IMG/VR virus record: IMGVR_UViG_2706795104_000001 | Coordinates: 1 to 64,000 of that record | Direction: 5' to 3' (one strand) | DNA length: 64,000 bases | From: an uncultured virus (IMG/VR IMGVR_UViG_2706795104_000001) | Taxonomy: Duplodnaviria > Heunggongvirae > Uroviricota > Caudoviricetes > Herelleviridae | In this document: piece by piece, positions 1-64,000 of the stretch | Numbering within the stretch: position 1 is the stretch's first letter | How the letters are laid out: each line of letters begins with the position of its first letter | Program-made: the position numbers and the translations under genes | The notes under the pieces: model-generated | What the model was told of the DNA's origin: nothing | Database searches by the model: none | What the model saw: the letters and a program-made list of their open reading frames with translations, nothing else

Positions 1-243
1 GAAAGAGCAAAGTTTGCAGGTGTTGATGACGGTAGCGATGCACATGAACACTACTATGTTGCTAAATCCATGACACGTAAGGATAAAATAGATATGTGTT
101 ATAAAGTAGCAGTATCAAAAGGTGAAGAGATAGAGTGCCCATTTGAAGACATGCTAGAGCACAACCTAGAGAAAGCATTCCTACACTACTTCAGAATATA
201 TTGGGAAAACCACTTTAAGGAGGAGAAAGAATGGCTATTGTAG
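1..243 (+). CDS. hypothetical protein, 5'-truncated by window edge
   Basis: Frame 1 is open from base 1 (ERAKFAGVDD...) to TAG at 241-243, overlapping the next start. Confidence 0.7.
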   Translation, partial: ERAKFAGVDDGSDAHEHYYVAKSMTRKDKIDMCYKVAVSKGEEIECPFEDMLEHNLEKAFLHYFRIYWENHFKEEKEWLL

Positions 244-734
244 GAGACTATATGCTAAATGGTAACTGCACAGTCTGTGGGAAGTATCTACCAAAAGGTA
301 CACTATGTTGTGACAAAATGGTACAGAGTAACTACAATAAGTGGTGGGACGAAATGCAAAAGAAGAAAGAGGATCAGCGACCAGCACTAGTACTCAACGT
401 ACGTAAACGTTCTATCGGGACAGGAGTGAAAGGAATCAGAGAACTCATGCTTCGAGACGGTAAAGCGTACTTCGAAAAAATAGCAGAGAAAAATAAAGAG
501 ATAAGGGAGAAACTAATGAATAAAGAAAAGTATATCTTACGTGTATATAATGAAAAAGGTGCAATGGTACAGGAGCACGAAGAAGCAGAGAAGTACAACA
601 TTATGAACCGAATCTATGTAGCTATTAGCGATCCGAATTTCGTACTACAGGACATGGACATTGTGAAACTAGGTAATGTAAGTGAGAATGATTCACTGAT
701 TATGTACAAAGTAAAAGGACGTTTCGTTCGATAA
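231..734 (+). CDS. hypothetical protein with N-terminal Cys motif
   Basis: 167-aa ORF, AAGGAGG RBS, CxxC...CC. Confidence 0.8.
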   Translation: MAIVGDYMLNGNCTVCGKYLPKGTLCCDKMVQSNYNKWWDEMQKKKEDQRPALVLNVRKRSIGTGVKGIRELMLRDGKAYFEKIAEKNKEIREKLMNKEKYILRVYNEKGAMVQEHEEAEKYNIMNRIYVAISDPNFVLQDMDIVKLGNVSENDSLIMYKVKGRFVR

Positions 735-872
735 ATGGTTAAGTTTAAGATGCCTGTGTGGTTGTGTAGGTTCGGTATTCATAAATGGAAAAACGTAGGA
801 TTGAGCCGTATATACGATGCGACTCATTACAAATGTAGTAGGTGTAACCAAACAAAAATAGAATGGTGGTAG
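735..872 (+). CDS. small Zn-ribbon protein (DUF1660-like)
   Basis: Hand-translated 45 aa: LCRFGIHKW...YKCSRC; abuts the upstream stop. Confidence 0.6.
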   Translation: MVKFKMPVWLCRFGIHKWKNVGLSRIYDATHYKCSRCNQTKIEWW

Positions 873-879
873 GATAACG

Positions 880-1311
880 ATGAGTGATAAAGCCGTAACG
901 TGGTTAATGGATCGTGCAGATAAGTTAGGTGGATTTATTGATGAACTAGCAAAGCAACTAGGAGTAGCTGCTACACATGTGTATGAAGTATTAGTAAAAC
1001 AACAAATGGTAGACGGTATTAGTTTACTAGTAAAAGCTGGTGTATGGCTTGCAATCTTAATCCTCTTGTGGACGTTGATGAATAAACTAGTATTCAAGAA
1101 GTGGAGTAACTTCTACAATGACGATCCGTATGGTTTTGACGCACAGTTTGCACTAGGTGTTGTAACTGTTCTCCTTGCGGTAGTTACTATCTTCTTCAGT
1201 TTCTATATTGTAGACTGGTTAACACTAGGAATCAAGAAACTATTAAACCCTGAATACTACGCACTAGAGGACATTATGACATTTATCAAAGGGCAGGTGG
1301 ATAAGAAATGA
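880..1311 (+). CDS. membrane protein
   Basis: 143 aa with two hydrophobic segments. Confidence 0.8.
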   Translation: MSDKAVTWLMDRADKLGGFIDELAKQLGVAATHVYEVLVKQQMVDGISLLVKAGVWLAILILLWTLMNKLVFKKWSNFYNDDPYGFDAQFALGVVTVLLAVVTIFFSFYIVDWLTLGIKKLLNPEYYALEDIMTFIKGQVDKK

Positions 1312-1454
1312 CACAATTAGAACATTTCATGTACATACGGATTCTATTTCAGGAAGCCGATGGTTATGGACAACTACACAAAGTGTATGATGAACTTACA
1401 GTATACTGTGATAAGTTTAACGCAGACTTTGGACATACAGTAATACTATTATAA
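1308..1454 (+). CDS. small hypothetical protein
   Basis: Hand-translated 48 aa; ATGA overlap; AGGTGG RBS. Confidence 0.6.
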   Translation: MTQLEHFMYIRILFQEADGYGQLHKVYDELTVYCDKFNADFGHTVILL

Positions 1455-1466
1455 GGAGGAAACAAA

Positions 1467-1640
1467 ATGAGATACTTTCTATTTAAATTAGCAGGTGTAT
1501 TAACAATCGGTGCAGGAGGATTCGTTGCGGGATATTCTAAAGGAGTATCCGTTTGGACAGTACTAGGATCAATCTTCTTCTACTTCATTGGACAGTTGCT
1601 GTATGACCAAGCATTCAAGAACCGAAAGGAAGATTACTAA
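1467..1640 (+). CDS. small membrane protein
   Basis: Hand-translated 57 aa; AAGGAGG RBS; hydrophobic. Confidence 0.7.
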   Translation: MRYFLFKLAGVLTIGAGGFVAGYSKGVSVWTVLGSIFFYFIGQLLYDQAFKNRKEDY

Positions 1641-1855
1641 TGAATGACTTTCAAGTATTTGCATTATTGGGAGCTGTAGTTACGGCTATAGTCTTCCTAA
1701 TAGTATTAGTAGTATATAACTTTGTATTCATGTTGAAACTGCCCGCAGTCATTACATTTATTGGTATTGTAGTACTCGGTATATACGCAATATTTGCAGG
1801 GATCGGATATATTGTCCACTTACTAATAAACTTATTCAGTAGAAAGGAGAAATAG
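1640..1855 (+). CDS. small membrane protein
   Basis: 71 aa, two TM segments, TAATG coupling. Confidence 0.75.
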   Translation: MNDFQVFALLGAVVTAIVFLIVLVVYNFVFMLKLPAVITFIGIVVLGIYAIFAGIGYIVHLLINLFSRKEK

Positions 1856-1858
1856 AAC

Positions 1859-2188
1859 ATGGAAAGTGAAAGTTGGAGTCTAGAAGATTTAAAGGACAGT
1901 ACATGTCCTATTTGCGGAAATATCTTTAAAATTGGTGTTACTCATAATGGAAAATACATATGTTGTGAGTGTTTTGATAAAAGGATAGAAGGGGTAGAGG
2001 TAAAAGAAAAGAGATATGTGGAGTTACGTCACGTACAGGAACTTATCAAACTAATGGATCAGCGTAACGGTATCCCTGACTGGGAGTTTGAGAAGTATGA
2101 GAAAGTAAGTAAAAAGGTAAAGAATACCATTGACTGGTTGGAAAGAAATGCAAAACCATATCACGACTTATGGGAGGTAAAGAAATGA
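1859..2188 (+). CDS. Zn-finger hypothetical protein
   Basis: CPIC...CCEC; AAAGGAG RBS. Confidence 0.75.
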   Translation: MESESWSLEDLKDSTCPICGNIFKIGVTHNGKYICCECFDKRIEGVEVKEKRYVELRHVQELIKLMDQRNGIPDWEFEKYEKVSKKVKNTIDWLERNAKPYHDLWEVKK

Positions 2189-2481
2189 CAACAGTAAAAG
2201 CTACATGTATCCATTGTGAAGTAGAAGAAACAGTATCGAAAGATGAATTAAAAGGAGGAAACTGGGCATGTAATGTATGTATAGGAATACAAAGAAATAA
2301 GAGACGTACATATAAGCTACTATTCATGGATCAGGGAATATTCGGGGCAGCTTTACTAGAAGATGTACCACAAGAAGAATTAGGAACAATCATCAATGAA
2401 CTACTGACAGTACATAAAGGAGTTCTACTAGGTTTAGAAGAAATAAAAGATAAACGAGAAGAAACAAAGGTACTACACTAA
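2185..2481 (+). CDS. Zn-finger hypothetical protein
   Basis: CIHC...CNVC; GGAGG RBS; ATG at 2185. Confidence 0.75.
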   Translation: MTTVKATCIHCEVEETVSKDELKGGNWACNVCIGIQRNKRRTYKLLFMDQGIFGAALLEDVPQEELGTIINELLTVHKGVLLGLEEIKDKREETKVLH

Positions 2482-2505
2482 TATAGTATATAGGAGGATT
2501 ATATA

Positions 2506-2892
2506 ATGACAAATGAAAATACAAATGAAGAGAAGAAAGAACTTGAACCGATTGTAGGTCATTTAGTAGTACAGGACGACCCCGTAAAGTTTCTAGATAA
2601 AACAACCCAAGCAATTAAGAATTATACAAAACAAGGGTATGAAGTAGAAACACATTACCAAACAACAGTTGATCCGAAAGCAGGGAGCATTATTACACAC
2701 TCTGCATATCTAGTGGGTAAGTTAAAAGAAACGAAACCTGAAACACCTGAACTAGTAACTGTACATATACCTCATGTCAACCAAGAAGCACTAAGTAAAG
2801 TAGAAGAATGGGTAGAGAGTCATATGGCAACAGGGTATATGCCAAATGGTATATATAATACGATTATGGATTTAATAGATTCAGCAAAATAA
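2506..2892 (+). CDS. hypothetical protein
   Basis: 128-aa ORF, AGGAGG RBS. Confidence 0.8.
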   Translation: MTNENTNEEKKELEPIVGHLVVQDDPVKFLDKTTQAIKNYTKQGYEVETHYQTTVDPKAGSIITHSAYLVGKLKETKPETPELVTVHIPHVNQEALSKVEEWVESHMATGYMPNGIYNTIMDLIDSAK

Positions 2893-2906
2893 ATACAAAA
2901 TAGTAG

Positions 2907-2936
2907 TTGACTAACAAGAAACAATCATGGTACTAT
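2907..2936 (+). promoter_or_regulatory. sigmaA-type early promoter
   Basis: TTGACT-18-TACTAT with extended TG and A-rich UP region. Confidence 0.6.
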
Positions 2937-3699
2937 AACAGTGAGCTTACTAAGAGAAACAACTTCTACTATATAAGTAATAAAAGTGTATGCTAGACAG
3001 AGAACAATATGAAACGTGTAAGCAACAATCTTTAATAGTAAGAGTGAGAACTTCTGTTAAAGCATATATAGAATGGAAAGTATAGCAATACATAATAAAA
3101 ACAAGTATAGTAGAGAGAGTTTCAAATAGAGAGCTTGTAGAAATATAGATACAGTAGGAAAGAATAGTATATAGAGTAAAGGTATCTATATAGTATATAA
3201 GGAATGAGCATATAGAATTATAATAACAAATAAAATGTATAGGAACGAACGAGTTACACCTATATCTATATACACACCCACCCAAAAGTCGATATAGATT
3301 TTAGATTTGTAATTATACTATAGAGCCTTCATGTTTTCAACCATATATACTATATAGTAACACGTTAATAGGTAAGAGTATCAACTATATAGAGTGAGTC
3401 GGAAAATACACGTATTCTTCAAATACCCTGTAGTTAGACATAAGACACACTACACAATACTATATAGGAACGCAAAGCATTAGCATCACTCACACATTCT
3501 GAAATAAACAAAAGGTTCATTGATACTCTTAGAAAAGACTCGTTCACAGTCGAGCCTTGGGCGTGCAAATGAGGTGCGCTATAGACTAGACTTTCATACC
3601 TGCATATATAAATCTATTAGAAGTCCCTTAGTATATAGTAGGAGGATCGGTAGCTTACCCCATAGGCCGCTGATCCTTTTGCTATATTGGTAATGAAAG

Positions 3700-3897
3700 G
3701 TGGAATACATAATGATATCACTTGCGTATACAGTTCACTGTGACGAGTGTGCAGACCAAGAAGCGTTAGTAGCTCAGAAATTGACTGATGCACGATCTGA
3801 AGCTAGTAACTTAGGCTGGACCGCAGAGAAGATGGAAACAGGATCGCAACAATGGTACTGTCCTGACTGCTCCATGAGAAAGATACAACAAGCGTAA
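3700..3897 (+). CDS. small Zn-finger protein
   Basis: CDEC...GW...CPDC; AAAGGTGG RBS (true start probably slightly downstream). Confidence 0.7.
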   Translation: MEYIMISLAYTVHCDECADQEALVAQKLTDARSEASNLGWTAEKMETGSQQWYCPDCSMRKIQQA

Positions 3898-3907
3898 GGC
3901 CGCATAG

Positions 3908-3954
3908 AGACTGTTCCAGTGTAAGTTAATACAATTGCACTAGGGACAGTCTTT
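3908..3954 (+). terminator. hairpin / probable intrinsic terminator
   Basis: AGACTGTTCC...GGGACAGTCT followed by TT. Confidence 0.45.
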
Positions 3955-4067
3955 CTACGTTAATAGAGGGCGTGAGAGCCGTTAAAATTCACGTTAGACT
4001 GGGCCGCATATAATTACTATTATTCCCGATTATTTTAAAATATATTCATTTATTTTCTATTAAGTTG

Positions 4068-4096
4068 TTGACTTTAAGGAAACAATCCTGTATTAT
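4068..4096 (+). promoter_or_regulatory. sigmaA-type early promoter
   Basis: TTGACT-17-TATTAT with AT-rich UP element. Confidence 0.75.
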
Positions 4097-4144
4097 ATAG
4101 GTAAGAGGTAAATAACACATACTATATAAGAGGAGTGAGTTAGA

Positions 4145-4375
4145 GTGATTACTACAGTAGAGAAGCCACAAGTGTTTGACATAGGAGGTATCTATAAGTT
4201 AGAGTTGGTGAAGACAGGATCGGGCTACTGCGGTGAGTATACGATTCTAAAGTCAGGTGCTACATATTCATTCGATGGTACAGGGATGACACGTAGGAAG
4301 ATATTGCAAAAGTTTTGGGATCGGGCTAAGAAAGTTGACCCGAGCATTTCAAATAAGAAAGTAGGAGGAAATTAA
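4145..4375 (+). CDS. hypothetical protein
   Basis: 76 aa, AGGAG RBS, GTG start. Confidence 0.75.
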   Translation: MITTVEKPQVFDIGGIYKLELVKTGSGYCGEYTILKSGATYSFDGTGMTRRKILQKFWDRAKKVDPSISNKKVGGN

Positions 4376-4376
4376 A

Positions 4377-5069
4377 ATGACAAAAACATACAAAGGGTTT
4401 GAAGCGTTAGAGAGAATGATGGACGGTTGGATTAAGAAGGAGAACACGGCATTCAACATCTATCGGTTTGAAGATGGTGTTGTTAAGGCTAAGAGTATAC
4501 TAAACGGTAAGTACATAAATACAACGATCAATATTAACCTATTCTTCAACAATACATTCGTAGACTATGTGGAGCCACTAGCAGTAGGTGACACAGTTAA
4601 AGTTAAATTACTGACTGGGGAACTGTTCGGTGAAGTTGGACAAGTATTCGATGAGTGGGGCAAAACATGGTTCCGTTTCAAAGGTAACAACTCTCCTTAT
4701 AATGTGGACAATGCGATCCGTATTGAGAAAGAGGAGTTGGACTTACTAAAGAGAGAAGCTACATTTAAAGCAGCAGGCCGCCAATTGGACGAGTTCCGTA
4801 AAGGAGATATTGTAGAAATAACAAAGGATGGTGACACATTCACAGCAGAAGTTAGGCAACAAGGTGGCGGATCAGCTAAAATGGTAGAGTACGTAGGATT
4901 ACGTAGCGGTTATAAGTACGGTTGTGATGTGAAACCTATTAAGTTCGTTACATTTGTAGATGCTACTCACCCTGACTATGTTAAGGTTAATCCAGTAGCT
5001 CCCTGCACTGCTCCAATGATGCCAGGTATGGCCGCACCGATTCCACCAATGATGGGAGGTAGACTATAA
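4377..5069 (+). CDS. hypothetical protein with Pro/Met-rich C-terminus
   Basis: 230 aa, AGGAGG RBS. Confidence 0.85.
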   Translation: MTKTYKGFEALERMMDGWIKKENTAFNIYRFEDGVVKAKSILNGKYINTTININLFFNNTFVDYVEPLAVGDTVKVKLLTGELFGEVGQVFDEWGKTWFRFKGNNSPYNVDNAIRIEKEELDLLKREATFKAAGRQLDEFRKGDIVEITKDGDTFTAEVRQQGGGSAKMVEYVGLRSGYKYGCDVKPIKFVTFVDATHPDYVKVNPVAPCTAPMMPGMAAPIPPMMGGRL

Positions 5070-5299
5070 TGGCTAAAAAACCTTTTGCCTGGGACACTGA
5101 GGAATTGATTAAAGAGTCTAGTACACATGAGAAAGTAAAGCATGAAGTATATAAGTGTACGTTAGCAGGATCATCATACGTTGTTATCCTTACTTATAAA
5201 CTTACTAATGAAGGTTGGAAGTTTAAGAAGAATAATACGATGTTGAAAGAAGTATTTGATATTGCGGCCGATGCAGTAGCAGGATCAGACATATGGTAG
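5069..5299 (+). CDS. hypothetical protein, possibly PC4-like ssDNA-binding fold
   Basis: 76 aa; beta-rich pattern ending GWKFKKN. Confidence 0.6.
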   Translation: MAKKPFAWDTEELIKESSTHEKVKHEVYKCTLAGSSYVVILTYKLTNEGWKFKKNNTMLKEVFDIAADAVAGSDIW

Positions 5300-5436
5300 T
5301 CGATTTACCTATACTAGGATTCATGATTGGTTTCATTATCCTGGTCACTGGGAGTATATCATACTGTATTGGTCATAGTCACGGAGTAGATTGGATACTA
5401 GATGAGTGGGAAAAGAAAAGGAGGAGAGATTGGTAA
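5293..5436 (+). CDS. small membrane protein
   Basis: Hand-translated 47 aa with a hydrophobic N-half; coupled to both neighbours. Confidence 0.55.
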   Translation: MVVDLPILGFMIGFIILVTGSISYCIGHSHGVDWILDEWEKKRRRDW

Positions 5437-5762
5437 TGAGTAGCGATATGGGTGTATGTAACTTTTGTGATGAAACGTTTTCAAGATGTGGTGACTTTAC
5501 ATCGTGTGATTGTGGTAAGAGTTGGTGTGATTACTCCTGTGCCGAGGTGGACGGGTTCCGAGTAGAGGGAGATGGTTATACTCCTCTTGGTAGTAGTTGG
5601 GAGCAGGAAACTAGCTGCGACTATTGTAGGAAAGAGGATCATGACGATGATGTACTACTAGAATATGCATTAGAGCTACTAGGTATAACAAGACATAAAC
5701 TAGTAGATAAATACAACGAATCTCGTATAACTACAGTTGATACTATTATCGAGAAACGTTAG
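5436..5762 (+). CDS. Cys-rich metal-binding protein
   Basis: Multiple CxxC motifs; AGGAGG RBS; TAATG coupling. Confidence 0.75.
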   Translation: MSSDMGVCNFCDETFSRCGDFTSCDCGKSWCDYSCAEVDGFRVEGDGYTPLGSSWEQETSCDYCRKEDHDDDVLLEYALELLGITRHKLVDKYNESRITTVDTIIEKR

Positions 5763-5799
5763 TAGCTCCCTGCATCGCCTAATAGAATAGAAGACTAGT

Positions 5800-5844
5800 A
5801 GCTCACTGTGCAGCCGATATTATATCCTATGCAGTGAGCTTTTC
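5800..5844 (+). terminator. intrinsic terminator
   Basis: AGCTCACTG...CAGTGAGCT followed by TTT. Confidence 0.55.
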
Positions 5845-5905
5845 TATTATGTCAATTACTTAGTAGCTCCCTGCACCGTCAATTCGTTTGGCAGCAGGAT
5901 CGCTG

Positions 5906-5979
5906 GATTGTCAGAATATTCAGACTATTTATACTTTGCAGCATTCAGGTTTATAAATGTTCTGACTATTCAGAATTGT
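5906..5979. promoter_or_regulatory. two pairs of overlapping CodY-box-like sites
   Basis: GATTGTCAGAATATT/AATATTCAGACTATT and AATGTTCTGACTATT/ACTATTCAGAATTGT, each pair offset by 9 bp, vs consensus AATTTTCWGAAAATT. Confidence 0.5.
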
Positions 5980-5997
5980 ATTTCGGATCGGATGTTC

Positions 5998-6019
5998 TGT
6001 CAAGTAAATTTACTTTACA
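5998..6019. repeat. 22-bp palindromic operator-like element, copy 1
   Basis: TGTCAAGTAAATTTACTTTACA. Confidence 0.75.
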
Positions 6020-6102
6020 TACACGTTTGATCCTGTTTTGAAATAGATTTAAATTCCCTATAATAGAAGGAAAAGTTTTTTAAATTAATTTTGGTTATAT
6101 TG

Positions 6103-6131
6103 TTGACTTTTGGGCAATATATCTTTAGTAT
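6103..6131 (+). promoter_or_regulatory. sigmaA-type early promoter
   Basis: TTGACT-17-TAGTAT. Confidence 0.7.
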
Positions 6132-6172
6132 AGGTATCAAGCAATACAACAACTTAAAAGGACGTGTGATAC

Positions 6173-6394
6173 ATGAACAATAGTAAAGAGGTTACTTTAG
6201 AAGGTTTTCAAGTTCATATGAAAGAAATGTTAGATAAAATCTTTCTTGCTTTAGATGGTAAAGAAGGAGATATAAATGATTTCGTTGTTAACATCGAATT
6301 TAATGGAAAGCACGTAGCAATGCCAGTACATGCAGACTTGTTTAGCCGTTTAGAAAGATTCATTGAATTAGAAATAGAAGAAAACGAAATGTAA
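6173..6394 (+). CDS. small acidic early protein
   Basis: 73 aa after AAAAGGACGTG RBS. Confidence 0.8.
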   Translation: MNNSKEVTLEGFQVHMKEMLDKIFLALDGKEGDINDFVVNIEFNGKHVAMPVHADLFSRLERFIELEIEENEM

Positions 6395-6415
6395 AAAAAA
6401 AGTTTTAAAATGTTG

Positions 6416-6444
6416 TTGACTTTAAGACAACAAAGGTTTAAAAT
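6416..6444 (+). promoter_or_regulatory. sigmaA-type early promoter
   Basis: TTGACT-17-TAAAAT followed by AGAAATTAAAAAACAAA leader. Confidence 0.8.
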
Positions 6445-6491
6445 GAAGGTAGAAATTAAAAAACAAACTAAATGAAAAGGACGTGTCAATT

Positions 6492-7169
6492 ATGACAGAA
6501 TTAAATTGTAATGAAATGGTTAATCAGTGGGGAAATTTTGGAGATAATAGCCCAATTGAATATGGTACTATCTTTGTAAAGGAAGACGTTGAGCAGGAAG
6601 GATGTTTCTACTTCATTCAAGTTATCAATTTAGAATGGACTATAGGTGAAGACGGTTGGTTTTTAACTAAAGGTTATGTGGATATTAACGATGATTGGAT
6701 TAATTGGAAAGATGTAAAAGAGTTTGCAGGATTCGACAAAACTTGTGAAGACACTGAAAAAGGTTATATGGTTTCTGCATTAGTCGAATATTATGGTTAT
6801 CATGAGTTCGGAGGAGAGCCACTATCTAATGAGTTTGGCGTGGACTTTAACGGAGTTCTAAATGAAGTGAAGAAGGAAGCAGAGGTTATTGCACTATTAA
6901 ATGAATATGATATCATGCTAGAACGTAAAGAGGAAGTATTAAAAACAACTGTTATCTATAATAATGAAAGTGAGTTATTTTACACTATGAAAGAGGACGT
7001 GGAAAGTATTAGTGAAACTGTAGACGGGGAAGGAGTCCTACATTTAGGACAGTACAAACATGATAGAATCGTTGTTAGCGAATCATTAGAACAACTTCAA
7101 ACAATGCTAGAAGGTTATGACGTGGAAATCCTTTCAGATGATGAAGAGGAGGAAGACGACAATGAGTAA
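6492..7169 (+). CDS. acidic early hypothetical protein
   Basis: ATG at 6492 spaced from AAAAGGACGTG RBS; strongly acidic. Confidence 0.85.
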   Translation: MTELNCNEMVNQWGNFGDNSPIEYGTIFVKEDVEQEGCFYFIQVINLEWTIGEDGWFLTKGYVDINDDWINWKDVKEFAGFDKTCEDTEKGYMVSALVEYYGYHEFGGEPLSNEFGVDFNGVLNEVKKEAEVIALLNEYDIMLERKEEVLKTTVIYNNESELFYTMKEDVESISETVDGEGVLHLGQYKHDRIVVSESLEQLQTMLEGYDVEILSDDEEEEDDNE

Positions 7170-7353
7170 TATCTCTATACCTCTTCATGAGATTGAAAGC
7201 TTAATCTCTCAACTAGAAGAACATGCAGAGAATGACAGAGAACTTATGTCAAAAGTCAAAGAGCCTACACTACACTCTAGACTAGAAGCAAAAGTTATGA
7301 CATATGATTATACTATCAAGAAACTAGAATTGATTATAGGAAGGAGTTTATAA
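7162..7353 (+). CDS. small hypothetical protein
   Basis: ATG at 7162 after GAGGAGG. Confidence 0.7.
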   Translation: MSNISIPLHEIESLISQLEEHAENDRELMSKVKEPTLHSRLEAKVMTYDYTIKKLELIIGRSL

Positions 7354-7354
7354 C

Positions 7355-7603
7355 ATGTATAGCGTTCGAGTGTACTTTATACACCCACGAAAAGGCTTGA
7401 TAGTACGCTATCTCACGTTTGATACTTATACAATGGCAATGGACTGTTATTACACGCTAACAGGTGAGAGGGAAAACAAAACATATCCTAAAGACTTATA
7501 TTTCAATCTAGCTACTATCACGCATACGGCAATTGGTGAACTGTTTAATGAGAACTCTATAGAGTGCGAACTATTATCAGAATATCTAGGCAAAACTATT
7601 TAA
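7355..7603 (+). CDS. hypothetical protein
   Basis: 82 aa, AAGGAG RBS. Confidence 0.75.
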   Translation: MYSVRVYFIHPRKGLIVRYLTFDTYTMAMDCYYTLTGERENKTYPKDLYFNLATITHTAIGELFNENSIECELLSEYLGKTI

Positions 7604-7624
7604 TCATTTTAGGATCGGCTTTTG

Positions 7625-7648
7625 GTGTCAAGTAAATTTACTTGACAC
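7625..7648. repeat. perfect 24-bp palindrome, operator-like element copy 2
   Basis: GTGTCAAGTAAATTTACTTGACAC. Confidence 0.8.
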
Positions 7649-7680
7649 TGAACACCTAAAAAATTCTTTTTAAAATGTTG

Positions 7681-7709
7681 TTGACTTACAAGCAACAAAG
7701 GTTTATACT
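7681..7709 (+). promoter_or_regulatory. sigmaA-type early promoter
   Basis: TTGACT-17-TATACT followed by AGAAATTAAAAAACAAA leader. Confidence 0.8.
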
Positions 7710-7751
7710 GAGTATAGAAATTAAAAAACAAATTAAAAGGTGGTTATTCAA

Positions 7752-8105
7752 ATGACAAATACAAATACTTATAACGGTTGGGCAAACAGAGAAACATGGT
7801 TAGTTAACTTACATTTTGGGGAAGAATTGACATCTTATATCGTAGAACAAGCAACGGACGGTATAATTGATTTAACACAAGATGAGGGAACAATCAGAAC
7901 TGAAATAGAAGGTAATTGCTCTGAATACCTTGATATGATTCTAGAAGAGGAATTAAACGGTTTAGGAAGCTTCCTTACTGACTATCTTGATTTAGGTAGA
8001 ATTGAGTGGGATGAAATTGCAGAGGTTATCTATAGCGATGACATTAAAAATATGATTGACGAACTAGAAGCAAGTGAAGAAGAAGAGGAGGAGGAAGAAG
8101 AGTAA
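7752..8105 (+). CDS. acidic phage protein with YNGWxNxETWLV motif
   Basis: Conserved-looking N-terminal motif, poly-Glu tail, AAAGGTGG RBS. Confidence 0.8.
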   Translation: MTNTNTYNGWANRETWLVNLHFGEELTSYIVEQATDGIIDLTQDEGTIRTEIEGNCSEYLDMILEEELNGLGSFLTDYLDLGRIEWDEIAEVIYSDDIKNMIDELEASEEEEEEEEE

Positions 8106-8136
8106 AAACTCTTCTCCTTCAAAGGAGGGTATAACA

Positions 8137-8349
8137 ATGACAAAACCGATGACATGGAAACAACAACATTTATTAAACCAATTAGGAAACGTATTAACCG
8201 ATTTATCAGAAGAGTGTATGAAGGATGAAAACTTTCATGAAATTATGATTGACAATAACGATATTATTCCGATGTCTTTAGACGAACTAGCTTTTGAGTG
8301 GTTTGCAATAGCACAAGGGATGGAAAGAGAAAGGATTGATAAGAAATGA
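8137..8349 (+). CDS. small hypothetical protein
   Basis: ATG at 8137 after AAGGAGG. Confidence 0.75.
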   Translation: MTKPMTWKQQHLLNQLGNVLTDLSEECMKDENFHEIMIDNNDIIPMSLDELAFEWFAIAQGMERERIDKK

Positions 8350-8459
8350 AAGAGTTCGTGAAAGAGAATTTAAAAGGTAGTTTACGAGTATTGGTATACG
8401 GTACTATTGGTTACTTATTAATGGTATTATATTCTATCTTGATTGTGAAAGGAATGTAA
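8346..8459 (+). CDS. small membrane peptide
   Basis: Hand-translated 37 aa, ATGA overlap, one TM segment. Confidence 0.55.
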   Translation: MKEFVKENLKGSLRVLVYGTIGYLLMVLYSILIVKGM

Positions 8460-8463
8460 GGCA

Positions 8464-8646
8464 ATGGAAGAAAGAGATAAATTATATAAAGCATTACTTG
8501 ATGACTTAGAAAGCGAACGTTCTCATGCTTATATGGATTTAAACTATACTAAGGATAGGGAAGAGGAAAGAGTCATAAACGACTTTATTGATAGACTAGA
8601 AAGCGAGATAGAAGCAATAAATAAAGTTAAAAGAATGTATGACTAA
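8464..8646 (+). CDS. small hypothetical protein
   Basis: 60 aa, AAAGGA RBS. Confidence 0.7.
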   Translation: MEERDKLYKALLDDLESERSHAYMDLNYTKDREEERVINDFIDRLESEIEAINKVKRMYD

Positions 8647-8672
8647 AACTAAATGAAAAGGACGTGTATATT

Positions 8673-8957
8673 ATGTTAGCATTATCAGAGTGGAAAGACA
8701 TATTAAGAAACCTAGCAGAGGAAGGAGAAGAGGTTGAAGTCGTATGGTTAGAAAGCACTAATGAATATGTACTATGTCATGAGTCGGAACTCTTTGAAGA
8801 TGGATTCAAGACAGAGGAGGACGCAAATGCAAGGCTAGAAGACATATATAAACAACTGTCAGATAGTGAAGAGTTTAAAGCATATGACAATGCTAGTTAT
8901 AATAGATATCAAGATATGATGAGAGAAGCAGGACATAAAGAAAGTGACTTCATGTAG
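8673..8957 (+). CDS. acidic hypothetical protein
   Basis: ATG at 8673 after AAAAGGACGTG RBS. Confidence 0.8.
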   Translation: MLALSEWKDILRNLAEEGEEVEVVWLESTNEYVLCHESELFEDGFKTEEDANARLEDIYKQLSDSEEFKAYDNASYNRYQDMMREAGHKESDFM

Positions 8958-8975
8958 AAGTCGCTTTTTTCTTTT
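8942..8975 (+). terminator. intrinsic terminator
   Basis: AAGTGACTTC-ATGTA-GAAGTCGCTT plus T-tract. Confidence 0.65.
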
Positions 8976-8998
8976 GTTCATTTTAGGATCTGAATTTC

Positions 8999-9020
8999 TG
9001 TCAAGTAAATTTACTTTACA
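8999..9020. repeat. 22-bp palindromic operator-like element, copy 3
   Basis: TGTCAAGTAAATTTACTTTACA, identical to copy 1. Confidence 0.75.
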
Positions 9021-9036
9021 CCTCCAAGCTGCAACT

Positions 9037-9082
9037 TTCGACAATTCGACCTATTCATACTATTCTGAATTGTCTGACTATT
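9037..9082. promoter_or_regulatory. tandem Spo0A-box-like sites plus CodY-box-like sites
   Basis: TTCGACA-A-TTCGACC, then ACTATTCTGAATTGT/AATTGTCTGACTATT. Confidence 0.4.
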
Positions 9083-9219
9083 ACCCCACCCCGTGTTGAT
9101 CCGACCATACGTTCGTATATGCGGCCCAGGGAACCTAACCCCAGGCTCGAATTTTTCCAAAAAAATTTTTTATGCCCTATATTTGATGTATCTTAAACGT
9201 GTATTGAAGGGATCAGTCT

Positions 9220-9310
9220 GCCCCTATTAAAGCCCTTAATTATAGCCCCTGTTTAAGCCCCCTAGAAGCCCCCGTAACAAGCCCCATAGTAAGGTAGTGT
9301 AATTGCCCTA
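9220..9310. repeat. periodic (A)GCCC array
   Basis: GCCC at 9220, 9232, 9245, 9257, 9268, 9281, 9305. Confidence 0.6.
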
Positions 9311-9442
9311 GTAAGACCTACCACGTGCTTATATGGAATCCTAAGCAGCCCAGCAGACCCGATAAGTAAGTTCCCGAAAAATCCGAAAAAAATTTTTCTT
9401 TCGAGGGTAGTACTAGCTTCCATAATTTTCCAGTTAAGCAGC

Positions 9443-9472
9443 AAAAGAAAAGACTCTAATTAAAGAGTCTCT
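9443..9472 (-). terminator. intrinsic terminator of the leftward operon
   Basis: AGACTCT-AATTAA-AGAGTCT hairpin preceded by an A-tract. Confidence 0.6.
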
Positions 9473-9698
9473 TGAATGCCGATACGATCCTGTTCTTACG
9501 TGCCGATATTTCATATTGCTTTCTCATACTGATCTCCATTGCCCGTATCTCTCTCCACGTACTGCCTGAAGGGTGGAAGCTTTGATACATGTTACTGCAC
9601 CTCCACTCCTCTCCTAAAGGTATATAAAACGGCACACCGTACTTGTCTAGTCTAGCGGCCCTAATCTTTTCATCTATATCCGTAGAGGACTCGTCCAC
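9456..9698 (-). CDS. hypothetical protein
   Basis: 80 aa, GGGGAGG RBS. Confidence 0.7.
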   Translation of the reverse strand: MDESSTDIDEKIRAARLDKYGVPFYIPLGEEWRCSNMYQSFHPSGSTWREIRAMEISMRKQYEISARKNRIVSAFKRLFN

Positions 9699-10627
9699 TA
9701 TTCTTCCTCCCCTTGTTGGAACATTTTAGTAATAACGTTAAGAACTTGGTGTCTTGTATTGAACTGGTGACAGAACGTTGTTAACTTCCCTTTACGCTCT
9801 AACTCTGTAAAGGCTTTTAGGATCGTAGAGAATCGGTTGTACTGGTTCGGTTCTACATACCATACCTTTTCTGACTTCACTGCTAGTTTGTTAAACTGGT
9901 TCATAAGACGTGTGTTATCCGATGTTAGGTTATCCCCGTCTGATAGGAACAGTACATGGATGTCGTCATCACCTGTGTAGTTGTACTCTTCTGCGATTAA
10001 GTTTAATAGTTTACCAGCCGAAGAAGCAATCGTTCCACCTGACTCTCCACCTTTGAAGAATATGTCCTCTTCTACCTCTTTAGCTTCTGTATGGAAGTTT
10101 ACGTAGCGTACGATAGGTAAATAGTTGTATTTACGTGCTAACATCTCTCTAGTCCATGTCGTGATGCAACGTGCCATATACTTCTCCCAAATTCCCATTG
10201 ATCCTGAGCAATCTTTTGCGACAAGTAAGACTGGTCGTTTATCTTTATGAATGGAACCTCTTGTACGGTCTAATCCGATGTGCTCATATAACTTATCTGA
10301 AGTCTCACCGAAGTATAGGTATTGGTCGTTTTCGTCTATTCTCCCATCTACGAATAACTCTTCGTCCGTAACTGCTTCTTTTAAGGTCTTCTTAGGTTCT
10401 AGTGGTACGGTTACTGGTTCCACTGCCATTGCTTTTTCTCGTGACTCTAGGATGCGTACACGTTCTTTTAGGTTATGATTATCTGACTTTAGTTGGTCAT
10501 TCTCCGTACGTAGCTTATCATTAAACTGCATAACGTTATCTAGGTAGTCGTAAATCTCTCTCTTCGCTTTCGTGTTTGCTTGGTTCATAATTTGCATTAC
10601 GTTATCTCTCATGTTAATTGTACTCAT
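9698..10627 (-). CDS. vWA-domain protein resembling the C-terminus of sporulation protein YhbH/YeaH (DUF444), with an N-terminal coiled coil
   Basis: DCSGSMG MIDAS, HTEAKEVEEDIFF.GESGGT and SDGDN motifs. Confidence 0.75.
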   Translation of the reverse strand: MSTINMRDNVMQIMNQANTKAKREIYDYLDNVMQFNDKLRTENDQLKSDNHNLKERVRILESREKAMAVEPVTVPLEPKKTLKEAVTDEELFVDGRIDENDQYLYFGETSDKLYEHIGLDRTRGSIHKDKRPVLLVAKDCSGSMGIWEKYMARCITTWTREMLARKYNYLPIVRYVNFHTEAKEVEEDIFFKGGESGGTIASSAGKLLNLIAEEYNYTGDDDIHVLFLSDGDNLTSDNTRLMNQFNKLAVKSEKVWYVEPNQYNRFSTILKAFTELERKGKLTTFCHQFNTRHQVLNVITKMFQQGEEE

Positions 10628-10639
10628 ATTGGTTCCCCC

Positions 10640-11002
10640 TTAGTTATTCTCTAAGAATTTTTTAAACTGTCTTCGGTATGTAGAACTCTCTGATATGAAC
10701 TCTGCTAGGATCATATACGCTTTATACTGTCCTGCTTCTGTCCAATCCTCTTCACTTACGACCGCATACGGTACTGGTTCTCCGTAGTTTCCACAGTCGT
10801 GAACGTAGTTGGTTGCGTACATGGAATCTGTGTCTTCACAATCTTCCCATAGGTTCATTTGTTCAATCGTGATATAACCTTTACCTCTGCACCACATCAT
10901 GAAGCTACCTGGTTTTAAATAGGTGTCGAAGTAGTCTAAGAAGTCTTCTCCTGCTTCCATTTGCCATGCTACAATCTTGTCGTAGATTTCTTGTTTATCC
11001 AT
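10640..11002 (-). CDS. hypothetical protein
   Basis: Probable start MDKQEI at 11002 after GTGAGG. Confidence 0.75.
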   Translation of the reverse strand: MDKQEIYDKIVAWQMEAGEDFLDYFDTYLKPGSFMMWCRGKGYITIEQMNLWEDCEDTDSMYATNYVHDCGNYGEPVPYAVVSEEDWTEAGQYKAYMILAEFISESSTYRRQFKKFLENN

Positions 11003-11003
11003 G

Positions 11004-11219
11004 TTAGTTATCCTCACTTTCTTGGAATAGTACAATATCCGAGTACCTAACAAACTTTCTACCGATCCAAAGGAAGTCACCCGTTCGGATGAGTTCCCCG
11101 TTATCGTCTTTACCGTGATTCTTTGCGTCCATTAGAGCTTTAGCAAAGTCATCTATATAGTTGTATCTTGATTCATGTATGAATTTCGTACGGTTCATTA
11201 AGTAGATATCAACTTTCAT
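11004..11219 (-). CDS. hypothetical protein
   Basis: 71 aa, AAGGAGG RBS. Confidence 0.75.
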   Translation of the reverse strand: MKVDIYLMNRTKFIHESRYNYIDDFAKALMDAKNHGKDDNGELIRTGDFLWIGRKFVRYSDIVLFQESEDN

Positions 11220-11230
11220 AGTGTTCCTCC

Positions 11231-12418
11231 TTAATTAGCTTTGAAGTTGTAAAGTGGTTTAATCGTATGTACGATGTCCATTGTGTCTTTCGTGTTGTTC
11301 ACAATCTCTTCCATTGGTTTGTAAGCCATTGGTGCTTCGTCTATCGTGCTAGTACCTACGGAAGTTGTCCATACATCTTTCATCGTTTTCTCGAAGTCTT
11401 CTAATTTTATATTCTCTTTGGCTTTTGTACGGCTCATAAGTCGTCCTGCTCCGTGTGGTGCTGAGAAGTTCCAGTCTGCATTACCTTTACCTTCTGCGAT
11501 AAGAGAACCATCACGCATGTTGATTGGTACGATAATACGTTCACCTTTCTGTGCAGATACTGCCCCTTTGCGAAGAACCATGTGCTCCATGTCAATGTAG
11601 TTATGGATCGTTGTGAATTGGTCAGTGATTAACCAACCCATATGAGATACGATTTCATCTACCATCGCTCTACGGTTTTGGGCTGCATAGAACTGAGCAA
11701 TCTTCATATCGTGCATGTAGTTTTTGAAAGCTTGTCCTTCTACGAATGCTAGTTCTTTCTTGATTTTAGGTTTCTTGATACCACGTAGGGCCGCATGAAT
11801 CTCTTGTTGTCGTCCTTCACGTTTCAGTTGCTCAACTAGTTCTTGCTTCGCATCACGTACGCTCATAAGCTCATTGTACGCTACACGTTGGTAATGCTCT
11901 GCTACTTGTTTTCCTAAGTTACGAGAACCTGAGTGGATTACGATGTATACTTTACCATCTGTATCTTCATTTAATTCGATGAAATGATTTCCCCCACCAA
12001 GAGTACCGATGCTTTTCTCTGCACGATCCGTGTTGAATGGTGCAATTACATCTTTTAAGTTTACTAGATTAGAGAATCGGTGTGCTTTATCACGGATGTC
12101 GTAACCGCTTGGTACGAACTTACGGATTACATCATCCAGTTTATCGAAGTTGATTTCATCTTTATGTTTGTTAATTACTGCAACCTCCATACCGCATCCG
12201 ATGTCAACACCTACTAAATTTGGTACTATTTTGTCTGTAATTGTCATTGTAGTTCCGATTACACAACCTGCACCAGCATGTGTATCAGGCATGATACGGA
12301 TGTTGCTTCCTTGTGTGAACTCTTGGTTACACAGTTCTATAACTTGTCCAATTGTAACATCGTCCACGTTATCTGTAAATACCTTTGCTTGGTTATATTT
12401 TCCTTGTAGTTCTATCAT
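11231..12418 (-). CDS. rtcB: RtcB-family RNA ligase
   Basis: MPDTHAG, VGVDIGCGM, GTLGGGNHFIE, HSGSR, HNY, RKGA, HGAGR, DEAPMAYK motifs. Confidence 0.95.
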   Translation of the reverse strand: MIELQGKYNQAKVFTDNVDDVTIGQVIELCNQEFTQGSNIRIMPDTHAGAGCVIGTTMTITDKIVPNLVGVDIGCGMEVAVINKHKDEINFDKLDDVIRKFVPSGYDIRDKAHRFSNLVNLKDVIAPFNTDRAEKSIGTLGGGNHFIELNEDTDGKVYIVIHSGSRNLGKQVAEHYQRVAYNELMSVRDAKQELVEQLKREGRQQEIHAALRGIKKPKIKKELAFVEGQAFKNYMHDMKIAQFYAAQNRRAMVDEIVSHMGWLITDQFTTIHNYIDMEHMVLRKGAVSAQKGERIIVPINMRDGSLIAEGKGNADWNFSAPHGAGRLMSRTKAKENIKLEDFEKTMKDVWTTSVGTSTIDEAPMAYKPMEEIVNNTKDTMDIVHTIKPLYNFKAN

Positions 12419-12434
12419 CTTAATTTCCTCCTTA

Positions 12435-12623
12435 TTACCTATTTCCTAAGTTTCTTATTGGTTTGTCTTGCTTTTGTTTTGATAATCTGTTTACTGCGTC
12501 AATGATTTCGTTAATCTTTTTAACTAACTCTTCTTCTTTAGGGTACAATGTTAAATCTACTTTATTGGGTGTACCTTCACCTACTACAACCCTTGTAACG
12601 GTTAACTTCTGGATGTCTTTCAT
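12435..12623 (-). CDS. hypothetical protein
   Basis: 62 aa, AAGGAGG RBS. Confidence 0.7.
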   Translation of the reverse strand: MKDIQKLTVTRVVVGEGTPNKVDLTLYPKEEELVKKINEIIDAVNRLSKQKQDKPIRNLGNR

Positions 12624-12625
12624 TA

Positions 12626-12757
12626 TTAATCCTCCTTAGATGATGCTAAACATATTAGTATACCTAGTGTCCAGTAGTTACGAGTTAAGTAGAATACAAA
12701 CGCAGTTAGTGCAATGATACCTACATTATGTAGTAGAATCGTTACCCATTTGTTCAT
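12626..12757 (-). CDS. small membrane protein
   Basis: Hand-translated 43 aa (MNKWVTILL...), AGGAGG RBS. Confidence 0.65.
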   Translation of the reverse strand: MNKWVTILLHNVGIIALTAFVFYLTRNYWTLGILICLASSKED

Positions 12758-12768
12758 GTTTATCCCTC

Positions 12769-12972
12769 CTAAAAGTTCCAAAAGAAGTCGGCTTTACCGC
12801 ACTCTCGGCAGAACTTGATAATTACACCTGACTTTACTTTATGGGTACAAATATCCTGAATCCTGCGGTTTGTTAGTTGTAACTTTGTAATCGCAATCTC
12901 TAACTCCGTTTGTTTTATTGCTTTCACCATCGCCAACTGATCTCGTTCTTCTCTTAGTTCATCTATTGTCAT
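12769..12972 (-). CDS. hypothetical protein
   Basis: 67 aa, CxH...CxxC. Confidence 0.7.
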   Translation of the reverse strand: MTIDELREERDQLAMVKAIKQTELEIAITKLQLTNRRIQDICTHKVKSGVIIKFCRECGKADFFWNF

Positions 12973-12981
12973 AATCTCACC

Positions 12982-13494
12982 TCATTTCATATTAGCGAAC
13001 GATTCTTCTAGTGCTTGTAGCTCGATACGCTTCTTCTCTATTTGGGATTGTAGTTGTATCTTTTCTCGTTCGTTATCGGCAATCGGATTGTCGTACTCGA
13101 ACTTACCTGTTCTACGCCAATGTTGGTACACTATCTTTTGGTGTGCAGTAGATATCTTGAACTGATTATTCATAAGGTACCTATTTGTTGCCACCATTAA
13201 TGACGTTACCTTGAATGGGTGAACATCTACCTTTTTAATTGTCATATACTCTGATCCAACTACACGGTGCCCGTAGTGAGCTTCAGGGTCTTCAAACAAA
13301 ATAGATTCTTTACCGCAACTATAACCTACAACCGTACCTAGTTTGGAACCCTTACTCGTATTACATTCCACAACGGTTCCAATACTCAGTGCCTTATCTA
13401 GTGGTGTATTGTACGATAGGGCACGTTTTAAGTACTTCGTAGCGAACTCTAGATGAGCCATATCTAAGTATTCCAATTCTTCAAAATGTTTCAT
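12982..13494 (-). CDS. hypothetical protein
   Basis: 170-aa ORF within the operon. Confidence 0.8.
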   Translation of the reverse strand: MKHFEELEYLDMAHLEFATKYLKRALSYNTPLDKALSIGTVVECNTSKGSKLGTVVGYSCGKESILFEDPEAHYGHRVVGSEYMTIKKVDVHPFKVTSLMVATNRYLMNNQFKISTAHQKIVYQHWRRTGKFEYDNPIADNEREKIQLQSQIEKKRIELQALEESFANMK

Positions 13495-13495
13495 A

Positions 13496-13798
13496 TCAGT
13501 CCATCTCCGCTCCGCACTTTTGACATGCTTTTAACTCCGTAGAGCAATCAGGACAGTATTTAGGTGTACGTGAATTGTGGTGCATACACCCTTTCTTACA
13601 ATGCTTACACTCATATTCAGTAAACGCTTGCATTGCTAAACCGTTTCGTAAGTAGAAACAGGTCTTACACTCTTGACTACGGACACGACCTTCTTTATAC
13701 GGATCGTTCTCGTAGTTATCTAACTCGTTCTTTCGGTTCTTGTAATACTGGTTAGCCCAATGTGTATCCATCTTAATCGTTTCTTTAATGTCCTTCAT
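13496..13798 (-). CDS. multi-CxxC Zn-finger protein
   Basis: Four CxxC pairs. Confidence 0.8.
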   Translation of the reverse strand: MKDIKETIKMDTHWANQYYKNRKNELDNYENDPYKEGRVRSQECKTCFYLRNGLAMQAFTEYECKHCKKGCMHHNSRTPKYCPDCSTELKACQKCGAEMD

Positions 13799-13800
13799 AC

Positions 13801-14061
13801 TTATTCCCCCTCTACATCTTTACGTGTAACTTCCCAAGACTCACGATCCTCTAAGCAATCACCATAACCAACTTCGTCTCCTGGTTCGTAATAATCATTC
13901 ATATACTGGATACACGTATCACAGTAATAAGTAGAGGTTACAGTACCCTCACCTGCGGCCTTAACGCATTGTAGGGTACTTCCTTTCTTAAAACCTCGTG
14001 TACATCCCCAACATTTACGATCCTTACGAATCTTAACAGGCTTGTCCATTAGGATGTCCAT
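13801..14061 (-). CDS. Zn-finger hypothetical protein
   Basis: RKDRKCWGC...YCDTC. Confidence 0.75.
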   Translation of the reverse strand: MDILMDKPVKIRKDRKCWGCTRGFKKGSTLQCVKAAGEGTVTSTYYCDTCIQYMNDYYEPGDEVGYGDCLEDRESWEVTRKDVEGE

Positions 14062-14062
14062 G

Positions 14063-14647
14063 TTACTTATCCTCGGATTGTGCCGAAGCTGCTTCTTTAA
14101 ATGCTTCCTCTAGAGCCGTTAATCTTCGTGGATGATACGCTCGTTTCTTATGTACTTCTAGTTGTTGCTCCACTTGTTTTAAACAATTCTGTAAATCCTT
14201 GGCTAATTTCGGGTTACTTGCGACTAGCATTTTAATAGGTGTGGCTATCTCGGTGAAGTTCTTCGCTTGTCGTCTCTGTCTTTGTAAGGTGATAAGGTCT
14301 TCCGTGTACTTAACCTTGTCATCGACCGATTCATCGAATAGCTCTAATGCGTGTAATAAGTCTAACTGCATTTCGTTCATGCGTTTAACGTCTTCGGCTG
14401 CTAGATTGTATGTTTTAGCGTGCGTTACAAACACGTTGATAGCGCTTTGGATATCAGATACTAGAGTTGTAGTGTCGTAAGCAGAAGGTGTTAGACCTAA
14501 TTCCTCTGCTCGTGCTTTCTCTTTATCTTCCTCGGCCGCTACACGTAACATGTCATACGCTTCTTGGATGTCTGCTTTAACCTTTACTGTCATCTTTCCT
14601 GCTTCTAATACACCTTCGATTAGTTCTGTAGCTCTTACTAAGCTCAT
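14063..14647 (-). CDS. helical hypothetical protein
   Basis: 194 aa; DLLHALE...RRQAKN...YHPR phage-type motif. Confidence 0.8.
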   Translation of the reverse strand: MSLVRATELIEGVLEAGKMTVKVKADIQEAYDMLRVAAEEDKEKARAEELGLTPSAYDTTTLVSDIQSAINVFVTHAKTYNLAAEDVKRMNEMQLDLLHALELFDESVDDKVKYTEDLITLQRQRRQAKNFTEIATPIKMLVASNPKLAKDLQNCLKQVEQQLEVHKKRAYHPRRLTALEEAFKEAASAQSEDK

Positions 14648-14669
14648 AATTATACCTCTTTTCGTATTT

Positions 14670-14930
14670 TTATTTAATTTCTTCCCAGTCAGTAGCTTCT
14701 TTATCCATGCAATCAGGTCTGTAACCTAACTCCAACGTATTAATTGCAGTCCTCATAACTACTGTACCTTGGAATGTTGGCTCCCCTTGATATTCCCCAT
14801 AGCCGTACTTTAAACCTGCGGATATCTCGTGACCTGGTATATAATACAAGAATACGTTTTTATCCCAATAAGGTCTGCGAAACTTCTTTCCTTCCTTCAA
14901 CTTAGGTAAAACGTCTTTATAATAGTCCAT
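14670..14930 (-). CDS. tad2: DUF2829 / Thoeris anti-defence Tad2-like protein
   Basis: LKEGKKFRRPYW N-terminal motif and P...D.EATDWEEI C-terminal motif. Confidence 0.7.
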   Translation of the reverse strand: MDYYKDVLPKLKEGKKFRRPYWDKNVFLYYIPGHEISAGLKYGYGEYQGEPTFQGTVVMRTAINTLELGYRPDCMDKEATDWEEIK

Positions 14931-14931
14931 A

Positions 14932-15180
14932 CTAATTATCTTCCTTCATCCATTTAATGAACTCTGTAGGGTTTGATTTAAACATAACTTTGAAATTTTC
15001 TTCTTCTACGATACCACCCATATTAAACCCTGTAAGGAATGCGCTTTCTAACATCTCTTTCACATCTATCGGTAGAGGTGCTTCTTCTAACTTAATTTCC
15101 TTCTTCCAAATGTTTAAAGCTGCTTGCTCTTGCTGATCCATCATCGCTTCTATCTTTTCTTGCATCTCTTTCTCGTTCAT
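14932..15180 (-). CDS. hypothetical protein
   Basis: 82 aa, AGGAG RBS. Confidence 0.75.
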   Translation of the reverse strand: MNEKEMQEKIEAMMDQQEQAALNIWKKEIKLEEAPLPIDVKEMLESAFLTGFNMGGIVEEENFKVMFKSNPTEFIKWMKEDN

Positions 15181-15443
15181 CGCTTCTTCACTCCTGTCAT
15201 TATTTCTAGTTTTGTATCCTTAATCAGGATCATTAACTCTTTCACACTAGTTACCTCACTATCTCGTAACTTCTTGTCCAGCAAACCTACGCAAGCTTTC
15301 TCTACGTTCGGGTAATAACCAATCTCTTTGTATCCAAACTGAGGTGGTGTTCCCTCTTTTACTTTCTTTTGGTACTTTTGATTGATAATCACGTTATTCG
15401 TATCGGACGTAAGCTTGTACTCTTCACCAATAAATATTTCCAT
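15177..15443 (-). CDS. DUF5405-like phage protein
   Basis: YKLTSD..NVII...IGYYP pattern. Confidence 0.65.
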   Translation of the reverse strand: MEIFIGEEYKLTSDTNNVIINQKYQKKVKEGTPPQFGYKEIGYYPNVEKACVGLLDKKLRDSEVTSVKELMILIKDTKLEIMTGVKKR

Positions 15444-15454
15444 TGTTATTCCCC

Positions 15455-15658
15455 CTATCTAATATATTTAGGTCTTTGTGTAACAATGATGGTCTCTGTG
15501 TTAACGTGTCCTAGTTGCTTGAACCATCCGTTATCGAACCAATGGTCTTCATACCGTTTTATCTCTACCTGTTCTTTCCACTGTTGCGCTACACCGTTGT
15601 AAACCTCGTCACATACTTGAACCTTCTTTACGTAACCCATTTGCGTAGGTTCTAACAT
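15455..15658 (-). CDS. hypothetical protein
   Basis: 67 aa, AAGGAGG RBS. Confidence 0.7.
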   Translation of the reverse strand: MLEPTQMGYVKKVQVCDEVYNGVAQQWKEQVEIKRYEDHWFDNGWFKQLGHVNTETIIVTQRPKYIR

Positions 15659-15900
15659 TATTCACCCTCCTTTTTAAGATGAGCTTCATAGTCTTCTTTT
15701 GTCGCATCTGTAGAGTTAACTCGTAAATCATCATCCCATTCAAACTCTTCTGAAGACTTTACAGACTCTACGTGAGTCATTACGTCCATTCGTACAGATA
15801 CCTGATGTTCAATCTCATCTAGCATAGCTTCGTCACTAGCAAAGTCATACTCACCATTAGCGTCTACTATGTACATTTCTACTTTGTATACTTTTGCCAT
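15658..15900 (-). CDS. hypothetical protein
   Basis: 80 aa, AAGGAGG RBS. Confidence 0.75.
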   Translation of the reverse strand: MAKVYKVEMYIVDANGEYDFASDEAMLDEIEHQVSVRMDVMTHVESVKSSEEFEWDDDLRVNSTDATKEDYEAHLKKEGE

Positions 15901-16409
15901 TATTGACCCTCCTTGCTTAATTTTTTACGGTACACCTTGAACTCGTACTTAAATCCTACGTCCTCTGTACCTTCTTCTCCGAAGCACTCTCGGTAGTCCT
16001 CTTTCACAAAACTAGGGAAGAAACTATCTGCTTCAAACTCTTTTTCTAGTTCAGTGAGGTATAATCTATTAGCGAATGGCATAAACTGCTTGTATACGTT
16101 TGCACCACCGATAATCATAACCTCTCTGTACTTTTTCAGTTCACTAAACACTGCGGCCACGCTAGGTAAAACGAGTACAGACTCATGTGGGTTGTAACTT
16201 TCGTCTCGACTCAGTACGATATTGATTCGTCCTGGAAGTGGTTTACCGATGCTCTCATATGTTTTTCTACCCATTACTACAGGTTTGTTATATGTATGCT
16301 TCTTAAACCAATCGAAATCTTCCTTACAACGCCACAGTAACTTATTGTCTAACCCTATCTCGTTGTTCTTACCGATAGCTGCGATTAATGATATCTCCAT
16401 GTTGTTCAC
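15900..16409 (-). CDS. dfrA: dihydrofolate reductase
   Basis: IG.DNKLLW, VVMGRKTYESI.KPLPGR.NIVLSR, IIGGA, DSFFP. Confidence 0.95.
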   Translation of the reverse strand: MNNMEISLIAAIGKNNEIGLDNKLLWRCKEDFDWFKKHTYNKPVVMGRKTYESIGKPLPGRINIVLSRDESYNPHESVLVLPSVAAVFSELKKYREVMIIGGANVYKQFMPFANRLYLTELEKEFEADSFFPSFVKEDYRECFGEEGTEDVGFKYEFKVYRKKLSKEGQ

Positions 16410-16432
16410 CTCCTGTTGTTGTATCTGTACTT

Positions 16433-16462
16433 AGTATATATCCATTGTTGTATTATAGTCAA
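16433..16462 (-). promoter_or_regulatory. sigmaA-type early promoter
   Basis: Reverse strand TTGACT-18-TATACT. Confidence 0.7.
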
Positions 16463-16484
16463 CAACTTTTTTAAAAGTTACAGA

Positions 16485-16519
16485 AAAAAAAAAATAACTA
16501 GGTGTCATAACCTAGTTAT
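16485..16519 (-). terminator. intrinsic terminator
   Basis: ATAACTAGG...CCTAGTTAT hairpin with long A-tract. Confidence 0.7.
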
Positions 16520-16781
16520 CTTCTGCATATTTTAGTTCTGTAGACTGGCTCCACAGACGTTGCCCTTCCTCATTATTGATAAGAACGGGGATCGCTTCCT
16601 CATCTACAGCGTAGAAGTATCGTCCATCCTCTGTTTTAAAGATAAGGGAACCATCGTCTAACTTACCGACAACGGCTCTATCATCTTTACGTAGGGACTT
16701 AATCTTCTTCCACCCATAGAATAGCGCAAACAGTACCCCTGCAAAACCTAGAACGATTATAATGTTATCCCATAGGATCAT
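16512..16781 (-). CDS. membrane-anchored protein
   Basis: N-terminal TM helix. Confidence 0.75.
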   Translation of the reverse strand: MILWDNIIIVLGFAGVLFALFYGWKKIKSLRKDDRAVVGKLDDGSLIFKTEDGRYFYAVDEEAIPVLINNEEGQRLWSQSTELKYAEDN

Positions 16782-17383
16782 TGTCGTACCTTCCTAGCTA
16801 CAGTCTTCATTGCGATTGCACCCATCACCACGTCAACTGCATCGTACAACTGCTCTAACGTACCTTTGTTAACGATAGTATAGTCTGCGTGCATATTTCT
16901 AACATATGTCTCTGTCTCGTGGTTCATCTCTGCGTGCGTGAAGGAGTCACCTGCTTCTACCGCCCGTTGCGTCCTCACCTTCTCAGGTGCGATGATTTTA
17001 ATGATGTGATACCCTTCTTCACGGCAACGCTCTAACTCGTTGTGTTGGCGCAAATCGGTAATAACGGGCATGAATTTTGCTTCCGATCCTGTAATATTAT
17101 AGTTGGTAGCGACCAACCTGACATCTTCTATCTTCTTGAAGCACTTATTAATCCAGTAATCCTCGCCAAACAAGTAACGCATAAGTTGCCCGTATAGCTG
17201 GTACCCTTTACGGGGCTTCGGTGTTCTAGGTATATGATTGTACGTGAAGTGGAAGTCACGCTTTAACTCATCGGCAAATGCAAACTGTACCATACCGTAC
17301 TCCTCATCCAAGTACTCTGCTACCGTAGACTTACCTGAACGGAACTCACCTGCAATTGCAATCTTAATCTCTTGCATAACCAA
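16778..17383 (-). CDS. deoxynucleoside monophosphate kinase
   Basis: GEFRSGKST P-loop, FADELK, ITDLR...NE, HETE. Confidence 0.85.
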   Translation of the reverse strand: MVMQEIKIAIAGEFRSGKSTVAEYLDEEYGMVQFAFADELKRDFHFTYNHIPRTPKPRKGYQLYGQLMRYLFGEDYWINKCFKKIEDVRLVATNYNITGSEAKFMPVITDLRQHNELERCREEGYHIIKIIAPEKVRTQRAVEAGDSFTHAEMNHETETYVRNMHADYTIVNKGTLEQLYDAVDVVMGAIAMKTVARKVRQ

Positions 17384-17412
17384 TCTCCTCCTATGGAGAC
17401 CTCTGTAGACCT

Positions 17413-18282
17413 TTATAGACCTACAGAGACCTTTCCTTTAATGGTTGGGTGTGGATCGTAACCTTCTAACTCGAAGTCATCTATCGTGTAGTCCTCGATA
17501 TTCTCGTGAACTGTTTTAACCGTTAACTTAGGTAGTAAGCGTGGTTCACGTTGTAGCTGCTCTTTAACCTGCTCCATATGGTTTAGATACACATGTGCGT
17601 CACCTGCCGAGTAAACAAGTTCTCCCACTTCAAGTCCCGTCATCTTTGCAATAATGTGTACCAATAGTGCATAACTAGCGATGTTAAAGGGTAATCCTAA
17701 GAAGATATCGTTACTTCTCATTGTGAACATTAGGCTTAACTTACCTTCTGCTACATATAACTGAACTGCATAATGACATGGTGGTAATGCTACCTTACCA
17801 AGTACGGATGGATTAAACGCAATCATGAGCATACGTCTTGAATCAGGGTTTGTTTTCACTTGCTCAATTAAATCTTTCAACTGGTCAATGTTATCCCCGT
17901 TCCAGTTACGCCACTGCGCTCCGTAGATATCACCTAGCTTGAACCCACATGCTTGTGCGTTCTTCAAGAAGTACTCTTTATCCATCTCACCTCCATGCTC
18001 TTTATACCAACGATAAGCGTCATCATCCCAAATGTGTACGTTATTATCTAATAGGTACTTTAAGTCCGTGCTCCCTTTAACGAACCATAATAGTTCTTGT
18101 GCCACGATACGGAACGGGACTCTTTTCGTTGTAAGTAACGGGAACCCTTCCGCTAGATTAAACCTCATCTGAGCACCGAATACAGACATTGTACCTGTTC
18201 CCGTACGATCCCCTTTCCTTACTCCCTTTGTGATAACTCTTTCTACTAGTTCTAGATACTGCTCGTCCACACTATTAATCAT
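17413..18282 (-). CDS. thyA: thymidylate synthase
   Basis: DRTGTGT, FPLLTTK, ELLWF, ALPPCH, RSND.FLGLPFN, DAHVYLNH. Confidence 0.97.
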   Translation of the reverse strand: MINSVDEQYLELVERVITKGVRKGDRTGTGTMSVFGAQMRFNLAEGFPLLTTKRVPFRIVAQELLWFVKGSTDLKYLLDNNVHIWDDDAYRWYKEHGGEMDKEYFLKNAQACGFKLGDIYGAQWRNWNGDNIDQLKDLIEQVKTNPDSRRMLMIAFNPSVLGKVALPPCHYAVQLYVAEGKLSLMFTMRSNDIFLGLPFNIASYALLVHIIAKMTGLEVGELVYSAGDAHVYLNHMEQVKEQLQREPRLLPKLTVKTVHENIEDYTIDDFELEGYDPHPTIKGKVSVGL

Positions 18283-18520
18283 TTACTTCTACGCCCTCCT
18301 GCTCTGACTGCCACTCTTTTAACCATTTTGGTACGAATGCGTCTTCCTTCACTTCTCTATGTGCGGTCGTATTAATGCACTTAAAACAGTACATGTGCTT
18401 AATATGATCCTTTTCTTTTAATCTACTTTTCTTTCTATGTATTTGAGTGGTATTGCCGCACTCTGTACACTCTAAGTATGTTGACGCTGTTTTTGTTCTG
18501 CTTCCTGAAGCCATTATCAC
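18275..18520 (-). CDS. Zn-ribbon protein resembling ribosomal protein bL33
   Basis: LECTECG...MYCFKC..TTAHREVK. Confidence 0.6.
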   Translation of the reverse strand: MIMASGSRTKTASTYLECTECGNTTQIHRKKSRLKEKDHIKHMYCFKCINTTAHREVKEDAFVPKWLKEWQSEQEGVEVND

Positions 18521-18565
18521 CCACCTCCTATAGTTTCTGTTATACCATGATTCTAGGGCTCTATC

Positions 18566-19981
18566 TTATATGTAACTTGTAGTCTCTAATTCATGACGCT
18601 TCGCAAATGTACGTAACGCTTCTTTTTCGTTCTCATCGGGCTTACGGTTCGCAAATCCCCTAGCCTGTACAATCTTTTTGTCTCGAATCTCTACTGTTAC
18701 GAGTGGAGTCTCTAGCTCATCCTTTTGACGAAGGAACACGACTACCGATCTTCCTTCTGCGATACGTGTGACATAGGACGCTACGCAGTGTTGTAATGAG
18801 TTACCTTCTGTGACTAATTCCTTCGGTTCCTTCGGTGTAACAATCTTGTAACCTTTTAAACGATCCGAAGCTAAGTCTTGGTGCTTGTCCATTTGTTCTC
18901 GGAACTGTTTGGCAGTTATAGCGTCTACTGCTGAGTTGTAGTTACGACTTACAATGTCATGTTGTGTTCGTAAATACTTCGGATACTTGTCGAACCTTTC
19001 GTACTCTAAATCCATACACATCTTGTAGTAATCTTTGTACTCCCTGAATGCGGCCATGAAGTCTAGCCCCTGACTGAAGTAACACTCGAATAACAAGTAC
19101 TCTATCATTTTAAGTACGTTAGGGTGTTGTTGCTGGGCTACATACCCCCAAAACCAGTAGTCATCGGGTGTACGATTCTCGTCATTCTTTCTAGCCATTT
19201 GCTCTACGTATGTACGAACAGATGCGTCAGCTCGGAACCTTGGTAGTCTAGAGTCGTCTAGATACTTCTCCCCTAATCCTTTGATGTAGGTCATGTATCC
19301 TCGGTACTCATCCATATCCTTCTGTGTTAAGAAAGCCATATCTTTTGCATGGTCGATGATACCTTTAGCACTGAACCCGTGCTCCTGCATGAACTTATAC
19401 TGGGACTTCGTTAGACCGAATATCTCATGTAACTTTCTAACATCCTTATTACCTGCTTCTAACACTAAGTAACGGAGTTTTTTAGAGGTTTTAGTGATGT
19501 CGATACCTGCTTTGTAGATAAGCTCTAACTTGTTGTACTCTGTGATAAGCCTGATAAGCGCTCGTGATGTCATATTGATTCTTTCTTCCCCGAACGATCC
19601 GATAGCTTTTAACATCGCTTCGTACATTCCTTTGTTTTCTTCTACAGATACAATCTTGAAGAACTTCTCTACGCTACTATAGTCGTGGAAGCTATCATGA
19701 CTCCACTCTCTCATCCGAGGTATTACTAGGTCTAGGTTCGGAATATTGAACCGTACCTCTTTACCGTTACGCTTAACGAAGTATTTCTTGTTGCGTAGGT
19801 CATACAACACCTCTGATAACGCTTCCTTACCGTTGTGCGTATGTACTGCGTAGAAGTGGAACGAGTATCCTGTCTTCTCTATCATGTAATACTTCACATG
19901 ACCGATTGTACCTGCTAGTTCCATTTCACCATCTCTCAGCTCATCTAGGATAGTTTTAAACGTTTTTTCCAAATCTATCAT
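18566..19981 (-). CDS. PcfJ-domain protein
   Basis: C-terminal EL..EG..LQHCVASY...VFLR...TVEI....VQARGFANR. Confidence 0.85.
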   Translation of the reverse strand: MIDLEKTFKTILDELRDGEMELAGTIGHVKYYMIEKTGYSFHFYAVHTHNGKEALSEVLYDLRNKKYFVKRNGKEVRFNIPNLDLVIPRMREWSHDSFHDYSSVEKFFKIVSVEENKGMYEAMLKAIGSFGEERINMTSRALIRLITEYNKLELIYKAGIDITKTSKKLRYLVLEAGNKDVRKLHEIFGLTKSQYKFMQEHGFSAKGIIDHAKDMAFLTQKDMDEYRGYMTYIKGLGEKYLDDSRLPRFRADASVRTYVEQMARKNDENRTPDDYWFWGYVAQQQHPNVLKMIEYLLFECYFSQGLDFMAAFREYKDYYKMCMDLEYERFDKYPKYLRTQHDIVSRNYNSAVDAITAKQFREQMDKHQDLASDRLKGYKIVTPKEPKELVTEGNSLQHCVASYVTRIAEGRSVVVFLRQKDELETPLVTVEIRDKKIVQARGFANRKPDENEKEALRTFAKRHELETTSYI

Positions 19982-20017
19982 CTCCTCTATTAAGTCTGTA
20001 TTGCTATGTGTAACTCT

Positions 20018-20047
20018 ACTATATCATACAAATAAAAAAACAGTCAA
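20018..20047 (-). promoter_or_regulatory. sigmaA-type early promoter overlapping a terminator hairpin
   Basis: Reverse strand TTGACT-18-TATAGT with extended TG. Confidence 0.65.
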
Positions 20048-20075
20048 CAAGAAATTGACTGTCTTTTACAAATTA

Positions 20076-20837
20076 TTATAGTCTACCTGCTAGGTATAAA
20101 CGAGCGTTCCAAGCTAATCGTAAGCCGAACTCTGATAGAGTATCTACTTCGTGAGCAGAAGCCTGTGGGTTTGCTTTTAGGTAGTAGCGAACTAGCTCGT
20201 AGTCGTCTGCATCGAAATTTGCCTTACCTAGTAAATGTTCCTCAATCATCTTTAGATTCTTTAATGTGAGGTCTCCTTTTTGTTCCTCTTGCTCTTTGAT
20301 GTACTCTAGTAATGTCGATTGGTCGTGACAGTAGTAAGCACAATTACAAGATTCACACGGAGATTCTTCGTCCTCATCTTCTTCCACTTCTGCGCTAGAT
20401 ACGTTAGTAGTCTTTTCGAATACAAACTTCGTTTCTCCTGCAACAAATGTGATAAGGTCGCTAGTTACGTGAAGTTTACCTTGGATCATTCCGCTAGTAG
20501 CAGGGATAAGGCAACCTGCGTATCCACGTTTACTCTCTAGTACTTTAATAGCATCCTCGAAACCTTGTAACCACATTTCTCGAATTGTTTCGTGAGCAAA
20601 TTCGAAAGAGTTTGTTACACGTTGGATGAACTCGTTTAACGTTTCTTTCTTTTCTTTCACTGGTGCCTCTGTAGAACCTTCTACCTGTCCTACTACACCT
20701 TGTAGCTGCTCGATAACATAGTGGAGTTCTCCTGCAACGAAGTCGTCTTCTAAAGTTGCTTTACCCGTTGCTAAATCATGTTGTACATCCTGCAATGTAG
20801 CCGATGCGTTATATAATACATCTAAAATTTCTTTCAT
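20076..20837 (-). CDS. hypothetical protein
   Basis: 253 aa, AGGAGG RBS. Confidence 0.85.
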   Translation of the reverse strand: MKEILDVLYNASATLQDVQHDLATGKATLEDDFVAGELHYVIEQLQGVVGQVEGSTEAPVKEKKETLNEFIQRVTNSFEFAHETIREMWLQGFEDAIKVLESKRGYAGCLIPATSGMIQGKLHVTSDLITFVAGETKFVFEKTTNVSSAEVEEDEDEESPCESCNCAYYCHDQSTLLEYIKEQEEQKGDLTLKNLKMIEEHLLGKANFDADDYELVRYYLKANPQASAHEVDTLSEFGLRLAWNARLYLAGRL

Positions 20838-20860
20838 ATATAATTCCTCCTAGTAATATC

Positions 20861-21580
20861 CTAATAGTTTAGTAAGCCTTTTTCTTCCAACTTAACGAAT
20901 GATTGGTTAACCTCACTTTGAGGAACCATGATTCCTTCTACTAAGTCGGCAATCTCTCCACGCTCCCCTTGCGTTAAGTGAACATGTGTAAACATATCGT
21001 GTCTACCACTCTCGTGCAGACCTTTTAGTAGCTTATAGAACCCGTTGTTCTCAGGATTCTTTAGCTTGTCCACGTCAATCTGTGCGAAGTTACCTAATAA
21101 TATTAATTTACTACCTAATGCTAGTCGAGTACCGATAGCAGTCATCGTAGCGTTATCTAAGTTCTGCGCTTCGTCAACTACTAAGTATGTATCATGGTAT
21201 GTTCCTCCACGGATCGTTTGAATGTGGTCGAGAACGATTTTACCGTTAGCTATGTAGTTCTTCATGTAATCTCCTTTATCCAACAACGTTAAGTTATCGA
21301 AGAAAGGTCGGAAATATGGATTAGATTTTTCACCTAAGTCACCAGGTAGGAAACCAACTTCTTTACCTACGTCTACTTGAAGACGAGTGTATACGAACTT
21401 TCCTGTGCTAGTGCTCCATCTCTTTTCCTCAAAAACTGTGTCAAAACCTACTGCCTGTGCAATTAGTGACTTACCTGTTCCTGCTCTACCTGTACCGATA
21501 ATGATTGGTACTCGTGATTTACAAGCTTCTGCTAATGCTTTCTGACCTACGTTTCTTGCAGTGATCCCAAAGAACGACAT
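20861..21580 (-). CDS. phoH: PhoH-family ATPase
   Basis: GRAGTGKS, GFLPGDL.EK, RGGT, VVDEAQN, GN..QID. Confidence 0.92.
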   Translation of the reverse strand: MSFFGITARNVGQKALAEACKSRVPIIIGTGRAGTGKSLIAQAVGFDTVFEEKRWSTSTGKFVYTRLQVDVGKEVGFLPGDLGEKSNPYFRPFFDNLTLLDKGDYMKNYIANGKIVLDHIQTIRGGTYHDTYLVVDEAQNLDNATMTAIGTRLALGSKLILLGNFAQIDVDKLKNPENNGFYKLLKGLHESGRHDMFTHVHLTQGERGEIADLVEGIMVPQSEVNQSFVKLEEKGLLNY

Positions 21581-21711
21581 ATGTATTCTCCTCTACTATA
21601 GGTATTTTTCACCCTTTACACTAATTATACCACATGTAACACCATCCTCACTTCTACTAGCTCCGTCAGTATTAACTCTATATGTTATATGATTCATGCT
21701 AGATTACTTAT

Positions 21712-21741
21712 AGTATAGCTTGCCTGTATTCTATCTGTCAA
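21712..21741 (-). promoter_or_regulatory. sigmaA-type promoter
   Basis: Reverse strand TTGACA-18-TATACT. Confidence 0.7.
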
Positions 21742-21755
21742 CAAAAAATTAATAG

Positions 21756-21782
21756 AAAAAGAGACTACTAAATGTAGTCTCT
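21756..21782 (-). terminator. intrinsic terminator
   Basis: AGAGACTAC-TAAAT-GTAGTCTCT plus A-tract. Confidence 0.7.
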
Positions 21783-22095
21783 AAATTTTACCTGAGATAT
21801 AGTCCATAATAGCAACGTAATCCGTATCCGTTTGGAAGCTAAATACAAACTCCACACCTTGGGTTTTAACGATGTTCACTTGTTCGGCCGCTACAGGACA
21901 ACGCCACTCAGGTTGTCGTCCGATATGTCGAGCTACGTGAATGAACTCTGCTGTTTCTCCTTCTTTCTCAAGCATGAGTTTGGAAGGAATGAAGATAGAG
22001 TGTTCCGTCTTCATTCTCCCCACTGTTTTACGATCCTTGAAAAACGCTACCGTATCTTTTAACTGAGCCGTTAGAGTCTTACGAGTCGTTTCCAT
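21781..22095 (-). CDS. hypothetical protein
   Basis: 104 aa, GAGGAG RBS. Confidence 0.75.
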   Translation of the reverse strand: METTRKTLTAQLKDTVAFFKDRKTVGRMKTEHSIFIPSKLMLEKEGETAEFIHVARHIGRQPEWRCPVAAEQVNIVKTQGVEFVFSFQTDTDYVAIMDYISGKI

Positions 22096-22859
22096 TACTC
22101 CTCATCCTTTTGTGGGAATGTATTTTTGTGCCACTCGTCATAGTTCTTCTTTTGAATGAATCCGAAGATAAACGCAATTTCAGAACCTTCTAGTCCGTTA
22201 GAGATCGGGGAAACACCTGTAGGAGACTGCCCTGTTCCATCCTCTGTAAGAATTACAACGTCCTCTCCTAATCGAAGAACGTCACCTGCTTTTGCAGACT
22301 CTGCGAATCGTTTCGATAACTCAGCGCTATCTAAACCATGCTCTACACCTTTACTGAAGATTAATTTATGTGTATACGGGTCGTCTTCGTACTTACTAAC
22401 TACTTGAAGGAAGTTATAGTCCTTTGTTTCATCATCCGACTTGGCAATGAAGAACTTGTAGTCTTGGTATGTTTTTCGTGCTAGACTTGTTAACAGGTTA
22501 ACTACTACATCGTAGTGGTTATCATTTGGTTTATTAGTTACTAAGTCTGAAAGGCTCATATGATTTTTAATTTCAGGTCTCACTAGTGGCGCATAAATAG
22601 CTGCCTTTTCTTCATTTACATATAACTCACCTTTATGATCCACTTTAACTTCTTTCATATCATCTTCTCCTCTTTCGATTGTATTTTTTACTTCTTTAAA
22701 GATATCTTCTACCAGTTCCCTAATGTTTTGTTCGGTTTCTTCTCTCTCTTGGACTCGTTCCACTGCTTTTATATACCCTATGAATAGTATCACCGTATAC
22801 AGGAGTATCCCTGTAAGTCCTACTAACGCAACTGTAATATTATAATCTGCTTCCGTCAT
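22095..22859 (-). CDS. membrane-anchored hypothetical protein
   Basis: 254 aa, N-terminal TM helix. Confidence 0.8.
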   Translation of the reverse strand: MTEADYNITVALVGLTGILLYTVILFIGYIKAVERVQEREETEQNIRELVEDIFKEVKNTIERGEDDMKEVKVDHKGELYVNEEKAAIYAPLVRPEIKNHMSLSDLVTNKPNDNHYDVVVNLLTSLARKTYQDYKFFIAKSDDETKDYNFLQVVSKYEDDPYTHKLIFSKGVEHGLDSAELSKRFAESAKAGDVLRLGEDVVILTEDGTGQSPTGVSPISNGLEGSEIAFIFGFIQKKNYDEWHKNTFPQKDEE

Positions 22860-22876
22860 TGTGCATTACCTCGCTT

Positions 22877-23056
22877 CTAACGATCCCTAATGCCCTCTAT
22901 TAAGCTCCTTACGATTAGATAAGGATACAATAGTATGATTAGGTACCAAAAATGTAGGATTAACCCACCCCAGTTAGACGTTGTTACTGCATAGATTAAC
23001 AGACCAACACCAATCAATAGATACAACACAATACCGATAAGTATGTAAGATAACAT
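22877..23056 (-). CDS. small membrane protein
   Basis: Hand-translated 59 aa, very hydrophobic, AAGGAGG RBS. Confidence 0.65.
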   Translation of the reverse strand: MLSYILIGIVLYLLIGVGLLIYAVTTSNWGGLILHFWYLIILLYPYLIVRSLIEGIRDR

Positions 23057-23232
23057 TAACTACCCTCCTTGTTAGGTGTAAAAAGAGGTTCCCCATTGTA
23101 GTCTTCTTTCTTCGTAATATCTAATAGTGCTTCTCTATCTAACTCTACGCCTAACTCTTGTGCTCTTTTAGCCAAACGCATCATCAACTCACGAGTTGCA
23201 TCAGGAGATAGCGTGTACTTCTCTCTCTTCAC
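23056..23232 (-). CDS. small hypothetical protein
   Basis: Hand-translated 58 aa (GTG start, MKREKYTLS...), AGGTGG RBS. Confidence 0.6.
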   Translation of the reverse strand: MKREKYTLSPDATRELMMRLAKRAQELGVELDREALLDITKKEDYNGEPLFTPNKEGS

Positions 23233-23291
23233 CTATATCACCACCTGTATTTATTATAACATATCCACACTAGTTACTGAGACTTATAAAC

Positions 23292-23318
23292 AAAAAAAAA
23301 GAGTAGCAATTGCTACTC
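23292..23318 (-). terminator. intrinsic terminator
   Basis: GAGTAGC-AATT-GCTACTC plus A-tract. Confidence 0.7.
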
Positions 23319-23898
23319 ACGTTACAGGTGCGCCTGTTCCATCTACCCATCCGTTATTAGTTGCATTACGGTATAAAGGTTTGTTTAATGTTGTATCGAA
23401 GAAGTACTGACCTACTACAGTCCCAGTTGTAGGACGTTGTGCAGTCGTTCCTGAAGGGAATAGGTTGATTGTTACGTTTCCTGATCCGTCAGGTTTAACA
23501 CCGTTTACAGACTTCACCATACCTGAAACGTCAGGGATAGCTAATGTTACAGTACCATTTGCGTCAGGAAGCGAGCTATTTACTTTCTTTACGAATCCTG
23601 CGACACTTGGGATTGCGATTGATACATTACCGTTTTGGTCAGGTTGTGTACTGTTAACTGACTTAACCATGCCTGAAACGTTTGGGATCGTAATTGCAAT
23701 ATTCCCGTTTGCGTCAGGTTTAGTTCCGTTCACTGATTTCGTCATACCTTTGATATCTTCTTTTGTTGCGTAATCTCCTGTGTTTCCTGCTCCTAGTTCT
23801 TTAACAGCTAAATCTAGTTCACCAATCTTACCTAGTACGTCAGGGTTGTTTTGGTATACACCATTACGAATCATTGGCATGTTATTATCCATTGTCAT
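23317..23898 (-). CDS. repeat-containing fibre-like (probably virion) protein
   Basis: Four ~25-aa repeats G(M/F)VKSVNxxxPDxxGNVxI, plus SGTTAQRP...YFFDTTL motif. Confidence 0.7.
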   Translation of the reverse strand: MTMDNNMPMIRNGVYQNNPDVLGKIGELDLAVKELGAGNTGDYATKEDIKGMTKSVNGTKPDANGNIAITIPNVSGMVKSVNSTQPDQNGNVSIAIPSVAGFVKKVNSSLPDANGTVTLAIPDVSGMVKSVNGVKPDGSGNVTINLFPSGTTAQRPTTGTVVGQYFFDTTLNKPLYRNATNNGWVDGTGAPVT

Positions 23899-23916
23899 CT
23901 TCCTTTCCTGTTATTT

Positions 23917-23949
23917 AAAAAGAAAACCGACCCTTGAGAGTCGGCTTCT
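23917..23949 (-). terminator. intrinsic terminator after the endolysin gene
   Basis: Reverse strand AGAAGCCGAC...GTCGGTTTTCTTTT. Confidence 0.7.
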
Positions 23950-23954
23950 AGATG

Positions 23955-24809
23955 TTACTTGAATGTGCCCCAAGTAGAAATACGTTGTCCGTTTTTAGTT
24001 TCACCTGAAGCGATGTAACCATAGTTACCGTTTCCACGGTTTTGACGTAACCAAACGTAACCGTCTTTTTCGTACCCGTAACCGTCATACGTAACGTTGT
24101 CCCCTGCGTTTAATTGTGCAATTAATGGTGCAGTTGGGAATGGTGCAGTACGTAAGTTGATTGTTCGATCTAGTGTGAACACTCCGTTTTGCTTCGTGAA
24201 CCAGCTAGAATCGTAGTTTCCTTGTGGAGGTTGAACTGCTTCTTCACCTTTACCTGTGAACCAGTCTAGTGACTTGTCCCCGTTTAATCGGTTAAGGTCG
24301 CACTTACCGATACCAGGTACTTGACCATACTCATCGTATTGCCATAGGTCACAAGGGTAAGCAGGTTTAGCTCCGTAACGAGGAATCCAAGTGAAGTCAC
24401 ATTTAATCTGTGCTGCTCCGAACTCTTCATATTTGTGGTGTCCGACGTATAGACCAACTTTTTTAGCTCCTAGTCGGTACAGTTCGTCAATGAACGCTTG
24501 CGTTCCTGCACGCATGTCACTCATAGTTGTTACTTCTACGTCTGCAACCCAAAATAGTGAGTCTTTATCTCCACGGTTCCAAAAGTCTCTAGCTTCTACT
24601 TTCGCATCTTCTACAGAAACGAAACGGCAGAATGCGTAGCTACCGAACGGGATGTTGCGAGCTTTCATAGCTGCTACGTAGTCCTTATATACAGGATCAA
24701 CATAGTTAGAACCGTCTTGTACACGAGCAATAACTAAATCTAGTTGACCTTTGGCAGTATCCCAATCAGGACTCCCATTCCATTTAGACATATCAACGAT
24801 GTAACCCAT
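23955..24809 (-). CDS. endolysin: GH25 muramidase plus SH3 cell-wall-binding domain (PlyB-like)
   Basis: [22 protein letters not shown]-terminal INLRTAP...YDGY...GYVW. Confidence 0.93.
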
Positions 24810-24870
24810 AATATCTCTCCTCTACTGTTTTATTTGTTACTTTCCTAATATAAGAGTACTAGAGGTAAAT

Positions 24871-26667
24871 CTAGTAACCTCTAGCGAAAATATCTGTAAC
24901 TGCTGGTGCCATACTATCTACAGTCGTATAAGCAAATGCGTTCTCTTGCTCTAACGTTATGTAAGGTTCTAGTACGTGTTCCATACCTACCATCGAATAT
25001 ACACTCGATTGTGCGTAGTGGTCATCTCCACGATCCGTGATAATCTGATAAACTTCCCCAGTCTTTTCATCTTCCTCGTCTCGAATAACTACGTTCTTCC
25101 AATGATGTAGGTATAACTCTAGGTCTTTATCCGTTTGGTTATAGAATCCTAGGCGGCCCATCTTCATATCAGCGATGTGACGTTTGTTTTGTGTAAGTTT
25201 GTCCACTGTAACTCGTGATTGACTTTCAGACCATGATGGTTGAATCTGACCAGTTGAACGAGGGTTAGGATTTACTTTTACACCGTATACTCGTCCTACT
25301 CCGAAGTGTTGAATCAATTTCTCTACGTAGTTACCACTATCCCCGATGTCGGCACAGATAATGTCGGGTTGGTACGGGATTAACTGGTTGATGATATTCT
25401 CTAGGTCGGCTTCGATGTTAGCTACCCCTCTAGCACGCTCTACAGAGAATATACGAATCATATCAATCATACCGTTATCTCGGAACCCACGGACTGTAAC
25501 CCAGTGACGGTTCCCCCAGTCGATACCTACAGAAATGAATCGGTAGTCTCCTCTGTTAAATAATGGTTCACGTAAGTATTCACGCTTGTTACCCATTACG
25601 TCATTGTCTTGGACCGCAAGCGCAACGTCTTGGTACGGGAATCCTAAAACGTAGTTATAGAAATGCTGTTTCGATTTTGCTTTAAGCTCTTTACGTTTTA
25701 GCTCATCGGCACTAACCCATACTGCATTCATCTGTGTGATTAGATATCCACGAGTACCTTGGTTGTTTTCAGTACGTGACGGATATGCGGCCACCCATGA
25801 CCCATTATACCACCTATCTAGTAATGCACCGCAGTTAGAGCAAATAAATCTGAATGTTCCGTCTTTTACAGTTTTAGCTAGTACATCTACCCCTGCTTCG
25901 TCCGTACATTCGATATTCTTCTCGTAATCTAGTTGTTGTCTCATTCCGCACTTGTCACATTTATGCATATACACTCGTTGGTCTGATTGGTTATACAGTG
26001 CGTGAATACCGTAATCAGGTACCGTAGGTGTTGACCATCTTCGTAAAATTTTAAACTGTGAAGACGACATGGATTCCATCGCTGAAATCTCCGCACTTGC
26101 AGTTACACGGTCATACTCATCCAGTGATAAGAAGTCAATATCTACACCCTCTACGGCTGCTCCTTTAGAAGATGAACGGAACAGAATGAAACTGTTACGA
26201 ATCTTTTTCTTCTCTAAGGAATCCACTTTCGGATCGGAAATTGTAGAGTAGTATCCTGCTTCTAGTAACGGGTTAATACGTGTTGATACGAAATCTTTCA
26301 TCTGACGGTTCGTAGGGAACGTATAAAGGCACTTAACACCTGCATAGGAGTGTTGGTCTGCAAAGTGAATCATCTCTCCTACGCCAATCTCTGATAGCCC
26401 TAACTGACGGGACTTGATTACTGCTTTATCAGGGTGAGTGTCGTTAATCATCTCTATCTGCCACGGACGGTGCGCCTGTGCCTTAGAAGAGTCCATCCCT
26501 CCAATGTGGAAGGTAATTGGATGGTTCTTAACCCTGTGGTGTTTCAGTAAGTAAGAAGAACAGTTTAGCATCGTAAGTACGTATGCTAGTTCTTCCTTTG
26601 TCAGGTCTGTACGACCAAATGTTTGTCTTGCAACGTTTGCAAGCATCTTTCCATCAAAATTATTCAT
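24871..26667 (-). CDS. terL: terminase large subunit
   Basis: KSRQLGLSE Walker A variant, LSLDEYD Walker B, STPT, GIDWG and DDHYA nuclease motifs. Confidence 0.93.
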   Translation of the reverse strand: MNNFDGKMLANVARQTFGRTDLTKEELAYVLTMLNCSSYLLKHHRVKNHPITFHIGGMDSSKAQAHRPWQIEMINDTHPDKAVIKSRQLGLSEIGVGEMIHFADQHSYAGVKCLYTFPTNRQMKDFVSTRINPLLEAGYYSTISDPKVDSLEKKKIRNSFILFRSSSKGAAVEGVDIDFLSLDEYDRVTASAEISAMESMSSSQFKILRRWSTPTVPDYGIHALYNQSDQRVYMHKCDKCGMRQQLDYEKNIECTDEAGVDVLAKTVKDGTFRFICSNCGALLDRWYNGSWVAAYPSRTENNQGTRGYLITQMNAVWVSADELKRKELKAKSKQHFYNYVLGFPYQDVALAVQDNDVMGNKREYLREPLFNRGDYRFISVGIDWGNRHWVTVRGFRDNGMIDMIRIFSVERARGVANIEADLENIINQLIPYQPDIICADIGDSGNYVEKLIQHFGVGRVYGVKVNPNPRSTGQIQPSWSESQSRVTVDKLTQNKRHIADMKMGRLGFYNQTDKDLELYLHHWKNVVIRDEEDEKTGEVYQIITDRGDDHYAQSSVYSMVGMEHVLEPYITLEQENAFAYTTVDSMAPAVTDIFARGY

Positions 26668-27086
26668 TAGAATGCACCCTCGTTTTCTGCGTTCTGTGCG
26701 GTATCCAGTTTTCTGATTAGTTCTGCCATGTCTTCTGCCGACATATCCATAACGTCCATACGACCTTCCTCATCGGCAGTAATCTTACCTTCCTGAATCT
26801 GATCCTTTAATACCTTATCTTGACGCATATTGATTTCAGGAAGCATACCTGTATTTCCTTGACCATCCATTACTTCTGTAATACCGTTAATCTCTTTGTA
26901 AGCTCCGATTACACGAATGAAGTCGGAGATGTTATCAATTGGAATTTCCCCTGCTTCCATACGTTGGATAAATAGTTTAAGAGATTTTGATGCCGCAGAG
27001 TTAATTAATTCACGTAACTCCTGTTCACTTGAGAAGTCTTCCTTTCTCTTCTTCACACCTTGCTTGATATTGCTTGACATCGACAT
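26667..27086 (-). CDS. probable terminase small subunit
   Basis: Translationally coupled immediately upstream of terL; helical. Confidence 0.55.
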   Translation of the reverse strand: MSMSSNIKQGVKKRKEDFSSEQELRELINSAASKSLKLFIQRMEAGEIPIDNISDFIRVIGAYKEINGITEVMDGQGNTGMLPEINMRQDKVLKDQIQEGKITADEEGRMDVMDMSAEDMAELIRKLDTAQNAENEGAF

Positions 27087-27363
27087 CCTCTTCCAACTCC
27101 CCTTTCTTTTTTAATGTTCTGTAGCATGAGGTTATGTCTGAACATGCATCCACAATAAATAGGTCATTTATGTGGTATCTCGTATGAGACTGTATAATTA
27201 TGTATTTATTCTCATTAATAATCAGAGAGGATAGAGGGCGGCCACACACCACACATAGCTTAGGACTGTAGACCCTCTTGTCACCTTTGTTGAATGAGAC
27301 TTTTTTCTTTGCTAGGCTAACGAGCTTCTTTCTTTTCTCTACTACCTCTCTCTTTGTTACCAT
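27025..27363 (-). CDS. basic Zn-finger protein
   Basis: CVVCGR...C....C. Confidence 0.7.
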   Translation of the reverse strand: MVTKREVVEKRKKLVSLAKKKVSFNKGDKRVYSPKLCVVCGRPLSSLIINENKYIIIQSHTRYHINDLFIVDACSDITSCYRTLKKKGELEEDVDVKQYQARCEEEKGRLLK

Positions 27364-27896
27364 TACTCCTCATCTTCCTCTTCGTCCTCATCATCGCCAG
27401 CTTCACCTATCTCGAATAGATAGTCCTCGTAAGCTTTGATACGATCCTCTAGGAACTTGTCCTTGTCGAAATCTTCATTATCTATTGCCTGAAGATACAA
27501 GTACGGTAGCTCCACGATAAGGTAAGTCATCGCTTCTTCTACTACATCGGCAGAGAACGCAATCCCGTAACGAATGAATTGGTTTATAATCTCGTTCTCG
27601 TATTTATTGTGTAGGTGCTGAATGATAGCTATTTCTGACATATTTACATCCGTTTGAAGATGTGCATAGTCGTAAGCAGTATGTAGCGCATTCACTGTAA
27701 GTACGATTTCGATGTCTGCAACCAACGCATTAAGGAAGGAAGGAACTGGATAGTACTTACCATCCTTCACGATTAAATCTACTAGCAATGTTGAATCCTC
27801 AATCACATCTGTAGCCAAATCACGAATTGCATATGTCTGTACTAAGTCCTTGTAACGATCCAACTCTTTTTCTGTTAATCCAAACATTCTAAGCAC
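27363..27896 (-). CDS. hypothetical protein with acidic tail
   Basis: 177-aa ORF in the terminase operon. Confidence 0.8.
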   Translation of the reverse strand: MLRMFGLTEKELDRYKDLVQTYAIRDLATDVIEDSTLLVDLIVKDGKYYPVPSFLNALVADIEIVLTVNALHTAYDYAHLQTDVNMSEIAIIQHLHNKYENEIINQFIRYGIAFSADVVEEAMTYLIVELPYLYLQAIDNEDFDKDKFLEDRIKAYEDYLFEIGEAGDDEDEEEDEE

Positions 27897-27904
27897 CTAC
27901 CTTT

Positions 27905-28186
27905 TTATGGTCTATGGTCTCGTCCTCTATGACCGTATCGGAGCATCATGATATTCATTAGACTCTGACGGTCTTGTTGTGCTCTAAGCTCTCCTTTACG
28001 GATGATATAGTCATAGGTACTAACCACGATATAAGCTAGTAATGCTCCACACACGATGTAGGATAGAGTAGTGTGTTCAATCGGCAGCCCGTATCTTGTG
28101 GCAAAGTTTGTAATCGAGATAGCTAGTGCTTCTGCCAAGAGAATTAATACGACCTTCATGTAAATCTGTTTGTTATACCCCTTCAT
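27905..28186 (-). CDS. membrane protein
   Basis: Two TM segments. Confidence 0.75.
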   Translation of the reverse strand: MKGYNKQIYMKVVLILLAEALAISITNFATRYGLPIEHTTLSYIVCGALLAYIVVSTYDYIIRKGELRAQQDRQSLMNIMMLRYGHRGRDHRP

Positions 28187-28224
28187 TTCGATAACCCCCG
28201 CTTGAGAAAAATAATTTATACCTT

Positions 28225-28270
28225 TAATATAGAGGATTATCGAAAAAATACACTGTAAAGTCTTATATTA
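28225..28270. promoter_or_regulatory. divergent pair of late-promoter-like YTATATTA motifs
   Basis: TAATATAGAG (reverse) and TCTTATATTA; the same motif precedes portal, protease, capsid and chaperone genes. Confidence 0.55.
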
Positions 28271-28304
28271 ATAGGGATTAATAAAGTGAAGAGGGTGGGA
28301 AGCT

Positions 28305-28610
28305 ATGATACTCCTAGTCATGTCGCTAACCGTTACCCTTATCTTCTATATTATCATTTCGTATATATCGTATATAACTGCGTCTATCCTACACCAGGGG
28401 ATTATGTTTAAGCTACTGTTTCCAACACTTAAAGCTCTTGCATTCATCACACTAGTTTATATCTCTATTATATCAGATACGATCCTGTTCAGGAGTGAGA
28501 TGTACCAAACTATAACTATAAAGAACGGCTTACTACTTGTACTAGTTGCGACTGCCCTTATGAGTAATAGAGAACGAAAGGAGATTCAAGATGAACGTAG
28601 TAGGGAATAA
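28305..28610 (+). CDS. membrane protein (holin candidate)
   Basis: Three TM segments, charged C-terminus. Confidence 0.65.
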   Translation: MILLVMSLTVTLIFYIIISYISYITASILHQGIMFKLLFPTLKALAFITLVYISIISDTILFRSEMYQTITIKNGLLLVLVATALMSNRERKEIQDERSRE

Positions 28611-28947
28611 ACATCAACCAAATTTAAAGGCAGAGTTCCGTGACCTAGTAGGCAATATGATAAACAGTAACAGATCGAGCTACCATATGTACAGCATTCA
28701 CAGGCTATTGTCGTTAGGTCTCCTAATCGACTTTACATTCAAATACATCGAAGCAGAACAGTCTGATTGGGTGAGAATCGAGTTAGACTTACAGGAACAT
28801 GGAAAAGTCGTGTTTGCAATTAATACGGACTCAGAATACGGACAGATAGAGGATGAGGATGGAAAAGAGATATTGGTACATTTCATGGAGAACTACGATA
28901 CTGGGTGCGATAGGATCGAAAAACGAAGAAGTATTTTTGGGATATAA
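28591..28947 (+). CDS. hypothetical protein
   Basis: 118 aa, AAAGGAG RBS. Confidence 0.75.
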   Translation: MNVVGNKHQPNLKAEFRDLVGNMINSNRSSYHMYSIHRLLSLGLLIDFTFKYIEAEQSDWVRIELDLQEHGKVVFAINTDSEYGQIEDEDGKEILVHFMENYDTGCDRIEKRRSIFGI

Positions 28948-28965
28948 CAGAAAGGTGGGGTTTTA

Positions 28966-29286
28966 GTGAACAACCAACAAGTACTCCTTAAACTACAGGA
29001 AATTGAGTCCACGCTCCAAGACCAAGAACATAACACGACAGAACTGAAGAGTGTTGTTGACGAACTTCGAGGGATCGTAAAAGACATCGACAAGAACATG
29101 GCTATCAGTGAAGAAAAACAGTCCCATCTTTTCTATCGAATCGAGCACCTAGAACAAGAACTAGAGCAACTTGAGGAGAAGGGAGAGAAAGGGAGCGACA
29201 GGCAGCAAAAGTTAATCGAAAATGCGCTAATGGTCATTCTTGGAGGACTTATTAGCTACATCTTCAGTTTAGCAAGCAAGCACTAA
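28966..29286 (+). CDS. coiled-coil protein with C-terminal TM helix (XhlA-like lysis accessory candidate)
   Basis: Heptad pattern plus terminal hydrophobic helix. Confidence 0.65.
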   Translation: MNNQQVLLKLQEIESTLQDQEHNTTELKSVVDELRGIVKDIDKNMAISEEKQSHLFYRIEHLEQELEQLEEKGEKGSDRQQKLIENALMVILGGLISYIFSLASKH

Positions 29287-29305
29287 TGAGAGAGGATGAT
29301 AACAA

Positions 29306-29539
29306 GTGGCTAAGTTAAAAACAGTAGAGCTAACAATGATTACAGGTACAAAGGTGTACGTACCACTAGGAGAGTTCAACCTAGGTGGAGTACCTGAAAC
29401 ACCTGACTCAGTAATCGGTAACTACATCAAAGGCAGTCGAGCACCGATGTTACGAGTGTATGCTACAGCAGAATTGACTGGTGATTACTTCTTCGTCAAT
29501 CCGAAGATGATTGTAAGTATGACACCATCGTACGCATAA
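29306..29539 (+). CDS. hypothetical protein
   Basis: 77 aa, GAGAGGA RBS. Confidence 0.7.
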   Translation: MAKLKTVELTMITGTKVYVPLGEFNLGGVPETPDSVIGNYIKGSRAPMLRVYATAELTGDYFFVNPKMIVSMTPSYA

Positions 29540-29540
29540 T

Positions 29541-29574
29541 AAAAAGGAGTGGGTTTCCCCTACTCCTTATTTTT
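29541..29574. terminator. bidirectional terminator
   Basis: AAAAAGGAGT...ACTCCTTATTTTT between convergent genes. Confidence 0.7.
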
Positions 29575-29842
29575 AGTTCTTATTGTATCTACGTCTTTCT
29601 AGCTCCGCAATCTGATCCTGTGGTAAGTCTTCGAATAGCTCTCTGTAGCTAACCCCGAACAAGTCTTCTAATTCCGTAATCTTATTTGGTCTCGGATATT
29701 TATTGCCGTTCTCCCAGTTGCTAACAGTTGTGTAGTCCACTCCTAATTTATCCGCTAAACTGTAAATCGTATGACCTGCATCCATTCTGAACTTCTTCAA
29801 CATTTTTGGTGTCTTCTTCTTAGTTGTTTTCTTTGCTACCAT
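29573..29842 (-). CDS. XRE-family HTH transcriptional regulator
   Basis: LKKFR...LADKLGVDYTTVSNWENG..YP; start at 29842 after AGGGAGG. Confidence 0.9.
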   Translation of the reverse strand: MVAKKTTKKKTPKMLKKFRMDAGHTIYSLADKLGVDYTTVSNWENGNKYPRPNKITELEDLFGVSYRELFEDLPQDQIAELERRRYNKN

Positions 29843-30010
29843 TGTAATCGTACCTCCCTTTGTAGTTTTCTTATTTAATGTAGTAACCGTCATTTGACTC
29901 AACTCCTTCATATTATTTTTTTTTATTTGACGTTTCAATTTGTATTTTATCTTGATTCCATCGTACCACTTTGTTGATTAACTGTCAACAACATTTTAAA
30001 CTTGACCTTG

Positions 30011-30515
30011 CCTATTTTAGTTTACCCTATTTAAATCAAAGCTATTCTGACCCATTTAGAATTTCTGTCATATTTAAAACCCTTGCTATGACTGACTTTA
30101 GAGACTATTTGAACATATTTTTGTCCTATTTAAATTATAACTGGTCTGTATTTATATTATTATATTTATTATTAAGTACTATTATTACTATTAATTATTA
30201 TATAAATTAAATAGGACAAACGTTAAAATTTAAATAGGACATTTTTTATTCATTTTTGACATATTTAAATGGTACTAATTTGACTGTATCTTCAAGTAGT
30301 TCTCTATTTGATGTTACTGTTAAACCTTGATACATATATACTTGAGATAGATTCAAGTTAGAACTACTTTTTATTTGAAGTAGTCAAAAAGTTATAATTA
30401 AATAGGACATAAAATAGAGAAAACATGTACCATTTAAATTATAAGTGGTATGTATATATAATTATATTATTTATAGTTAATGTATTAATAGTAATTATAA
30501 TAAATATTAATATTA
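30011..30515. repeat. AT-rich region with iterated TGT(C/A)C(T/C)ATTTAA motifs in both orientations (candidate replication origin)
   Basis: Copies at 30024, 30122, 30206, 30228, 30263, 30397, 30426 around near-pure A/T tracts. Confidence 0.55.
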
Positions 30516-30592
30516 GGAAGGACGATCCGAAATGGAAATCATCTTCAAATAAAAAATATTTAAAAAAGTTTTAAAAAAGATGGTCTCTAGGG

Positions 30593-30621
30593 TTGTACTA
30601 GGTTACAGTGTGTGCTATAAT
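30593..30621 (+). promoter_or_regulatory. sigmaA-type promoter of the tRNA region
   Basis: TTGTAC-17-TATAAT with extended TG. Confidence 0.7.
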
Positions 30622-30627
30622 CTAATT

Positions 30628-30788
30628 AGGCTTTGATATTTAGTAAGTTCAACCACTCCTTATTGGTTAGGGGGCGTATAACGATCCTGTGGAAGGGTGA
30701 CTTATACTTTAGCTCCTAATTTTCTATCTATCACATAACCTATAGATGTTTCTCCTCCGATTTTCATTTATAGGTTATGTAACTTTTT
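30628..30788 (+). ncRNA. candidate sRNA/leader with C-rich loops
   Basis: Hairpins at 30651-30668 and 30733-30780 (16-bp stem, loop TTTCTCCTCCGATTTT) plus T-tract. Confidence 0.4.
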
Positions 30789-30793
30789 ATTAC

Positions 30794-30882
30794 GGAAGGG
30801 TACTCAAGTTGGTGAAGAGGTCAGTTTGCTAAACTGATAGTACCTATTACAGGTAGCAAGGGTTCGAACCCCTTTCCTTCCA
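30794..30882 (+). tRNA. tRNA-Ser(GCT)
   Basis: Cloverleaf, TCAGT-TTGCTAA-ACTGA, long variable arm, GGTTCGAACC. Confidence 0.9.
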
Positions 30883-30892
30883 TATTTATTGT

Positions 30893-30966
30893 GAGGGTGT
30901 ACCGAAGCGGCTCAACGGCACAGATTGCAACCCTGTTGTTCGTGGGTTCAAATCCCACCATCCTCT
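30893..30966 (+). tRNA. tRNA-Cys(GCA)
   Basis: Cloverleaf, loop TTGCAAC, GGTTCAAATCC. Confidence 0.88.
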
Positions 30967-31011
30967 TACTAGTGTGTTATAATGAATTTATGTTATAATA
31001 TATACTATAAC

Positions 31012-31087
31012 GTGCTTGTAGCTCAGTCGGTAGAGCTGGTGGCTGTTAACCACTGTGTCGTAGGTTCGATTCCTACCTAGCACGCCA
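31012..31087 (+). tRNA. tRNA-Asn(GTT)
   Basis: Loop CTGTTAA, encoded CCA. Confidence 0.92.
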
Positions 31088-31090
31088 AAT

Positions 31091-31165
31091 GGGGCATTGG
31101 TATATTGGCTATTACTCTTGGCTTCCAACCAAGCAAGGTCGGTTCGATTCCGACATGTCCCTCCA
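31091..31165 (+). tRNA. tRNA-Gly(TCC)
   Basis: CTTGG-CTTCCAA-CCAAG, TCCA end. Confidence 0.92.
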
Positions 31166-31169
31166 TAAC

Positions 31170-31243
31170 GGCTCGTTAGTTTAACGGTAAAATACATGAC
31201 TGTCTATCATGGGTCACGGGTTCAACTCCCGTACGGGTCGCCA
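31170..31243 (+). tRNA. tRNA-Asp(GTC)
   Basis: CATGA-CTGTCTA-TCATG, GCCA end. Confidence 0.9.
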
Positions 31244-31252
31244 TTCTATCGT

Positions 31253-31326
31253 GGCGCATTGGTGAAGCGGTTTAACACACTCGGCTTTCTACCGAGGATG
31301 CGTGGGTTCGATCCCCACATGCGCTA
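31253..31326 (+). tRNA. tRNA-Glu(TTC)
   Basis: CTCGG-CTTTCTA-CCGAG. Confidence 0.88.
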
Positions 31327-31329
31327 TAA

Positions 31330-31402
31330 ATCCCTTTAGCCAAGTGGTCAAGGCAGTAGGATTATGTCCTGCGTAGCGGAGGTTCGACTCCTCCAAGGGG
31401 CG
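31330..31402 (+). tRNA. tRNA with TAT anticodon (nominally Ile, AUA-reading)
   Basis: GTAGG-ATTATGT-CCTGC, GGTTCGACTCC; 1-72 mismatch. Confidence 0.7.
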
Positions 31403-31411
31403 CACAATGGT

Positions 31412-31519
31412 TTCCTGTGTATCCGTGCCCAAAACAGGAATATTCACCTAACTATTCGAGTTAGGCTATGGACGTATGAGCCATGCGTTGTGACGGGGCA
31501 ACGATAAAACCCGTCTTTT
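31412..31519 (+). ncRNA. unidentified four-hairpin structured RNA between tRNAs
   Basis: TTCCTGT/ACAGGAA, CCTAACT/AGTTAGG, ATGG/CCAT, GACGGG/CCCGTC. Confidence 0.4.
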
Positions 31520-31523
31520 CTTT

Positions 31524-31597
31524 ACCCCTTTAGCCAAGTGGACTAAGGCAACGGGCTTCTATCCCGAAGATCGTGGGTTCAAATCCTACAGGGGGTG
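31524..31597 (+). tRNA. tRNA-Arg(TCT)
   Basis: Loop CTTCTAT, GGTTCAAATCC. Confidence 0.88.
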
Positions 31598-31599
31598 TA

Positions 31600-31682
31600 A
31601 ACTTAGTCGGGAAGAGTGTCAGGTTAGCACACTTCACCGTAGGTGTTGTAGGTAGGGTTCAAATCCCGTTGTCGGCTAAGTT
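31600..31682 (+). ncRNA. degenerate tRNA-like RNA (pseudo-tRNA) with an 11-bp terminal stem
   Basis: AACTTAGTCGG/TCGGCTAAGTT, D-like arm, GGGTTCAAATCCC T-loop, broken anticodon stem. Confidence 0.5.
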
Positions 31683-31688
31683 AAATAT

Positions 31689-31773
31689 CAGGGAATACTC
31701 AAACGGTTAAGAGGGTAGTCTTGAAAACTACTAGGCGTGAAAGCGTGCGGGGGTTCGAATCCCTCTTCCTCGG
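31689..31773 (+). tRNA. tRNA-Ser(TGA)
   Basis: GTAGT-CTTGAAA-ACTAC, long variable arm. Confidence 0.88.
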
Positions 31774-31808
31774 CTTAAAAAAAAAATTAAAAAACTTTGA
31801 TTATATGC

Positions 31809-31837
31809 TTGCATCAAGTTACAGGCTATGATACAAT
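31809..31837 (+). promoter_or_regulatory. sigmaA-type promoter inside the tRNA cluster
   Basis: TTGCAT-17-TACAAT with extended TG and A-tract UP element. Confidence 0.7.
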
Positions 31838-31854
31838 GATTACAAGTTAAACAT

Positions 31855-31928
31855 TTCGGTGTGGACAAACTGGTAAAGTCGTCAGGCTTTGACCCTGAAG
31901 TTTGGAGGTTCGACCCCTTCCACCGAAG
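31855..31928 (+). tRNA. tRNA-Gln(TTG)
   Basis: TCAGG-CTTTGAC-CCTGA. Confidence 0.9.
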
Positions 31929-32006
31929 TATATCCAAGGTCACACCTTGGAAACTAAGCCTAATAGCCTACAATGGTTAACGTGACCACTTATTAGACTT
32001 AGTTTC

Positions 32007-32080
32007 CAGTGTGTGGTGAAGTGGCTTAACACGGACGACTGTGGATCGTTCATTCGCAGGTTCGAATCCTGTCATGCTGA
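32007..32080 (+). tRNA. tRNA-His(GTG)
   Basis: GACGA-CTGTGGA-TCGTT, GGTTCGAATCC. Confidence 0.85.
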
Positions 32081-32176
32081 TACTTCAATTGATTCCTCCT
32101 ACAGGGATGCGTCCTGAGTAGGTTAAAACTTTTAGGTGCTGAAGTCACTGGGTTATAGGTACCTAGCTCTTATTAC

Positions 32177-32249
32177 GTGGATATAGGCTAGTTGGTCAGT
32201 CACTCCGTTTGGGGCGGAGGTCACGCAGGTTCGACTCCTGCTATCCGCA
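32177..32249 (+). tRNA. tRNA-Pro(TGG)
   Basis: CTCCG-TTTGGGG-CGGAG. Confidence 0.88.
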
Positions 32250-32350
32250 TTTTGTTTATGTTTAGGTTTTTCACGTAGGGTGTTCATCATTAGGAGAAAT
32301 ATAATTTGGGGGATGAACGTTTGATATGGGCTGGCAACCTTACACAATAT

Positions 32351-32425
32351 GGATAGATAGCTGAGATGGATTAGCGAGTGGTTGAAACCCACTAGAGGTT
32401 GGATCGTTACCAACTCTGTCCACCA
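32351..32425 (+). tRNA. tRNA-Phe(GAA)
   Basis: AGTGG-TTGAAAC-CCACT, atypical T-loop ATCGTTA, ACCA end. Confidence 0.82.
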
Positions 32426-32431
32426 AAATAT

Positions 32432-32514
32432 GGGCGTGCAATCATTGGAGAGATAAGCTGACTGTAAATCAGTGGTCATTGACTGTGAAGGTTCGAATCC
32501 TTCCATTCCCACCA
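32432..32514 (+). tRNA. tRNA-Tyr(GTA)
   Basis: GCTGA-CTGTAAA-TCAGT, variable arm, ACCA end. Confidence 0.9.
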
Positions 32515-32515
32515 T

Positions 32516-32602
32516 ATCGGAATGTTGGAATTGGTAGACATAACGGACTTAAAATCCGTTGCTCCTTGGGGCGTGAGGGTTCGAGTCCCTCTTCCGATAC
32601 CA
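32516..32602 (+). tRNA. tRNA-Leu(TAA)
   Basis: ACGGA-CTTAAAA-TCCGT, ACCA end. Confidence 0.92.
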
Positions 32603-32603
32603 T

Positions 32604-32678
32604 ACTAGTGTAGCTCAGAGGTAGAGCAGTGTCTTGATAAGGCATTGGTCGTTGGTTCAATCCCAACCACTAGTACCA
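32604..32678 (+). tRNA. tRNA-Ile(GAT)
   Basis: GTGTC-TTGATAA-GGCAT, ACCA end. Confidence 0.92.
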
Positions 32679-32686
32679 TTTAATAT

Positions 32687-32768
32687 GTCGGAGTGTTGGA
32701 ACTGGTATACATGCGGCACTTAGAATGCCGTGCCTTCGGGATTGAGGGTTCGACTCCCTCCTTCGACA
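32687..32768 (+). tRNA. tRNA-Leu(TAG)
   Basis: CGGCA-CTTAGAA-TGCCG. Confidence 0.9.
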
Positions 32769-32774
32769 TCAAAT

Positions 32775-32826
32775 GCAGAGTGCAATTAACGATTGTCTAT
32801 GAGGTCGTTCCTCACATTCTGCTCCA
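32775..32826 (+). ncRNA. 52-nt mini-tRNA-like RNA with CCA end
   Basis: GCAGAGTG/CATTCTGC acceptor stem plus TCCA; only two small internal hairpins. Confidence 0.6.
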
Positions 32827-32832
32827 TATTAT

Positions 32833-32916
32833 GGGGGAGAGAAACTTAAAGGCAAGAGGTAAGCCAGTGGTCTCCAAAACCACCGTTAAGAGGTTCGATT
32901 CCTCCCTCCCCTGCCA
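32833..32916 (+). tRNA. tRNA-Trp(CCA)
   Basis: GTGGT-CTCCAAA-ACCAC, enlarged D region, GCCA end. Confidence 0.82.
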
Positions 32917-32921
32917 AATAT

Positions 32922-32993
32922 ACGGTTATAGCTCAGTGGTAGAGTGTGGGTCTCATAAGCCCAAGGTCGATGGTTCAATCCCATCTAACCGTA
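32922..32993 (+). tRNA. tRNA-Met/Ile2(CAT)
   Basis: TGGGT-CTCATAA-GCCCA. Confidence 0.88.
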
Positions 32994-33039
32994 TCGCTTT
33001 AGTGTGTTTAAAATTGATAATTTAATAGGGGGAATTGAA

Positions 33040-33669
33040 ATGGAAAAGATGTCAGTTCAACGTGGTTTAATGGAGTTAAAAACTTTAGGTAATCGTATCA
33101 CTCGTGCCACTCAACAACCTTTCGTATCTTTCTACGTAGGTGATAAGGGTGCTCCACAAGGATTCAAGACACCTGAAGAGTTCTCCGCATACGCTCAAGG
33201 TCGTTATGACTCTGCTACGGACTTAATTAAGCGCAGAAACGCAATTAAAGCTGCGATTATCCAGTCTAATGCAGTAACTAAGGTTACTGTAGCAGGAAAG
33301 TCAATGACAGTTGCAGAAGCAATTGACCGTAAGGACTCAATTGTTCACGAGAAAGTTCTCTTACAACAACTGCAATCGCAGTTCAGTGAGATTACTAGAC
33401 GTGTAGTTTCTCAACAACAAGTGTTAGACGCTCGAATTGATAAGGTTTTAGAAGAGGAAGGTGGCAAAGACCGTAAGGTTGATGACGCTGACCACGCTCG
33501 CATTGTAAAAAATGCAGAGTCTCGCTACAAACCAAATCTAGTTGATCCTATCGGTATCCGTAAAGTGATTGAACAGATGGAAGAAGACATTAGCTCATTC
33601 GAGTTAGATGTTGATGCTTCATTATCTGAAATCAACGCTCGTACGGACATCGAGTTCGAAGTGAAATAG
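33040..33669 (+). CDS. DIP1984/DUF6847-like long helical-hairpin protein
   Basis: ATG after GGGGGA; MSV..GL.ELK.L..RI, I..SNA.T.V...G.MTVAEAI..K, D..LSE.NA.T.IE. Confidence 0.75.
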   Translation: MEKMSVQRGLMELKTLGNRITRATQQPFVSFYVGDKGAPQGFKTPEEFSAYAQGRYDSATDLIKRRNAIKAAIIQSNAVTKVTVAGKSMTVAEAIDRKDSIVHEKVLLQQLQSQFSEITRRVVSQQQVLDARIDKVLEEEGGKDRKVDDADHARIVKNAESRYKPNLVDPIGIRKVIEQMEEDISSFELDVDASLSEINARTDIEFEVK

Positions 33670-33703
33670 TAGGTTGACTCCCTCTCTTTGAGAGGGACAA
33701 GCC

Positions 33704-34057
33704 TTTGCTGACACACCGACACTTACCAACCAAATGCGTCCCTTACTAACGATATAGTGAGAAGATACTTTTGACAAATTCGTCAAAACTAAGCGATAGC
33801 CAAAATGGGGCTAATACATATATGGTACCTTCAGTGGAAGGAACAGGTGTAAGAAGCTCAAAGCTAATTGTTCAAAGGTTGACAAGTTAAAAGTTCTTAT
33901 GCGTTCAAAGGTAATAGTTGTACAGGTCAAAGAGGGCAAGATGAGTCTCCATGAATGAGAGACTAGCTCGTAAAGGTCGATAAAATCCACTGTAAAAAGG
34001 TTTGCGAGAGTTCATTTGTGGTCTCCGTAGGTGCCTGGTGGCTGGTGTGGTGGCAAA
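33704..34057 (+). ncRNA. candidate large structured ncRNA with tandem AAAG-core repeats
   Basis: 5'/3' closing helices, several hairpins, possible pseudoknot, no substantial ORF, ends at a terminator. Confidence 0.6.
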
Positions 34058-34066
34058 TAGATGTAA

Positions 34067-34091
34067 GAGACCCTTCGGGGTCTTTTTTTTT
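34067..34091 (+). terminator. intrinsic terminator
   Basis: GAGACCC-TTCG-GGGTCTT plus T-tract. Confidence 0.9.
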
Positions 34092-34147
34092 CGTGTGTAG
34101 AAGTCCTATATTACATTGGTAAGACCAAATGTGAAAGGTGGGACTCT

Positions 34148-34987
34148 ATGTTACAAGTTAAATCATTTAGTGGAGCAACACACGCAGAACAGATTCAAAA
34201 TGCAATCAATGCCGCAAGTGTAAGCACAACAGACAAAACTGTACAACTAGAAGAGTTTAAAGACTACTACATCACTGCACCTATCATCGTTAAGAAGAAT
34301 GTTGAGTTACTGTTTGGTTACGGGACAAAGCTAGTTGTAGGTGGGAACGTACGTGTACTGGAACTAGAGACGAACGCATCCGTAACAAATCCGTACATCG
34401 CTATTGACGATCCGACATTCGATTCTGCGGTCTTCTACCTAGACGGTAAGAACAAGTTCTATAACACATGGAATAGAACATCTATTAAGAACGGTGTTAT
34501 TGTCAACTGGTCAGGTTCCTACAAAGGTGTGGGTATATCATGCTTCGCAGGTGGAACTGGTCACGAAGTATCATTCGTAAACTTCTTCGACATCAAGATT
34601 AGTGGTCTACGTAGAGGAATCGAATTAAGAGCAACAAAACCAACTACAGGTATGGCTTGGGTTAACGCAAACAGATTCAGAGACATCTCACTAGACGACT
34701 GCGTTGAAATGATTGTACTTGAATCATCTGAAACGATCCCAAATGAATGTAGTGGAAACATGTTCTTCGGACTTCAAATCCAACCTTCTGCTATGACAAC
34801 AACAGTACTACGAGTGAACGGGCAGCAGAACCGATTCGAGGGTATGCTTTGGGATACACACTTGATATCAACTCCTGGTGCATTCGTTCAATTTACGAAT
34901 ACAAGTTCATACAACAAGATAGATTTTAACGGATCGGTGCCGACTGCAAAAGTATCCGATGCAGGTGCATTCAATAAAGTACTTTAA
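34148..34987 (+). CDS. pectin-lyase-like right-handed beta-helix protein
   Basis: N-terminal IQNAINAA helix followed by Asn/Gly-rich beta-helix rungs. Confidence 0.65.
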   Translation: MLQVKSFSGATHAEQIQNAINAASVSTTDKTVQLEEFKDYYITAPIIVKKNVELLFGYGTKLVVGGNVRVLELETNASVTNPYIAIDDPTFDSAVFYLDGKNKFYNTWNRTSIKNGVIVNWSGSYKGVGISCFAGGTGHEVSFVNFFDIKISGLRRGIELRATKPTTGMAWVNANRFRDISLDDCVEMIVLESSETIPNECSGNMFFGLQIQPSAMTTTVLRVNGQQNRFEGMLWDTHLISTPGAFVQFTNTSSYNKIDFNGSVPTAKVSDAGAFNKVL

Positions 34988-35017
34988 GAACTCCTTAGTG
35001 AGTTCTTTTTCTTTTTG
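34986..35017 (+). terminator. intrinsic terminator
   Basis: AAGAACTC-CTTAGT-GAGTTCTT plus T-tract. Confidence 0.75.
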
Positions 35018-35130
35018 TAAAGGTCTCTAGCGAAGGTCGTATCTAACTACTGTGATATAATTAAGATACACGTTACGTACTTCGTATTTATCAAATTACG
35101 ACTATGTAGTCTTATATTATATCTAAGGGC

Positions 35131-35439
35131 GTGAGCTATGTGAGTTTATTCAGCAAAGACAATAAATGGAAGAAAGCGAAACAACTTCTGAACCATAACT
35201 ACACATGGTTAGAAGTCATTAGCTATTATAAGTCGCTAGGTGGTACCAATGTGTCCGTTTACTCTGTTATCGAAGGTGATAAACGGTTGATTGTAGATTT
35301 AACCGATGATGACCAAGTGCTTCTATTAAACAAGCATAACGAGTTAGTCAAGGATACTTATGATAACGTATTGAACAGTCGTAAAGTATTTGAGTACCAC
35401 GAAGACAACTCACGAAACCCCGTTGAATACAAAACATAA
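35131..35439 (+). CDS. hypothetical protein upstream of portal
   Basis: 102 aa after a late-promoter-like motif. Confidence 0.75.
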   Translation: MSYVSLFSKDNKWKKAKQLLNHNYTWLEVISYYKSLGGTNVSVYSVIEGDKRLIVDLTDDDQVLLLNKHNELVKDTYDNVLNSRKVFEYHEDNSRNPVEYKT

Positions 35440-35465
35440 CTTGTAAATAAACTGAGGTGACATGG

Positions 35466-37139
35466 ATGAGTGTATTAGACTGGTTCAATCGTCAAGGTAG
35501 TGATACGCCACCTGAGAGTATCAGAAAAGTAGACGACAATTTTCTACTGGCTATCAAACACTTAGAAGATGAACAGATACAGAAAAGTAAATCAGGCGGC
35601 CAAGGTAGAGCCAAAGCATACGAGGAACCTCTTTTAGGTAGTATGTCGATGAACCCTGATTACAAAGAAGCTCCTTCTTCAAGAGGGAATCATAACTTAC
35701 TAGAGACATTGAAATTATGGTCTAGAAAGAACATTATTCTTAATGCAATTATTAATACTCGTGTAAACCAAGTATCATTATTCTGTACTCCTGCTAGACA
35801 TAGTGATAGGGGGATCGGATATGAGGTTCGTTTAAAGAACCCGTTAGACAAACCGACATCACATGATATTGCACGTATGGAACGTATTGAAGACTTCCTA
35901 CAGCATACAGGTAAGAGTCATGGTGACTTCACGAGAGACAACCTACGTTCGTTCGTAAAGAAACTCGTTCGAGACCGACTGGTATATGACAAGATTAACT
36001 TCGAACTTATCTATGATACAAAAGGTGAGCTAAACCGATTTAAAGCGGTCGATGCATCTACCATTTATGTAGCAGTAGACGAGAAAGGTCATGAACCAAA
36101 AGGAAAGAATGTTGCCAAGTACGTACAGATTTTAGAACGTAGAAAAGTAGCAGAATTTAAAGCAAACGAGATGGCTTGGGAGGTTCACAACCCGAGAACC
36201 GACATTACAGTTGGCCGCTATGGGTACTCTGAGTTAGAGGTAGCAATGAACCACTTACAGTACCACGAGAATACAGAGCTATTTAATGCTCGTTACTTTG
36301 CACAAGGTGGTACGACAAGAGGTCTATTACATATCAAGACTGGTCAAGACCAATCTAACCAAGCGTTACAGGCATTTAGACGTGAATGGACCGCAATGTT
36401 CAGCGGGATCAACGGGGCTTGGAAAATTCCTGTTATCTCTGCCGAAGATGTTAAGTTCGTTAACATGACGCAATCATCAAGAGATATGGAGTTCGAGAAG
36501 TGGTTGAACTACTTAATTAACGTATGTTGCTCTATCTACGCTATCGACCCATCGGAGATTAACTTCCCGAATAGAGGTGGAGCTACAGGTAGTAGTGGTA
36601 ACACTCTAAATGAAGGTAGCACAAAAGAGAAACATCGTAGCTCGAAAGATAAAGGGTTAGAGCCTTTACTAAAGTTCATCGAAGATGCAATTAATAAATA
36701 CATCGTAAGTCAATTCGGGGATCGCTACCTATTTAGTTTCGTTGGTGGAGACGTACAAACAGAACGTGAGATTATCGAAATCTTAGCAGCTAAGGCAGAG
36801 ATTGGTCTTACAATTAATGATGTACGTAATGAGTTAGGACTACCACCTATCGAAGGTGGAGACATCATCTTAAACGGTGTACACGTACAACGTCTAGGTC
36901 AGTTAATGCAAGAAGAGATGATGAAACAACAAATGGCTATGACACCTAATGGACAAGTCCCAGGTAACAAAACACAGACTCCGAAAGAAGAGAAGTCCCA
37001 AGCAGAACAAAAAGGGATGAACGGTAATTCGGATAACGTTAACGGGAAAGGTACCCACAACAAAGGGGTAGGCAAAGATGGTCAGGTGAAAGGTGCGAAG
37101 AACGCTAACTCAGGAAAACAGGGCGGTAAAGGTAAATAA
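35466..37139 (+). other. portal protein
   Basis: YGYSELE, YFAQGG..RGLL, DMEFEKW, IDPSEINFP motifs; position in the head module. Confidence 0.9.
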
Positions 37140-37242
37140 TCCTCAATAGAGTGGTACTTCTGTTATATTAATAGCATCAAAACGTGCTTGTAAGGTCGGT
37201 TTACTTTACAGGCACATACCACTTAGAGGGGAGGATACCTAG

Positions 37243-38046
37243 ATGCAAGCTGTTAACCCCATAACAGGTAAGGTTAATTTATTCGTGCCAATTGACCTTG
37301 ACGAATCTATCAGTAAAAGTAATGAAGACCCTAGCGGTAAAGCATGGTGCCTTAAAGGTTACGCTACAACGCCTGACCTTGACTTACAAGATGACATTAT
37401 TGATCCGAAGGGAATTGATATTAGTCATTTCATCACACACGGGTATCTAAACTATGAGCACTTCCAAGGTGAAGAGTACAAGGTTGGTGTTCCTACTGAA
37501 GGTACACATGTAGATGATGTCGGATTATTCGTAGAAGGTAAGTTATACAAAGATAATCCATATGCAAGAAGTATTTGGAATCTAGCGAACAGTATTCAGA
37601 AATCAGGTATTGATAGAAAGATTGGATTCTCTATCGAAGGTTTTGCTAAAGCTAGAGACAAAGCTGATCCACGGATTATTAAAAGTACATACATTACTAA
37701 CGTAGCAGTTACAACAAATCCTGCTAACCCTCACGCTACATGGGATGCTTTCATGAAGAGTTTCATGGTAGGTTACGCAATTACACCTGAGGAAAGTACA
37801 GGAGTTGCTGCTATTAGTCCTGATAGTCTAGCACGAAGCCTATACAATTTATCTTGGTCATTGAAAGAAGAAGATGAATCTAAGTTTAAGGATGTATGGG
37901 GAGAAGTTGGTAACTACTTAGATGCAATGGAAAGATACACACCTGAGAGCGCGATCCTATTCTTACAAATCTCAAAAGGATACTCAAGGGCAGAAGCTAA
38001 AGAGAAGTTAGAACAACTATCTCAACAAGCTAAACAAGATATTTAA
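37243..38046 (+). CDS. prohead protease
   Basis: GYATT.DLDLQDD, LNYEH, GFSIEG, VAVT.NPAN. Confidence 0.9.
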   Translation: MQAVNPITGKVNLFVPIDLDESISKSNEDPSGKAWCLKGYATTPDLDLQDDIIDPKGIDISHFITHGYLNYEHFQGEEYKVGVPTEGTHVDDVGLFVEGKLYKDNPYARSIWNLANSIQKSGIDRKIGFSIEGFAKARDKADPRIIKSTYITNVAVTTNPANPHATWDAFMKSFMVGYAITPEESTGVAAISPDSLARSLYNLSWSLKEEDESKFKDVWGEVGNYLDAMERYTPESAILFLQISKGYSRAEAKEKLEQLSQQAKQDI

Positions 38047-38065
38047 ACTGAAGGGAGTTTAACTA

Positions 38066-38953
38066 ATGAGTGCGAAACAAACTTTTGCTAAATTAACTGA
38101 AGACTTAGAACAATTAGAAAAGTCTGACAAAGAAAAAGAGGTTACAGTAGAGGAGCCGAAAGCACCTGTAACTGAACCTGAAGTGGTTGAACCTGCTAAA
38201 GAGGAACCAGTAGTGGAAGAACCTGTTAAAGAGGAAGAACCAAAAGAAGAACCTACTAAAGAGGAGCCAAAAGCTGAAGACGAAGAACCTACTAAAGCTG
38301 AGGATACTGAAGAAGTAGAGAAGTCCAAGAAAGATGAAAAGGACGAAGACAAGGAGAAAGAAAAATCTCCTAAAGACAAGAAAGACAAAGACAAGGATAA
38401 GGACAAGAAAGAGGATAAAGAGGAAGTTAAAAAATCCGAAGATTCTCTAGACAGTGCCGACATCGTTAAAGCGTTCGAAGCAGTTGTCAAGTCTAATGAT
38501 AGTCTTCAATCACGAGTAGAAGGACTTGAAAAATCATTAGCTACGATCCTAGAGTTCATCTCTAAATCAGAGGAAGTTACAGAAACTCCTGCGGAAGAAC
38601 CTACTACTGAAGAAGCAGAGGTTACAGAAGTAGAAGAAGAGGTAGAAAAATCTGTAGAGCAACCTGTGGAAGAGGAAGAAGAGTTAGAAGGTAAAGCGGT
38701 TGAGTTCGTTTCTAAATCTAACGGTGTTCCTGAAGTACAAGGTGAGCCAGTAGAAGAAGAGGTAGAAGTTAAACCATTCAACCCTCAAGAGCACGTAGAA
38801 GACATCAAACGTTATTACGAAGAGAAGTCTAGCGAACTATCACCAGGAGCTAAAGACAACTTACGTAGTGCCGTTCACCGTATAAAACGTGGACAATATA
38901 CTGCTAGTGATGCAAAACTTGCTGAACAAATCGTTAATTTTTACGAAAATTAA
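38066..38953 (+). CDS. acidic low-complexity head assembly (scaffold-like) protein
   Basis: E/K/P-rich, repeated (E/S)KS motifs, between protease and capsid genes. Confidence 0.65.
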   Translation: MSAKQTFAKLTEDLEQLEKSDKEKEVTVEEPKAPVTEPEVVEPAKEEPVVEEPVKEEEPKEEPTKEEPKAEDEEPTKAEDTEEVEKSKKDEKDEDKEKEKSPKDKKDKDKDKDKKEDKEEVKKSEDSLDSADIVKAFEAVVKSNDSLQSRVEGLEKSLATILEFISKSEEVTETPAEEPTTEEAEVTEVEEEVEKSVEQPVEEEEELEGKAVEFVSKSNGVPEVQGEPVEEEVEVKPFNPQEHVEDIKRYYEEKSSELSPGAKDNLRSAVHRIKRGQYTASDAKLAEQIVNFYEN

Positions 38954-39117
38954 GAAAAGTCAGTATGAAGTGTTATATTAACAACATGAAAGCCGAATAG
39001 AGCTTTTAACATAGACGGGTTCCTCCTCCTAGCCCGTCTGTGTTTATCCTTTTAGGTGGACAAACATAGGTAACTATTAAACTAAAAATAGATAAAACGA
39101 GAAAGGAAGATACATAC

Positions 39118-40560
39118 ATGGGTGCTGAATTAAATAAAGACAAACAAGTGCAAGTAGAGCCTGAAGCACGTAAATTACCTCAAGCTGCTGAAGACAAAAT
39201 CGCAGAACTACAAAAATCGTTTACGACAGGGGTAGGTATCACACCTGATACGCAAACTGATGCTGCGGCTTTAAGACGTGAATACCTTGAAGACGAAGTT
39301 AAGATGTTAACTTGGGATAACTCAGACTTCACGATTTACCCATTAATCGCTAAACAACAAATCTCTAACACAGTTGCGAAGTATGCAGTGTTTAACCAAC
39401 ACGGACGTACAGGTCATAGCCGTTTCGTTAGTGAGATTGGTGTAGCAAGCATCAACGATCCTAACATCCGTCAAAAGACAGTACAAATGAAGTTCATCTC
39501 TGATACTAAGCAACAATCTATCGCTGCTGGTTTAGTGAACAACATCTCTGACCCAATGACTATCCTTACAGAAGATGCTATCTCTGTAATTGCAAAGAGC
39601 ATTGAGTGGGCTATCTTTTACGGAGATGCGTCTCTATCAGCTGATTCGGATCAACAATCAGGTATCGAGTTCGATGGTTTACACAAACTTATCGACCAAA
39701 AAACAAACGTTATTGACTTAAAAGGTCAGTCTCTATCTGAAGCAGTACTTAACAAAGCGGCTGTAATCGTAGGTAAAGGTTACGGTAAAGCTACAGATGC
39801 GTTTATGCCGATTGGGGTGCAAGCTGAATTTACGAATAACCTATTAGACCGTCAACGTGTAATTCAACCGTCTAGTGCAGGTGGATTCTCAACTGGTTTC
39901 ACTATCAACCAATTCTTATCAGCTCGTGGTGCTATCAACTTACACGGTTCTACTATCATGGAGAACGACAACGTATTAGTTGAAAACCGCTTACCACAAG
40001 CAAACGCTCCACTTCCAGTTAAGTCACTTAAAGCAACTGTGAAAGCAGGAGACAAAGGTGGATTCTTACCTGAAGATAAGTCTCTATCATACAAAGTTGT
40101 AGTATACTCTAACGAAGCTGAGTCTGTAGCATCTGATGCTGTAACTGCTGCTATCACTGATGCAACAAGCTCTGTAACATTAGATATCGAGTTACAACCG
40201 ATCTACCAAGCTCAACCACAATTCGTAGTTATCTACCGTCAAGGTGCTCAAACTGGACACTACTTCCAAATTGCTCGTGTACCTGTGGCTAAAGCTAACG
40301 AGTTAAACGTAATTACATTCGTGGATCGTAACGAAATCATCCCTGAAACAACTGATGTATTCGTTGGTGAAATGAACCAAAACGTTCTTAGCTTACTAGA
40401 GTTACTACCAATGATGCGTTTACCATTAGCGCAAATGAACGCTACATACACGTTCTCAGTACTTTGGTACGGTGCTTTAGCACTATACGCTCCTAAGAAA
40501 TGGGTACGTATTAAGAACGTTAAATACATCCCAGCTTTAGCTGCTGATGTGACTCTATAG
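39118..40560 (+). CDS. major capsid protein
   Basis: KSFTTG.GITP.TQ..AAALRREYL, SIEWAIFYGD, YGALALYAPKKW as in SPO1/Twort-like capsids. Confidence 0.93.
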   Translation: MGAELNKDKQVQVEPEARKLPQAAEDKIAELQKSFTTGVGITPDTQTDAAALRREYLEDEVKMLTWDNSDFTIYPLIAKQQISNTVAKYAVFNQHGRTGHSRFVSEIGVASINDPNIRQKTVQMKFISDTKQQSIAAGLVNNISDPMTILTEDAISVIAKSIEWAIFYGDASLSADSDQQSGIEFDGLHKLIDQKTNVIDLKGQSLSEAVLNKAAVIVGKGYGKATDAFMPIGVQAEFTNNLLDRQRVIQPSSAGGFSTGFTINQFLSARGAINLHGSTIMENDNVLVENRLPQANAPLPVKSLKATVKAGDKGGFLPEDKSLSYKVVVYSNEAESVASDAVTAAITDATSSVTLDIELQPIYQAQPQFVVIYRQGAQTGHYFQIARVPVAKANELNVITFVDRNEIIPETTDVFVGEMNQNVLSLLELLPMMRLPLAQMNATYTFSVLWYGALALYAPKKWVRIKNVKYIPALAADVTL

Positions 40561-40596
40561 TAGTTAGTTCTACGAAAACTGAATAGAAAACTGAAT

Positions 40597-40631
40597 AGGG
40601 ACAGACGAAAATTCTGTCCCTTTTTATTTTA
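40597..40631 (+). terminator. intrinsic terminator
   Basis: AGGGACAGA...TCTGTCCCT plus T-tract. Confidence 0.8.
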
Positions 40632-40650
40632 TTAGAATAGGAGAGATAGT

Positions 40651-40857
40651 ATGTTAGTTCATGATTATTTTAAAAACCACAAGGTAGCTACAGTCTACGG
40701 AGACATTAACTTTGACGAGAAGGGTGAGTCGGAAGACTTAACGTTAGAGCAACAAAAAGAGTTCAAAGGACACCCAGGGTTCAACTTCGTAGAGCCAAAG
40801 AAAGAAGTAAAGAAAGCTCCTGCAAAAGCTAAAGTTAATACTAAAAAAGAAGAATAG
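40651..40857 (+). CDS. small virion-associated protein
   Basis: 68 aa after the capsid gene, AGGAG RBS. Confidence 0.7.
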   Translation: MLVHDYFKNHKVATVYGDINFDEKGESEDLTLEQQKEFKGHPGFNFVEPKKEVKKAPAKAKVNTKKEE

Positions 40858-40871
40858 AAAGGGAAAGGTGA

Positions 40872-41753
40872 TTGGGTATGATTACTAACCCATACGAAGG
40901 TAATCAGTATCAACATAACAACGAGAAGCTGATAGACCTTGACAAAGTAGATAGTTACACTCTAGCAGACTATGGTTTAACTGTAGACGCAGTAAAGATT
41001 AATCACTTTGGTATTGACGTTACAGACCCACGAACTGGTGAGTATCTACCTGACGCATTCTATAAAGCTAAGATAGAGCAAGCGGTCGCACAGGTAGAGA
41101 AGCAACTAGACATTGTTATTCTTCCTAGATACGTAAAAGAACATCATGATTTTCACCGTAATGATTTCGAGAGCTTCATGTTCGTACAAGCTCACCGTAG
41201 ACCAGTAATACAGATGGAAAAAATCGTCCTAGAGTATGGAGGAGGAACTATCTTCAACTACCCTACGAAGTGGTGGAGAGTTAACAAGTTGCCTGGACAC
41301 ATCGAAATGTTACCTACTCTTATGTCGTCTGATATGGGACAAGGACTAAACCTATCACACGCATACTCAGGATACCCAATGATTACAGGTATCCCGAACT
41401 TAGCAGGAAACAACAACTACGCTCCTCAAATGTTCCATGTGGAATATGTTGCAGGACTATTACCACCTAAGCGTAGTGGTGTATCAGAACCGTGGGAGAT
41501 GCACCCTGACTTATGGACACTAATCATTAAGCACGCTCTAAAAGAAGTATTCCAACAATGGGGTCGCTTAATTATCGGTCCTGGTATTGCAAACATGTCT
41601 ATGTCTATTGATGGTGTATCGCAAAGCATTGATACAACTCAATCTGCTATGTACGGTGGAGCTTCTGCCGATATCCTACAAATTGACAGAGATATCGAAG
41701 AATTAACAAAAGGTCTACGTGCTTACTATGGAATGAATTTAGGAATTATTTAA
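40872..41753 (+). CDS. head completion / neck protein
   Basis: GIANMSMSIDGVSQSI motif; synteny. Confidence 0.75.
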   Translation: MGMITNPYEGNQYQHNNEKLIDLDKVDSYTLADYGLTVDAVKINHFGIDVTDPRTGEYLPDAFYKAKIEQAVAQVEKQLDIVILPRYVKEHHDFHRNDFESFMFVQAHRRPVIQMEKIVLEYGGGTIFNYPTKWWRVNKLPGHIEMLPTLMSSDMGQGLNLSHAYSGYPMITGIPNLAGNNNYAPQMFHVEYVAGLLPPKRSGVSEPWEMHPDLWTLIIKHALKEVFQQWGRLIIGPGIANMSMSIDGVSQSIDTTQSAMYGGASADILQIDRDIEELTKGLRAYYGMNLGII

Positions 41754-41766
41754 GGAGGGATAGACA

Positions 41767-42561
41767 ATGGCAGAAAAACCATCCATGCTCCAAACGATGT
41801 CTACGGCCGCATTACGTACCGAGATGTTAGACATTCACGTTGATGCTATGTCTCTTCCTGCTCTTTGGGAGAAATCCTACCTATGCCCTTGCCGAGACAA
41901 AGCGACACGACAACCGAACCAATCTTGTAAGGTATGTCATGGTCGTGGGATCGCCTACCTACCTGGAACAAAGATAGGTATTATCGTCCAGTCTCAAGAG
42001 AAGGGTGTATTTAACGGGGACTTAGGACTACTGGATTCAGGGACTGCCATTGGTACTCCTGACCGAGATTACCAAGTAGCATTCCGAGACAGACTTACAA
42101 TCCTAGCTCCTGATTCTACTATATCGCAATCTTTCATTTTCGATGTCACTTCACGAAGAGTTAAGAACGGGTTCTACATGGTATACGATGTTAAGTCTAT
42201 CGAACTTGTGAGAACAATGGAAGAAGAACTAGTAGAAGGAACAGACTACACGTTTGACCGTGCTAAGAACCTGTTCTACCCTAAAGAGCACTTAATGGGA
42301 CAGAACGTATCTATGAACATTAAAACGACTCTACGGTACCTTGTAGCCGACTTACTGAAGGAGCATCGTTACGCAAGAGACGTTAGTGGAAAGTTAAACC
42401 GACTACCACAGAAGTTACTGTTAAAACGTGAAGACGTATTCATTGATAAGGAAGCATTCGAAGTTGGAGTGGACAATAAAGAAGTCAGTCTAGAGATTGA
42501 TGCGAAGAGTAAACCTAACCCTGACGGTCTAAACGGATTCTTTAGGAAGCGTGAAGGTTAA
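41767..42561 (+). CDS. neck / head-closure protein
   Basis: CPC...C..C.G.G motif; synteny. Confidence 0.7.
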   Translation: MAEKPSMLQTMSTAALRTEMLDIHVDAMSLPALWEKSYLCPCRDKATRQPNQSCKVCHGRGIAYLPGTKIGIIVQSQEKGVFNGDLGLLDSGTAIGTPDRDYQVAFRDRLTILAPDSTISQSFIFDVTSRRVKNGFYMVYDVKSIELVRTMEEELVEGTDYTFDRAKNLFYPKEHLMGQNVSMNIKTTLRYLVADLLKEHRYARDVSGKLNRLPQKLLLKREDVFIDKEAFEVGVDNKEVSLEIDAKSKPNPDGLNGFFRKREG

Positions 42562-43190
42562 TGGTTAGGAAAGCAAGACGACCTAGGTTACTCAAGAGTA
42601 GCAACGCTATTAAAACAGCAATGACTAACCTAGGTGATAACCTTGCTCAGGACGTTTTAGACACAGGGATGAAAACTATCATAGAGAGTAAGCCAAAAAA
42701 CATCTCTGCTAAACGTATGCCGAAGTACCTGAAATTGACCGAGGAGAGGCTAGAAAAGTTAGAGGTTATAGACCTTAAACCATACTTCGCTAAAAGTTCT
42801 AAACGTAAGACGAAGAAGGACGGTGGTTGGTACTTAACGGTTCCAATCAGACGTAAGGCTAGAGGAATGTCAAGACGTATGTATGAACAACTACGTGCAG
42901 TCGATATAGGTGATAGTACAAATAAAACAGTTGTATCGGATTATCTGTACGACCGCAGAAGACAGTCTGACGCTTCTCTGCTTAATTACACACCTAAGTC
43001 GAATAACATCAACAAAATGAAAGTCGGACGTAATAGACACGACTACGTGGCTTTCAGAACAGTATCTGATAAGTCACCTGCTAGTAGTTGGATCATAAAC
43101 CGTGACAAGGTTAACAAGGATGATACATCTAAAACATTCGTAGCGAACGTTAACCGATTAATGAAGTGGAAGATGAAAAATGGTATGTAG
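42561..43190 (+). CDS. basic virion morphogenesis protein
   Basis: 209 aa, K/R-rich; synteny. Confidence 0.7.
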   Translation: MVRKARRPRLLKSSNAIKTAMTNLGDNLAQDVLDTGMKTIIESKPKNISAKRMPKYLKLTEERLEKLEVIDLKPYFAKSSKRKTKKDGGWYLTVPIRRKARGMSRRMYEQLRAVDIGDSTNKTVVSDYLYDRRRQSDASLLNYTPKSNNINKMKVGRNRHDYVAFRTVSDKSPASSWIINRDKVNKDDTSKTFVANVNRLMKWKMKNGM

Positions 43191-43201
43191 AAAGTTAGGA
43201 G

Positions 43202-44071
43202 GTGGGCTACGTTATGATGCCTAGTATCGACTCGTATTTATACAACGAAATAGAGGAGAAATTACAGATTTTCCTTACGAACCGTTATATTATAGAGGAA
43301 ATCTTAAAAGACATACAACCTCGTGTAGCAAAAAACTTCATAAGAACATACGGAGGAGATAACCCAACACGGGAAATCCCAATCGTATACACAATGCCAC
43401 AGGACAAGCAAACGCAACAAGGAGCTATCTATATCGGGCTACGAGAAGGTGAAGAGACTGACACAAGTATTGGTAATACCGAAGACACTTACTTGTTTAA
43501 GCAAGGTTCTCTCATCGCAGAGGAATCTCTCATCCACGTATCGGATGACAAGAAGAGACTGTATTTCGAAGTAACACACCCGATTGGAGAGTTAGAAGTT
43601 GTGAAGAACTTCGAGTTCTCCCGTGAAGACAACGTTACAATCGAGGGTAACAGAGTATATTTTGAATACGATCCTGAGCTTGCTACGATCCTGAATCCTT
43701 TTGAAGTGGTCTATATGGCAACGACTGGTGAAGAGGTTGGACTAAAGCAAGGTTTCACTGCCACAGAATACTACTCGGTGTTAGTCGTATCTACGAACAT
43801 GGATACAGTAAGATGCTTAGACCTAGTGGTTAAAGCAATTCTTATCCTAATGCGTAGTAACCCTGAAGAGTTAACGAACAACCTTCTACAGAGACTGAAG
43901 TTCGGTCAGATAGAAGAGATTAACTTAGGTAGGGAAGACGGTTCTAACCCTGAGATACTATACGGTAGAGAGACAATTGTATCATACAAAACTTCTTATA
44001 ACCTAGACGCTCCGCTATTAGACAAGCTAGAGAAAATCATGGTTAACATGAAGGTAAAAGGAGGGGAATAG
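43202..44071 (+). CDS. tail terminator-like structural protein
   Basis: 289 aa before the sheath gene; synteny. Confidence 0.65.
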   Translation: MGYVMMPSIDSYLYNEIEEKLQIFLTNRYIIEEILKDIQPRVAKNFIRTYGGDNPTREIPIVYTMPQDKQTQQGAIYIGLREGEETDTSIGNTEDTYLFKQGSLIAEESLIHVSDDKKRLYFEVTHPIGELEVVKNFEFSREDNVTIEGNRVYFEYDPELATILNPFEVVYMATTGEEVGLKQGFTATEYYSVLVVSTNMDTVRCLDLVVKAILILMRSNPEELTNNLLQRLKFGQIEEINLGREDGSNPEILYGRETIVSYKTSYNLDAPLLDKLEKIMVNMKVKGGE

Positions 44072-44073
44072 CA

Positions 44074-44298
44074 ATGGCAAAGGTAGAGAAAGAAGTTAAA
44101 GAGGTTAAACAAGCGACAGAGGTTGAGCCAATCAAACCGTATGTACATGTTGATACATTCCTACAGACCGCAGTTCCACTGTTTGGTATGAGTACCATGC
44201 AAGCAGCAGGATTCAAAGTCATTATGGAAGGTCGTCATTATCAGACGGACGAAACAGTTTTCCTCAATGAGCTTAAACAATATTTAGGTTTAGAATAA
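44074..44298 (+). CDS. small structural protein
   Basis: 74 aa, GGAGG RBS. Confidence 0.7.
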   Translation: MAKVEKEVKEVKQATEVEPIKPYVHVDTFLQTAVPLFGMSTMQAAGFKVIMEGRHYQTDETVFLNELKQYLGLE

Positions 44299-44326
44299 CG
44301 CTAAAATAGAAAGGAAGATAAACGCT

Positions 44327-46033
44327 ATGGTATCATACGGACACGACAGAAAGCGTCCTCACACTGAGATTACACTTAACGCTAGTGGATTAGGTTCAGC
44401 TAACGCAAGAAGTGAAAAACCTCTTGTATTAATTGGTTCTGCAACTGGTGGACAACCAAAAGTTCCTGTAGAGCTAACGAACTTTGCACAAGCTAGAGAC
44501 TTCTTCCGTGGTGGGGAACTATTAGACGCAATTGAAATGGCTTGGAACCCATCTCCTAATACTCGTGGCGCAGGTAAAATCTACGCAATCCGAGCAGACG
44601 ATGCGAAACAAGCAACGAAAACAAGCGGAGGGTTAACAGTTACATCTAAACTTTACGGTGCAGATGCAAACGAAATCCAATACTCTCTAACTGATAACGC
44701 ACTAACTAACTCTAAACGTTTCAGTGTGTACTTCACAAAAGAACGTTACGAGCAAGTGTATGACAACATCGGTAACATTTTCTCTATCCAATACAAAGGT
44801 TCTCAGGCTTACGGGTCTGTAACAATTGAGGTAGACGCTGCAACTAAACTTGCTACGAAGTTAACTCTTAAAGCAGGGGCAGACAAAGTAGGTGCTACTG
44901 AAATTCGTTCTTACACGTTAGGAAAAGGTGTCTACCAAAATGTTAACGTACTAATCAATGACATTAGCAACCTACCTGACTTCACAGTAGTGACGAACTC
45001 TCTAGGTGGAAACAAGAACGTAGAGACTCAATTCTTAGATGCAGTAGCTGAGGTAGATACAAAAGCAACAGCTAAAATGATTACGGCTGTAGGCGCAGAC
45101 TTAGTTAACCAAACTGACACTGATCCATATGTAAAACTTTCATACGATCCAAAAACTGCAATCCCTGCTACAATCCAAGTTACAAACTTAGCAGGTGGGT
45201 CTACAAGTGTTCCTGGTAACTCTTGGGCAGAACTATTTACGGCAGTGGCAGACTTAGGTGCTTACTACATCGTACCTTTAACTGATAAAGAGTCTATCCA
45301 CGGTGAACTATCTCAGTTCTTACGTGATGAGTCAGGAGCAGGAAACCAACTACGAGGATTCGTAGGTGGAGGTCTAAAAGATACATTCGATAAGTTAAAA
45401 GCTCGTCAAGCAGGTTTACGTAACCCTCGTGTTAGCTTAGTTGGTAACTCAGGAACTCGTAGAATGTCAGACGGTCGAGTGTACAACTACCCTGCATACA
45501 TGGGTGCTGCTTTAATCGGTGGTATCGCAAGTGGTATCGGAGTAGGGGAGCCAGTTACATACAAAAAACTAAATGTTGAAGCATTAGACATGAAGTTCAC
45601 TGGCGACCAGTTAGACCAGTTAGATGCGGCAGGAGTAGTAATGGTAGAGTTCGTTCGTACTCGTCAAAACTCATACTTCCGTATTGTAAGTGACCCAACT
45701 ACTTACAACGCTTCTACGGAGCCTGTACAAAACCGTATCTCTTTAGGAGAGGTTAGTGACTTCTTAACTACTGAGCTACGTACGATGTTAGACGAGCAGT
45801 TCATCGGGACTCGTATCCGTAACACATCTGCTTCTATCATCAAAAACGCAGTTGAGTCATTCTTGGATCAACAAAAGAACGTAGACGGTCTAATCGTAGA
45901 CTACAACCCTGACGATGTGCAAGTTGTTATCACAGGTAACTCTGCTCGTATCAACATCACTGTACAACCAGCTCGTGGTCTAGACGACATCACAGTAGGT
46001 ATCAACTACGTAGACAACAAGCTAACTGCTTAA
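44327..46033 (+). CDS. tail sheath protein
   Basis: RKRPHTEI, FRGGELLDAIEMAW, sheath-type C-terminus. Confidence 0.92.
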   Translation: MVSYGHDRKRPHTEITLNASGLGSANARSEKPLVLIGSATGGQPKVPVELTNFAQARDFFRGGELLDAIEMAWNPSPNTRGAGKIYAIRADDAKQATKTSGGLTVTSKLYGADANEIQYSLTDNALTNSKRFSVYFTKERYEQVYDNIGNIFSIQYKGSQAYGSVTIEVDAATKLATKLTLKAGADKVGATEIRSYTLGKGVYQNVNVLINDISNLPDFTVVTNSLGGNKNVETQFLDAVAEVDTKATAKMITAVGADLVNQTDTDPYVKLSYDPKTAIPATIQVTNLAGGSTSVPGNSWAELFTAVADLGAYYIVPLTDKESIHGELSQFLRDESGAGNQLRGFVGGGLKDTFDKLKARQAGLRNPRVSLVGNSGTRRMSDGRVYNYPAYMGAALIGGIASGIGVGEPVTYKKLNVEALDMKFTGDQLDQLDAAGVVMVEFVRTRQNSYFRIVSDPTTYNASTEPVQNRISLGEVSDFLTTELRTMLDEQFIGTRIRNTSASIIKNAVESFLDQQKNVDGLIVDYNPDDVQVVITGNSARINITVQPARGLDDITVGINYVDNKLTA

Positions 46034-46084
46034 TCGGAGGGGAGTAATCCCCTTCTATCATAATTATGAACAGGAGTGAACTAC

Positions 46085-46513
46085 ATGGCATCTGTAACTA
46101 ACCAAACGGTACAGACTGGTAATACAGTATACTTCATGATTAAAAACGTACCGATTGCTCGTGCTCAGTCTATCTCAGCAGAGCGTAGCTTTGGTACAAC
46201 TGGGGTATACCAAATCGGTTCTATCATGCCACAAGAACACGTTTACTTAAAGTACGAAGGTTCTGTAACAGTAGAACGTTTCCGTATGAAGAAAGAGAAC
46301 TTAGCGACTCTTGGCTTCGCAGCTTTAGGTGAAGAAGTTCTTCAAATGGACATCCTTGATATCGTGTTATACGATAACTACACACAAGAAGTTATCATCG
46401 CATACCGTGGATGCTCAATTGATACATACAGTGAAGATGTTAAAGCGAACGAAATCACTTCAGAGAGTGCTCGTTTCTACTTCCTAACATCTGCAAACGT
46501 ACGAAGTGTATAA
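46085..46513 (+). CDS. tail tube protein
   Basis: MASVTNQTVQTGN, GVYQIGSIMPQEH; follows the sheath gene. Confidence 0.88.
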   Translation: MASVTNQTVQTGNTVYFMIKNVPIARAQSISAERSFGTTGVYQIGSIMPQEHVYLKYEGSVTVERFRMKKENLATLGFAALGEEVLQMDILDIVLYDNYTQEVIIAYRGCSIDTYSEDVKANEITSESARFYFLTSANVRSV

Positions 46514-46523
46514 TAGAATCACA

Positions 46524-46554
46524 GGGAGGACTCACTAGAGTTCTCTCTTTTTTT
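46524..46554 (+). terminator. intrinsic terminator
   Basis: GGGAGGACTC-ACTA-GAGTTCTCTC plus T-tract. Confidence 0.75.
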
Positions 46555-46568
46555 ATGTAACCCTGTAT

Positions 46569-46596
46569 TTTACAATCGTGTTACAGTTCAGTTACA
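46569..46596. promoter_or_regulatory. triple WalR(YycF)-box-like direct repeat
   Basis: TTTACA-N5-GTTACA-N5-GTTACA, the reverse complement of TGTWAH-N5-TGTWAH. Confidence 0.65.
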
Positions 46597-46661
46597 ACAG
46601 GGAATTTAGGGTATAAACGTGTTACATTAGGAACTATACCAAAGAAGAAAGGATGATATGA

Positions 46662-47352
46662 ATGAATATCAAGACATTAATCGCAACAGGTGCTTTGTCG
46701 GCAGGACTATTATTTGTCGGACAGGGAACGGCTTCAGCCCAGTGAGTTCGATACGGACAGGAGTGTAGTAGACTATCTGTATCATACGAAAGAGGATCAT
46801 AGCTTTGAGAACCGTAAACAATTGTCCGAAGCCTACGGGATGGTAGGATACACAGGAACAGAAGAACAGAACGTACGATTACTTACGCTTCTTAAAGAGG
46901 ACAGAGGAGAAGTTTCTCCTCAAGAAGGGCAACGAGCAAGAGAAGAAGTTAAACAAGCTAATACGAAGCCACAGACCCCTCAAACGCAACCTAAACAACA
47001 AGCTCAGGTTAAACCTGAACCTAAGCAAACTCAACCGCAAGGTAGAACTATCACAGTGGAAGCAACTGCATACACGCCACATCCAAGTGAGAATGGTGGT
47101 ACATACGGTGGACAAGTACTAACTGCAACAGGATTCAACTTGAGTGCTAACCCTAACGCTAGAGTTATCGCAGTAGACCCACGAGTAATTCCGCTAGGGA
47201 CGAGAGTTCATGTCGAAGGATATGGAGAAGCGACTGCGCTAGATACAGGTGGAGCTATTAAAGGTAATCGTATTGACGTACTAGTACCGACAGATTCACA
47301 AGCAAATGCTTGGGGTCGAAAACAAGTGAAAGTTACGATATTAGGTAAGTAA
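46662..47352 (+). CDS. secreted 3D-domain cell-wall protein (signal peptide + DUF3597-like + 3D), with an apparent 1-nt insertion at ~46738-46740
   Basis: Signal peptide MNIKTLIATGALSAGLLFVGQGTASA in one frame; SVVDYL...TAY...IAVDP.VIPLG...DTGGAIKGNRIDV in the next. Confidence 0.85.
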
Positions 47353-47358
47353 TCATCG

Positions 47359-47399
47359 AATAGACACGGATAATAAAAATTCGTGTCTATTTTTTTTTA
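47359..47399 (+). terminator. intrinsic terminator
   Basis: AATAGACACGGA...TTCGTGTCTATT plus T-tract. Confidence 0.8.
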
Positions 47400-47407
47400 T
47401 TTTATTG

Positions 47408-47436
47408 TTGACTATTGGAAAACCCTATAATATACT
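47408..47436 (+). promoter_or_regulatory. sigmaA-type early promoter inside the tail module
   Basis: TTGACT-17-TATACT plus the AGTATAGAAATTAAAAAACAAA leader also seen at 7711. Confidence 0.8.
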
Positions 47437-47488
47437 AAGTATAGAAATTAAAAAACAAACAAAAAATTAAATATGGGGAGTGTTCATT

Positions 47489-48352
47489 ATGACACAGGTA
47501 TTAACAGAAAGATTAGCTATTCTTAGAAAGATGGATTATATCGAGAAGGAGCGTGCTTCACTGTTAGCAGAGTACAATTCTTGCTTTGACCGTCTGAGAG
47601 AACTAGACGAGATTGATAGAATGAGTGCAGAAGCAGATCATGTAGCCCAAGTAATGAAAGAAGCTTACGCACCTGAACCTGAGTCCCAATCTGAGCCTAT
47701 TAAAAAGAGAGTTGTAAGGGTTGGAACGACACGACACAAGTTATCGGACGAAGACATTGAGAGAATTAGTATTCGTATCGGAAGTATGTTTGCAAAGACG
47801 GAGGGCGATCCCAAGATTGAGGAAGTAGTACCTCCTGAGATGGTTGAGCGTATCAGGAACGCAGAACAGAAGATAACGGACGATAGCATTGTATCTATTA
47901 AAACTCCGTTATCTGAGTCTGAGAATGAAGACTTGTTAGCAACCGAAATTGTTGACGTTCCAGTTCACAAAGAAGGACAAACTCTTAAAGAGTACTTTGA
48001 GGAAAACAAAGAGATTCTAGAAGAGGTGGGAGAAGCAAAGGTCGAAGTAAAAGAGGACAAGCCTAAAGAGGAACCTGAGAAAGCTCCTGTAGGTGAAGCT
48101 ACTAAACTACTTCAAATGAAACCTTCATTTATGAGAGGTACAACAAATGATAACAGAATCATTGCTCAGTTCGCAAAAGTTATTCTAAAAGACTACGGTA
48201 AACCAATTAAAGCAAAATTATTACTACAGAAGTTAAGAGACGCAGGTATCTCGATGAAATCACCATATGAAACATTAGCTCAAATAAAAGGATATGAACC
48301 AAGTATCCAAAGTGCAGGTTACGGACTGTATCAATACGTCCCAACCCGTTAA
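47489..48352 (+). CDS. Rok-like nucleoid/silencer protein (N-terminal coiled coil, acidic linker, C-terminal winged helix)
   Basis: N-terminal ERLAI...RLRELD; C-terminal AKVILK....IKAK.L...L...G...P.IQ.AGYGLYQY. Confidence 0.6.
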   Translation: MTQVLTERLAILRKMDYIEKERASLLAEYNSCFDRLRELDEIDRMSAEADHVAQVMKEAYAPEPESQSEPIKKRVVRVGTTRHKLSDEDIERISIRIGSMFAKTEGDPKIEEVVPPEMVERIRNAEQKITDDSIVSIKTPLSESENEDLLATEIVDVPVHKEGQTLKEYFEENKEILEEVGEAKVEVKEDKPKEEPEKAPVGEATKLLQMKPSFMRGTTNDNRIIAQFAKVILKDYGKPIKAKLLLQKLRDAGISMKSPYETLAQIKGYEPSIQSAGYGLYQYVPTR

Positions 48353-48358
48353 TATAAG

Positions 48359-48384
48359 GCTACCACACTAAGTGGTAGCTTTTT
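48359..48384 (+). terminator. intrinsic terminator
   Basis: GCTACCAC-ACTAA-GTGGTAGC-TTTTT. Confidence 0.8.
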
Positions 48385-48460
48385 CTATGTTATAATTAAA
48401 ATAAGTAGACAAGTTACTGCTATATTATTAGTGATAAACAAATTTAGGAGGTACATAACA

Positions 48461-48880
48461 ATGGCTGAAGATTTACAGAAGGATATCGTACACTTACAGG
48501 AAGCATCGCCTGAGAGAGTAGAAGCAGAAAAGAAAGCAGAAGAACGTGCAGTAGTAGACCGTATCATTCGTGGTGTTAATGATACATTCGTAAAGGATTA
48601 TGATTTACCTGAATACGACATGAAATTCACGATTAAGATTAAGGCACCTAACGCAATTGATTCAGGAAAGATACACGCTAGAGCGTCTGCATATCTAAGT
48701 GGTATGAATAACTATGCAAGTGATTATATCTCAACAGTATTCCAAACTCTAGCAGCGATCCGAGTTAACGGAATTGACGTTCCTGATGTATTAGCAAAGG
48801 ACGAAGACATCTATAACCTAGACGTACTATTCATAATTGGACGTGATTATGCGGAGTGGCTAGGTACCTTTCGCAGATAA
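48461..48880 (+). CDS. tail assembly chaperone (G-like)
   Basis: AGGAGG RBS; between tube and tape measure; ends ACC TTT CGC AGA TAA. Confidence 0.8.
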   Translation: MAEDLQKDIVHLQEASPERVEAEKKAEERAVVDRIIRGVNDTFVKDYDLPEYDMKFTIKIKAPNAIDSGKIHARASAYLSGMNNYASDYISTVFQTLAAIRVNGIDVPDVLAKDEDIYNLDVLFIIGRDYAEWLGTFRR

Positions 48881-49505
48881 AGTACAGAAGTTTGGCGGTC
48901 TAAAGCAGTTAGCCCGTACTACATATATGAGAAACCTTTGGGCACTCATGACGAAATTTGAAGTTCTACCTACGAACGAAGATTTCAGAAAATTGTCACA
49001 TGCCCAAATTGACTTAATGATTTATTCAATGGAAGAGGACTACAGACAAGCAGAGCTTGCTAGAAAAGGTCTTCAAGTTGACTCTGAGCACTACGATAAC
49101 TCATTCGATGAGGAAGTATGGAGCAAAGATGTTGGCGACTGGGATGTTCTTAAAGAAGGTCACGATCCTGACAAGATTGCGAAACAAGTCGAAGCTCTTA
49201 CAAGAGCAGAAGACCTTAAAAACCTTGGCACGAAATTTGAAGGTCTTGATGAGTATAACGCACATCTTGAAGCAGGAGGGAAGACAGCTAGGGAAACTGC
49301 CGTTGAACAGGTTATCAATAAGAACCTTGCAGACGCATATGAGAAAGCGCAACGTATCGCTAAAGCAGGTAAGAGTACTCTTGTCGATGATGCTTACATT
49401 GCAGGGGAATCGGAGGAGAACACAGACCTCGACAAAGAAGCTATGGACAAAGCTATCAGAATGTTCAATCAACAAGACGATGATGACGAGTATACAGAAT
49501 TGTAA
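48870..49505 (+). CDS. tail assembly chaperone extension (GT-like), probably reached by +1 frameshift
   Basis: The +1 frame is open from TTC at 48870 through the annotated ATG at 48927, which has no clear RBS. Confidence 0.7.
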   Translation, partial: FADKVQKFGGLKQLARTTYMRNLWALMTKFEVLPTNEDFRKLSHAQIDLMIYSMEEDYRQAELARKGLQVDSEHYDNSFDEEVWSKDVGDWDVLKEGHDPDKIAKQVEALTRAEDLKNLGTKFEGLDEYNAHLEAGGKTARETAVEQVINKNLADAYEKAQRIAKAGKSTLVDDAYIAGESEENTDLDKEAMDKAIRMFNQQDDDDEYTEL

Positions 49506-49559
49506 AGGGGGAGAGGGAAACCTCTTCTCCTATTTTTAAGAAAAGGGTGGTGAAGGTAA

Positions 49560-52500
49560 ATGGCAGGTAACAAACAAGATTACATTATTGAACTGGATGC
49601 CAAGATAGACAAAGCCGTCACGAAGTTAAATAAAATCCGTAAGATGATGGATGATATCGAACGTATTCGTGATAAAGGTGCAGATAATAACTATACTGCA
49701 AGTTCACAAGATATCAATAAAAACATGCGTCTTATGAAGTTACTTACGCAACAATACAATCAAGCAACTGAAGAACTTAAAAAGTTACAGAGTGCGGCTA
49801 ACAAGACTCCTAAAGGTGCGAAACGTAACGAACAACATAAACGTATATCTGATGAGCAGAAAGCGATCCGTTCCGAGTATGCTAAGACGTTAGCTATGTA
49901 TCGTGAGGTTGCATCGTACCAACAAAAATACTCCAAGAACTTCAACGCTACAATCGGAGAAATTAACCTTCCTACAAAAGACTTCGAGAAAACAAAAGAA
50001 GTTATCTCAGGTATGGTTGAAGAATCTAACCGAGTTAAGAACAAGTTAGATGAGGTTGTAACTAAAATCCGTGAAGTAAATAAACTTGACAGACGTTCTG
50101 AAAGTTTATCACGTAGAGCAAGTGCATCTAAGTACATGTCATTCCAACAAGCTTCAAACTTCAGGAAGGATCGTTCAACAGTAGAAGGATACCATCAAGA
50201 GAAAGCAGATAACATTCGTAGAATGACAGAGATGTCAACAACTGTATCTTCTCTTATGAAGCAGATTAAAAAGATTGAAGAGAAGCCTACGGCAACAAGA
50301 GCCGACATGGATCGTAAGCTTGAGATGCAAAAGAACATCGAGTCTATGGACAAAGAGTTCGAATCTCGTATTGAATTGAACCGTGTACTGGACCGCACAA
50401 TTGCCAACATGGAGAAGTACAACAAGACGGTACAAGACGTAACAGTTAAACCTGAACGTGGTACATTTAAAGGTATGGCTTATGAGCGTGCTCCTGCTAT
50501 TGGTCTAGCAATCACTGGTGCCGTAGCCGCTGCCGTTGGAAGTCTGTATCACCAAGGGGCTTCTATTGACAAAGGTATGCGACAAGATGAAATCTCTATC
50601 GGACAACGTGTCGGTATGGACGGATCGCAGTGGAGAGAGAATATCCGTAACAACGCCCTTAACTCAGGACTAAAAGATAGATTAGGTCTATCAGGTCAAG
50701 AGATGATTGGATTCCAAGAGAACTACTTATCTAAACGTGGTTACAAGGGTATGGATGATTTAAACACTGCTATGCAGAACCAAGCAGTGTTTAGCCGTGT
50801 AAGTGGTATCAACACGGAAGACACAAAGTCATTCTATAACACTGTATACGGTGCTGGTGAAGTTAACGGTAAACAGACGAAGGAAATCCAAAATGCATTC
50901 CTTGGAGCTATCAAACGTAGTGGTATGGAAGGTCGAGAAAAAGACCAACTGAAAGCGTTAGACGGTATCCTATCAGGAATGTCTGAAGGTCGTTCTATGA
51001 CGAACGATGAGATCATGAACACAATGGGACTACAATCTGTATTAGCGCAAACTGGAAACCGTGCTCTGCAAGGAGAAAAAGGTGGAAGAATGCTACAGAG
51101 CCTAGACCAAGGTATTCGTAATGGTATTGACGATCCGATGGTACGTATGGTATTCGGTCAAGGTACTAAGTACCAAGGATTAGAAGGTCGTTGGGCATTA
51201 ACGAAGAAAATGGAAAAAGGTATCTCTGATGCAGGTAACGTAAGGGATATAGCGGCCTTTGCACAATCACAAGGTGGAACAAAAGAATCTCAGAACATGA
51301 ACTTCTATGAATTTGCTCGTACAAAGTTAGGTGCAGAAATCTCTACCCAACAAGCAGAAGCAATGATGGAAGCATTCCGTAAGGGAGACCTTACTGATGA
51401 AAACCTGAAGAAGGTTCTTAAAGGTGACACAGGTGTTGGAGACAAAGTATCGAAAGATAAACTAGACGAATACAAGAAATCTAGTGCGGCCACTAACAAC
51501 CAAAGTGATGCAGTTACAGAGAAACAGGCCGCAGGTATCTACGATATGGGTGAAGCAGTTCGTAAAGCTAATGCGGCTCTCGGTGGTTTACATCCTGCCG
51601 CATATGGAGCTATTGCTGCCCTAGGTGCTCTAACGGTAGCATTTGCCGCAGCTGCCACATCTTTCCTAGTATCCGCAGGTGTTCGTAAAGCAGCTTCCTC
51701 TGTATTCGGTGGAGGAGGAGGTAAAGGTAAAGGAGGTCGAGGTGGCGGTCCTACTGGTGGCGGTGGTGGTAACACTACTGTAGTTGGTGGAGGTAGCGGT
51801 GGAAGACGAGACCGAGGTGGATCAGGTAACACTGTAGCATGGAACCGAGGAAGTGCTCCTGAAGCTAACGCACCTAAACAGAGCTGGTGGAAGAAAATGT
51901 TCGGTGGAGGTTCTAGTGCTGCCGAAGGTGTGACAGCAGGAGCTACAGTAGCAGGTACAACGGCCGCATCTTCAGGTAAAGGATTCCTTAAAGGTGCAGG
52001 TAAGACGTTAGGTAAGGTAGCTCTACCACTTATGGCGCTAACTAGCATAATGGATATTATGGATGCTCCTGACGACAAGAAAGGGGAAGCTACTGGATCG
52101 TCAATCGGAGGTATCGCAGGTGGTATCGGTGGAGGTGTGGCAGCAGGAGCCGCATTAGGTTCTATCGTTCCAGGTGCAGGTACTGTAGTCGGTGCTATCG
52201 TTGGTGGTGTTGGTTCTATCATCGGTGGTCTAATTGGTAGCTCTGTAGGTGGAGGTATCGGTAGTTGGTTCGATTCTGACTCTGATAAAGACAAGCAGAA
52301 GAAAGCAGAAGCTCAGGCTAAGAAAGAGAAAGAAAAAGCTGAGAACAAAGCTACTAACACTTCTAGTATCACAGGGTTCGGTCGCCAAGGAGGTACTGTA
52401 CCAGGATATACTGCAACTAGTATGACTGTAGGTGCAACAGCAGGTACTTTAACAGCTAGTAACCTTGACCCTGGACTAACAAACCAAGTTGTAACTCCTG

Positions 52501-53405
52501 ATACAAATAACAACGTCAACTCTACAAACATCCAAGTAGATAAGGAGAACACGAACACGAAACAACGTACAGAGGTTACAAAGACTGACAACCTTTCTTA
52601 CGAGCGTGAGAACCTTAATATCTACGAGAGAGCATTAATGAAAGCAGAACAACTTCTAGCTCAAGCTCGTTCCCAAAACGGTATCTTCGGTAACGGTAAT
52701 GGTGCAGGAGGTACAGGTGGGGGTAGCGGAATGGGTGTTACAGGTGGAGGTAAACTACAACTTCTATCAGCAGGTCAGAAATGGCAGAATGCAAGTAACC
52801 TACAACAAAGTGACCTAGGATTCACAGAAGCTACTCTAACTGCGGCCGACCTAGACAAATGGATAGACTCTAAAGCTCCTAAAGATTCTATGATGCGTGG
52901 AATGGGTGAAACCTTCCTTAAAGCAGGTCAAATGTACGGGTTAGACCCTCGTTACTTAGTTGCACATGCTGCCGAAGAATCTGCTTGGGGAACTTCTAGC
53001 ATTGCGAAGAAAAAAGGCAACTTCTTTGGGATCGGCGCATTTGATAATAGCCCAATGGAAAGTGCTTACGAGTTTAAAGATGGTGGAGGAAACGCTGCTC
53101 AGAACGGTATCATGGGTGGAGCTAAGTGGATTGCTGAACACTACTACGGAAAAGGTAATACAACCCTTGATAAGATGCACCAAGCAGGTTACGCAACTAA
53201 CTCTGACTGGGCTTCTAACATTGCTTCTATCATGAAAGGCGCACCGTCAGGTTCAGGTCAAGCAGTAACTGCCACTATCAACGTTAATGTTAAAGGTGAT
53301 GAGTCTGTAGCTAAGAAGATTAACGATAGCAAAGAAATGAAGAAAGTCGGAAACAACATTTCCGATATGCTTGGTTTCTACTCTAAAGAGATGGTGATGG
53401 TCTAG
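49560..53405 (+). CDS. tape measure protein with C-terminal glucosaminidase (GH73-like) domain
   Basis: 1281 aa, helical with Gly-rich hydrophobic repeats; AHAAEESAWG, NFFGIGA.D, YAT...WA. Confidence 0.88.
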   Translation: MAGNKQDYIIELDAKIDKAVTKLNKIRKMMDDIERIRDKGADNNYTASSQDINKNMRLMKLLTQQYNQATEELKKLQSAANKTPKGAKRNEQHKRISDEQKAIRSEYAKTLAMYREVASYQQKYSKNFNATIGEINLPTKDFEKTKEVISGMVEESNRVKNKLDEVVTKIREVNKLDRRSESLSRRASASKYMSFQQASNFRKDRSTVEGYHQEKADNIRRMTEMSTTVSSLMKQIKKIEEKPTATRADMDRKLEMQKNIESMDKEFESRIELNRVLDRTIANMEKYNKTVQDVTVKPERGTFKGMAYERAPAIGLAITGAVAAAVGSLYHQGASIDKGMRQDEISIGQRVGMDGSQWRENIRNNALNSGLKDRLGLSGQEMIGFQENYLSKRGYKGMDDLNTAMQNQAVFSRVSGINTEDTKSFYNTVYGAGEVNGKQTKEIQNAFLGAIKRSGMEGREKDQLKALDGILSGMSEGRSMTNDEIMNTMGLQSVLAQTGNRALQGEKGGRMLQSLDQGIRNGIDDPMVRMVFGQGTKYQGLEGRWALTKKMEKGISDAGNVRDIAAFAQSQGGTKESQNMNFYEFARTKLGAEISTQQAEAMMEAFRKGDLTDENLKKVLKGDTGVGDKVSKDKLDEYKKSSAATNNQSDAVTEKQAAGIYDMGEAVRKANAALGGLHPAAYGAIAALGALTVAFAAAATSFLVSAGVRKAASSVFGGGGGKGKGGRGGGPTGGGGGNTTVVGGGSGGRRDRGGSGNTVAWNRGSAPEANAPKQSWWKKMFGGGSSAAEGVTAGATVAGTTAASSGKGFLKGAGKTLGKVALPLMALTSIMDIMDAPDDKKGEATGSSIGGIAGGIGGGVAAGAALGSIVPGAGTVVGAIVGGVGSIIGGLIGSSVGGGIGSWFDSDSDKDKQKKAEAQAKKEKEKAENKATNTSSITGFGRQGGTVPGYTATSMTVGATAGTLTASNLDPGLTNQVVTPDTNNNVNSTNIQVDKENTNTKQRTEVTKTDNLSYERENLNIYERALMKAEQLLAQARSQNGIFGNGNGAGGTGGGSGMGVTGGGKLQLLSAGQKWQNASNLQQSDLGFTEATLTAADLDKWIDSKAPKDSMMRGMGETFLKAGQMYGLDPRYLVAHAAEESAWGTSSIAKKKGNFFGIGAFDNSPMESAYEFKDGGGNAAQNGIMGGAKWIAEHYYGKGNTTLDKMHQAGYATNSDWASNIASIMKGAPSGSGQAVTATINVNVKGDESVAKKINDSKEMKKVGNNISDMLGFYSKEMVMV

Positions 53406-53447
53406 TACCGTCCCTCTCTTCTTTTTAAATATAAGGAGATGATATAA

Positions 53448-55682
53448 TTGACAACGATTGTTAAACGCTATCCCACATTCGAGATAGAGTTAATCACACA
53501 AGACACACCTTATATCTTGAAGTACGATACGCAGAAACAAATTTCACAGAAGACATTTGAAGAAGCTATTATCTCTTTCAGTATCAAGAATGCTATGGCA
53601 GATGATAGTCCTGCATTCTCTCTAGTACTATCCTCTAAAGAGAAGTGGGATAAGATTGTAAACGCAAATGATTTAATTCGAATTAAGGTTTTCCCTGACG
53701 TTACAAAAGAAGTACCTGATAATCCGTATATCATGGTTGGTATGATTTCCGACATCAAGAAAGAAGGGGAGTACGGAAACGGGACACTACTATATCGTAT
53801 AACTGGGCAAGCCATGACGAAAGCACTAATCAACTTTAACGTAGGGGTTATCCAAGAAGTAGCAACAATTATCCCTACCATTGGTTGGCTACCTGATGAT
53901 GCGGCCAACGGATTAAAGTTCTCTTCTAACAATGCGGCAGGTATCGGTAACGAACTAATGGAACGTTTCATTTACAAGTACGCACAATACAAGTGGGCTA
54001 ATGGTGCAGGACTGAAAGATTACTTAATTCATAGTTTCTCTAGTTGGAAGGAAGATGAGACTCTAGCCGATCCGTCTCCATTCATTAACTACCAAGGTAG
54101 TTTACGTCAGTTCTTAACGGATGTAACGGCAAAGCCATTTAACGAACTATTCTTCGAATACACAAAGAATGGACAATGTGTAGGACTAATGAGACCTACT
54201 CCTTTCGACCCTGATAAGTGGAACCAATTACCTCTATACCGTTTCACAAGTGATATCGTTGTTCAAGAATCATTCGGTAAGAACGATAACGAAATGTTCT
54301 CTGTATTCGTAGTACAGGCACCAAACATTAACGAGTTCAACAGTATGGACTTAGGGGTGTTCCCGAAATACCACCCTGAACTAGTTAAACGATATGGATA
54401 TAAGCGTCTAGACGCTCAGAACCGTTATCTGCTAACGCCAGGTATCGCAGGTACCCAACAACCAGGAACAAACGCAGGAACGGGCACAGGGGCTACTACA
54501 CCGTCAGGAAACGGTACTGGTACTACTAACCCTACACCAGCGATCCGTACGGAACCTGCAACTGCACAACCTAACTATGAGGAAGTAATTACATTCATTA
54601 CACAGAATAAATTACAAGACCCTGAGATGCTTAGATTGAAAAAGAATGAAGTATATGCTCAGTTAGTAGGGGAATATCCTACTATGCAACCAAGTCTAGT
54701 AAACGGTATTATCGACTCACTGAAAGATGGTAAGTTCAGTAGAGAAATCTACACACAACTTGTAAACTCCGCAGGTGGTGGAAATAACTCTGAAGCGGCC
54801 AAGGAGAAAGGTGTAGCGAACGAGAAGTTAAATAAGTACACACAGAGACTATTTAACTGGTACTGTGAGAATGCTAACTTCTATGCAGGAGATATTCGTG
54901 TATTAGGGAACCCTGCATACCGTGTAGGATCGCGAGTAATGTACGATGACTTTGAACAAGAGACTGTATGGGAGTTCTATCTAGAGTCTGTACAGCATGA
55001 GTTCTCATTCAATGGTGGGTATACTACTATATTAGGAGTAACAAGAGGTTTACCTGACCAAGGTGCAAAACGATTCAAGAACCTATGGGGTAAATCAGAA
55101 GACTTCAAAGGTGGATACCTAGGTGAGAAATCGTTAGAGCAGTTAATTGAAGCAGGTAAAGCTGCTAACCCACCAGGAGGTACAGGAACAGGAGGAACTG
55201 GCTCAGGTGGATGGGGCGGTGGCTCAGGAAGTGGAGTTGCAATGCAAGCTCTAGCTACTGCACGAGAAATGACTTCTAAACCGTCTGTATACGTATTCGG
55301 TGGCGGTCGTTCAGGTAACAACCCATTCCTAAACTCCCCAATCAAAATCGACTGTTCATCATTCGTATGGTGGTGCTATAACGTACACGGTGTCCAACTT
55401 AACGGAGGGGCAACAGGTATGACTACAGATACGATTGCGAAAGACCCTAGGTTACAGGTAGTTAGCGCCCGTGGTTCCGATAAGAGCCAAGCTATGAGTA
55501 AGATACAGACTGGTGACATTATCTACTTCGACACGTACAAGAGTGATGGACACATTGGAATCTACTCAGGTAACGGTAAGTTTATCGGTTCACAGAGTAC
55601 CCCAGGTATCCATGAAGAAGATTTAAGCACAAGTTATTGGCAAAAAGTTTTTAATGGTCACGTACGTAGGTTTACAGGATAA
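53448..55682 (+). CDS. baseplate hub / tail lysin with NlpC/P60 peptidase
   Basis: YVFGG, DCSSFV, GDIIYF, HIGIY.GNGKFI. Confidence 0.88.
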   Translation: MTTIVKRYPTFEIELITQDTPYILKYDTQKQISQKTFEEAIISFSIKNAMADDSPAFSLVLSSKEKWDKIVNANDLIRIKVFPDVTKEVPDNPYIMVGMISDIKKEGEYGNGTLLYRITGQAMTKALINFNVGVIQEVATIIPTIGWLPDDAANGLKFSSNNAAGIGNELMERFIYKYAQYKWANGAGLKDYLIHSFSSWKEDETLADPSPFINYQGSLRQFLTDVTAKPFNELFFEYTKNGQCVGLMRPTPFDPDKWNQLPLYRFTSDIVVQESFGKNDNEMFSVFVVQAPNINEFNSMDLGVFPKYHPELVKRYGYKRLDAQNRYLLTPGIAGTQQPGTNAGTGTGATTPSGNGTGTTNPTPAIRTEPATAQPNYEEVITFITQNKLQDPEMLRLKKNEVYAQLVGEYPTMQPSLVNGIIDSLKDGKFSREIYTQLVNSAGGGNNSEAAKEKGVANEKLNKYTQRLFNWYCENANFYAGDIRVLGNPAYRVGSRVMYDDFEQETVWEFYLESVQHEFSFNGGYTTILGVTRGLPDQGAKRFKNLWGKSEDFKGGYLGEKSLEQLIEAGKAANPPGGTGTGGTGSGGWGGGSGSGVAMQALATAREMTSKPSVYVFGGGRSGNNPFLNSPIKIDCSSFVWWCYNVHGVQLNGGATGMTTDTIAKDPRLQVVSARGSDKSQAMSKIQTGDIIYFDTYKSDGHIGIYSGNGKFIGSQSTPGIHEEDLSTSYWQKVFNGHVRRFTG

Positions 55683-55722
55683 AAAATGTTATAATATAAA
55701 GGAAAGGTGGTAGAACTATATC

Positions 55723-57759
55723 GTGGAAGATTTTGACTACACACCACTGTCCTCTATGAGGTTTCAGGCTCAACTAGGATCAGAAGTTAAACGTATGTAC
55801 AAAGAGGGAGAGAATGTTATTAAACTCTCCCTTGCTAGGGTTACAAAGGTTAACTACAAGTACAATACAGTAGAAGTTATGACAACATTACATAAAAATT
55901 CAACATCGAAGAACCCGAGTGATAACGGTAAATACTCTGCTAGATTGCCTGTAATGTTTGGTGGACGTACACCTGAAGGAAAAGTATATGGTTCGAATAC
56001 AATTGTTACAGTCGGATCGTTAGTTTTAATTGGATTCCTAGAAGGTAATAAAGACCACCCTATTGTTTTAAACATCTATGGGGATGCAGATAATCAGTCG
56101 ATGTTAACACGTACAACGATGACAGGTGGAGACGAATCAGACGAAGCAGTCCAACGTGAACTATGGCAGTTATTTACTTTATACCCTTCTATGACATATC
56201 AGAATATTGATGGTCGAGGGAATAAGGAAGTAACGTTCTCAGGTAAATCCTTTATGTATATTACAGACTCAGACCCTGGGAACGAGTACGTACAGGACGG
56301 AGCTTTCGATTACGCAGACTTACCTAGTTCTCGTTATGCAAATGGTGAACTAATCGAACCAACGTCTCCTAACTCTCCTACCGTATTATACGTCCACCAA
56401 GGGATTTATGACAACCATAGAGTTACATTCTTCCTTAAATCGGACGGAACTCTTCGTGTAGGTAGTAGACATAGAAATGGTAAAGGTATTACATACCAAG
56501 AAATGAAAACAGACGGATCGTTCTCTATCGTGCAGAAGCATGATACAACAGACCCTGAAGAGATTTCTAAAAAGTTCTCTAAGTTTGAAATTTCTGAAAA
56601 TGGTGATGTTACAATCCAATCTCTAGACCACAAATTAACCATCACAAAAGATGGTGTACTGATTGACGGTAAGCCAATCGGTTCAGGTGGTGGAGGAGGA
56701 GACCTTGAGATTATCAAGGACTTACAAGAAAAGGTAGAGGGCGTAACAACACAGATAACAATGGTAAACGGTAAGCTAGATTTCAAGATTGATAAGATTG
56801 AAATTGAGATAGACTTAGACACACTTCGACAGGAGCAACAGAAGGTACTAGATAGTATCCGAGAGAAGCTAGATGGACTTTCTAGTGCGTTAAAAGCTAT
56901 GAAGGACTATACGATCCCTGCATTCGAGGATGGAACCGTTACAACAGACGAAAAGAACAAAGTTAATAGTCTTCTAGCTACAGTAAAAAACGAGAAAGCA
57001 AAAGTGGACGAAAAGTATAGCCAAGTTATCTCCGATCCGTTCCTACCAGCTACATATAAAGACTTACTAGGTATAGCCAAAGGTAATTTAGATAGCAGAC
57101 ACCAAGCTCTAATAAACACAATAGAGATTGTCATGCTAGATGGGGTTATCACACCTGATGAGCGTATAGCAGTTAACCAAGCATTCGATGGGTATAACCA
57201 GTCTATCGAAGCAATAGATGTAGCTTTTAAACAAGCAATGGACGCTATTCTAGAAGCTCGTATTAGGGAAGCACAAGAGAATGCAATGAAGTACCGAGAT
57301 ACGGAGATGCGTAAAATCGGTTCACAGATTACGCAACTAGCAGACTCTATTACGGCTAAGGTAAGCTCGGAACAATTGTCGAAAGAAATAGAAGACGTTC
57401 GTTCTGAAATGGCTACAAAGGAAGAACAGAAGGAAATTAAGGACACATTAGAACAAGCACAAAAAGATATTGACGAAGCCGTAACAAACCTTCCGTATCG
57501 AGTAGAGTTAGGAAGTACCAATGGACTTATCTTTAAAAACAATAACATTGATACTGTCATCTATGCAAAGGTATATAAAGGTAAAGACGAGATTACGTCA
57601 CAGATTCCAAAAGAGCAATTTATTTGGAAACGTGTCTCTGATGATGCAGACGGAGACCTTGCTTGGGATGTAGCCCACAAGAACATCGGTAGCTCATTCA
57701 AAGCTACAAAGGAAGATGTCCCTATGAGGGCAACGTTCTCATGTGACTTGGACATTTAA
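55723..57759 (+). CDS. baseplate spike / central tail protein
   Basis: gp5-like OB N-terminus (LARVTKVNY...GSLVLIGFLEG...PIVL) followed by coiled coil. Confidence 0.7.
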   Translation: MEDFDYTPLSSMRFQAQLGSEVKRMYKEGENVIKLSLARVTKVNYKYNTVEVMTTLHKNSTSKNPSDNGKYSARLPVMFGGRTPEGKVYGSNTIVTVGSLVLIGFLEGNKDHPIVLNIYGDADNQSMLTRTTMTGGDESDEAVQRELWQLFTLYPSMTYQNIDGRGNKEVTFSGKSFMYITDSDPGNEYVQDGAFDYADLPSSRYANGELIEPTSPNSPTVLYVHQGIYDNHRVTFFLKSDGTLRVGSRHRNGKGITYQEMKTDGSFSIVQKHDTTDPEEISKKFSKFEISENGDVTIQSLDHKLTITKDGVLIDGKPIGSGGGGGDLEIIKDLQEKVEGVTTQITMVNGKLDFKIDKIEIEIDLDTLRQEQQKVLDSIREKLDGLSSALKAMKDYTIPAFEDGTVTTDEKNKVNSLLATVKNEKAKVDEKYSQVISDPFLPATYKDLLGIAKGNLDSRHQALINTIEIVMLDGVITPDERIAVNQAFDGYNQSIEAIDVAFKQAMDAILEARIREAQENAMKYRDTEMRKIGSQITQLADSITAKVSSEQLSKEIEDVRSEMATKEEQKEIKDTLEQAQKDIDEAVTNLPYRVELGSTNGLIFKNNNIDTVIYAKVYKGKDEITSQIPKEQFIWKRVSDDADGDLAWDVAHKNIGSSFKATKEDVPMRATFSCDLDI

Positions 57760-57779
57760 ACAGGAGAGGGAGAGATTAA

Positions 57780-59183
57780 ATGGTAGTTAGAGCAACAGGT
57801 CAGATAACACTTAGTGACTTAAACGATGCTAAACAGTTAGTCCTATATTTAAACAGTAATTACAAAACACAAATTTACGATCCAAACGGAACAACATATA
57901 ATCCGAACTTTACATCTTCAAACCTAGTTATCACTCCCGAGCTATACGTAGCAGGTGGTAACGGTGGTAACATGCTACCATCGGCAGCAATTAAGTCATT
58001 GTTTTGGTATGAGGGTTCACAGACAGTAACACCTTTAGCGGAAACAGGCGCAGGTACAACTCCTAGTGGTCTATCTTATACAATCCCAACAGGTGCGGTA
58101 GCTACAACTGCTAAACCATTAACAATAAAATCTAACTTAACTGCAACAACTTCACAGATGTTTACCTGTGTGATTACGTATCTAGACTCTGATTTACAGA
58201 TGGAAACAACGATTAAAGCAAACGTAGACATTGTTAAAATCGTTAACGGTGCGGCAGGTACGAACGGTACAGATGCTTACTACCTAAACCTTTGGGCACC
58301 AGGTGGAGACGCTATCCGTAACAGTAACGGCAACTTAACGTTAAAGGCTGATATGTACAAAGGTGCAGGTTCAGTTACACCTACTGCGTTCCAGTGGTAT
58401 ATCCAAGACCCTACGGCTACAGTCGGTGGGGGCGGAGATGCGGATGGTGGAGCAGGTTGGAGACGTATTAACAACGTTGCAGACCCAACTGCGGCCCCAA
58501 CTCTAGCACTATCCGCTAATGCAAGTTCACAGTTGACACCAGCTACATACTATGTTAAGTACACATGGTGTGGTCTATCAGGGGAGACAATCGGATCGGC
58601 ACAAGCACAGTTAGCAGTAACCACAGGTAACGAACTGAAAGTTACAATCCCTGCTTTTGCAACAAACGTTACAATGGCTAAGGTTTACGTTGGTACTGCA
58701 TCGGGTGTTCTATTCTACGCAGGAGATATTACAACAAGTGCAGGTAACTTAATCGTTAAACGATTCGATAACTCAGCTGAACCGATTCCAACGGCTTCTA
58801 GTACAAGCATGAACGTAGCACAAATTACGATCCGTAACTGGGCTATTCCAGGAGTTAAAGGATTTAAGTGTGTAACTTCCGTATCAGGTACAAGTACGAA
58901 GTTTACGGCAGTTATCGTTGTACGAGACTTCCAAGACCCGTTAGTAGTTAATATCATCGGTACGAACGTATTCAAGAACGGGCAAGGTTCTATCACATTG
59001 AATGCTCAATTGATTCAGGCAGGTCTAGTAATCTCTAATACAGGTTACACATTCGGATGGTCATTGTACAAGCCCGATGGTGCCTTAATCAAGACGTACC
59101 CGACTGTAACTACTGACCAAATTACAGTACCGAGTACAGATGTAGATGCTACTGCTAACTTGGTAGTGGACGCATCTAAGTAG
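57780..59183 (+). CDS. tail/baseplate structural protein (Ig-like beta-rich)
   Basis: ATGQITLSDLND start; Thr/Gly-rich. Confidence 0.75.
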   Translation: MVVRATGQITLSDLNDAKQLVLYLNSNYKTQIYDPNGTTYNPNFTSSNLVITPELYVAGGNGGNMLPSAAIKSLFWYEGSQTVTPLAETGAGTTPSGLSYTIPTGAVATTAKPLTIKSNLTATTSQMFTCVITYLDSDLQMETTIKANVDIVKIVNGAAGTNGTDAYYLNLWAPGGDAIRNSNGNLTLKADMYKGAGSVTPTAFQWYIQDPTATVGGGGDADGGAGWRRINNVADPTAAPTLALSANASSQLTPATYYVKYTWCGLSGETIGSAQAQLAVTTGNELKVTIPAFATNVTMAKVYVGTASGVLFYAGDITTSAGNLIVKRFDNSAEPIPTASSTSMNVAQITIRNWAIPGVKGFKCVTSVSGTSTKFTAVIVVRDFQDPLVVNIIGTNVFKNGQGSITLNAQLIQAGLVISNTGYTFGWSLYKPDGALIKTYPTVTTDQITVPSTDVDATANLVVDASK

Positions 59184-59223
59184 TTAAGCTCGTATTATAT
59201 TATAATAGAGATAGGTAAGACAA

Positions 59224-59255
59224 GAGGAACTTAGCGATAAGTTCCTTTTATTTTT
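59224..59255 (+). terminator. intrinsic terminator
   Basis: GAGGAACTTA-GCGA-TAAGTTCCTT plus T-tract. Confidence 0.75.
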
Positions 59256-59271
59256 AGAGGGATGTGATTAA

Positions 59272-62200
59272 ATGGCAAAATATAAAGCGACTGGTCAGAC
59301 AACATTGTTTAACGTGAATGATGCTATCGCAGATACAAAGCCACCTGTTAATCCTAAAGAGGGTGCGTTGTGGTATAACACGACTGATAATAAATTTTAC
59401 ATATATACAAATGGTGAATGGAAGTTTGCTGCTGAAGGTATGAATTTTAATGCGAGAAACTTACTTGTAGGCTCTAAAGATTATACAGGCGCAGGTTGGG
59501 TACTACAAGCAGCGTATAAAATAAATGAATCTTACAGAGGAACAACAGTTGTCGAAACAATTAGCGACTGGGGTAGTGCGGATTATAAAGTTGCGGAACT
59601 GATAGACCGTAAAGTAGTCAGTGTAGGTGAAGAGGTTACATTATCTTGTTACGCTCGTCTAGTAGGTACAACTGAGACTAGAGATGTTAAGTTCTTCTTT
59701 GACGGATCATCAAAAAGTGGTACTACAGTTGGTAAAGCAGATGCAAACTGGAAGATGTTCTACATCACGATAAAGATTGAACAGTCTGTTATTGATAACA
59801 ACAAAGGCATGAGATTCGAAGTAGATACTATTAACGGTAAAAACATCAAGTTCCAAACAGCAGGGTTTACTTTGATTCGAGGTAATGTCCCTATTGATTG
59901 GGTTCCAGCTCCCGAAGACACGCAAGAACAAATTGACAAAAATAACAACGATATCATCAATATTACTAATTCATTAGACGCACTAGGTAACGATGGTAAA
60001 CTAACTCGTTTCGAACGTAGTTTAGTTAGAGGATACCTTGCAGATATTACAGGTAAATATTTAAACCCAACTGATACACTACCGTCACTAGCTAACATTG
60101 ATGCAGATACTTATAATGCAGGTAAATTATATGCGATCCGTAGAACTGCACGTAAGATTGGGTTGAACTTGACTACGAGTGCGAACTACAAACCGATGGG
60201 GGATGCGTATACTGCCTTAGTAGCATACCTAAATACGTATAGTCCTAAGCCTTGGGATACATCGGCTACTGCGATTAACAACATCCCTGATAGAAGCCGT
60301 ATGGAACGCTAAGTGGAACGACTATTACAATCGTTATGCTCTATTCGAAATCGAGGTGCAGGATCGTCAAAAAGAGTATACAGAGCAAAAAGTCGGAGAA
60401 ATGAAGGAAGAAACGATTGCGGCCATTAGTACGGCAGGTAACTACGATAGAGCTACATTCGCTAATCCAATGAATGTTAAGCCACCTATCGCCACACTTG
60501 GTCTTCCTGAGTTCGAAGGTTCCCACTCAGATAGTTGGGATTGGAACGGACGTAACTATATACTAAAATCGGATGTAGCCTACTCTTGGGATGGAAAGTT
60601 AGCTGATAACGGTTTTTATACTAAGCAACTCAGCCCACTATCAGTAGCTGCTTTTGATAAACAGAAGGTTACAATGTCTCTATCATACAAATTAACTAAC
60701 GTTGTATATGGTACTACAAACCCTTGGGTGGGTATGCAGATAACTGTAGAGTACACGGACGGTACAAGAGGGTACCCTACTTGTGTTGGAGGTAAAGCAG
60801 ATGGTTCGCCTACAACTAGCGGTTTCGTAACTAGAGCAGGTACATACCAGTTCAATGCGTCTAAGACAATCAAAACTTTAAGTATTATGTTAGGTGGTAG
60901 GGACTTAACAGGTAAAGTAGAAATTCAGAATTACAAAGTTGAAGTAGGAGACAAAACTGCGGATAAAGTAGTATGGACACCTGCTATCGAAGATGTGTGG
61001 GCAGGTACAGGAAACCGTATTCGTCCTGTAACAAACCCTACATTTAGTAGTGGTACCGACCTAACTATTTGGGGCAAGTTCTACGGAGACGGGACAAACA
61101 ACGATAAGTTCTATTGGGAAACAAACGGTTCTGCTATTAAAGAGAAAAGATGGATGGATGTTTCTCTTAACGATAAGCAGAGTTGGGCGTTCTCTACAAA
61201 TGGTCTATCAACTAACGGAGTAAACAGAGTCCTAAATTCTAGTTGTAATAATATGCAACCATACATGTTCGACAACTCAAGTACAGGTGGCACAATAGGT
61301 CGAGCTACATCAAAGTTTGTCAGTGACTACCTTGAACTGACATCTACAGATGCGAGTGACAGTTTCTATCAGATTGGTTCTTACGAAATGAACTTGCATA
61401 TGTTCTCTACAGGAGAGACAGTTACATTCTCCGCAGAAGTAAACTGTGAGGTTGCAGGAGCATACGTATCTGTTTGGCACCATGACGGATCGAACTGGAT
61501 TGAAAATAGGGGTGACGCTAACTCTGTAGGAGCAGCCAACACATGGAAACGTCTTTACAAGACATTTACGATTCCGAGCAATGCGAAAGGACTATTCGGT
61601 CGTGTGTACTTCCCTAGAGGAACAGCAGCAACAGGGAAGAAACTTAACATGCGAAAAGTACAACTCGAGTCAGGAAGCGTTATGACCGATTGGGTTAATA
61701 CGAGCCTAGTAAAAGTTACACGAGTGAGAGCTGATGGTTTTGCTTACGCTAACGCAAACAGTAACTCATTAACAGTTGTTAAAGCAGACGGAACACTAAT
61801 ACCAAAGGACGGACAGCTACATGTGAACACGTATTCAACTAGTAGCAATCTTGATAAAATTTGGTTCTCTATTGACAACAACGATAGTGGTTGGGCTGAA
61901 GCGTATAACCCTAGTAAGGAAGACATTAACGCCTACTTCTTAGGTTGGAGAGTATGTAATGGTACTTTTGGAGGGTTGTACCCAGGGTCAGGAATTAAGC
62001 AGTGGTATCCAATAGGTGATAAAGATTTATCTCGTGCTACTGTAGCAGGTAACACGGCACCAACAGAACCCTCACCTTCGATTAGTGATAAATCTATAAA
62101 TCACTATCAAGTTGTCTATCAGCTTGTAGACCCAATTCAAGAGATAGTTGAATTTGATGGTATACTAGAATTACTAGGGGAAAAGGACAACGTTGTAACA

Positions 62201-63353
62201 ACTTACTACCCTACTTGGTCATCTACGATTTCTAAAGGTTCAATCAAGTATGGTACCAACTTAGCTACAGTCAACCAAGACACACGTTACATCATCCCAT
62301 CTATGGTAAAACGTATCGCTAATGCAGAACAGAAGATTACGGATGACTCTATCACAAACACAGTCTTCAGTTCTAGAGAATACACACTTGCTCTAAAGAG
62401 TAAGGCAAATGCTAGTGACCTTGGTAACTTAGCTTCTAAAGATGAGTTAAACAACGTGTCAGGTGCCGTAGACGGTAAGATTAAAGATGCGATGGACAAG
62501 TTAGACTTCTCTCCATACGCAACGAAATCTGAGTTAAAACAGACCGCTACAGACATCACTGCTAAGTTCTCTGCTACAGGTGGTATGAACTTAATTAAGA
62601 ACTCTATCGGTTACAGTGACAGAGATTTTTGGAGCTTAACTACTGCTTATGCAGTAGAGACCATTGCAAACTCTGCTTTAGATAATCTAGGGTTCGGTAA
62701 AGGGTTCTACTTTAAAGCCAACGGACAAGAGACAGGAATCTATCAAGATGTATCTGTTATTCCTGGGCAACCTTACACATTAGGTTGGTACTTGAATAAG
62801 ATGACAAAGGGTGCAGATTCTAGCTATCGTTTTTGGATTCAGGCTCAGGAATATAACGGCACAGCTTGGGTTGTACCTCCTGGGAACCAAATAGCAGATA
62901 ATAGTAATCAGACAACAAACGGGTTCGAAGCTCGTTATATGACATTCACTCCTACAAAGGATAAAGTAAGAATACGTTTCATCGGATACGCTAACGTAGA
63001 AGCTATTGTATCAGGAATCATGTTAAACATCGGTGACGTCGGCTCTACAATGGACTCTAGCTACAGGAGAGCTTTACAACACGAACATCCGAATGAACAT
63101 AAATGGTATCCGTGTATCGCAGTTAGATGGTAACGGTAGTGAAGTTGGTTACACTCAAATTACACCGTCAGAGTTCGCAGGATATTACCAAAATAACGGA
63201 ACATTCGAAAAAGTATTCTACTTAAACGGAGATGAAACGGTAACGAAAAAGCTTCGAGCAACAAACGAAATTACGTTAGGGAACATTAAAATCCTGTCCA
63301 TTCAGAGTAAAGACTCTACAGGATGGGCGTTCGTATCGAATAAAGTACAATAA
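59272..63353 (+). CDS. tail fibre / receptor-binding protein with carbohydrate-binding-like domains, split into three ORFs by two apparent 1-nt insertions
   Basis: ORFs 59272-60312, 60356-63133 and 63033-63353 join if one base is removed at ~60294 and one at ~63040; recurring RN(L/Y)(L/I)...W.P.PED modules. Confidence 0.75.
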
Positions 63354-63370
63354 CGATTGGAGGAAACAAC

Positions 63371-64000
63371 ATGGCAAGTGGTTCATTTGGAGTTTCTACC
63401 AGTAATAGGTATGTTTCGGGTACTGTGAATTGGCGCAGTACCCCGAACACTGGTGGTAACTATAGTGATGTGTACGTAGAGATGCGCTTCTCTCGTACAA
63501 ATACAGGATATACAACATACGGTACAGGTACCTTCGGATTATATGTAGATGGACAACAAGCAGTAAATACAACAGGTTTCTCCTTTACATATAACTCTAA
63601 TACACTGGTAGTTAGCGGTAACTTCAGAGTCAATCATAATTCTGATGGTTCTAAAAACTTACGTATTGGTGCAAGTGGTTACACAGATGTATTCTCTATT
63701 AACGATGCAGTCGCATATGTAGACTTGGATCGTATCCCACGAGCAAGTACAGTATCGTCTAACATTAGTTGGACTGCTGCTATCGAACCTCTACCTATCT
63801 CGATTAACCGTGCTTCTACTGCGTTTGACCACATTGTAACAGTAGAGGTGCAGAAACCTGATAATAGTATGGCCGCAATTGCTTGGCGAAGTGGAGTTGG
63901 AGATAATGTAACATTCTACTTCAGTAAGGATGAGACAACCATCCTCTATCAAGCAATTGGTGGATACGAGAATAGACCTGTAAAGATTAAGGTGCAGACA
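63371..64000 (+). CDS. minor tail protein (DUF859-like N-terminus), 3'-truncated by window edge
   Basis: GGAGG RBS; MASGSFGVST...NYSDV...VNHNSDGSK...LDRIPRAS; open to the end. Confidence 0.75.
   Translation, partial: MASGSFGVSTSNRYVSGTVNWRSTPNTGGNYSDVYVEMRFSRTNTGYTTYGTGTFGLYVDGQQAVNTTGFSFTYNSNTLVVSGNFRVNHNSDGSKNLRIGASGYTDVFSINDAVAYVDLDRIPRASTVSSNISWTAAIEPLPISINRASTAFDHIVTVEVQKPDNSMAAIAWRSGVGDNVTFYFSKDETTILYQAIGGYENRPVKIKVQT

What the first reader, a model, noticed from the sequence alone, without database searches (positions are those of the whole stretch)
32775..32826. 52-nt anticodon-less mini-tRNA with encoded CCA and Gly-like acceptor identity
Seen: 8-bp acceptor helix GCAGAGTG/CATTCTGC + T + CCA, stacked on TGAGG-TCGTT-CCTCA, with one small CAAT-TAACG-ATTG hairpin and no anticodon arm. 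It is spaced like a normal tRNA between Leu and Trp. Known: G1-C72, C2-G71 and U73 are GlyRS identity elements, and minihelices can be aminoacylated. Inference: a chargeable, non-decoding RNA. It could be a decoy for CCA/acceptor-targeting toxins, an amino-acid donor, or a modulator of ribosome or stringent-response sensing. Clean retention of all stems argues against simple decay.
Basis: partly seen in the sequence, partly recalled or inferred. Interest (0 to 1): 0.7.

Follow-up and report, generated by a model that had tools for sequence, protein, structure and literature searches.

The report
Anticodon-less mini-tRNA gene in Bacillus phages
A Bacillus phage carries, inside its tRNA gene cluster, a real and evolutionarily maintained 52-base RNA gene that looks like the top half of a tRNA (acceptor helix plus CCA tail) with no anticodon; it cannot decode and probably acts as a tRNA-end mimic whose job is still unknown.

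Summary
In detail: window 32775-32826 (+) encodes an 8-bp acceptor helix, a 4-bp hairpin, a 5-bp T-like stem with a 5-nt loop, then U73-CCA, between tRNA-Leu(UAG) and an odd tRNA-Trp in a Caeruleovirus-like Bacillus phage. ARAGORN and Rfam do not call it. I found six distinct variants: Bc431v3, TsarBomba, MarvelLand, two uncultured Herelleviridae-like types and an unrelated 127-kb phage. On these, 96% of pair cells are paired and 6 of 17 pairs changed on both sides (slid controls: 0). Three G.U pairs fit only the tRNA strand. This is a selected RNA, not a recent deletion. It is accessory. Most close relatives lack exactly this unit, and the junction leaves tRNA-Leu with the CCA. The window copy is 90% identical to the copy in the unrelated phage but 74% to Bc431v3, so the module moves horizontally. 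The 'Gly identity' is only partly there: U73 and G1-C72 are invariant, C2-G71 occurs in 4 of 6 variants and G3-C70 in none. No co-occurring protein gene was found, and expression and charging are untested. Best reading: a processed, CCA-ended tRNA top-half mimic acting in trans, possibly a decoy for enzymes that attack tRNA 3' ends. Closest known: the unexplained tRNA-like 'stable RNAs' of the phage T5 and T4 tRNA regions.

The parts
32775..32826 (+). Mini-tRNA gene (52 nt): predicted mature RNA from G1 to the encoded CCA
   Evidence: Sequence. Covariance model R1 scores it 78.8 bits and finds it once in the 152,778-bp genome. Six variants, with 6 of 17 pairs changed on both sides.
32775..32782 (+). 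5' strand of the 8-bp acceptor-type helix (pairs with 32815-32822)
   Evidence: Pairs 1, 3, 4 and 8 are invariant. Pairs 2, 5, 6 and 7 change on both sides. Pairs 6 and 7 are mismatched in 1 and 3 of the 6 variants.
32783..32795 (+). Side hairpin: 4-bp stem CAAU/AUUG with 5-nt loop UAACG
   Evidence: The second pair is A-U in 2 variants and G-C in 4. The loop core ACG is invariant.
32796..32799 (+). Linker UCUA (4 nt; 5 nt in the Bc431v3 and L013 types)
   Evidence: Alignments A2 and A4.
32800..32814 (+). T-like arm: 5-bp stem UGAGG/CCUCA with a 5-nt loop UCGUU, not the canonical 7-nt T loop
   Evidence: The third pair is A-U in 2 variants and G-C in 4. The loop UCGU is invariant, and its CGU is complementary to the hairpin-loop ACG.
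32815..32822 (+). 3' strand of the acceptor-type helix
32823..32826 (+). Discriminator U73 and encoded CCA
   Evidence: Invariant in 6 of 6 variants.
32769..32774 (+). 5' leader UCAAAU. A(-2) and U(-1) are invariant in all six variants, including the copy in a different tRNA context
   Evidence: Alignment A2 invariant columns; sequence. That U(-1) suits bacterial RNase P is recalled knowledge, not tested.
32687..32768 (+). Upstream tRNA-Leu(UAG). It lacks CCA in phages that carry the mini unit (A|UCA) and has CCA in those that lack the unit
32833..32916 (+). Downstream 84-nt tRNA-Trp(CCA) with an oversized D region; it is a neighbour, not part of the unit
   Evidence: Rfam partial hit of 29.5 bits; missed by ARAGORN; fold; conserved in all relatives.

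Best explanation
This is a genuine small-RNA gene of the phage tRNA operon. It is an anticodon-less mimic of the top half of a tRNA. Shown: it folds as a three-way junction whose helices are kept by compensatory substitutions, on the tRNA strand. G1-C72, A3-U70, G4-C69, U73, CCA, U(-1) and the two loop cores are invariant. It is single-copy, dispensable, and exchanged between unrelated phages. Inferred: it is transcribed with the tRNAs and cut at U(-1)|G1 by RNase P. After RNase P cuts the 5' end of tRNA-Trp, its 6-nt trailer is trimmed back to the encoded CCA by the exonuclease route that Bacillus uses for CCA-encoding precursors. This would give a 52-53-nt RNA with a free UCCA end that cannot decode. 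Inferred mechanism: it acts in trans by occupying a factor that recognises the acceptor helix and CCA tail of free tRNAs. My preferred version is a competitive decoy or sink for host enzymes that attack tRNA 3' ends during infection (CCA-tail nucleases, 3'-end-modifying toxins). I put that version at about 0.2-0.25 on its own. The odds that it is a selected structured RNA are about 0.85-0.9.
For: Structure under selection: on six distinct variants, 96.1% of 102 pair cells are standard pairs and 6 of 17 pairs changed on both sides. Slid controls give 0 such pairs and 39-59% pairing; 0 of 500 shuffles reach the pairing or the covariation score (four-sequence version). Window against Bc431v3: 13 substitutions plus 1 indel, and 12 of the 13 substitutions fall in 6 pairs that stay paired. 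The flanking 1 kb is 92% identical. The G.U or U.G pairs at pair 6 (window, TsarBomba type) and pair 2 (L013 type) work only on the + strand RNA. The three-way-junction fold is the MFE in 4 of 6 variants. Autonomy: the unrelated 127-kb phage G001 carries the unit between different tRNA-like genes. G001 shares 10 of 191 ORFs of >=100 aa with this genome, and its portal is about 31% identical to phiCD211-like phages. Its copy is 90.4% identical to the window copy, against 73.6% for window versus Bc431v3. Homology starts at A(-2)U(-1) and ends just after the CCA. Processing logic: passage in PMC8097732 on RNase P, RNase Z for CCA-less precursors and RNase PH for CCA-containing precursors in B. 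subtilis. [quoted passage not shown] A TLD-only tmRNA is carried by phage DS6A, and a similar molecule inhibits tmRNA, perhaps by titrating SmpB (PMC4131195 passage). Accessory, patchy distribution: 5 of 11 whole phage records searched with R1 carry it.
Against: There is no evidence of expression, processing or stability. The sequencing runs laid were contigs only and show presence or absence, not transcripts. Most close relatives do without the unit (8 of 11 sequences), so any benefit is conditional. Pairs 6 and 7 of the acceptor helix are mismatched in the TsarBomba, MarvelLand and G001 copies. The T-like loop has 5 nt, not 7, so canonical elbow contacts (RNase P S-domain, T-loop enzymes) may be poor. 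A stoichiometric decoy against a multiple-turnover enzyme needs very high abundance. No phage protein co-occurs with it, so no partner is identified. No specific defence system was shown in any host.
Confidence: 0.5

Rival explanations
1. Chargeable non-decoding amino-acid carrier. A synthetase (GlyRS or CysRS, both of which use U73) aminoacylates the minihelix. The aminoacyl-RNA would then feed a ribosome-independent transferase, or bait toxins that act on aminoacyl-tRNA.
For: U73, G1-C72 and CCA are invariant (6 of 6) and G71 is present in 5 of 6 variants. The review PMC9976931 lists U73, G1-C72 and C2-G71 for bacterial Gly. It also states that U73 alone confers Cys identity on minihelices, and that TacT recognises U73+G71.
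Against: C2-G71 holds in only 4 of 6 variants, G3-C70 in 0 of 6, and C35/C36 are absent. The phage's own tRNA-Gly(UCC) has G2-C71, not C2-G71. No transferase or other protein gene co-occurs with the unit. Charging could not be tested.
Confidence: 0.15
2. Functionless remnant: an old internally deleted tRNA that hitch-hikes in the operon and is being lost.
For: It is absent from most relatives, and the loss is precise. The T loop is non-canonical. Acceptor pairs 6 and 7 are mismatched in 3 of 6 variants. No phage tRNA in nine genomes shares its acceptor sequence, so its origin is obscure.
Against: Six pairs are compensated on both sides against 0 in the slid controls. The loops, U73, CCA and U(-1) are invariant across phages that share almost no genes. 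The unit was retained after transfer into a different tRNA context. A neutral 52-nt remnant would not keep 96% pairing at 74-90% identity.
Confidence: 0.12
3. Purely cis-acting processing element (like the t-elements of plant mitochondria). On this view it is a tRNA-shaped RNase P site that only helps to release the CCA-less tRNA-Leu or the odd tRNA-Trp, and the excised piece is discarded.
For: In the Herelleviridae copies the upstream tRNA-Leu lacks CCA whenever the unit is present (5 of 5 distinct carriers) and has CCA whenever it is absent (8 of 8).
Against: Both neighbours are themselves RNase P/RNase Z substrates, and they are processed in the many phages without the unit. In G001 the upstream tRNA-like gene already ends in UCCA and the neighbours differ. 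Invariant loops and an encoded CCA are not needed for a mere cut site. The CCA correlation is explained by where the deletion junction lies.
Confidence: 0.1
4. Titration of a translation-quality-control or regulatory tRNA binder rather than a defence enzyme. Examples are SmpB (as proposed for TLD-only tmRNA) or the NCCA-sensing part of T-box riboswitches for U73 tRNAs.
For: The architecture resembles a tmRNA tRNA-like domain: acceptor, T-type arm, small side element, no anticodon arm. There is a precedent in phage DS6A (PMC4131195 passage).
Against: There is no G3.U70 (A3-U70 in 6 of 6), U73 rather than the A73 of tmRNA (the latter recalled), and no tmRNA model match at the site at E<=10. T-box binding normally needs the anticodon (recalled knowledge).
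Confidence: 0.06
5. DNA-level element (recombination or endonuclease site, cruciform) rather than an RNA.
For: It shows presence/absence polymorphism with sharp junctions, and HNH endonuclease genes occur in the tRNA regions of some relatives (annotation rows).
Against: The G.U wobble pairs would be A/C mismatches on the other strand. The unit boundaries coincide with tRNA-type RNA ends (U-1|G1 ... CCA). It lies on the same strand as all 19 tRNAs.
Confidence: 0.02

Closest known systems
Stable RNAs of the phage T5 tRNA region (RNA3, RNA1, RNA2, RNAI, RNAIII, RNAIV, RNA2H, RNAX in AY543070.1) and T4 RNAC/RNAD
   Same: Small non-decoding RNAs encoded among phage tRNA genes on the tRNA strand. 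Several are annotated as 'tRNA-like stable RNA with unknown functions'. T5 RNA3 (73 nt) folds as a terminal acceptor-type helix, one hairpin and a T-type arm, and ends in ACCA. T4 RNAC and RNAD come from the tRNA region and their roles are unknown (passages in PMC3014915, and PMC9697503).
   Different: No homology: model R1 gives no significant match in 20 kb of the T5 tRNA region (best 13.6 bits, E 0.11, on a tRNA-Ser). This unit is smaller (52-53 nt against 73-719 nt). It has a 5-nt T-like loop and U73, and it occurs in phages of Gram-positive hosts. For this unit the RNA itself has not been seen.
tmRNA tRNA-like domain, especially the 'TLD only' tmRNA of Mycobacterium phage DS6A
   Same: Acceptor helix, T-type arm and CCA without an anticodon arm; phage-encoded. 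A similar molecule inhibits tmRNA, perhaps by titrating SmpB (PMC4131195 passages), which is a precedent for a decoy role.
   Different: The alanine mark G3.U70 is absent (A3-U70 in 6 of 6). There is no match to tmRNA models at this site. I did not examine the DS6A sequence itself.
Synthetic acceptor/T-arm minihelices and truncated tRNAs used as enzyme substrates
   Same: A coaxial acceptor and T-type helix with a single-stranded NCCA is enough for several tRNA-end enzymes. Minihelices are charged by HisRS, and U73 minihelices by CysRS (PMC9976931 passages). Truncated acceptor-stem+CCA RNAs are cleaved by Cas12a3 (PMC12851939 passages).
   Different: Those are laboratory constructs. This unit is a natural gene with an extra side hairpin, a 13-bp (8+5) stack instead of 12, and a non-canonical loop.
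Other anticodon-less, CCA-ended mini-RNAs noted by this scan in phage tRNA arrays (e1-5733862, e1-5849858, e1-5743525, e1-5983558, e1-5986674)
   Same: The same general design and genomic setting in unrelated phages (AI notes).
   Different: No sequence look-alike of this unit is in the scan's index. Those notes are unchecked by me. This case has six variants with covariation and evidence of transfer between phage lineages.

Membership tests
Canonical tRNA (Rfam RF00005) | Cloverleaf with an anticodon arm, detected by tRNA finders | tested here: not met
   ARAGORN: 18 genes, none here. Rfam at E<=10: 19 tRNA matches in the cluster, none overlapping 32775-32826. Only one 4-bp hairpin with a 5-nt loop lies between the acceptor and T-like stems.
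Canonical tRNA (Rfam RF00005) | 7-nt T loop on a 5-bp T stem | tested here: not met
   The stem has 5 bp, but the loop is UCGUU or UCGUC (5 nt) in 6 of 6 variants.
Canonical tRNA (Rfam RF00005) | Acceptor helix followed by a discriminator and CCA | tested here: met
   8-bp helix (7 Watson-Crick pairs plus G.U) followed by U-CCA. CCA is encoded in 6 of 6 variants.
Bacterial tRNA-Gly acceptor identity (PMC9976931, Table 1) | U73 and G1-C72 | tested here: met
   6 of 6 variants.
Bacterial tRNA-Gly acceptor identity (PMC9976931, Table 1) | C2-G71 | tested here: inconclusive
   C-G in 4 of 6 variants, U-A in 1 and U.G in 1. Present in the window copy but not conserved.
Bacterial tRNA-Gly acceptor identity (PMC9976931, Table 1) | G3-C70, and anticodon bases C35 and C36 | tested here: not met
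   A3-U70 in 6 of 6 variants. There is no anticodon arm.
Bacterial tRNA-Gly acceptor identity (PMC9976931, Table 1) | Aminoacylation by GlyRS | not testable with these tools
   Needs an in vitro charging assay.
tmRNA tRNA-like domain / TLD-only tmRNA | G3.U70 alanine identity pair | tested here: not met
   A3-U70 in 6 of 6 variants.
tmRNA tRNA-like domain / TLD-only tmRNA | Match to tmRNA covariance models | tested here: not met
   The only tmRNA-model matches in 30500-33300 lie elsewhere (31655-31667 and 32487-32584).
Phage tRNA-operon stable RNAs (T5 RNA1-3, RNAI-IV; T4 RNAC/RNAD) | Encoded among the phage tRNA genes, on the same strand, and non-decoding | tested here: met
   It lies between tRNA-Leu and tRNA-Trp on the + strand like all 19 tRNAs.
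Phage tRNA-operon stable RNAs (T5 RNA1-3, RNAI-IV; T4 RNAC/RNAD) | Observed as a stable processed RNA in infected cells | not testable with these tools
   The runs found were contigs only, with no read-level RNA ends.
Phage tRNA-operon stable RNAs (T5 RNA1-3, RNAI-IV; T4 RNAC/RNAD) | Sequence or structure homology to the T5 RNAs | tested here: not met
   R1 against the T5 tRNA region with filters off: best 13.6 bits, E 0.11, on a tRNA, none on the annotated stable RNAs. T4 was not searched.
Minimal bacterial RNase P substrate (acceptor/T minihelix) | Coaxial acceptor and T-type helix of about 12 bp, 3' NCCA, U at -1 | tested here: met
   8+5 = 13 bp with a continuous 3' strand, UCCA, and U(-1) invariant in 6 of 6 variants. 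The substrate rules themselves are recalled knowledge.
Minimal bacterial RNase P substrate (acceptor/T minihelix) | Actual cleavage by RNase P | not testable with these tools
   Needs an in vitro assay or 5'-end mapping.

The most novel reading that the evidence does not exclude
The unit is a horizontally mobile phage counter-defence RNA. It would be an abundant tRNA top-half decoy, excised from the tRNA operon, that soaks up or blocks host immune enzymes aimed at the universal CCA tail or acceptor end of tRNAs (CCA-tail nucleases such as Cas12a3 or HEPN-type RNases, 3'-end pyrophosphorylating or nucleotidylating toxins). That would answer how phages can resist an attack that variant phage tRNAs cannot evade. 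It would also give a function to the long-unexplained tRNA-like stable RNAs of phage tRNA clusters.
Probability: 0.18. Interest if true: 0.85.

Novelty: new variant of a known kind. Interest (0 to 1): 0.6.

Why it matters
Small non-decoding RNAs in phage tRNA operons have long been annotated in T4 and T5 without a function. This unit is a compact case of only 52 nt. Its helices are supported by covariation, its invariant residues are known, and natural knock-outs exist (close relatives with a precise deletion). It occurs in cultured phages (Bc431v3, TsarBomba, MarvelLand) and shows signs of spread between unrelated phages. That makes the question testable by comparing isogenic or near-isogenic phages on host panels and by pulling down its partner. 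If it turns out to be a decoy for enzymes that attack tRNA ends, it would be a new class of RNA-based counter-defence. If it is charged, it would be a natural minihelix substrate of a synthetase. It is unannotated in all three GenBank records and absent from Rfam.

Tried and rejected
(1) Partner gene by co-occurrence. I ran tblastn with 522 ORFs (>=50 aa) of this genome against four carriers (Bc431v3, TsarBomba, MarvelLand, G001) and four non-carriers (Hobo, PK16, JBP901, BC01). The only ORF with a carrier-like profile (57521-57673) is an out-of-frame ORF inside a 678-aa tail gene, so I rejected it.

(2) Link to the phage Thg1-like gene (115183-115923). The gene is present in both carriers and non-carriers and absent from G001 and JBP901, so there is no link. 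No PF01743 CCA-adding enzyme is present in the genome.

(3) Origin from a known tRNA. None of 162 ARAGORN tRNAs in nine phage genomes shares the GCAG/GUAG...U73 acceptor; the only two hits are tRNA-Pro with another 3' end.

(4) More family members. After a structural filter, 17 of 240 pattern hits remained. Of these, 14 are the known phage types and 3 (L061, L117, L190) are unrelated GC-rich sequence. No bacterial genome carries the unit. Two further viral scans plus R1 gave only weak hits (L369, L371, L372, L373; 21-29 bits) with no tRNA nearby, and I rejected them. One search used a pattern with an off-by-one error and is void.

(5) Expression. Runs holding parts of the region were all Logan contigs. 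Laying four of them showed one contig with the unit (X2, 3 differences over 32746-33008) and two contigs that join across it (X7 skips 58 nt, X1 skips 61 nt). This shows polymorphism and gives no information on transcription.

(6) Promoter and terminator scan of 30300-33400: not above shuffles.

(7) Alternative inner helix (the MFE of the window copy): compatible in all six variants, but with 0 pairs changed on both sides. I keep it only as a possible loop-loop contact or second conformer.

(9) Supplementary tables of the Bc431v3 paper (the tRNA list) could not be seen. The main-text passages mention 20 tRNAs and no small RNA.

Full report
OBSERVATION. Window 32775-32826 (+) reads GCAGAGTG / CAAT-TAACG-ATTG / TCTA / TGAGG-TCGTT-CCTCA / CATTCTGC / T / CCA. 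The two 8-nt ends pair as 7 Watson-Crick pairs plus one G.U. The unit starts 6 nt after the discriminator of tRNA-Leu(UAG) (32768) and ends 6 nt before G1 of tRNA-Trp (32833). It has no anticodon arm. ARAGORN finds 18 tRNAs in the window and none here. Rfam at E<=10 returns 34 matches in 30500-33300, 19 of them tRNA, and none overlaps the unit. The 52-mer folds at -17.3 kcal/mol, z = -4.0, with 0 of 200 shuffles as good. For this copy the MFE keeps the acceptor helix but replaces the two small hairpins with one inner helix.

SETTING. The window belongs to a 152,778-bp virus record. Its tRNA region is 87-97% identical to Bacillus phages of Herelleviridae, Bastillevirinae, genus Caeruleovirus: Bc431v3, Hobo/BM15, JBP901, PK16 and others. 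All 19 tRNA matches of the genome lie in one + strand cluster at 30794-32995.

RELATIVES. An alignment of the Leu-to-Met interval from 11 phages shows the unit in only the window and Bc431v3. Eight phages lack it: Hobo, JBP901, PK16, BMBsp2, BC-VP, BCP8-2, Xoo-sp15 and CM1. BC01 has a different spacer with a terminator-like hairpin. A sensitive blastn search of the 76-nt region against 50,697 phage records hit 10 records. Five are real (Bc431v3 twice, TsarBomba twice, MarvelLand) and five are E = 8 noise. Pattern scans of IMG/VR gave 7 stretches. After a structural filter these added only further copies of the same phage types and no bacterial copy.

There are six distinct variants: the window; Bc431v3 (= L017); the L013 type (also L015, L016, L019, L035, L062, L074); TsarBomba (= L018); MarvelLand; and L014. 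L014 lies in G001, a complete 127-kb uncultured phage. G001 shares only 10 of 191 ORFs of >=100 aa with this genome. Its portal is about 31% identical to phiCD211-like Clostridioides phages and 27-28% to Lactococcus phages P1048 and PMBT69. It matches Bacillus phages at the DNA level only in tRNAs. In G001 the unit sits between different, odd tRNA-like genes. A covariance model (R1) finds exactly one copy in each carrier. It finds none anywhere in the complete records of Hobo, BCP8-2, BC01, PK16, JBP901 and CM1, so 5 of 11 records are positive.

STRUCTURE IS UNDER SELECTION. On the six variants aligned to the model, 96.1% of 102 pair cells are standard pairs and 6 of 17 pairs changed on both sides. 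These are acceptor pairs 2, 5, 6 and 7, hairpin pair 2 and T-stem pair 3. Sliding the 3' partners by 1-3 columns gives 0 such pairs and 39-59% pairing. None of 500 shuffles reaches the observed pairing or covariation score. A MAFFT alignment of four variants gives the same picture. Between the window and Bc431v3 there are 13 substitutions and one indel, and 12 of the 13 substitutions fall in six pairs that remain paired. Pair 2 shows C-G, U.G and U-A, a complete compensatory path. The G.U and U.G pairs fit only an RNA of the + strand.

The two-hairpin junction is the MFE in 4 of 6 variants. The alternative inner helix is compatible everywhere but has no pair changed on both sides. It rests on invariant complementarity between the two loops (ACG and CGU), which could equally be a loop-loop contact like the D/T elbow of tRNA. 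That last point is inference.

Invariant in all six variants are G1-C72, A3-U70, G4-C69, G8-C, U73, CCA, A(-2)U(-1), the hairpin-loop ACG and the T-like loop UCGU. There are weak points. Acceptor pair 6 is mismatched in G001, and pair 7 is mismatched in TsarBomba, MarvelLand and G001. The T-like loop has 5 nt, not 7.

ACCESSORY AND MOBILE. In carriers the upstream tRNA-Leu ends ...A|UCA and lacks CCA. In non-carriers it ends ...A|CCA followed by a spacer resembling the one after the unit's CCA: Hobo has ACCA-TACTA-TGGGGG and the window has TCCA-TATTA-TGGGGG. The difference is therefore exactly 'leader plus unit up to its discriminator', which leaves tRNA-Leu with the unit's CCA. The two acceptor types of tRNA-Leu cut across presence and absence: Bc431v3 and JBP901/CM1 share one type, Hobo and PK16 the other. 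So more than one loss or exchange is likely. Environmental contigs show both states. One contig holds the unit with 3 differences over 263 nt, and two contigs join across it, skipping 58 and 61 nt.

The window copy is 90.4% identical to the G001 copy but only 73.6% to that of its close relative Bc431v3. There are thus two alleles, with A-U or G-C in the two small stems, and they are distributed by horizontal exchange rather than by phage phylogeny. A second odd tRNA-like element of the cluster (31599-31688) is similarly patchy. The operon is a mosaic of small RNA modules.

WHAT IT IS NOT. It is not a tRNA, because the anticodon arm and the 7-nt T loop are missing. It is not a tmRNA domain, because it has A3-U70 instead of G3.U70 and matches no tmRNA model. 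It is not homologous to the T5 stable RNAs. It is not a recent deletion of a tRNA present in relatives. It is not tied to any phage protein gene that I could find.

IDENTITY. I compared it with the bacterial Gly set of PMC9976931 (Table 1 and the glycine-identity section as shown). U73 and G1-C72 hold in 6 of 6 variants, C2-G71 in 4 of 6, and G3-C70 in 0 of 6. C35 and C36 cannot exist. The phage's own tRNA-Gly(UCC) has G2-C71. The same review states that U73 alone gives minihelices cysteine identity, and that the toxin TacT recognises U73 with G71; G71 is present in 5 of 6 variants. 'Gly-like' is thus only a partial and non-conserved resemblance, and charging remains untested.

HOW IT MOST LIKELY WORKS. 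Shown: a selected RNA structure with a tRNA-type 5' boundary and an encoded UCCA end, dispensable and mobile. Inferred from Bacillus tRNA processing (passage in PMC8097732): RNase P cuts at U(-1)|G1. RNase P cutting at tRNA-Trp leaves a 6-nt trailer, which the exonuclease route for CCA-containing precursors trims to CCA. The upstream CCA-less tRNA-Leu goes through RNase Z and CCA addition. The product would be a 52-53-nt 'top half of a tRNA' that cannot decode.

Its sequence freedom in pairs 2 and 5-7, combined with strict conservation of the end (G1-C72, U73, CCA) and of the loops, suggests recognition by shape plus the 3' end rather than by a full synthetase identity set. Its patchy, horizontally exchanged distribution is typical of conditional, host-specific functions.

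I therefore favour a trans-acting mimic that occupies a factor binding free tRNA acceptor ends. The most attractive version is a decoy for defence enzymes that attack tRNA 3' ends. [quoted passage not shown] Its discoverers note that phage tRNAs cannot evade it and that other, unknown means of resistance would be needed (PMC12851939 passages). A phage TLD-only tmRNA with a proposed titration role is a precedent (PMC4131195 passages). None of this is shown for the present unit. The rivals (amino-acid carrier, remnant, cis processing signal, SmpB or T-box titration, DNA element) are weighed in their own sections.

COMPARISON AND NOVELTY. The kind is known: non-decoding, tRNA-like stable RNAs in phage tRNA operons. 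T5 has RNA1-3, RNAI, RNAIII, RNAIV, RNA2H and RNAX, annotated 'unknown functions'. T5 RNA3 folds into a similar acceptor, hairpin and T-arm shape ending in ACCA. T4 has RNAC and RNAD. The present family is not homologous to these and is the smallest of them. It occurs in phages of Gram-positive bacteria and is unannotated in the three GenBank records that carry it. It is not mentioned in the Bc431v3 paper passages I saw (its supplementary tRNA table could not be seen) and is absent from Rfam. Full-text searches for phage anticodon-less or mini-tRNA mimics returned no paper describing it. Earlier AI notes of this scan report analogous CCA-ended mini-RNAs in other phages, but no look-alike of this sequence.

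VERDICT. The unit is a real new variant of a known but unexplained kind. Expression and function are open.

Noticed in passing
window 32833-32916 (+): An 84-nt tRNA-Trp(CCA) with 27 nt between the acceptor and anticodon stems (an oversized, poorly paired D region) and a 4-bp T stem. ARAGORN misses it and Rfam gives only a partial 29.5-bit hit. The Bc431v3 record flags its counterpart as a 'possible pseudogene'. Even so, it is 82-100% conserved in all seven Herelleviridae relatives compared.
   Followed up: partly
window 31599-31688 (+): Another unannotated tRNA-like element. It has an 11-bp terminal helix (AACUUAGUCGG/UCGGCUAAGUU), a GGG-UUCAAAU-CCC T-type arm and no CCA; z = -2.95. Its distribution is patchy: 100% identical in PK16, 98.8% in TsarBomba and MarvelLand, and absent from Bc431v3, Hobo, JBP901, BC01 and G001.
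   Followed up: partly
window 31404-31522 (+): A 119-nt gap in the tRNA cluster with three hairpins and a terminator-like hairpin followed by a U run (z = -2.6). It is conserved at 92-97% in Bc431v3, PK16 and JBP901.
   Followed up: no
L014:1590-1692 (-) and L014:1447-1530 (-), phage G001: The mini unit in G001 is flanked by two odd genes. One is a roughly 100-nt tRNA-like RNA with acceptor GUUCUGU/ACAGAAC, a canonical T arm and U-CCA that ARAGORN does not call. The other is an 82-nt gene that ARAGORN calls tRNA-Ala(agc).
   Followed up: no
L010 ~1378-1433 (Bacillus phage BC01): At the place of the mini unit, BC01 has an unrelated spacer of about 56 nt with a terminator-like hairpin (GACAGGU-ugcuc-ACCUGUC followed by CCUUUUU) between tRNA-Leu and tRNA-Trp.
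   Followed up: no
L007 ~940-1020 (Bacillus phage BCP8-2): BCP8-2 has an extra insert of about 80 nt with a T-arm-like GAGGTTCAATTCCTC between tRNA-Trp and tRNA-Met. The other ten sequences of the alignment lack it (columns 195-282).
   Followed up: no
G000:C1:115183-115923 (+), outside the window: A Thg1-like (tRNA-His guanylyltransferase family, PF04446) gene scoring 113 bits. It is present in Bc431v3, Hobo, PK16, TsarBomba, MarvelLand and BC01 but not in JBP901 or G001.
   Followed up: partly
L011 313-388 (TsarBomba) and L012 313-390 (MarvelLand): The tRNA-Leu(tag) of the Tsarbombavirus phages is only 76-78 nt long, so it lacks the long variable arm expected of a bacterial tRNA-Leu.
   Followed up: no

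What the first reader, a model, noticed from the sequence alone, without database searches (positions are those of the whole stretch)
33040..34091. Candidate new protein-RNA system: DIP1984/DUF6847-like gene followed by a ~350-nt structured ncRNA with tandem AAAG repeats
Seen: the last gene of the tRNA operon is followed by ~400 nt without a substantial ORF, ending in a strong terminator. The ends pair: TTTGCTGACACACCG (33704) with TGGTGTGGTGGCAAA (to 34057), and ACCAACCAAATG (33725) with CATTTGTGGT (34013). Internal hairpins lie at 33743-60, 33769-88, 33797-813, 33828-41 and 33944-64. CAGTGGA (33832) can pair with TCCACTG (33986) as a pseudoknot or switch. A largely unpaired core carries GCTCAAAG (33856), GTTCAAAGGT (33870), GTTAAAAGTT (33886), GTTCAAAGGT (33903), GGTCAAAG (33925) and CGTAAAGGT (33969). 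From recalled motifs, the protein is a long helical-hairpin family of unknown function. Inference: a co-transcribed ribonucleoprotein in which the RNA is a multivalent scaffold, antitoxin or sponge for the oligomeric protein, possibly tied to tRNA/translation counter-defence. I cannot match the RNA to any family I know.
Basis: partly seen in the sequence, partly recalled or inferred. Interest (0 to 1): 0.9.

Follow-up and report, generated by a model that had tools for sequence, protein, structure and literature searches.

The report
Phage heptad-repeat RNA with partner protein
Behind a small helical-protein gene, this Bacillus phage encodes a real, intricately folded 354-base RNA carrying a row of seven-base AAAG units; the same gene-plus-RNA pair recurs in T5-like and many other phages and in Bacillus-type chromosomes, which points to an undescribed RNA-protein particle.

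Summary
Window 33704-34057 (+) is a conserved structured RNA directly behind a 209-aa gene (33040-33669), at the end of an 18-tRNA array in a Caeruleovirus-like Bacillus phage.

- **Catalogue status:** it is in no Rfam 15 family.
- **Fold:** CCACU 33987-91 instead pairs with GGUGG 34037-41, in a helix that is 99% paired and covaries at 4 of 5 pairs across 64 distinct sequences.
- **Repeats:** the AAAG repeats belong to a 7-nt periodic array. Across 49 RNAs, AAG at distance 7 occurs 72 times against 10.6 expected.
- **Linkage:** a covariance model of the 3' domain finds one hit downstream of the gene in 76 of 76 phage loci and 78 of 80 bacterial loci. It finds one hit per whole genome. In 91 Bacillaceae genomes, 16 have both RNA and gene, 1 has a decayed RNA relic only, 0 have the gene only, and 74 have neither.
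- **Protein:** it is a remote look-alike of PDB 3kdq and matches Pfam DUF6847 only weakly.
- **Function:** unknown. I favour an RNP in which protein copies bind the heptad array.

This scan has reported related DIP1984-like protein + heptad-RNA modules on other DNA. I found nothing in print.

The parts
30794..32995 (+). Array of 18 tRNA genes directly upstream on the same strand. Context: the likely shared transcript.
   Evidence: ARAGORN; Rfam tRNA matches. Contigs of a ~93% relative in RNA-seq libraries span array, gene and RNA.
33040..33669 (+). Gene of the 209-aa partner protein: a long helical hairpin with a small conserved beta tip.
   Evidence: ORF. phrog_1491 at E 1.7e-81. No Pfam or NCBIfam hit. 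AF2 pLDDT 93.8. 3kdq is the best fold match.
33678..33697 (+). Hairpin P0 between the stop codon and the RNA (CUCCCUCUC / GAGAGGGA). Clade-specific and lacking a U tail.
   Evidence: alifold pairs 18-23 with 28-33, with changes on one or both sides.
33704..34057 (+). The structured RNA, 354 nt from the first to the last base of closing helix P1.
33704..33718 (+). P1 5' strand; pairs with 34043-34057.
   Evidence: 13 pairs; pair 52:413 is CG in 13 and UA in 4 sequences. Family-wide, matched strands give -20.8 and mismatched -10.4 kcal/mol.
33720..33726 (+). P2 5' strand (CACUUAC); pairs with 34027-34033.
   Evidence: 58:399 is CG in 15 and AU in 2. Family test p 0.014.
33729..33736 (+). P3 5' strand (ACCAAAUG). 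It pairs with 34013-34022, which is the loop of hairpin P3a, so this is a pseudoknot.
   Evidence: 70:383 is AU in 13 and GC in 4. Family test p 0.0003, with unrelated sequences keeping the pairing.
33737..33761 (+). 5' H-type pseudoknot. S1 is CGU 33737-39 with ACG 33749-51.
   Evidence: S2 (79:96 is UA in 13 and AU in 4). S1 and the pseudoknot layout were read by eye from the family alignments and not counted formally.
33769..33841 (+). Three variable hairpins: 33769-75/33782-88, 33798-801/33809-12 and 33828-32/33837-41.
   Evidence: The first is (109:128 is UA in 9, GC in 6, AU in 2). The other two show compensatory changes read by eye. In other clades this region holds tRNA genes or T-arm-like hairpins.
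33847..33940 (+). Array of about 12 units of 7-10 nt, each ending in AAG, AG or UG. Unit ends are at 33853, 63, 70, 77, 86, 93, 33901, 10, 17, 25, 32 and 40.
   Evidence: for unit ends and spacings. Family periodicity. Unit consensus N-U-N-A-A-A-G.
33944..33964 (+). Variable hairpin P8 (AGUCUC / GAGACU).
   Evidence: different stem sequences in Deep Blue and Tsarbombavirus, read by eye.
33983..33991 (+). Conserved AAAUC motif, then the 5' strand of helix Hx (CCACU 33987-91).
   Evidence: In 44 of 44 sequences, A, A and C are invariant and the other A and U are kept in at least 90%. Hx.
34006..34025 (+). Hairpin P3a (GAGA 34006-09 / UCUC 34022-25). Its loop carries the P3 3' strand.
   Evidence: 83% of cells paired, and 4 of 4 pairs change on both sides.
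34027..34044 (+). P2 3' strand (34027-33), Hx 3' strand GGUGG (34037-41), and the GCUG motif (34041-44).
   Evidence: GCUG was my search anchor, so its invariance in A3 is by construction. Some bacterial copies read GCAG.
34043..34057 (+). P1 3' strand.
34065..34095 (+). Intrinsic terminator: a 9-bp stem followed by a U run.
   Evidence: A terminator hairpin sits at this place in all 17 aligned phages, with different stem sequences.

Best explanation
The finding is one copy of a widespread two-part module: a gene for a ~205-aa helical protein, followed on the same transcript by a ~230-400-nt structured RNA.

**Shown**
- The RNA has a conserved, covarying fold. A long closing stack (P1, P2) brings the ends together. 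Two pseudoknots lock the core: P3 with the loop of P3a, and helix Hx, which joins the AAAUC motif to the bases before GCUG. An H-type pseudoknot sits near the 5' end, and a variable region follows it.
- The core holds out an A-rich row of 7-nt units (N-U-N-A-A-A-G), about 12 in this phage.
- RNA and gene are inherited together in phages of many hosts and in Bacillota chromosomes.

**Inferred**
- The RNA is made as the tail of the gene's mRNA. In phages that transcript is the tRNA-operon transcript, and the RNA's ends are trimmed by the tRNA-processing enzymes where tRNA genes abut it.
- The locked ends make the RNA stable.
- Several copies of the protein bind the heptad array, one per unit or pair of units, through the protein's conserved basic helices and beta tip. 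The result would be a ribonucleoprotein particle.

**Not known**
- What the particle does. Because it occurs both in lytic phages and free-standing in chromosomes, my best guess is that it sequesters or delivers something in RNA or translation metabolism. I do not favour a role as part of the virion.
For: **RNA is real**
- z -4.1 on the + strand against -1.85 on the - strand.
- In 17 phages, 71 predicted pairs, 9 with changes on both sides.
- Family helix Hx is 99.4% paired, with pair types CG 33/UA 31, UA 27/AU 17/CG 9/UG 7/GC 4, and GC 21/AU 14/UA 14/CG 12. Overall 92.5% of cells pair against 65.3% in shuffles (0 of 500 reach it) and 28-48% when the partner is slid.
- P1 duplex energy is -20.8 matched against -10.4 mismatched, over 21 unrelated P1 sequences, p 1.8e-14.
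- P3 p 0.0003 and P2 p 0.014.
- G-U pairs in the helices fit only the + strand read as RNA.

**Heptads**
- AAG pairs at distances 7, 14 and 21: 72, 50 and 49 observed against about 10 expected (z 17.7, 12.3, 12.4).
- U at unit position 2 in 55 of 67 units.

**Linkage**
- Model R1 gives 76 hits in 76 phage loci. Each is on the + strand downstream of the gene, with none elsewhere in 333 kb.
- 78 of 80 bacterial loci, none used to build the model.
- One hit per genome in 5 of 5 phage records and 4 of 5 bacterial genomes.
- In 91 genomes: both in 16, RNA only in 1, protein only in 0, neither in 74. The single RNA-only case is a deletion relic.
- Five of 16 Bacillus phages have a different downstream gene yet keep the RNA.

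**Same transcript**
- P1 starts a median of 12.5 nt after the stop codon.
- A terminator follows the RNA.

**tRNA link**
- 34 of 60 loci have tRNA genes in the 1.5-2 kb flanks, all on the same strand.
- In six loci a tRNA starts 7-20 nt after P1, and in two a tRNA lies inside the RNA.

**Protein**
- A confident helical model. The family holds 2209 clusters of uniform length.
Against: - Nothing here shows that the protein touches the RNA or forms oligomers.
- No RNA ends or abundance are known. Only contigs from RNA-seq libraries cover the stretch, and these can contain DNA.
- The array may be partly base-paired: the single-sequence MFE pairs much of it.
- In this window alone the AAAG excess is weak (29 of 1000 shuffles reach it).
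- The unit consensus at positions 6-7 was imposed by my chain rule, and position 5 was favoured by it.
- The P1 test used loci preselected at -15 kcal/mol or better.
- P2 support is modest.
- An RNA this tightly tied to its gene could act only in cis.
Confidence: 0.6

Rival explanations
1. The RNA is a purely cis-acting 3' UTR. The folded RNA controls the decay or translation of the upstream gene's own mRNA, for example as an exonuclease block or as an autoregulatory site for the protein, and has no life of its own.
For: - The RNA starts a median of 12.5 nt after the stop codon, so a terminating ribosome would overlap P1.
- It is always on the same strand and unit, followed by a terminator.
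- RNA and gene are lost together in the one decayed locus.
Against: - 230-400 nt with three pseudoknots and a dozen repeats is far more than known 3' stabilisers need.
- The RNA's 3' half is more conserved than the gene between phage genera.
- tRNA genes inside or abutting the RNA imply that it is cut free of the mRNA.
- This reading is compatible with, not exclusive of, an RNP.
Confidence: 0.15
2. The module is a toxin-antitoxin-like or defence/counter-defence pair. Either the protein is harmful and the repeat RNA neutralises it, or the RNA is a decoy that soaks up a host nuclease or RNA-binding protein during infection.
For: - It is a two-part, self-contained module scattered among unrelated chromosomal sites, large plasmids and phages.
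- It has patchy presence within one bacterial family: 16 of 91 genomes.
- A repeat RNA beside a protein gene recalls type III systems.
Against: - No PADLOC family matches: 0 hits for the window protein, and only E 0.005 or worse for homologues.
- The protein is a helical hairpin, not a nuclease fold.
- The gene order is the reverse of ToxIN, and the unit is 7 nt rather than ~36 nt.
- In the Bacillus pumilus-group genomes I examined, it sits at one conserved site between a permease gene and an Ig-like gene. That pattern looks vertically inherited.
Confidence: 0.12
3. The RNA has a tRNA-directed function. It would be a scaffold or decoy that binds tRNAs or tRNA-targeting enzymes, which would explain its place in phage tRNA arrays.
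For: - tRNA genes lie within 2 kb in 34 of 60 loci, all on the same strand. In two loci a tRNA lies inside the RNA, and T-arm-like hairpins occur in its variable region.
- The unit Y-U-N-A-A-A-G has the length and U33-like second base of an anticodon loop. This is my own reading and is untested.
Against: - 26 of 60 loci have no tRNA nearby.
- The bacterial copies I examined lie between transporter and surface-protein genes.
- Sharing strong stable-RNA promoters and processing signals would explain the co-location equally well.
Confidence: 0.08
4. The stretch is a DNA-level element (iterons, an origin, or protein-binding sites), or a member of an already described RNA family that the scans missed.
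For: Short direct repeats are typical of iterons. The Bc431v3 record annotates a SigF-like promoter inside the homologous stretch.
Against: - Covariation keeps Watson-Crick and G-U pairs on one strand only.
- Folding is asymmetric between the two strands.
- No Rfam match in the window, in 5 distant phages or in 10 bacterial loci, even at E up to 1-10. The only match inside any module RNA stretch is a sub-threshold RyhB-like hit (25 against 55 bits) over a terminator.
Confidence: 0.03

Closest known systems
DIP1984-like protein + heptad-RNA modules reported earlier by this scan (e1-6049446, e1-5711421, e1-5808267, e1-5621310, e1-5784771). These are internal AI notes, not publications.
   Same: A small helical 3kdq/DUF6847-like protein gene is followed by a closed, pseudoknotted RNA that is in no catalogue and carries motifs spaced 7 nt apart. 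Gene and RNA always travel together, and some copies lie beside tRNA genes.
   Different: - Those RNAs are 155-280 nt and carry UG or G/U-rich units. They occur in jumbo or freshwater phages and in archaeal or bacterial loci.
- This one is 230-400 nt with N-U-N-A-A-A-G units and its own AAAUC...GCUG core.
- This family reaches cultured model phages (T5-like AKFV33, Lactococcus 949-like, Bacillus Bastillevirinae) and Bacillaceae chromosomes.
- I did not have their sequences, so homology between the RNAs is untested.
ROOL and GOLLD, large ornate RNAs of phages and Bacillota. For 10.1101/2024.12.08.627333 I saw only the search listing and the start of the abstract. Their tRNA adjacency is recalled, not taken from a call.
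   Same: Large, pseudoknotted, covarying RNAs of unknown function. They are found in phages and Firmicutes and often sit next to tRNA genes.
   Different: - No Rfam match to either family.
- This RNA is smaller, carries a single-stranded-looking repeat array, and has a dedicated protein gene.
- By that abstract, ROOL and GOLLD form RNA-only assemblies.
HutP-binding hut leader and TRAP-binding trp leader RNAs (recalled from memory)
   Same: Short purine-G motifs repeated at a fixed spacing (UAG every 7 nt for HutP) and read by a protein oligomer. This is what the module may work like.
   Different: - Those are 5' leaders that switch a terminator, with 3-11 triplets and beta-rich ring proteins.
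- This array sits inside a large folded RNA 3' of the gene, and the partner protein is helical.
CsrB/RsmZ-type sponge RNAs and type III toxin-antitoxin RNAs such as ToxI (recalled from memory)
   Same: A non-coding RNA presents many copies of one short site and titrates a protein.
   Different: - The Csr motif is GGA in hairpin loops, and its protein is encoded elsewhere.
- ToxI consists of ~36-nt repeats upstream of a nuclease toxin.
- Neither the motif, the gene order nor the protein fold matches this module.
Stable RNAs of unknown function in phage tRNA clusters, such as T4 species 1 and 2 (rnaC, rnaD). Recalled from memory and named in note e1-5784771.
   Same: Non-tRNA stable RNAs encoded within a phage tRNA operon and presumably released by tRNA-processing enzymes.
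   Different: Those are about 120-140 nt with no reported partner protein or repeats. Their sequences were not compared here.

Membership tests
Any Rfam 15 family (including tmRNA, RNase P RNA, ROOL, GOLLD, T-box) | A covariance-model match at the family's gathering score | tested here: not met
   - Window at gathering threshold: 19 matches, all tRNA.
- 33600-34200 at E up to 10: best are Atu_C8 at 16 against 50 bits and T-box at 12 against 93 bits.
- 5 distant phage loci and 10 bacterial loci: no match within the module RNA except a sub-threshold RyhB-like hit (25 against 55 bits) over a terminator. A skipping-rope match in L106 lies downstream of the RNA.
- ARAGORN finds no tmRNA.
Pfam DUF6847 (PF20935) / NCBI 'DIP1984 family' | The protein scores above the curated cut-off of the family model | tested here: not met
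   - The window protein has 0 Pfam families at E up to 0.1 and 0 NCBIfam families at E up to 1.
- 8 of 71 homologues touch DUF6847, best E 0.005. That is no better than an unrelated family, LYRM2-like, which also gets 8 of 71.
Pfam DUF6847 / 3kdq structural family | Same fold as the solved member 3kdq over most of its length | tested here: met
   - VIA-align Z 11.4, with 150 of 152 residues aligned, rmsd 7.1 and 17% identity. The next chain scores Z 7.5.
- Foldseek E 2.7e-3, probability 1.0, TM 0.43/0.55.
- Profile against the PDB: E 0.053, with the conserved SNAvT...mTvAeA block aligned.
- That 3kdq is the protein called DIP1984 is recalled and also stated in earlier notes; no tool confirmed it here.
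PHROG 1491 (labelled 'tail fiber protein') | A full-length profile match | tested here: met
   E 1.7e-81, residues 1-207 on profile positions 2-210 of 211. I distrust the label. The homologue in T5-like AKFV33 lies among early-region genes, and bacterial copies lie between a permease gene and surface-protein genes.
Type III toxin-antitoxin (ToxIN-like) | A tandem RNA repeat array upstream of an endoribonuclease toxin gene, with a terminator between them | tested here: not met
   The RNA lies downstream of the gene with no terminator between them. The unit is 7 nt. The protein is an all-helical hairpin with no PADLOC or Pfam nuclease match.
The new RNA family defined here (model R1 plus P1) | An AAAUC motif, helix Hx to the bases before GCUG, hairpin P3a, and closing helix P1 to a segment just after the gene's stop codon | tested here: met
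   Window hit at 33957-34057: 65.5 bits, E 1.6e-9. Hx and P3a are at the coordinates given under parts. P1 energy is -19.1 kcal/mol.

The most novel reading that the evidence does not exclude
DIP1984-like helical proteins and their heptad-repeat RNAs form a previously unrecognised, ancient class of ribonucleoprotein shared by bacteria and phages of both Gram types. Protein protomers would line up one per 7-nt unit on a pseudoknot-locked RNA, rather as a nucleocapsid does. In large lytic phages the particle is made from the tRNA operon, and it would act on the host's RNA or translation machinery. One example would be as a decoy that absorbs anticodon-loop-directed or other RNA-directed defences.
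Probability: 0.12. Interest if true: 0.95.

Novelty: categorically new. Interest (0 to 1): 0.85.

Why it matters
If the pairing is functional, this is a common RNA-protein particle that has gone unnoticed. The protein family has 2209 clusters at 50% identity and occurs in 741 deposited phage genomes.

- **It can be studied now.** It is present in tractable systems: T5-like coliphages, Lactococcus 949-like phages, Bacillus thuringiensis phages and non-pathogenic Bacillus pumilus-group strains.
- **It gives a gene a testable partner.** The gene is annotated 'tail fiber' or 'hypothetical' in hundreds of records.
- **It adds a complex pseudoknotted fold** to the short list of large orphan RNAs.
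- **It links to an old puzzle.** Phage tRNA clusters are known to carry extra stable RNAs of unknown function.
- **It has immediate annotation value.** A ~350-nt 'empty' gap in these genomes is a gene.

Tried and rejected
Rejected. Its 5' partner varies among 92%-identical relatives, while the 3' partner is invariant and covaries with 34037-41.
- **Local hairpin GCC 34033-35 / GGC 34040-42.** RNAalifold predicted it on the 17 phages. The family-wide helix Hx replaces it.
- **AAAUC paired with GGUUU.** It conflicts with Hx at C33987 and is invariant, so it is left undecided.
- **RNase P RNA and tmRNA.** I considered both because of the closing helix and pseudoknots. There is no Rfam or ARAGORN match, no NCCA end and no T arm at the 3' end.
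- **Whole-RNA covariance model.** Not attempted. At 388 or more columns it exceeds what calibration allows, so only the 100-position 3' domain was modelled.
- **Family-wide MAFFT alignment of whole RNAs.** It gave no usable consensus outside the two ends.
- **ORF-gap script.** Too noisy because of chance ORFs; not used.
- **RNA-seq.** Of the four runs laid, contigs of a ~93% relative from three soil RNA-seq libraries (three study codes) and one run of uncertain type cover the stretch. They give no ends, strand or level.
- **Protein atlas.** Only unnamed viral clusters. The nearest named cluster has DUF6847 on 16% of members, at score 0.88.
- **Literature.** Five searches were run:
  - DIP1984, DUF6847, T5.085, phrog_1491
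  - T5, noncoding RNA, tRNA genes
  - candidate structured RNAs in phages
  - T5 transcriptome, ncRNA
  - septicolysin, 3KDQ, DUF6847

  None gave a description of this RNA or of the protein's function. The main text of Fremin et al. 2023 (PMC10690425, passages read) does not name it.
Full report
**Setting**

The window is part of a 152,778-bp virus record judged 96% complete. At DNA level it is about 92% identical over the finding to Bacillus phages Hobo, BM15, Bc431v3 and JBP901 (Herelleviridae, Bastillevirinae, Caeruleovirus). Eighteen tRNA genes lie at 30794-32995 on the + strand. They are followed by an ORF at 33040-33669, a stretch without a + strand ORF of 60 aa or more, a tail-spike-like gene from 34148 (phrog_3783) and the portal gene.

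**The observation**

- The + strand of 33670-34095 folds at -130.6 kcal/mol, against -109.2 +/- 5.2 for 100 dinucleotide shuffles (z -4.1, none as low). The opposite strand gives z -1.85.
- An intrinsic terminator lies at 34065-34086.
- Rfam 15 finds only tRNAs in the window at gathering thresholds. In 33600-34200 it finds nothing better than E 2.3 with lax filters.

**Close relatives**

I fetched the homologous stretch from 16 phages of two genera, Caeruleovirus and Tsarbombavirus, and aligned them with the window (17 sequences).
- The non-coding stretch is conserved, with 77% mean column identity. Its 3' third is almost invariant between genera, although the flanking gene is only 55-70% identical at protein level.
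- RNAalifold predicts 71 pairs, 9 of them with changes on both sides.
- In 5 of the 16 phages the tail-spike gene is absent and another gene follows, yet the RNA stays with the upstream gene.

**The protein**

- The window protein has no Pfam or NCBIfam match. It matches phrog_1491, labelled 'tail fiber', at E 1.7e-81.
- The family is large and uniform in length. There are 2209 clusters at 50% identity with E up to 0.001. There are 1177 of 1320 candidates in the 90% collection, and none of the 120 listed carries a Pfam domain.
- tblastn finds it in 741 phage records: Salmonella and Escherichia T5-like phages, and phages of Pseudomonas, Vibrio, Klebsiella, Erwinia, Lactococcus, Aeromonas and Clostridioides.
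- AlphaFold2 with 71 homologues gives a confident model (pLDDT 93.8). It shows long helices at 45-79 and 91-141 joined by a small beta hairpin that carries the most conserved residues.
- The only solved structure that stands out is 3kdq, an uncharacterised Corynebacterium diphtheriae protein. VIA-align gives Z 11.4 with 150 of 152 residues aligned, and the next chain scores 7.5. Foldseek gives E 2.7e-3 and the profile search E 0.053.
- Eight of 71 homologues touch Pfam DUF6847 weakly.

**A family far beyond Bacillus phages**

- In five distant phages the gene is followed by 362-486 nt without an annotated gene. These are T5-like AKFV33 (whose gene is annotated as similar to T5.085), Pseudomonas Y1-MI, Vibrio Cody, Clostridioides LIBA6276 and Lactococcus WRP3. 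No Rfam family matches within those RNA stretches apart from a sub-threshold RyhB-like hit over a terminator.
- I collected 80 loci from IMG/VR. In 72 of 85 loci examined, a GCUG lies 260-420 nt after the stop codon. It starts a 12-20-bp helix with a segment that ends 20-50 nt after the stop.
- The helix sequences are unrelated between clades. For 21 distinct ones, the duplex energy of true partners is -20.8 kcal/mol, against -10.4 for partners swapped between loci (p 1.8e-14). Caveat: the loci were preselected at -15 or better.

**The conserved core**

I aligned the last ~100 nt of 44 representatives.
- An AAAUC motif that I had not selected for is present in all 44.
- RNAalifold found a 5-bp helix (Hx) between the bases right after AAAU and the bases that end in the first G of GCUG. 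In the window this is CCACU 33987-91 with GGUGG 34037-41.
- I built a covariance model from this alignment (R1, 100 positions). On the alignment it produced (64 distinct sequences), Hx is 99.4% paired and 4 of its 5 pairs change on both sides. A hairpin, P3a (window 34006-09 with 34022-25), is 83% paired and all 4 of its pairs change.
- Overall 92.5% of cells pair, against 65.3% in shuffles (0 of 500 reach it) and 28-48% when the partners are slid by 1-3 columns.
- The loop of P3a carries the 3' strand of P3, and the 3' strand of P2 lies inside Hx, so the core is pseudoknotted. Swapped-partner tests support P3 (p 0.0003) and, more weakly, P2 (p 0.014). Many unrelated sequence pairs keep P3.
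- Near the 5' end, most clades show an H-type pseudoknot whose two stems differ in sequence between clades. I read this by eye and did not count it.

**The repeats**

A note from an earlier finding of this scan prompted me to test a 7-nt register.
- Over 49 representative RNAs, AAG recurs at distances 7, 14 and 21 a total of 72, 50 and 49 times, against about 10 expected from dinucleotide shuffles (z 17.7, 12.3, 12.4).
- The 7-nt units read N-U-N-A-A-A-G, with U at position 2 in 55 of 67 units. The final AG was required by my chaining rule.
- In the window, about 12 units of 7-10 nt end at 33853...33940.
- In the window alone, AAAG is only mildly enriched over its own composition (6 against 3.2; 29 of 1000 shuffles reach 6).

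**Linkage of RNA and gene**

- R1 gives exactly one hit in each of 76 phage sources. Every hit is on the gene's strand and downstream of the gene, with none elsewhere in 333 kb. 74 have E up to 0.001, and 32 of the sources were not in the model.
- In 80 loci from bacterial genomes found with the protein alone, 78 have a hit in the same place. The other two have a shortened downstream flank: one locus holds only about 310 nt after the gene, the other about 590 nt.
- Whole-genome scans give one hit per record in 5 of 5 phage genomes and in 4 of 5 bacterial genomes of 3-7 Mb. The fifth copy is a weak scorer.
- In all 91 genomes held for one bacterial family, the RNA is found in 17 and the protein in 16. 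Sixteen have both, side by side on one strand, and 74 have neither.
- The single RNA-only genome keeps just the 3' domain, between the same two flanking genes that bracket the intact module in a relative. It is a deletion relic.
- From the P1 5' start to the end of the model hit, the RNA measures 229-403 nt (median 322). It begins a median of 12.5 nt after the stop codon. Bacterial copies end in a terminator.

**Context**

- The two bacterial copies I examined lie between ordinary chromosomal genes, not in evident prophages. One lies between an amino-acid permease gene and Ig-like protein genes. The other follows an MFS transporter gene.
- In phages, 34 of 60 loci have tRNA genes within the 1.5-2 kb flanks, all on the same strand. 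In six loci a tRNA starts 7-20 nt after P1, and in two a tRNA lies inside the RNA's variable region. This suggests maturation by the tRNA-processing enzymes.
- Contigs from three soil RNA-seq libraries carry a ~93% relative of the whole tRNA-gene-RNA stretch in one piece. That is compatible with transcription but does not prove it.

**What it is**

I conclude that the finding is a genuine member of a large, apparently undescribed family of structured RNAs that is bound genetically to one protein family. The most economical mechanism is a ribonucleoprotein. The pseudoknot-locked core protects and presents the heptad array, and several copies of the helical protein bind that array. Binding, stoichiometry and function are inferences.

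The rivals are set out with their evidence in the Rival explanations section: a purely cis-acting 3' UTR, a toxin-antitoxin or decoy module, a tRNA-directed role, and a DNA element or known RNA family. The last is essentially excluded by strand-specific covariation with G-U pairs and by the Rfam scans.

**Novelty**

- Five literature searches and passages of the one large phage-RNA survey gave no description.
- This scan has itself reported related modules on other DNA. They pair a DIP1984-like protein with an RNA carrying 7-nt-spaced motifs, in jumbo and freshwater phages and in archaeal or bacterial loci. I treat those notes as leads.
- What this window adds is a distinct AAAG-heptad subfamily with a defined pseudoknotted core, its presence in cultured model phages and in Bacillaceae chromosomes, a genome-wide co-occurrence test, and the embedding in tRNA operons.

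Noticed in passing
L106:2519-2647 (Paenibacillus xylaniclasticus locus): A skipping-rope RNA (Rfam RF02924, 54.1 bits against 36.7 gathering) lies about 80 nt after the end of the module RNA (R1 hit 2338-2438). Two orphan RNAs sit side by side.
   Followed up: no
L183:1532-1632 (G023:C4:201131-201231): Only the 3' domain of the RNA remains here, squeezed between the permease gene and the Ig-like gene that flank the intact module in G001. The protein gene and the 5' two thirds of the RNA are deleted.
   Followed up: yes
L043:2203-2277 and L085:2213-2287: tRNA genes are called inside the variable region of the RNA, between the 5' pseudoknot and the heptad array. If they are excised, the RNA would be split into two pieces held together by P1-P3.
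   Followed up: partly
window 32850-32905: A partial tRNA-like match (Rfam tRNA, 29.5 bits, model positions 9-63) lies between tRNA-Leu and tRNA-Met. ARAGORN does not call it. Bc431v3 annotates a possible tRNA-Trp pseudogene at the equivalent place.
   Followed up: no
L001:3802-3831 (Bc431v3 record): The depositors annotated a SigF-like promoter inside the 3' part of the RNA, upstream of the tail-spike gene. It overlaps the nearly invariant P2/Hx/P1 strands, so the conservation there may serve the RNA and not a promoter.
   Followed up: no
window 33040-33669 and homologues in public records: RefSeq and PHROG label this protein 'tail fiber protein'. Its genomic contexts (the early region of T5-like phages, bacterial chromosomes) and its helical 3kdq-like fold make that label doubtful.
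   Followed up: partly
plasmid records H95-H109: The protein also occurs on 18 large non-mobilizable plasmids of 130 kb to 1.1 Mb from Clostridioides, Clostridium, Priestia, Bacillus, Rossellomorea and Deinococcus. Several may be phage-plasmids. They were not examined.
   Followed up: no
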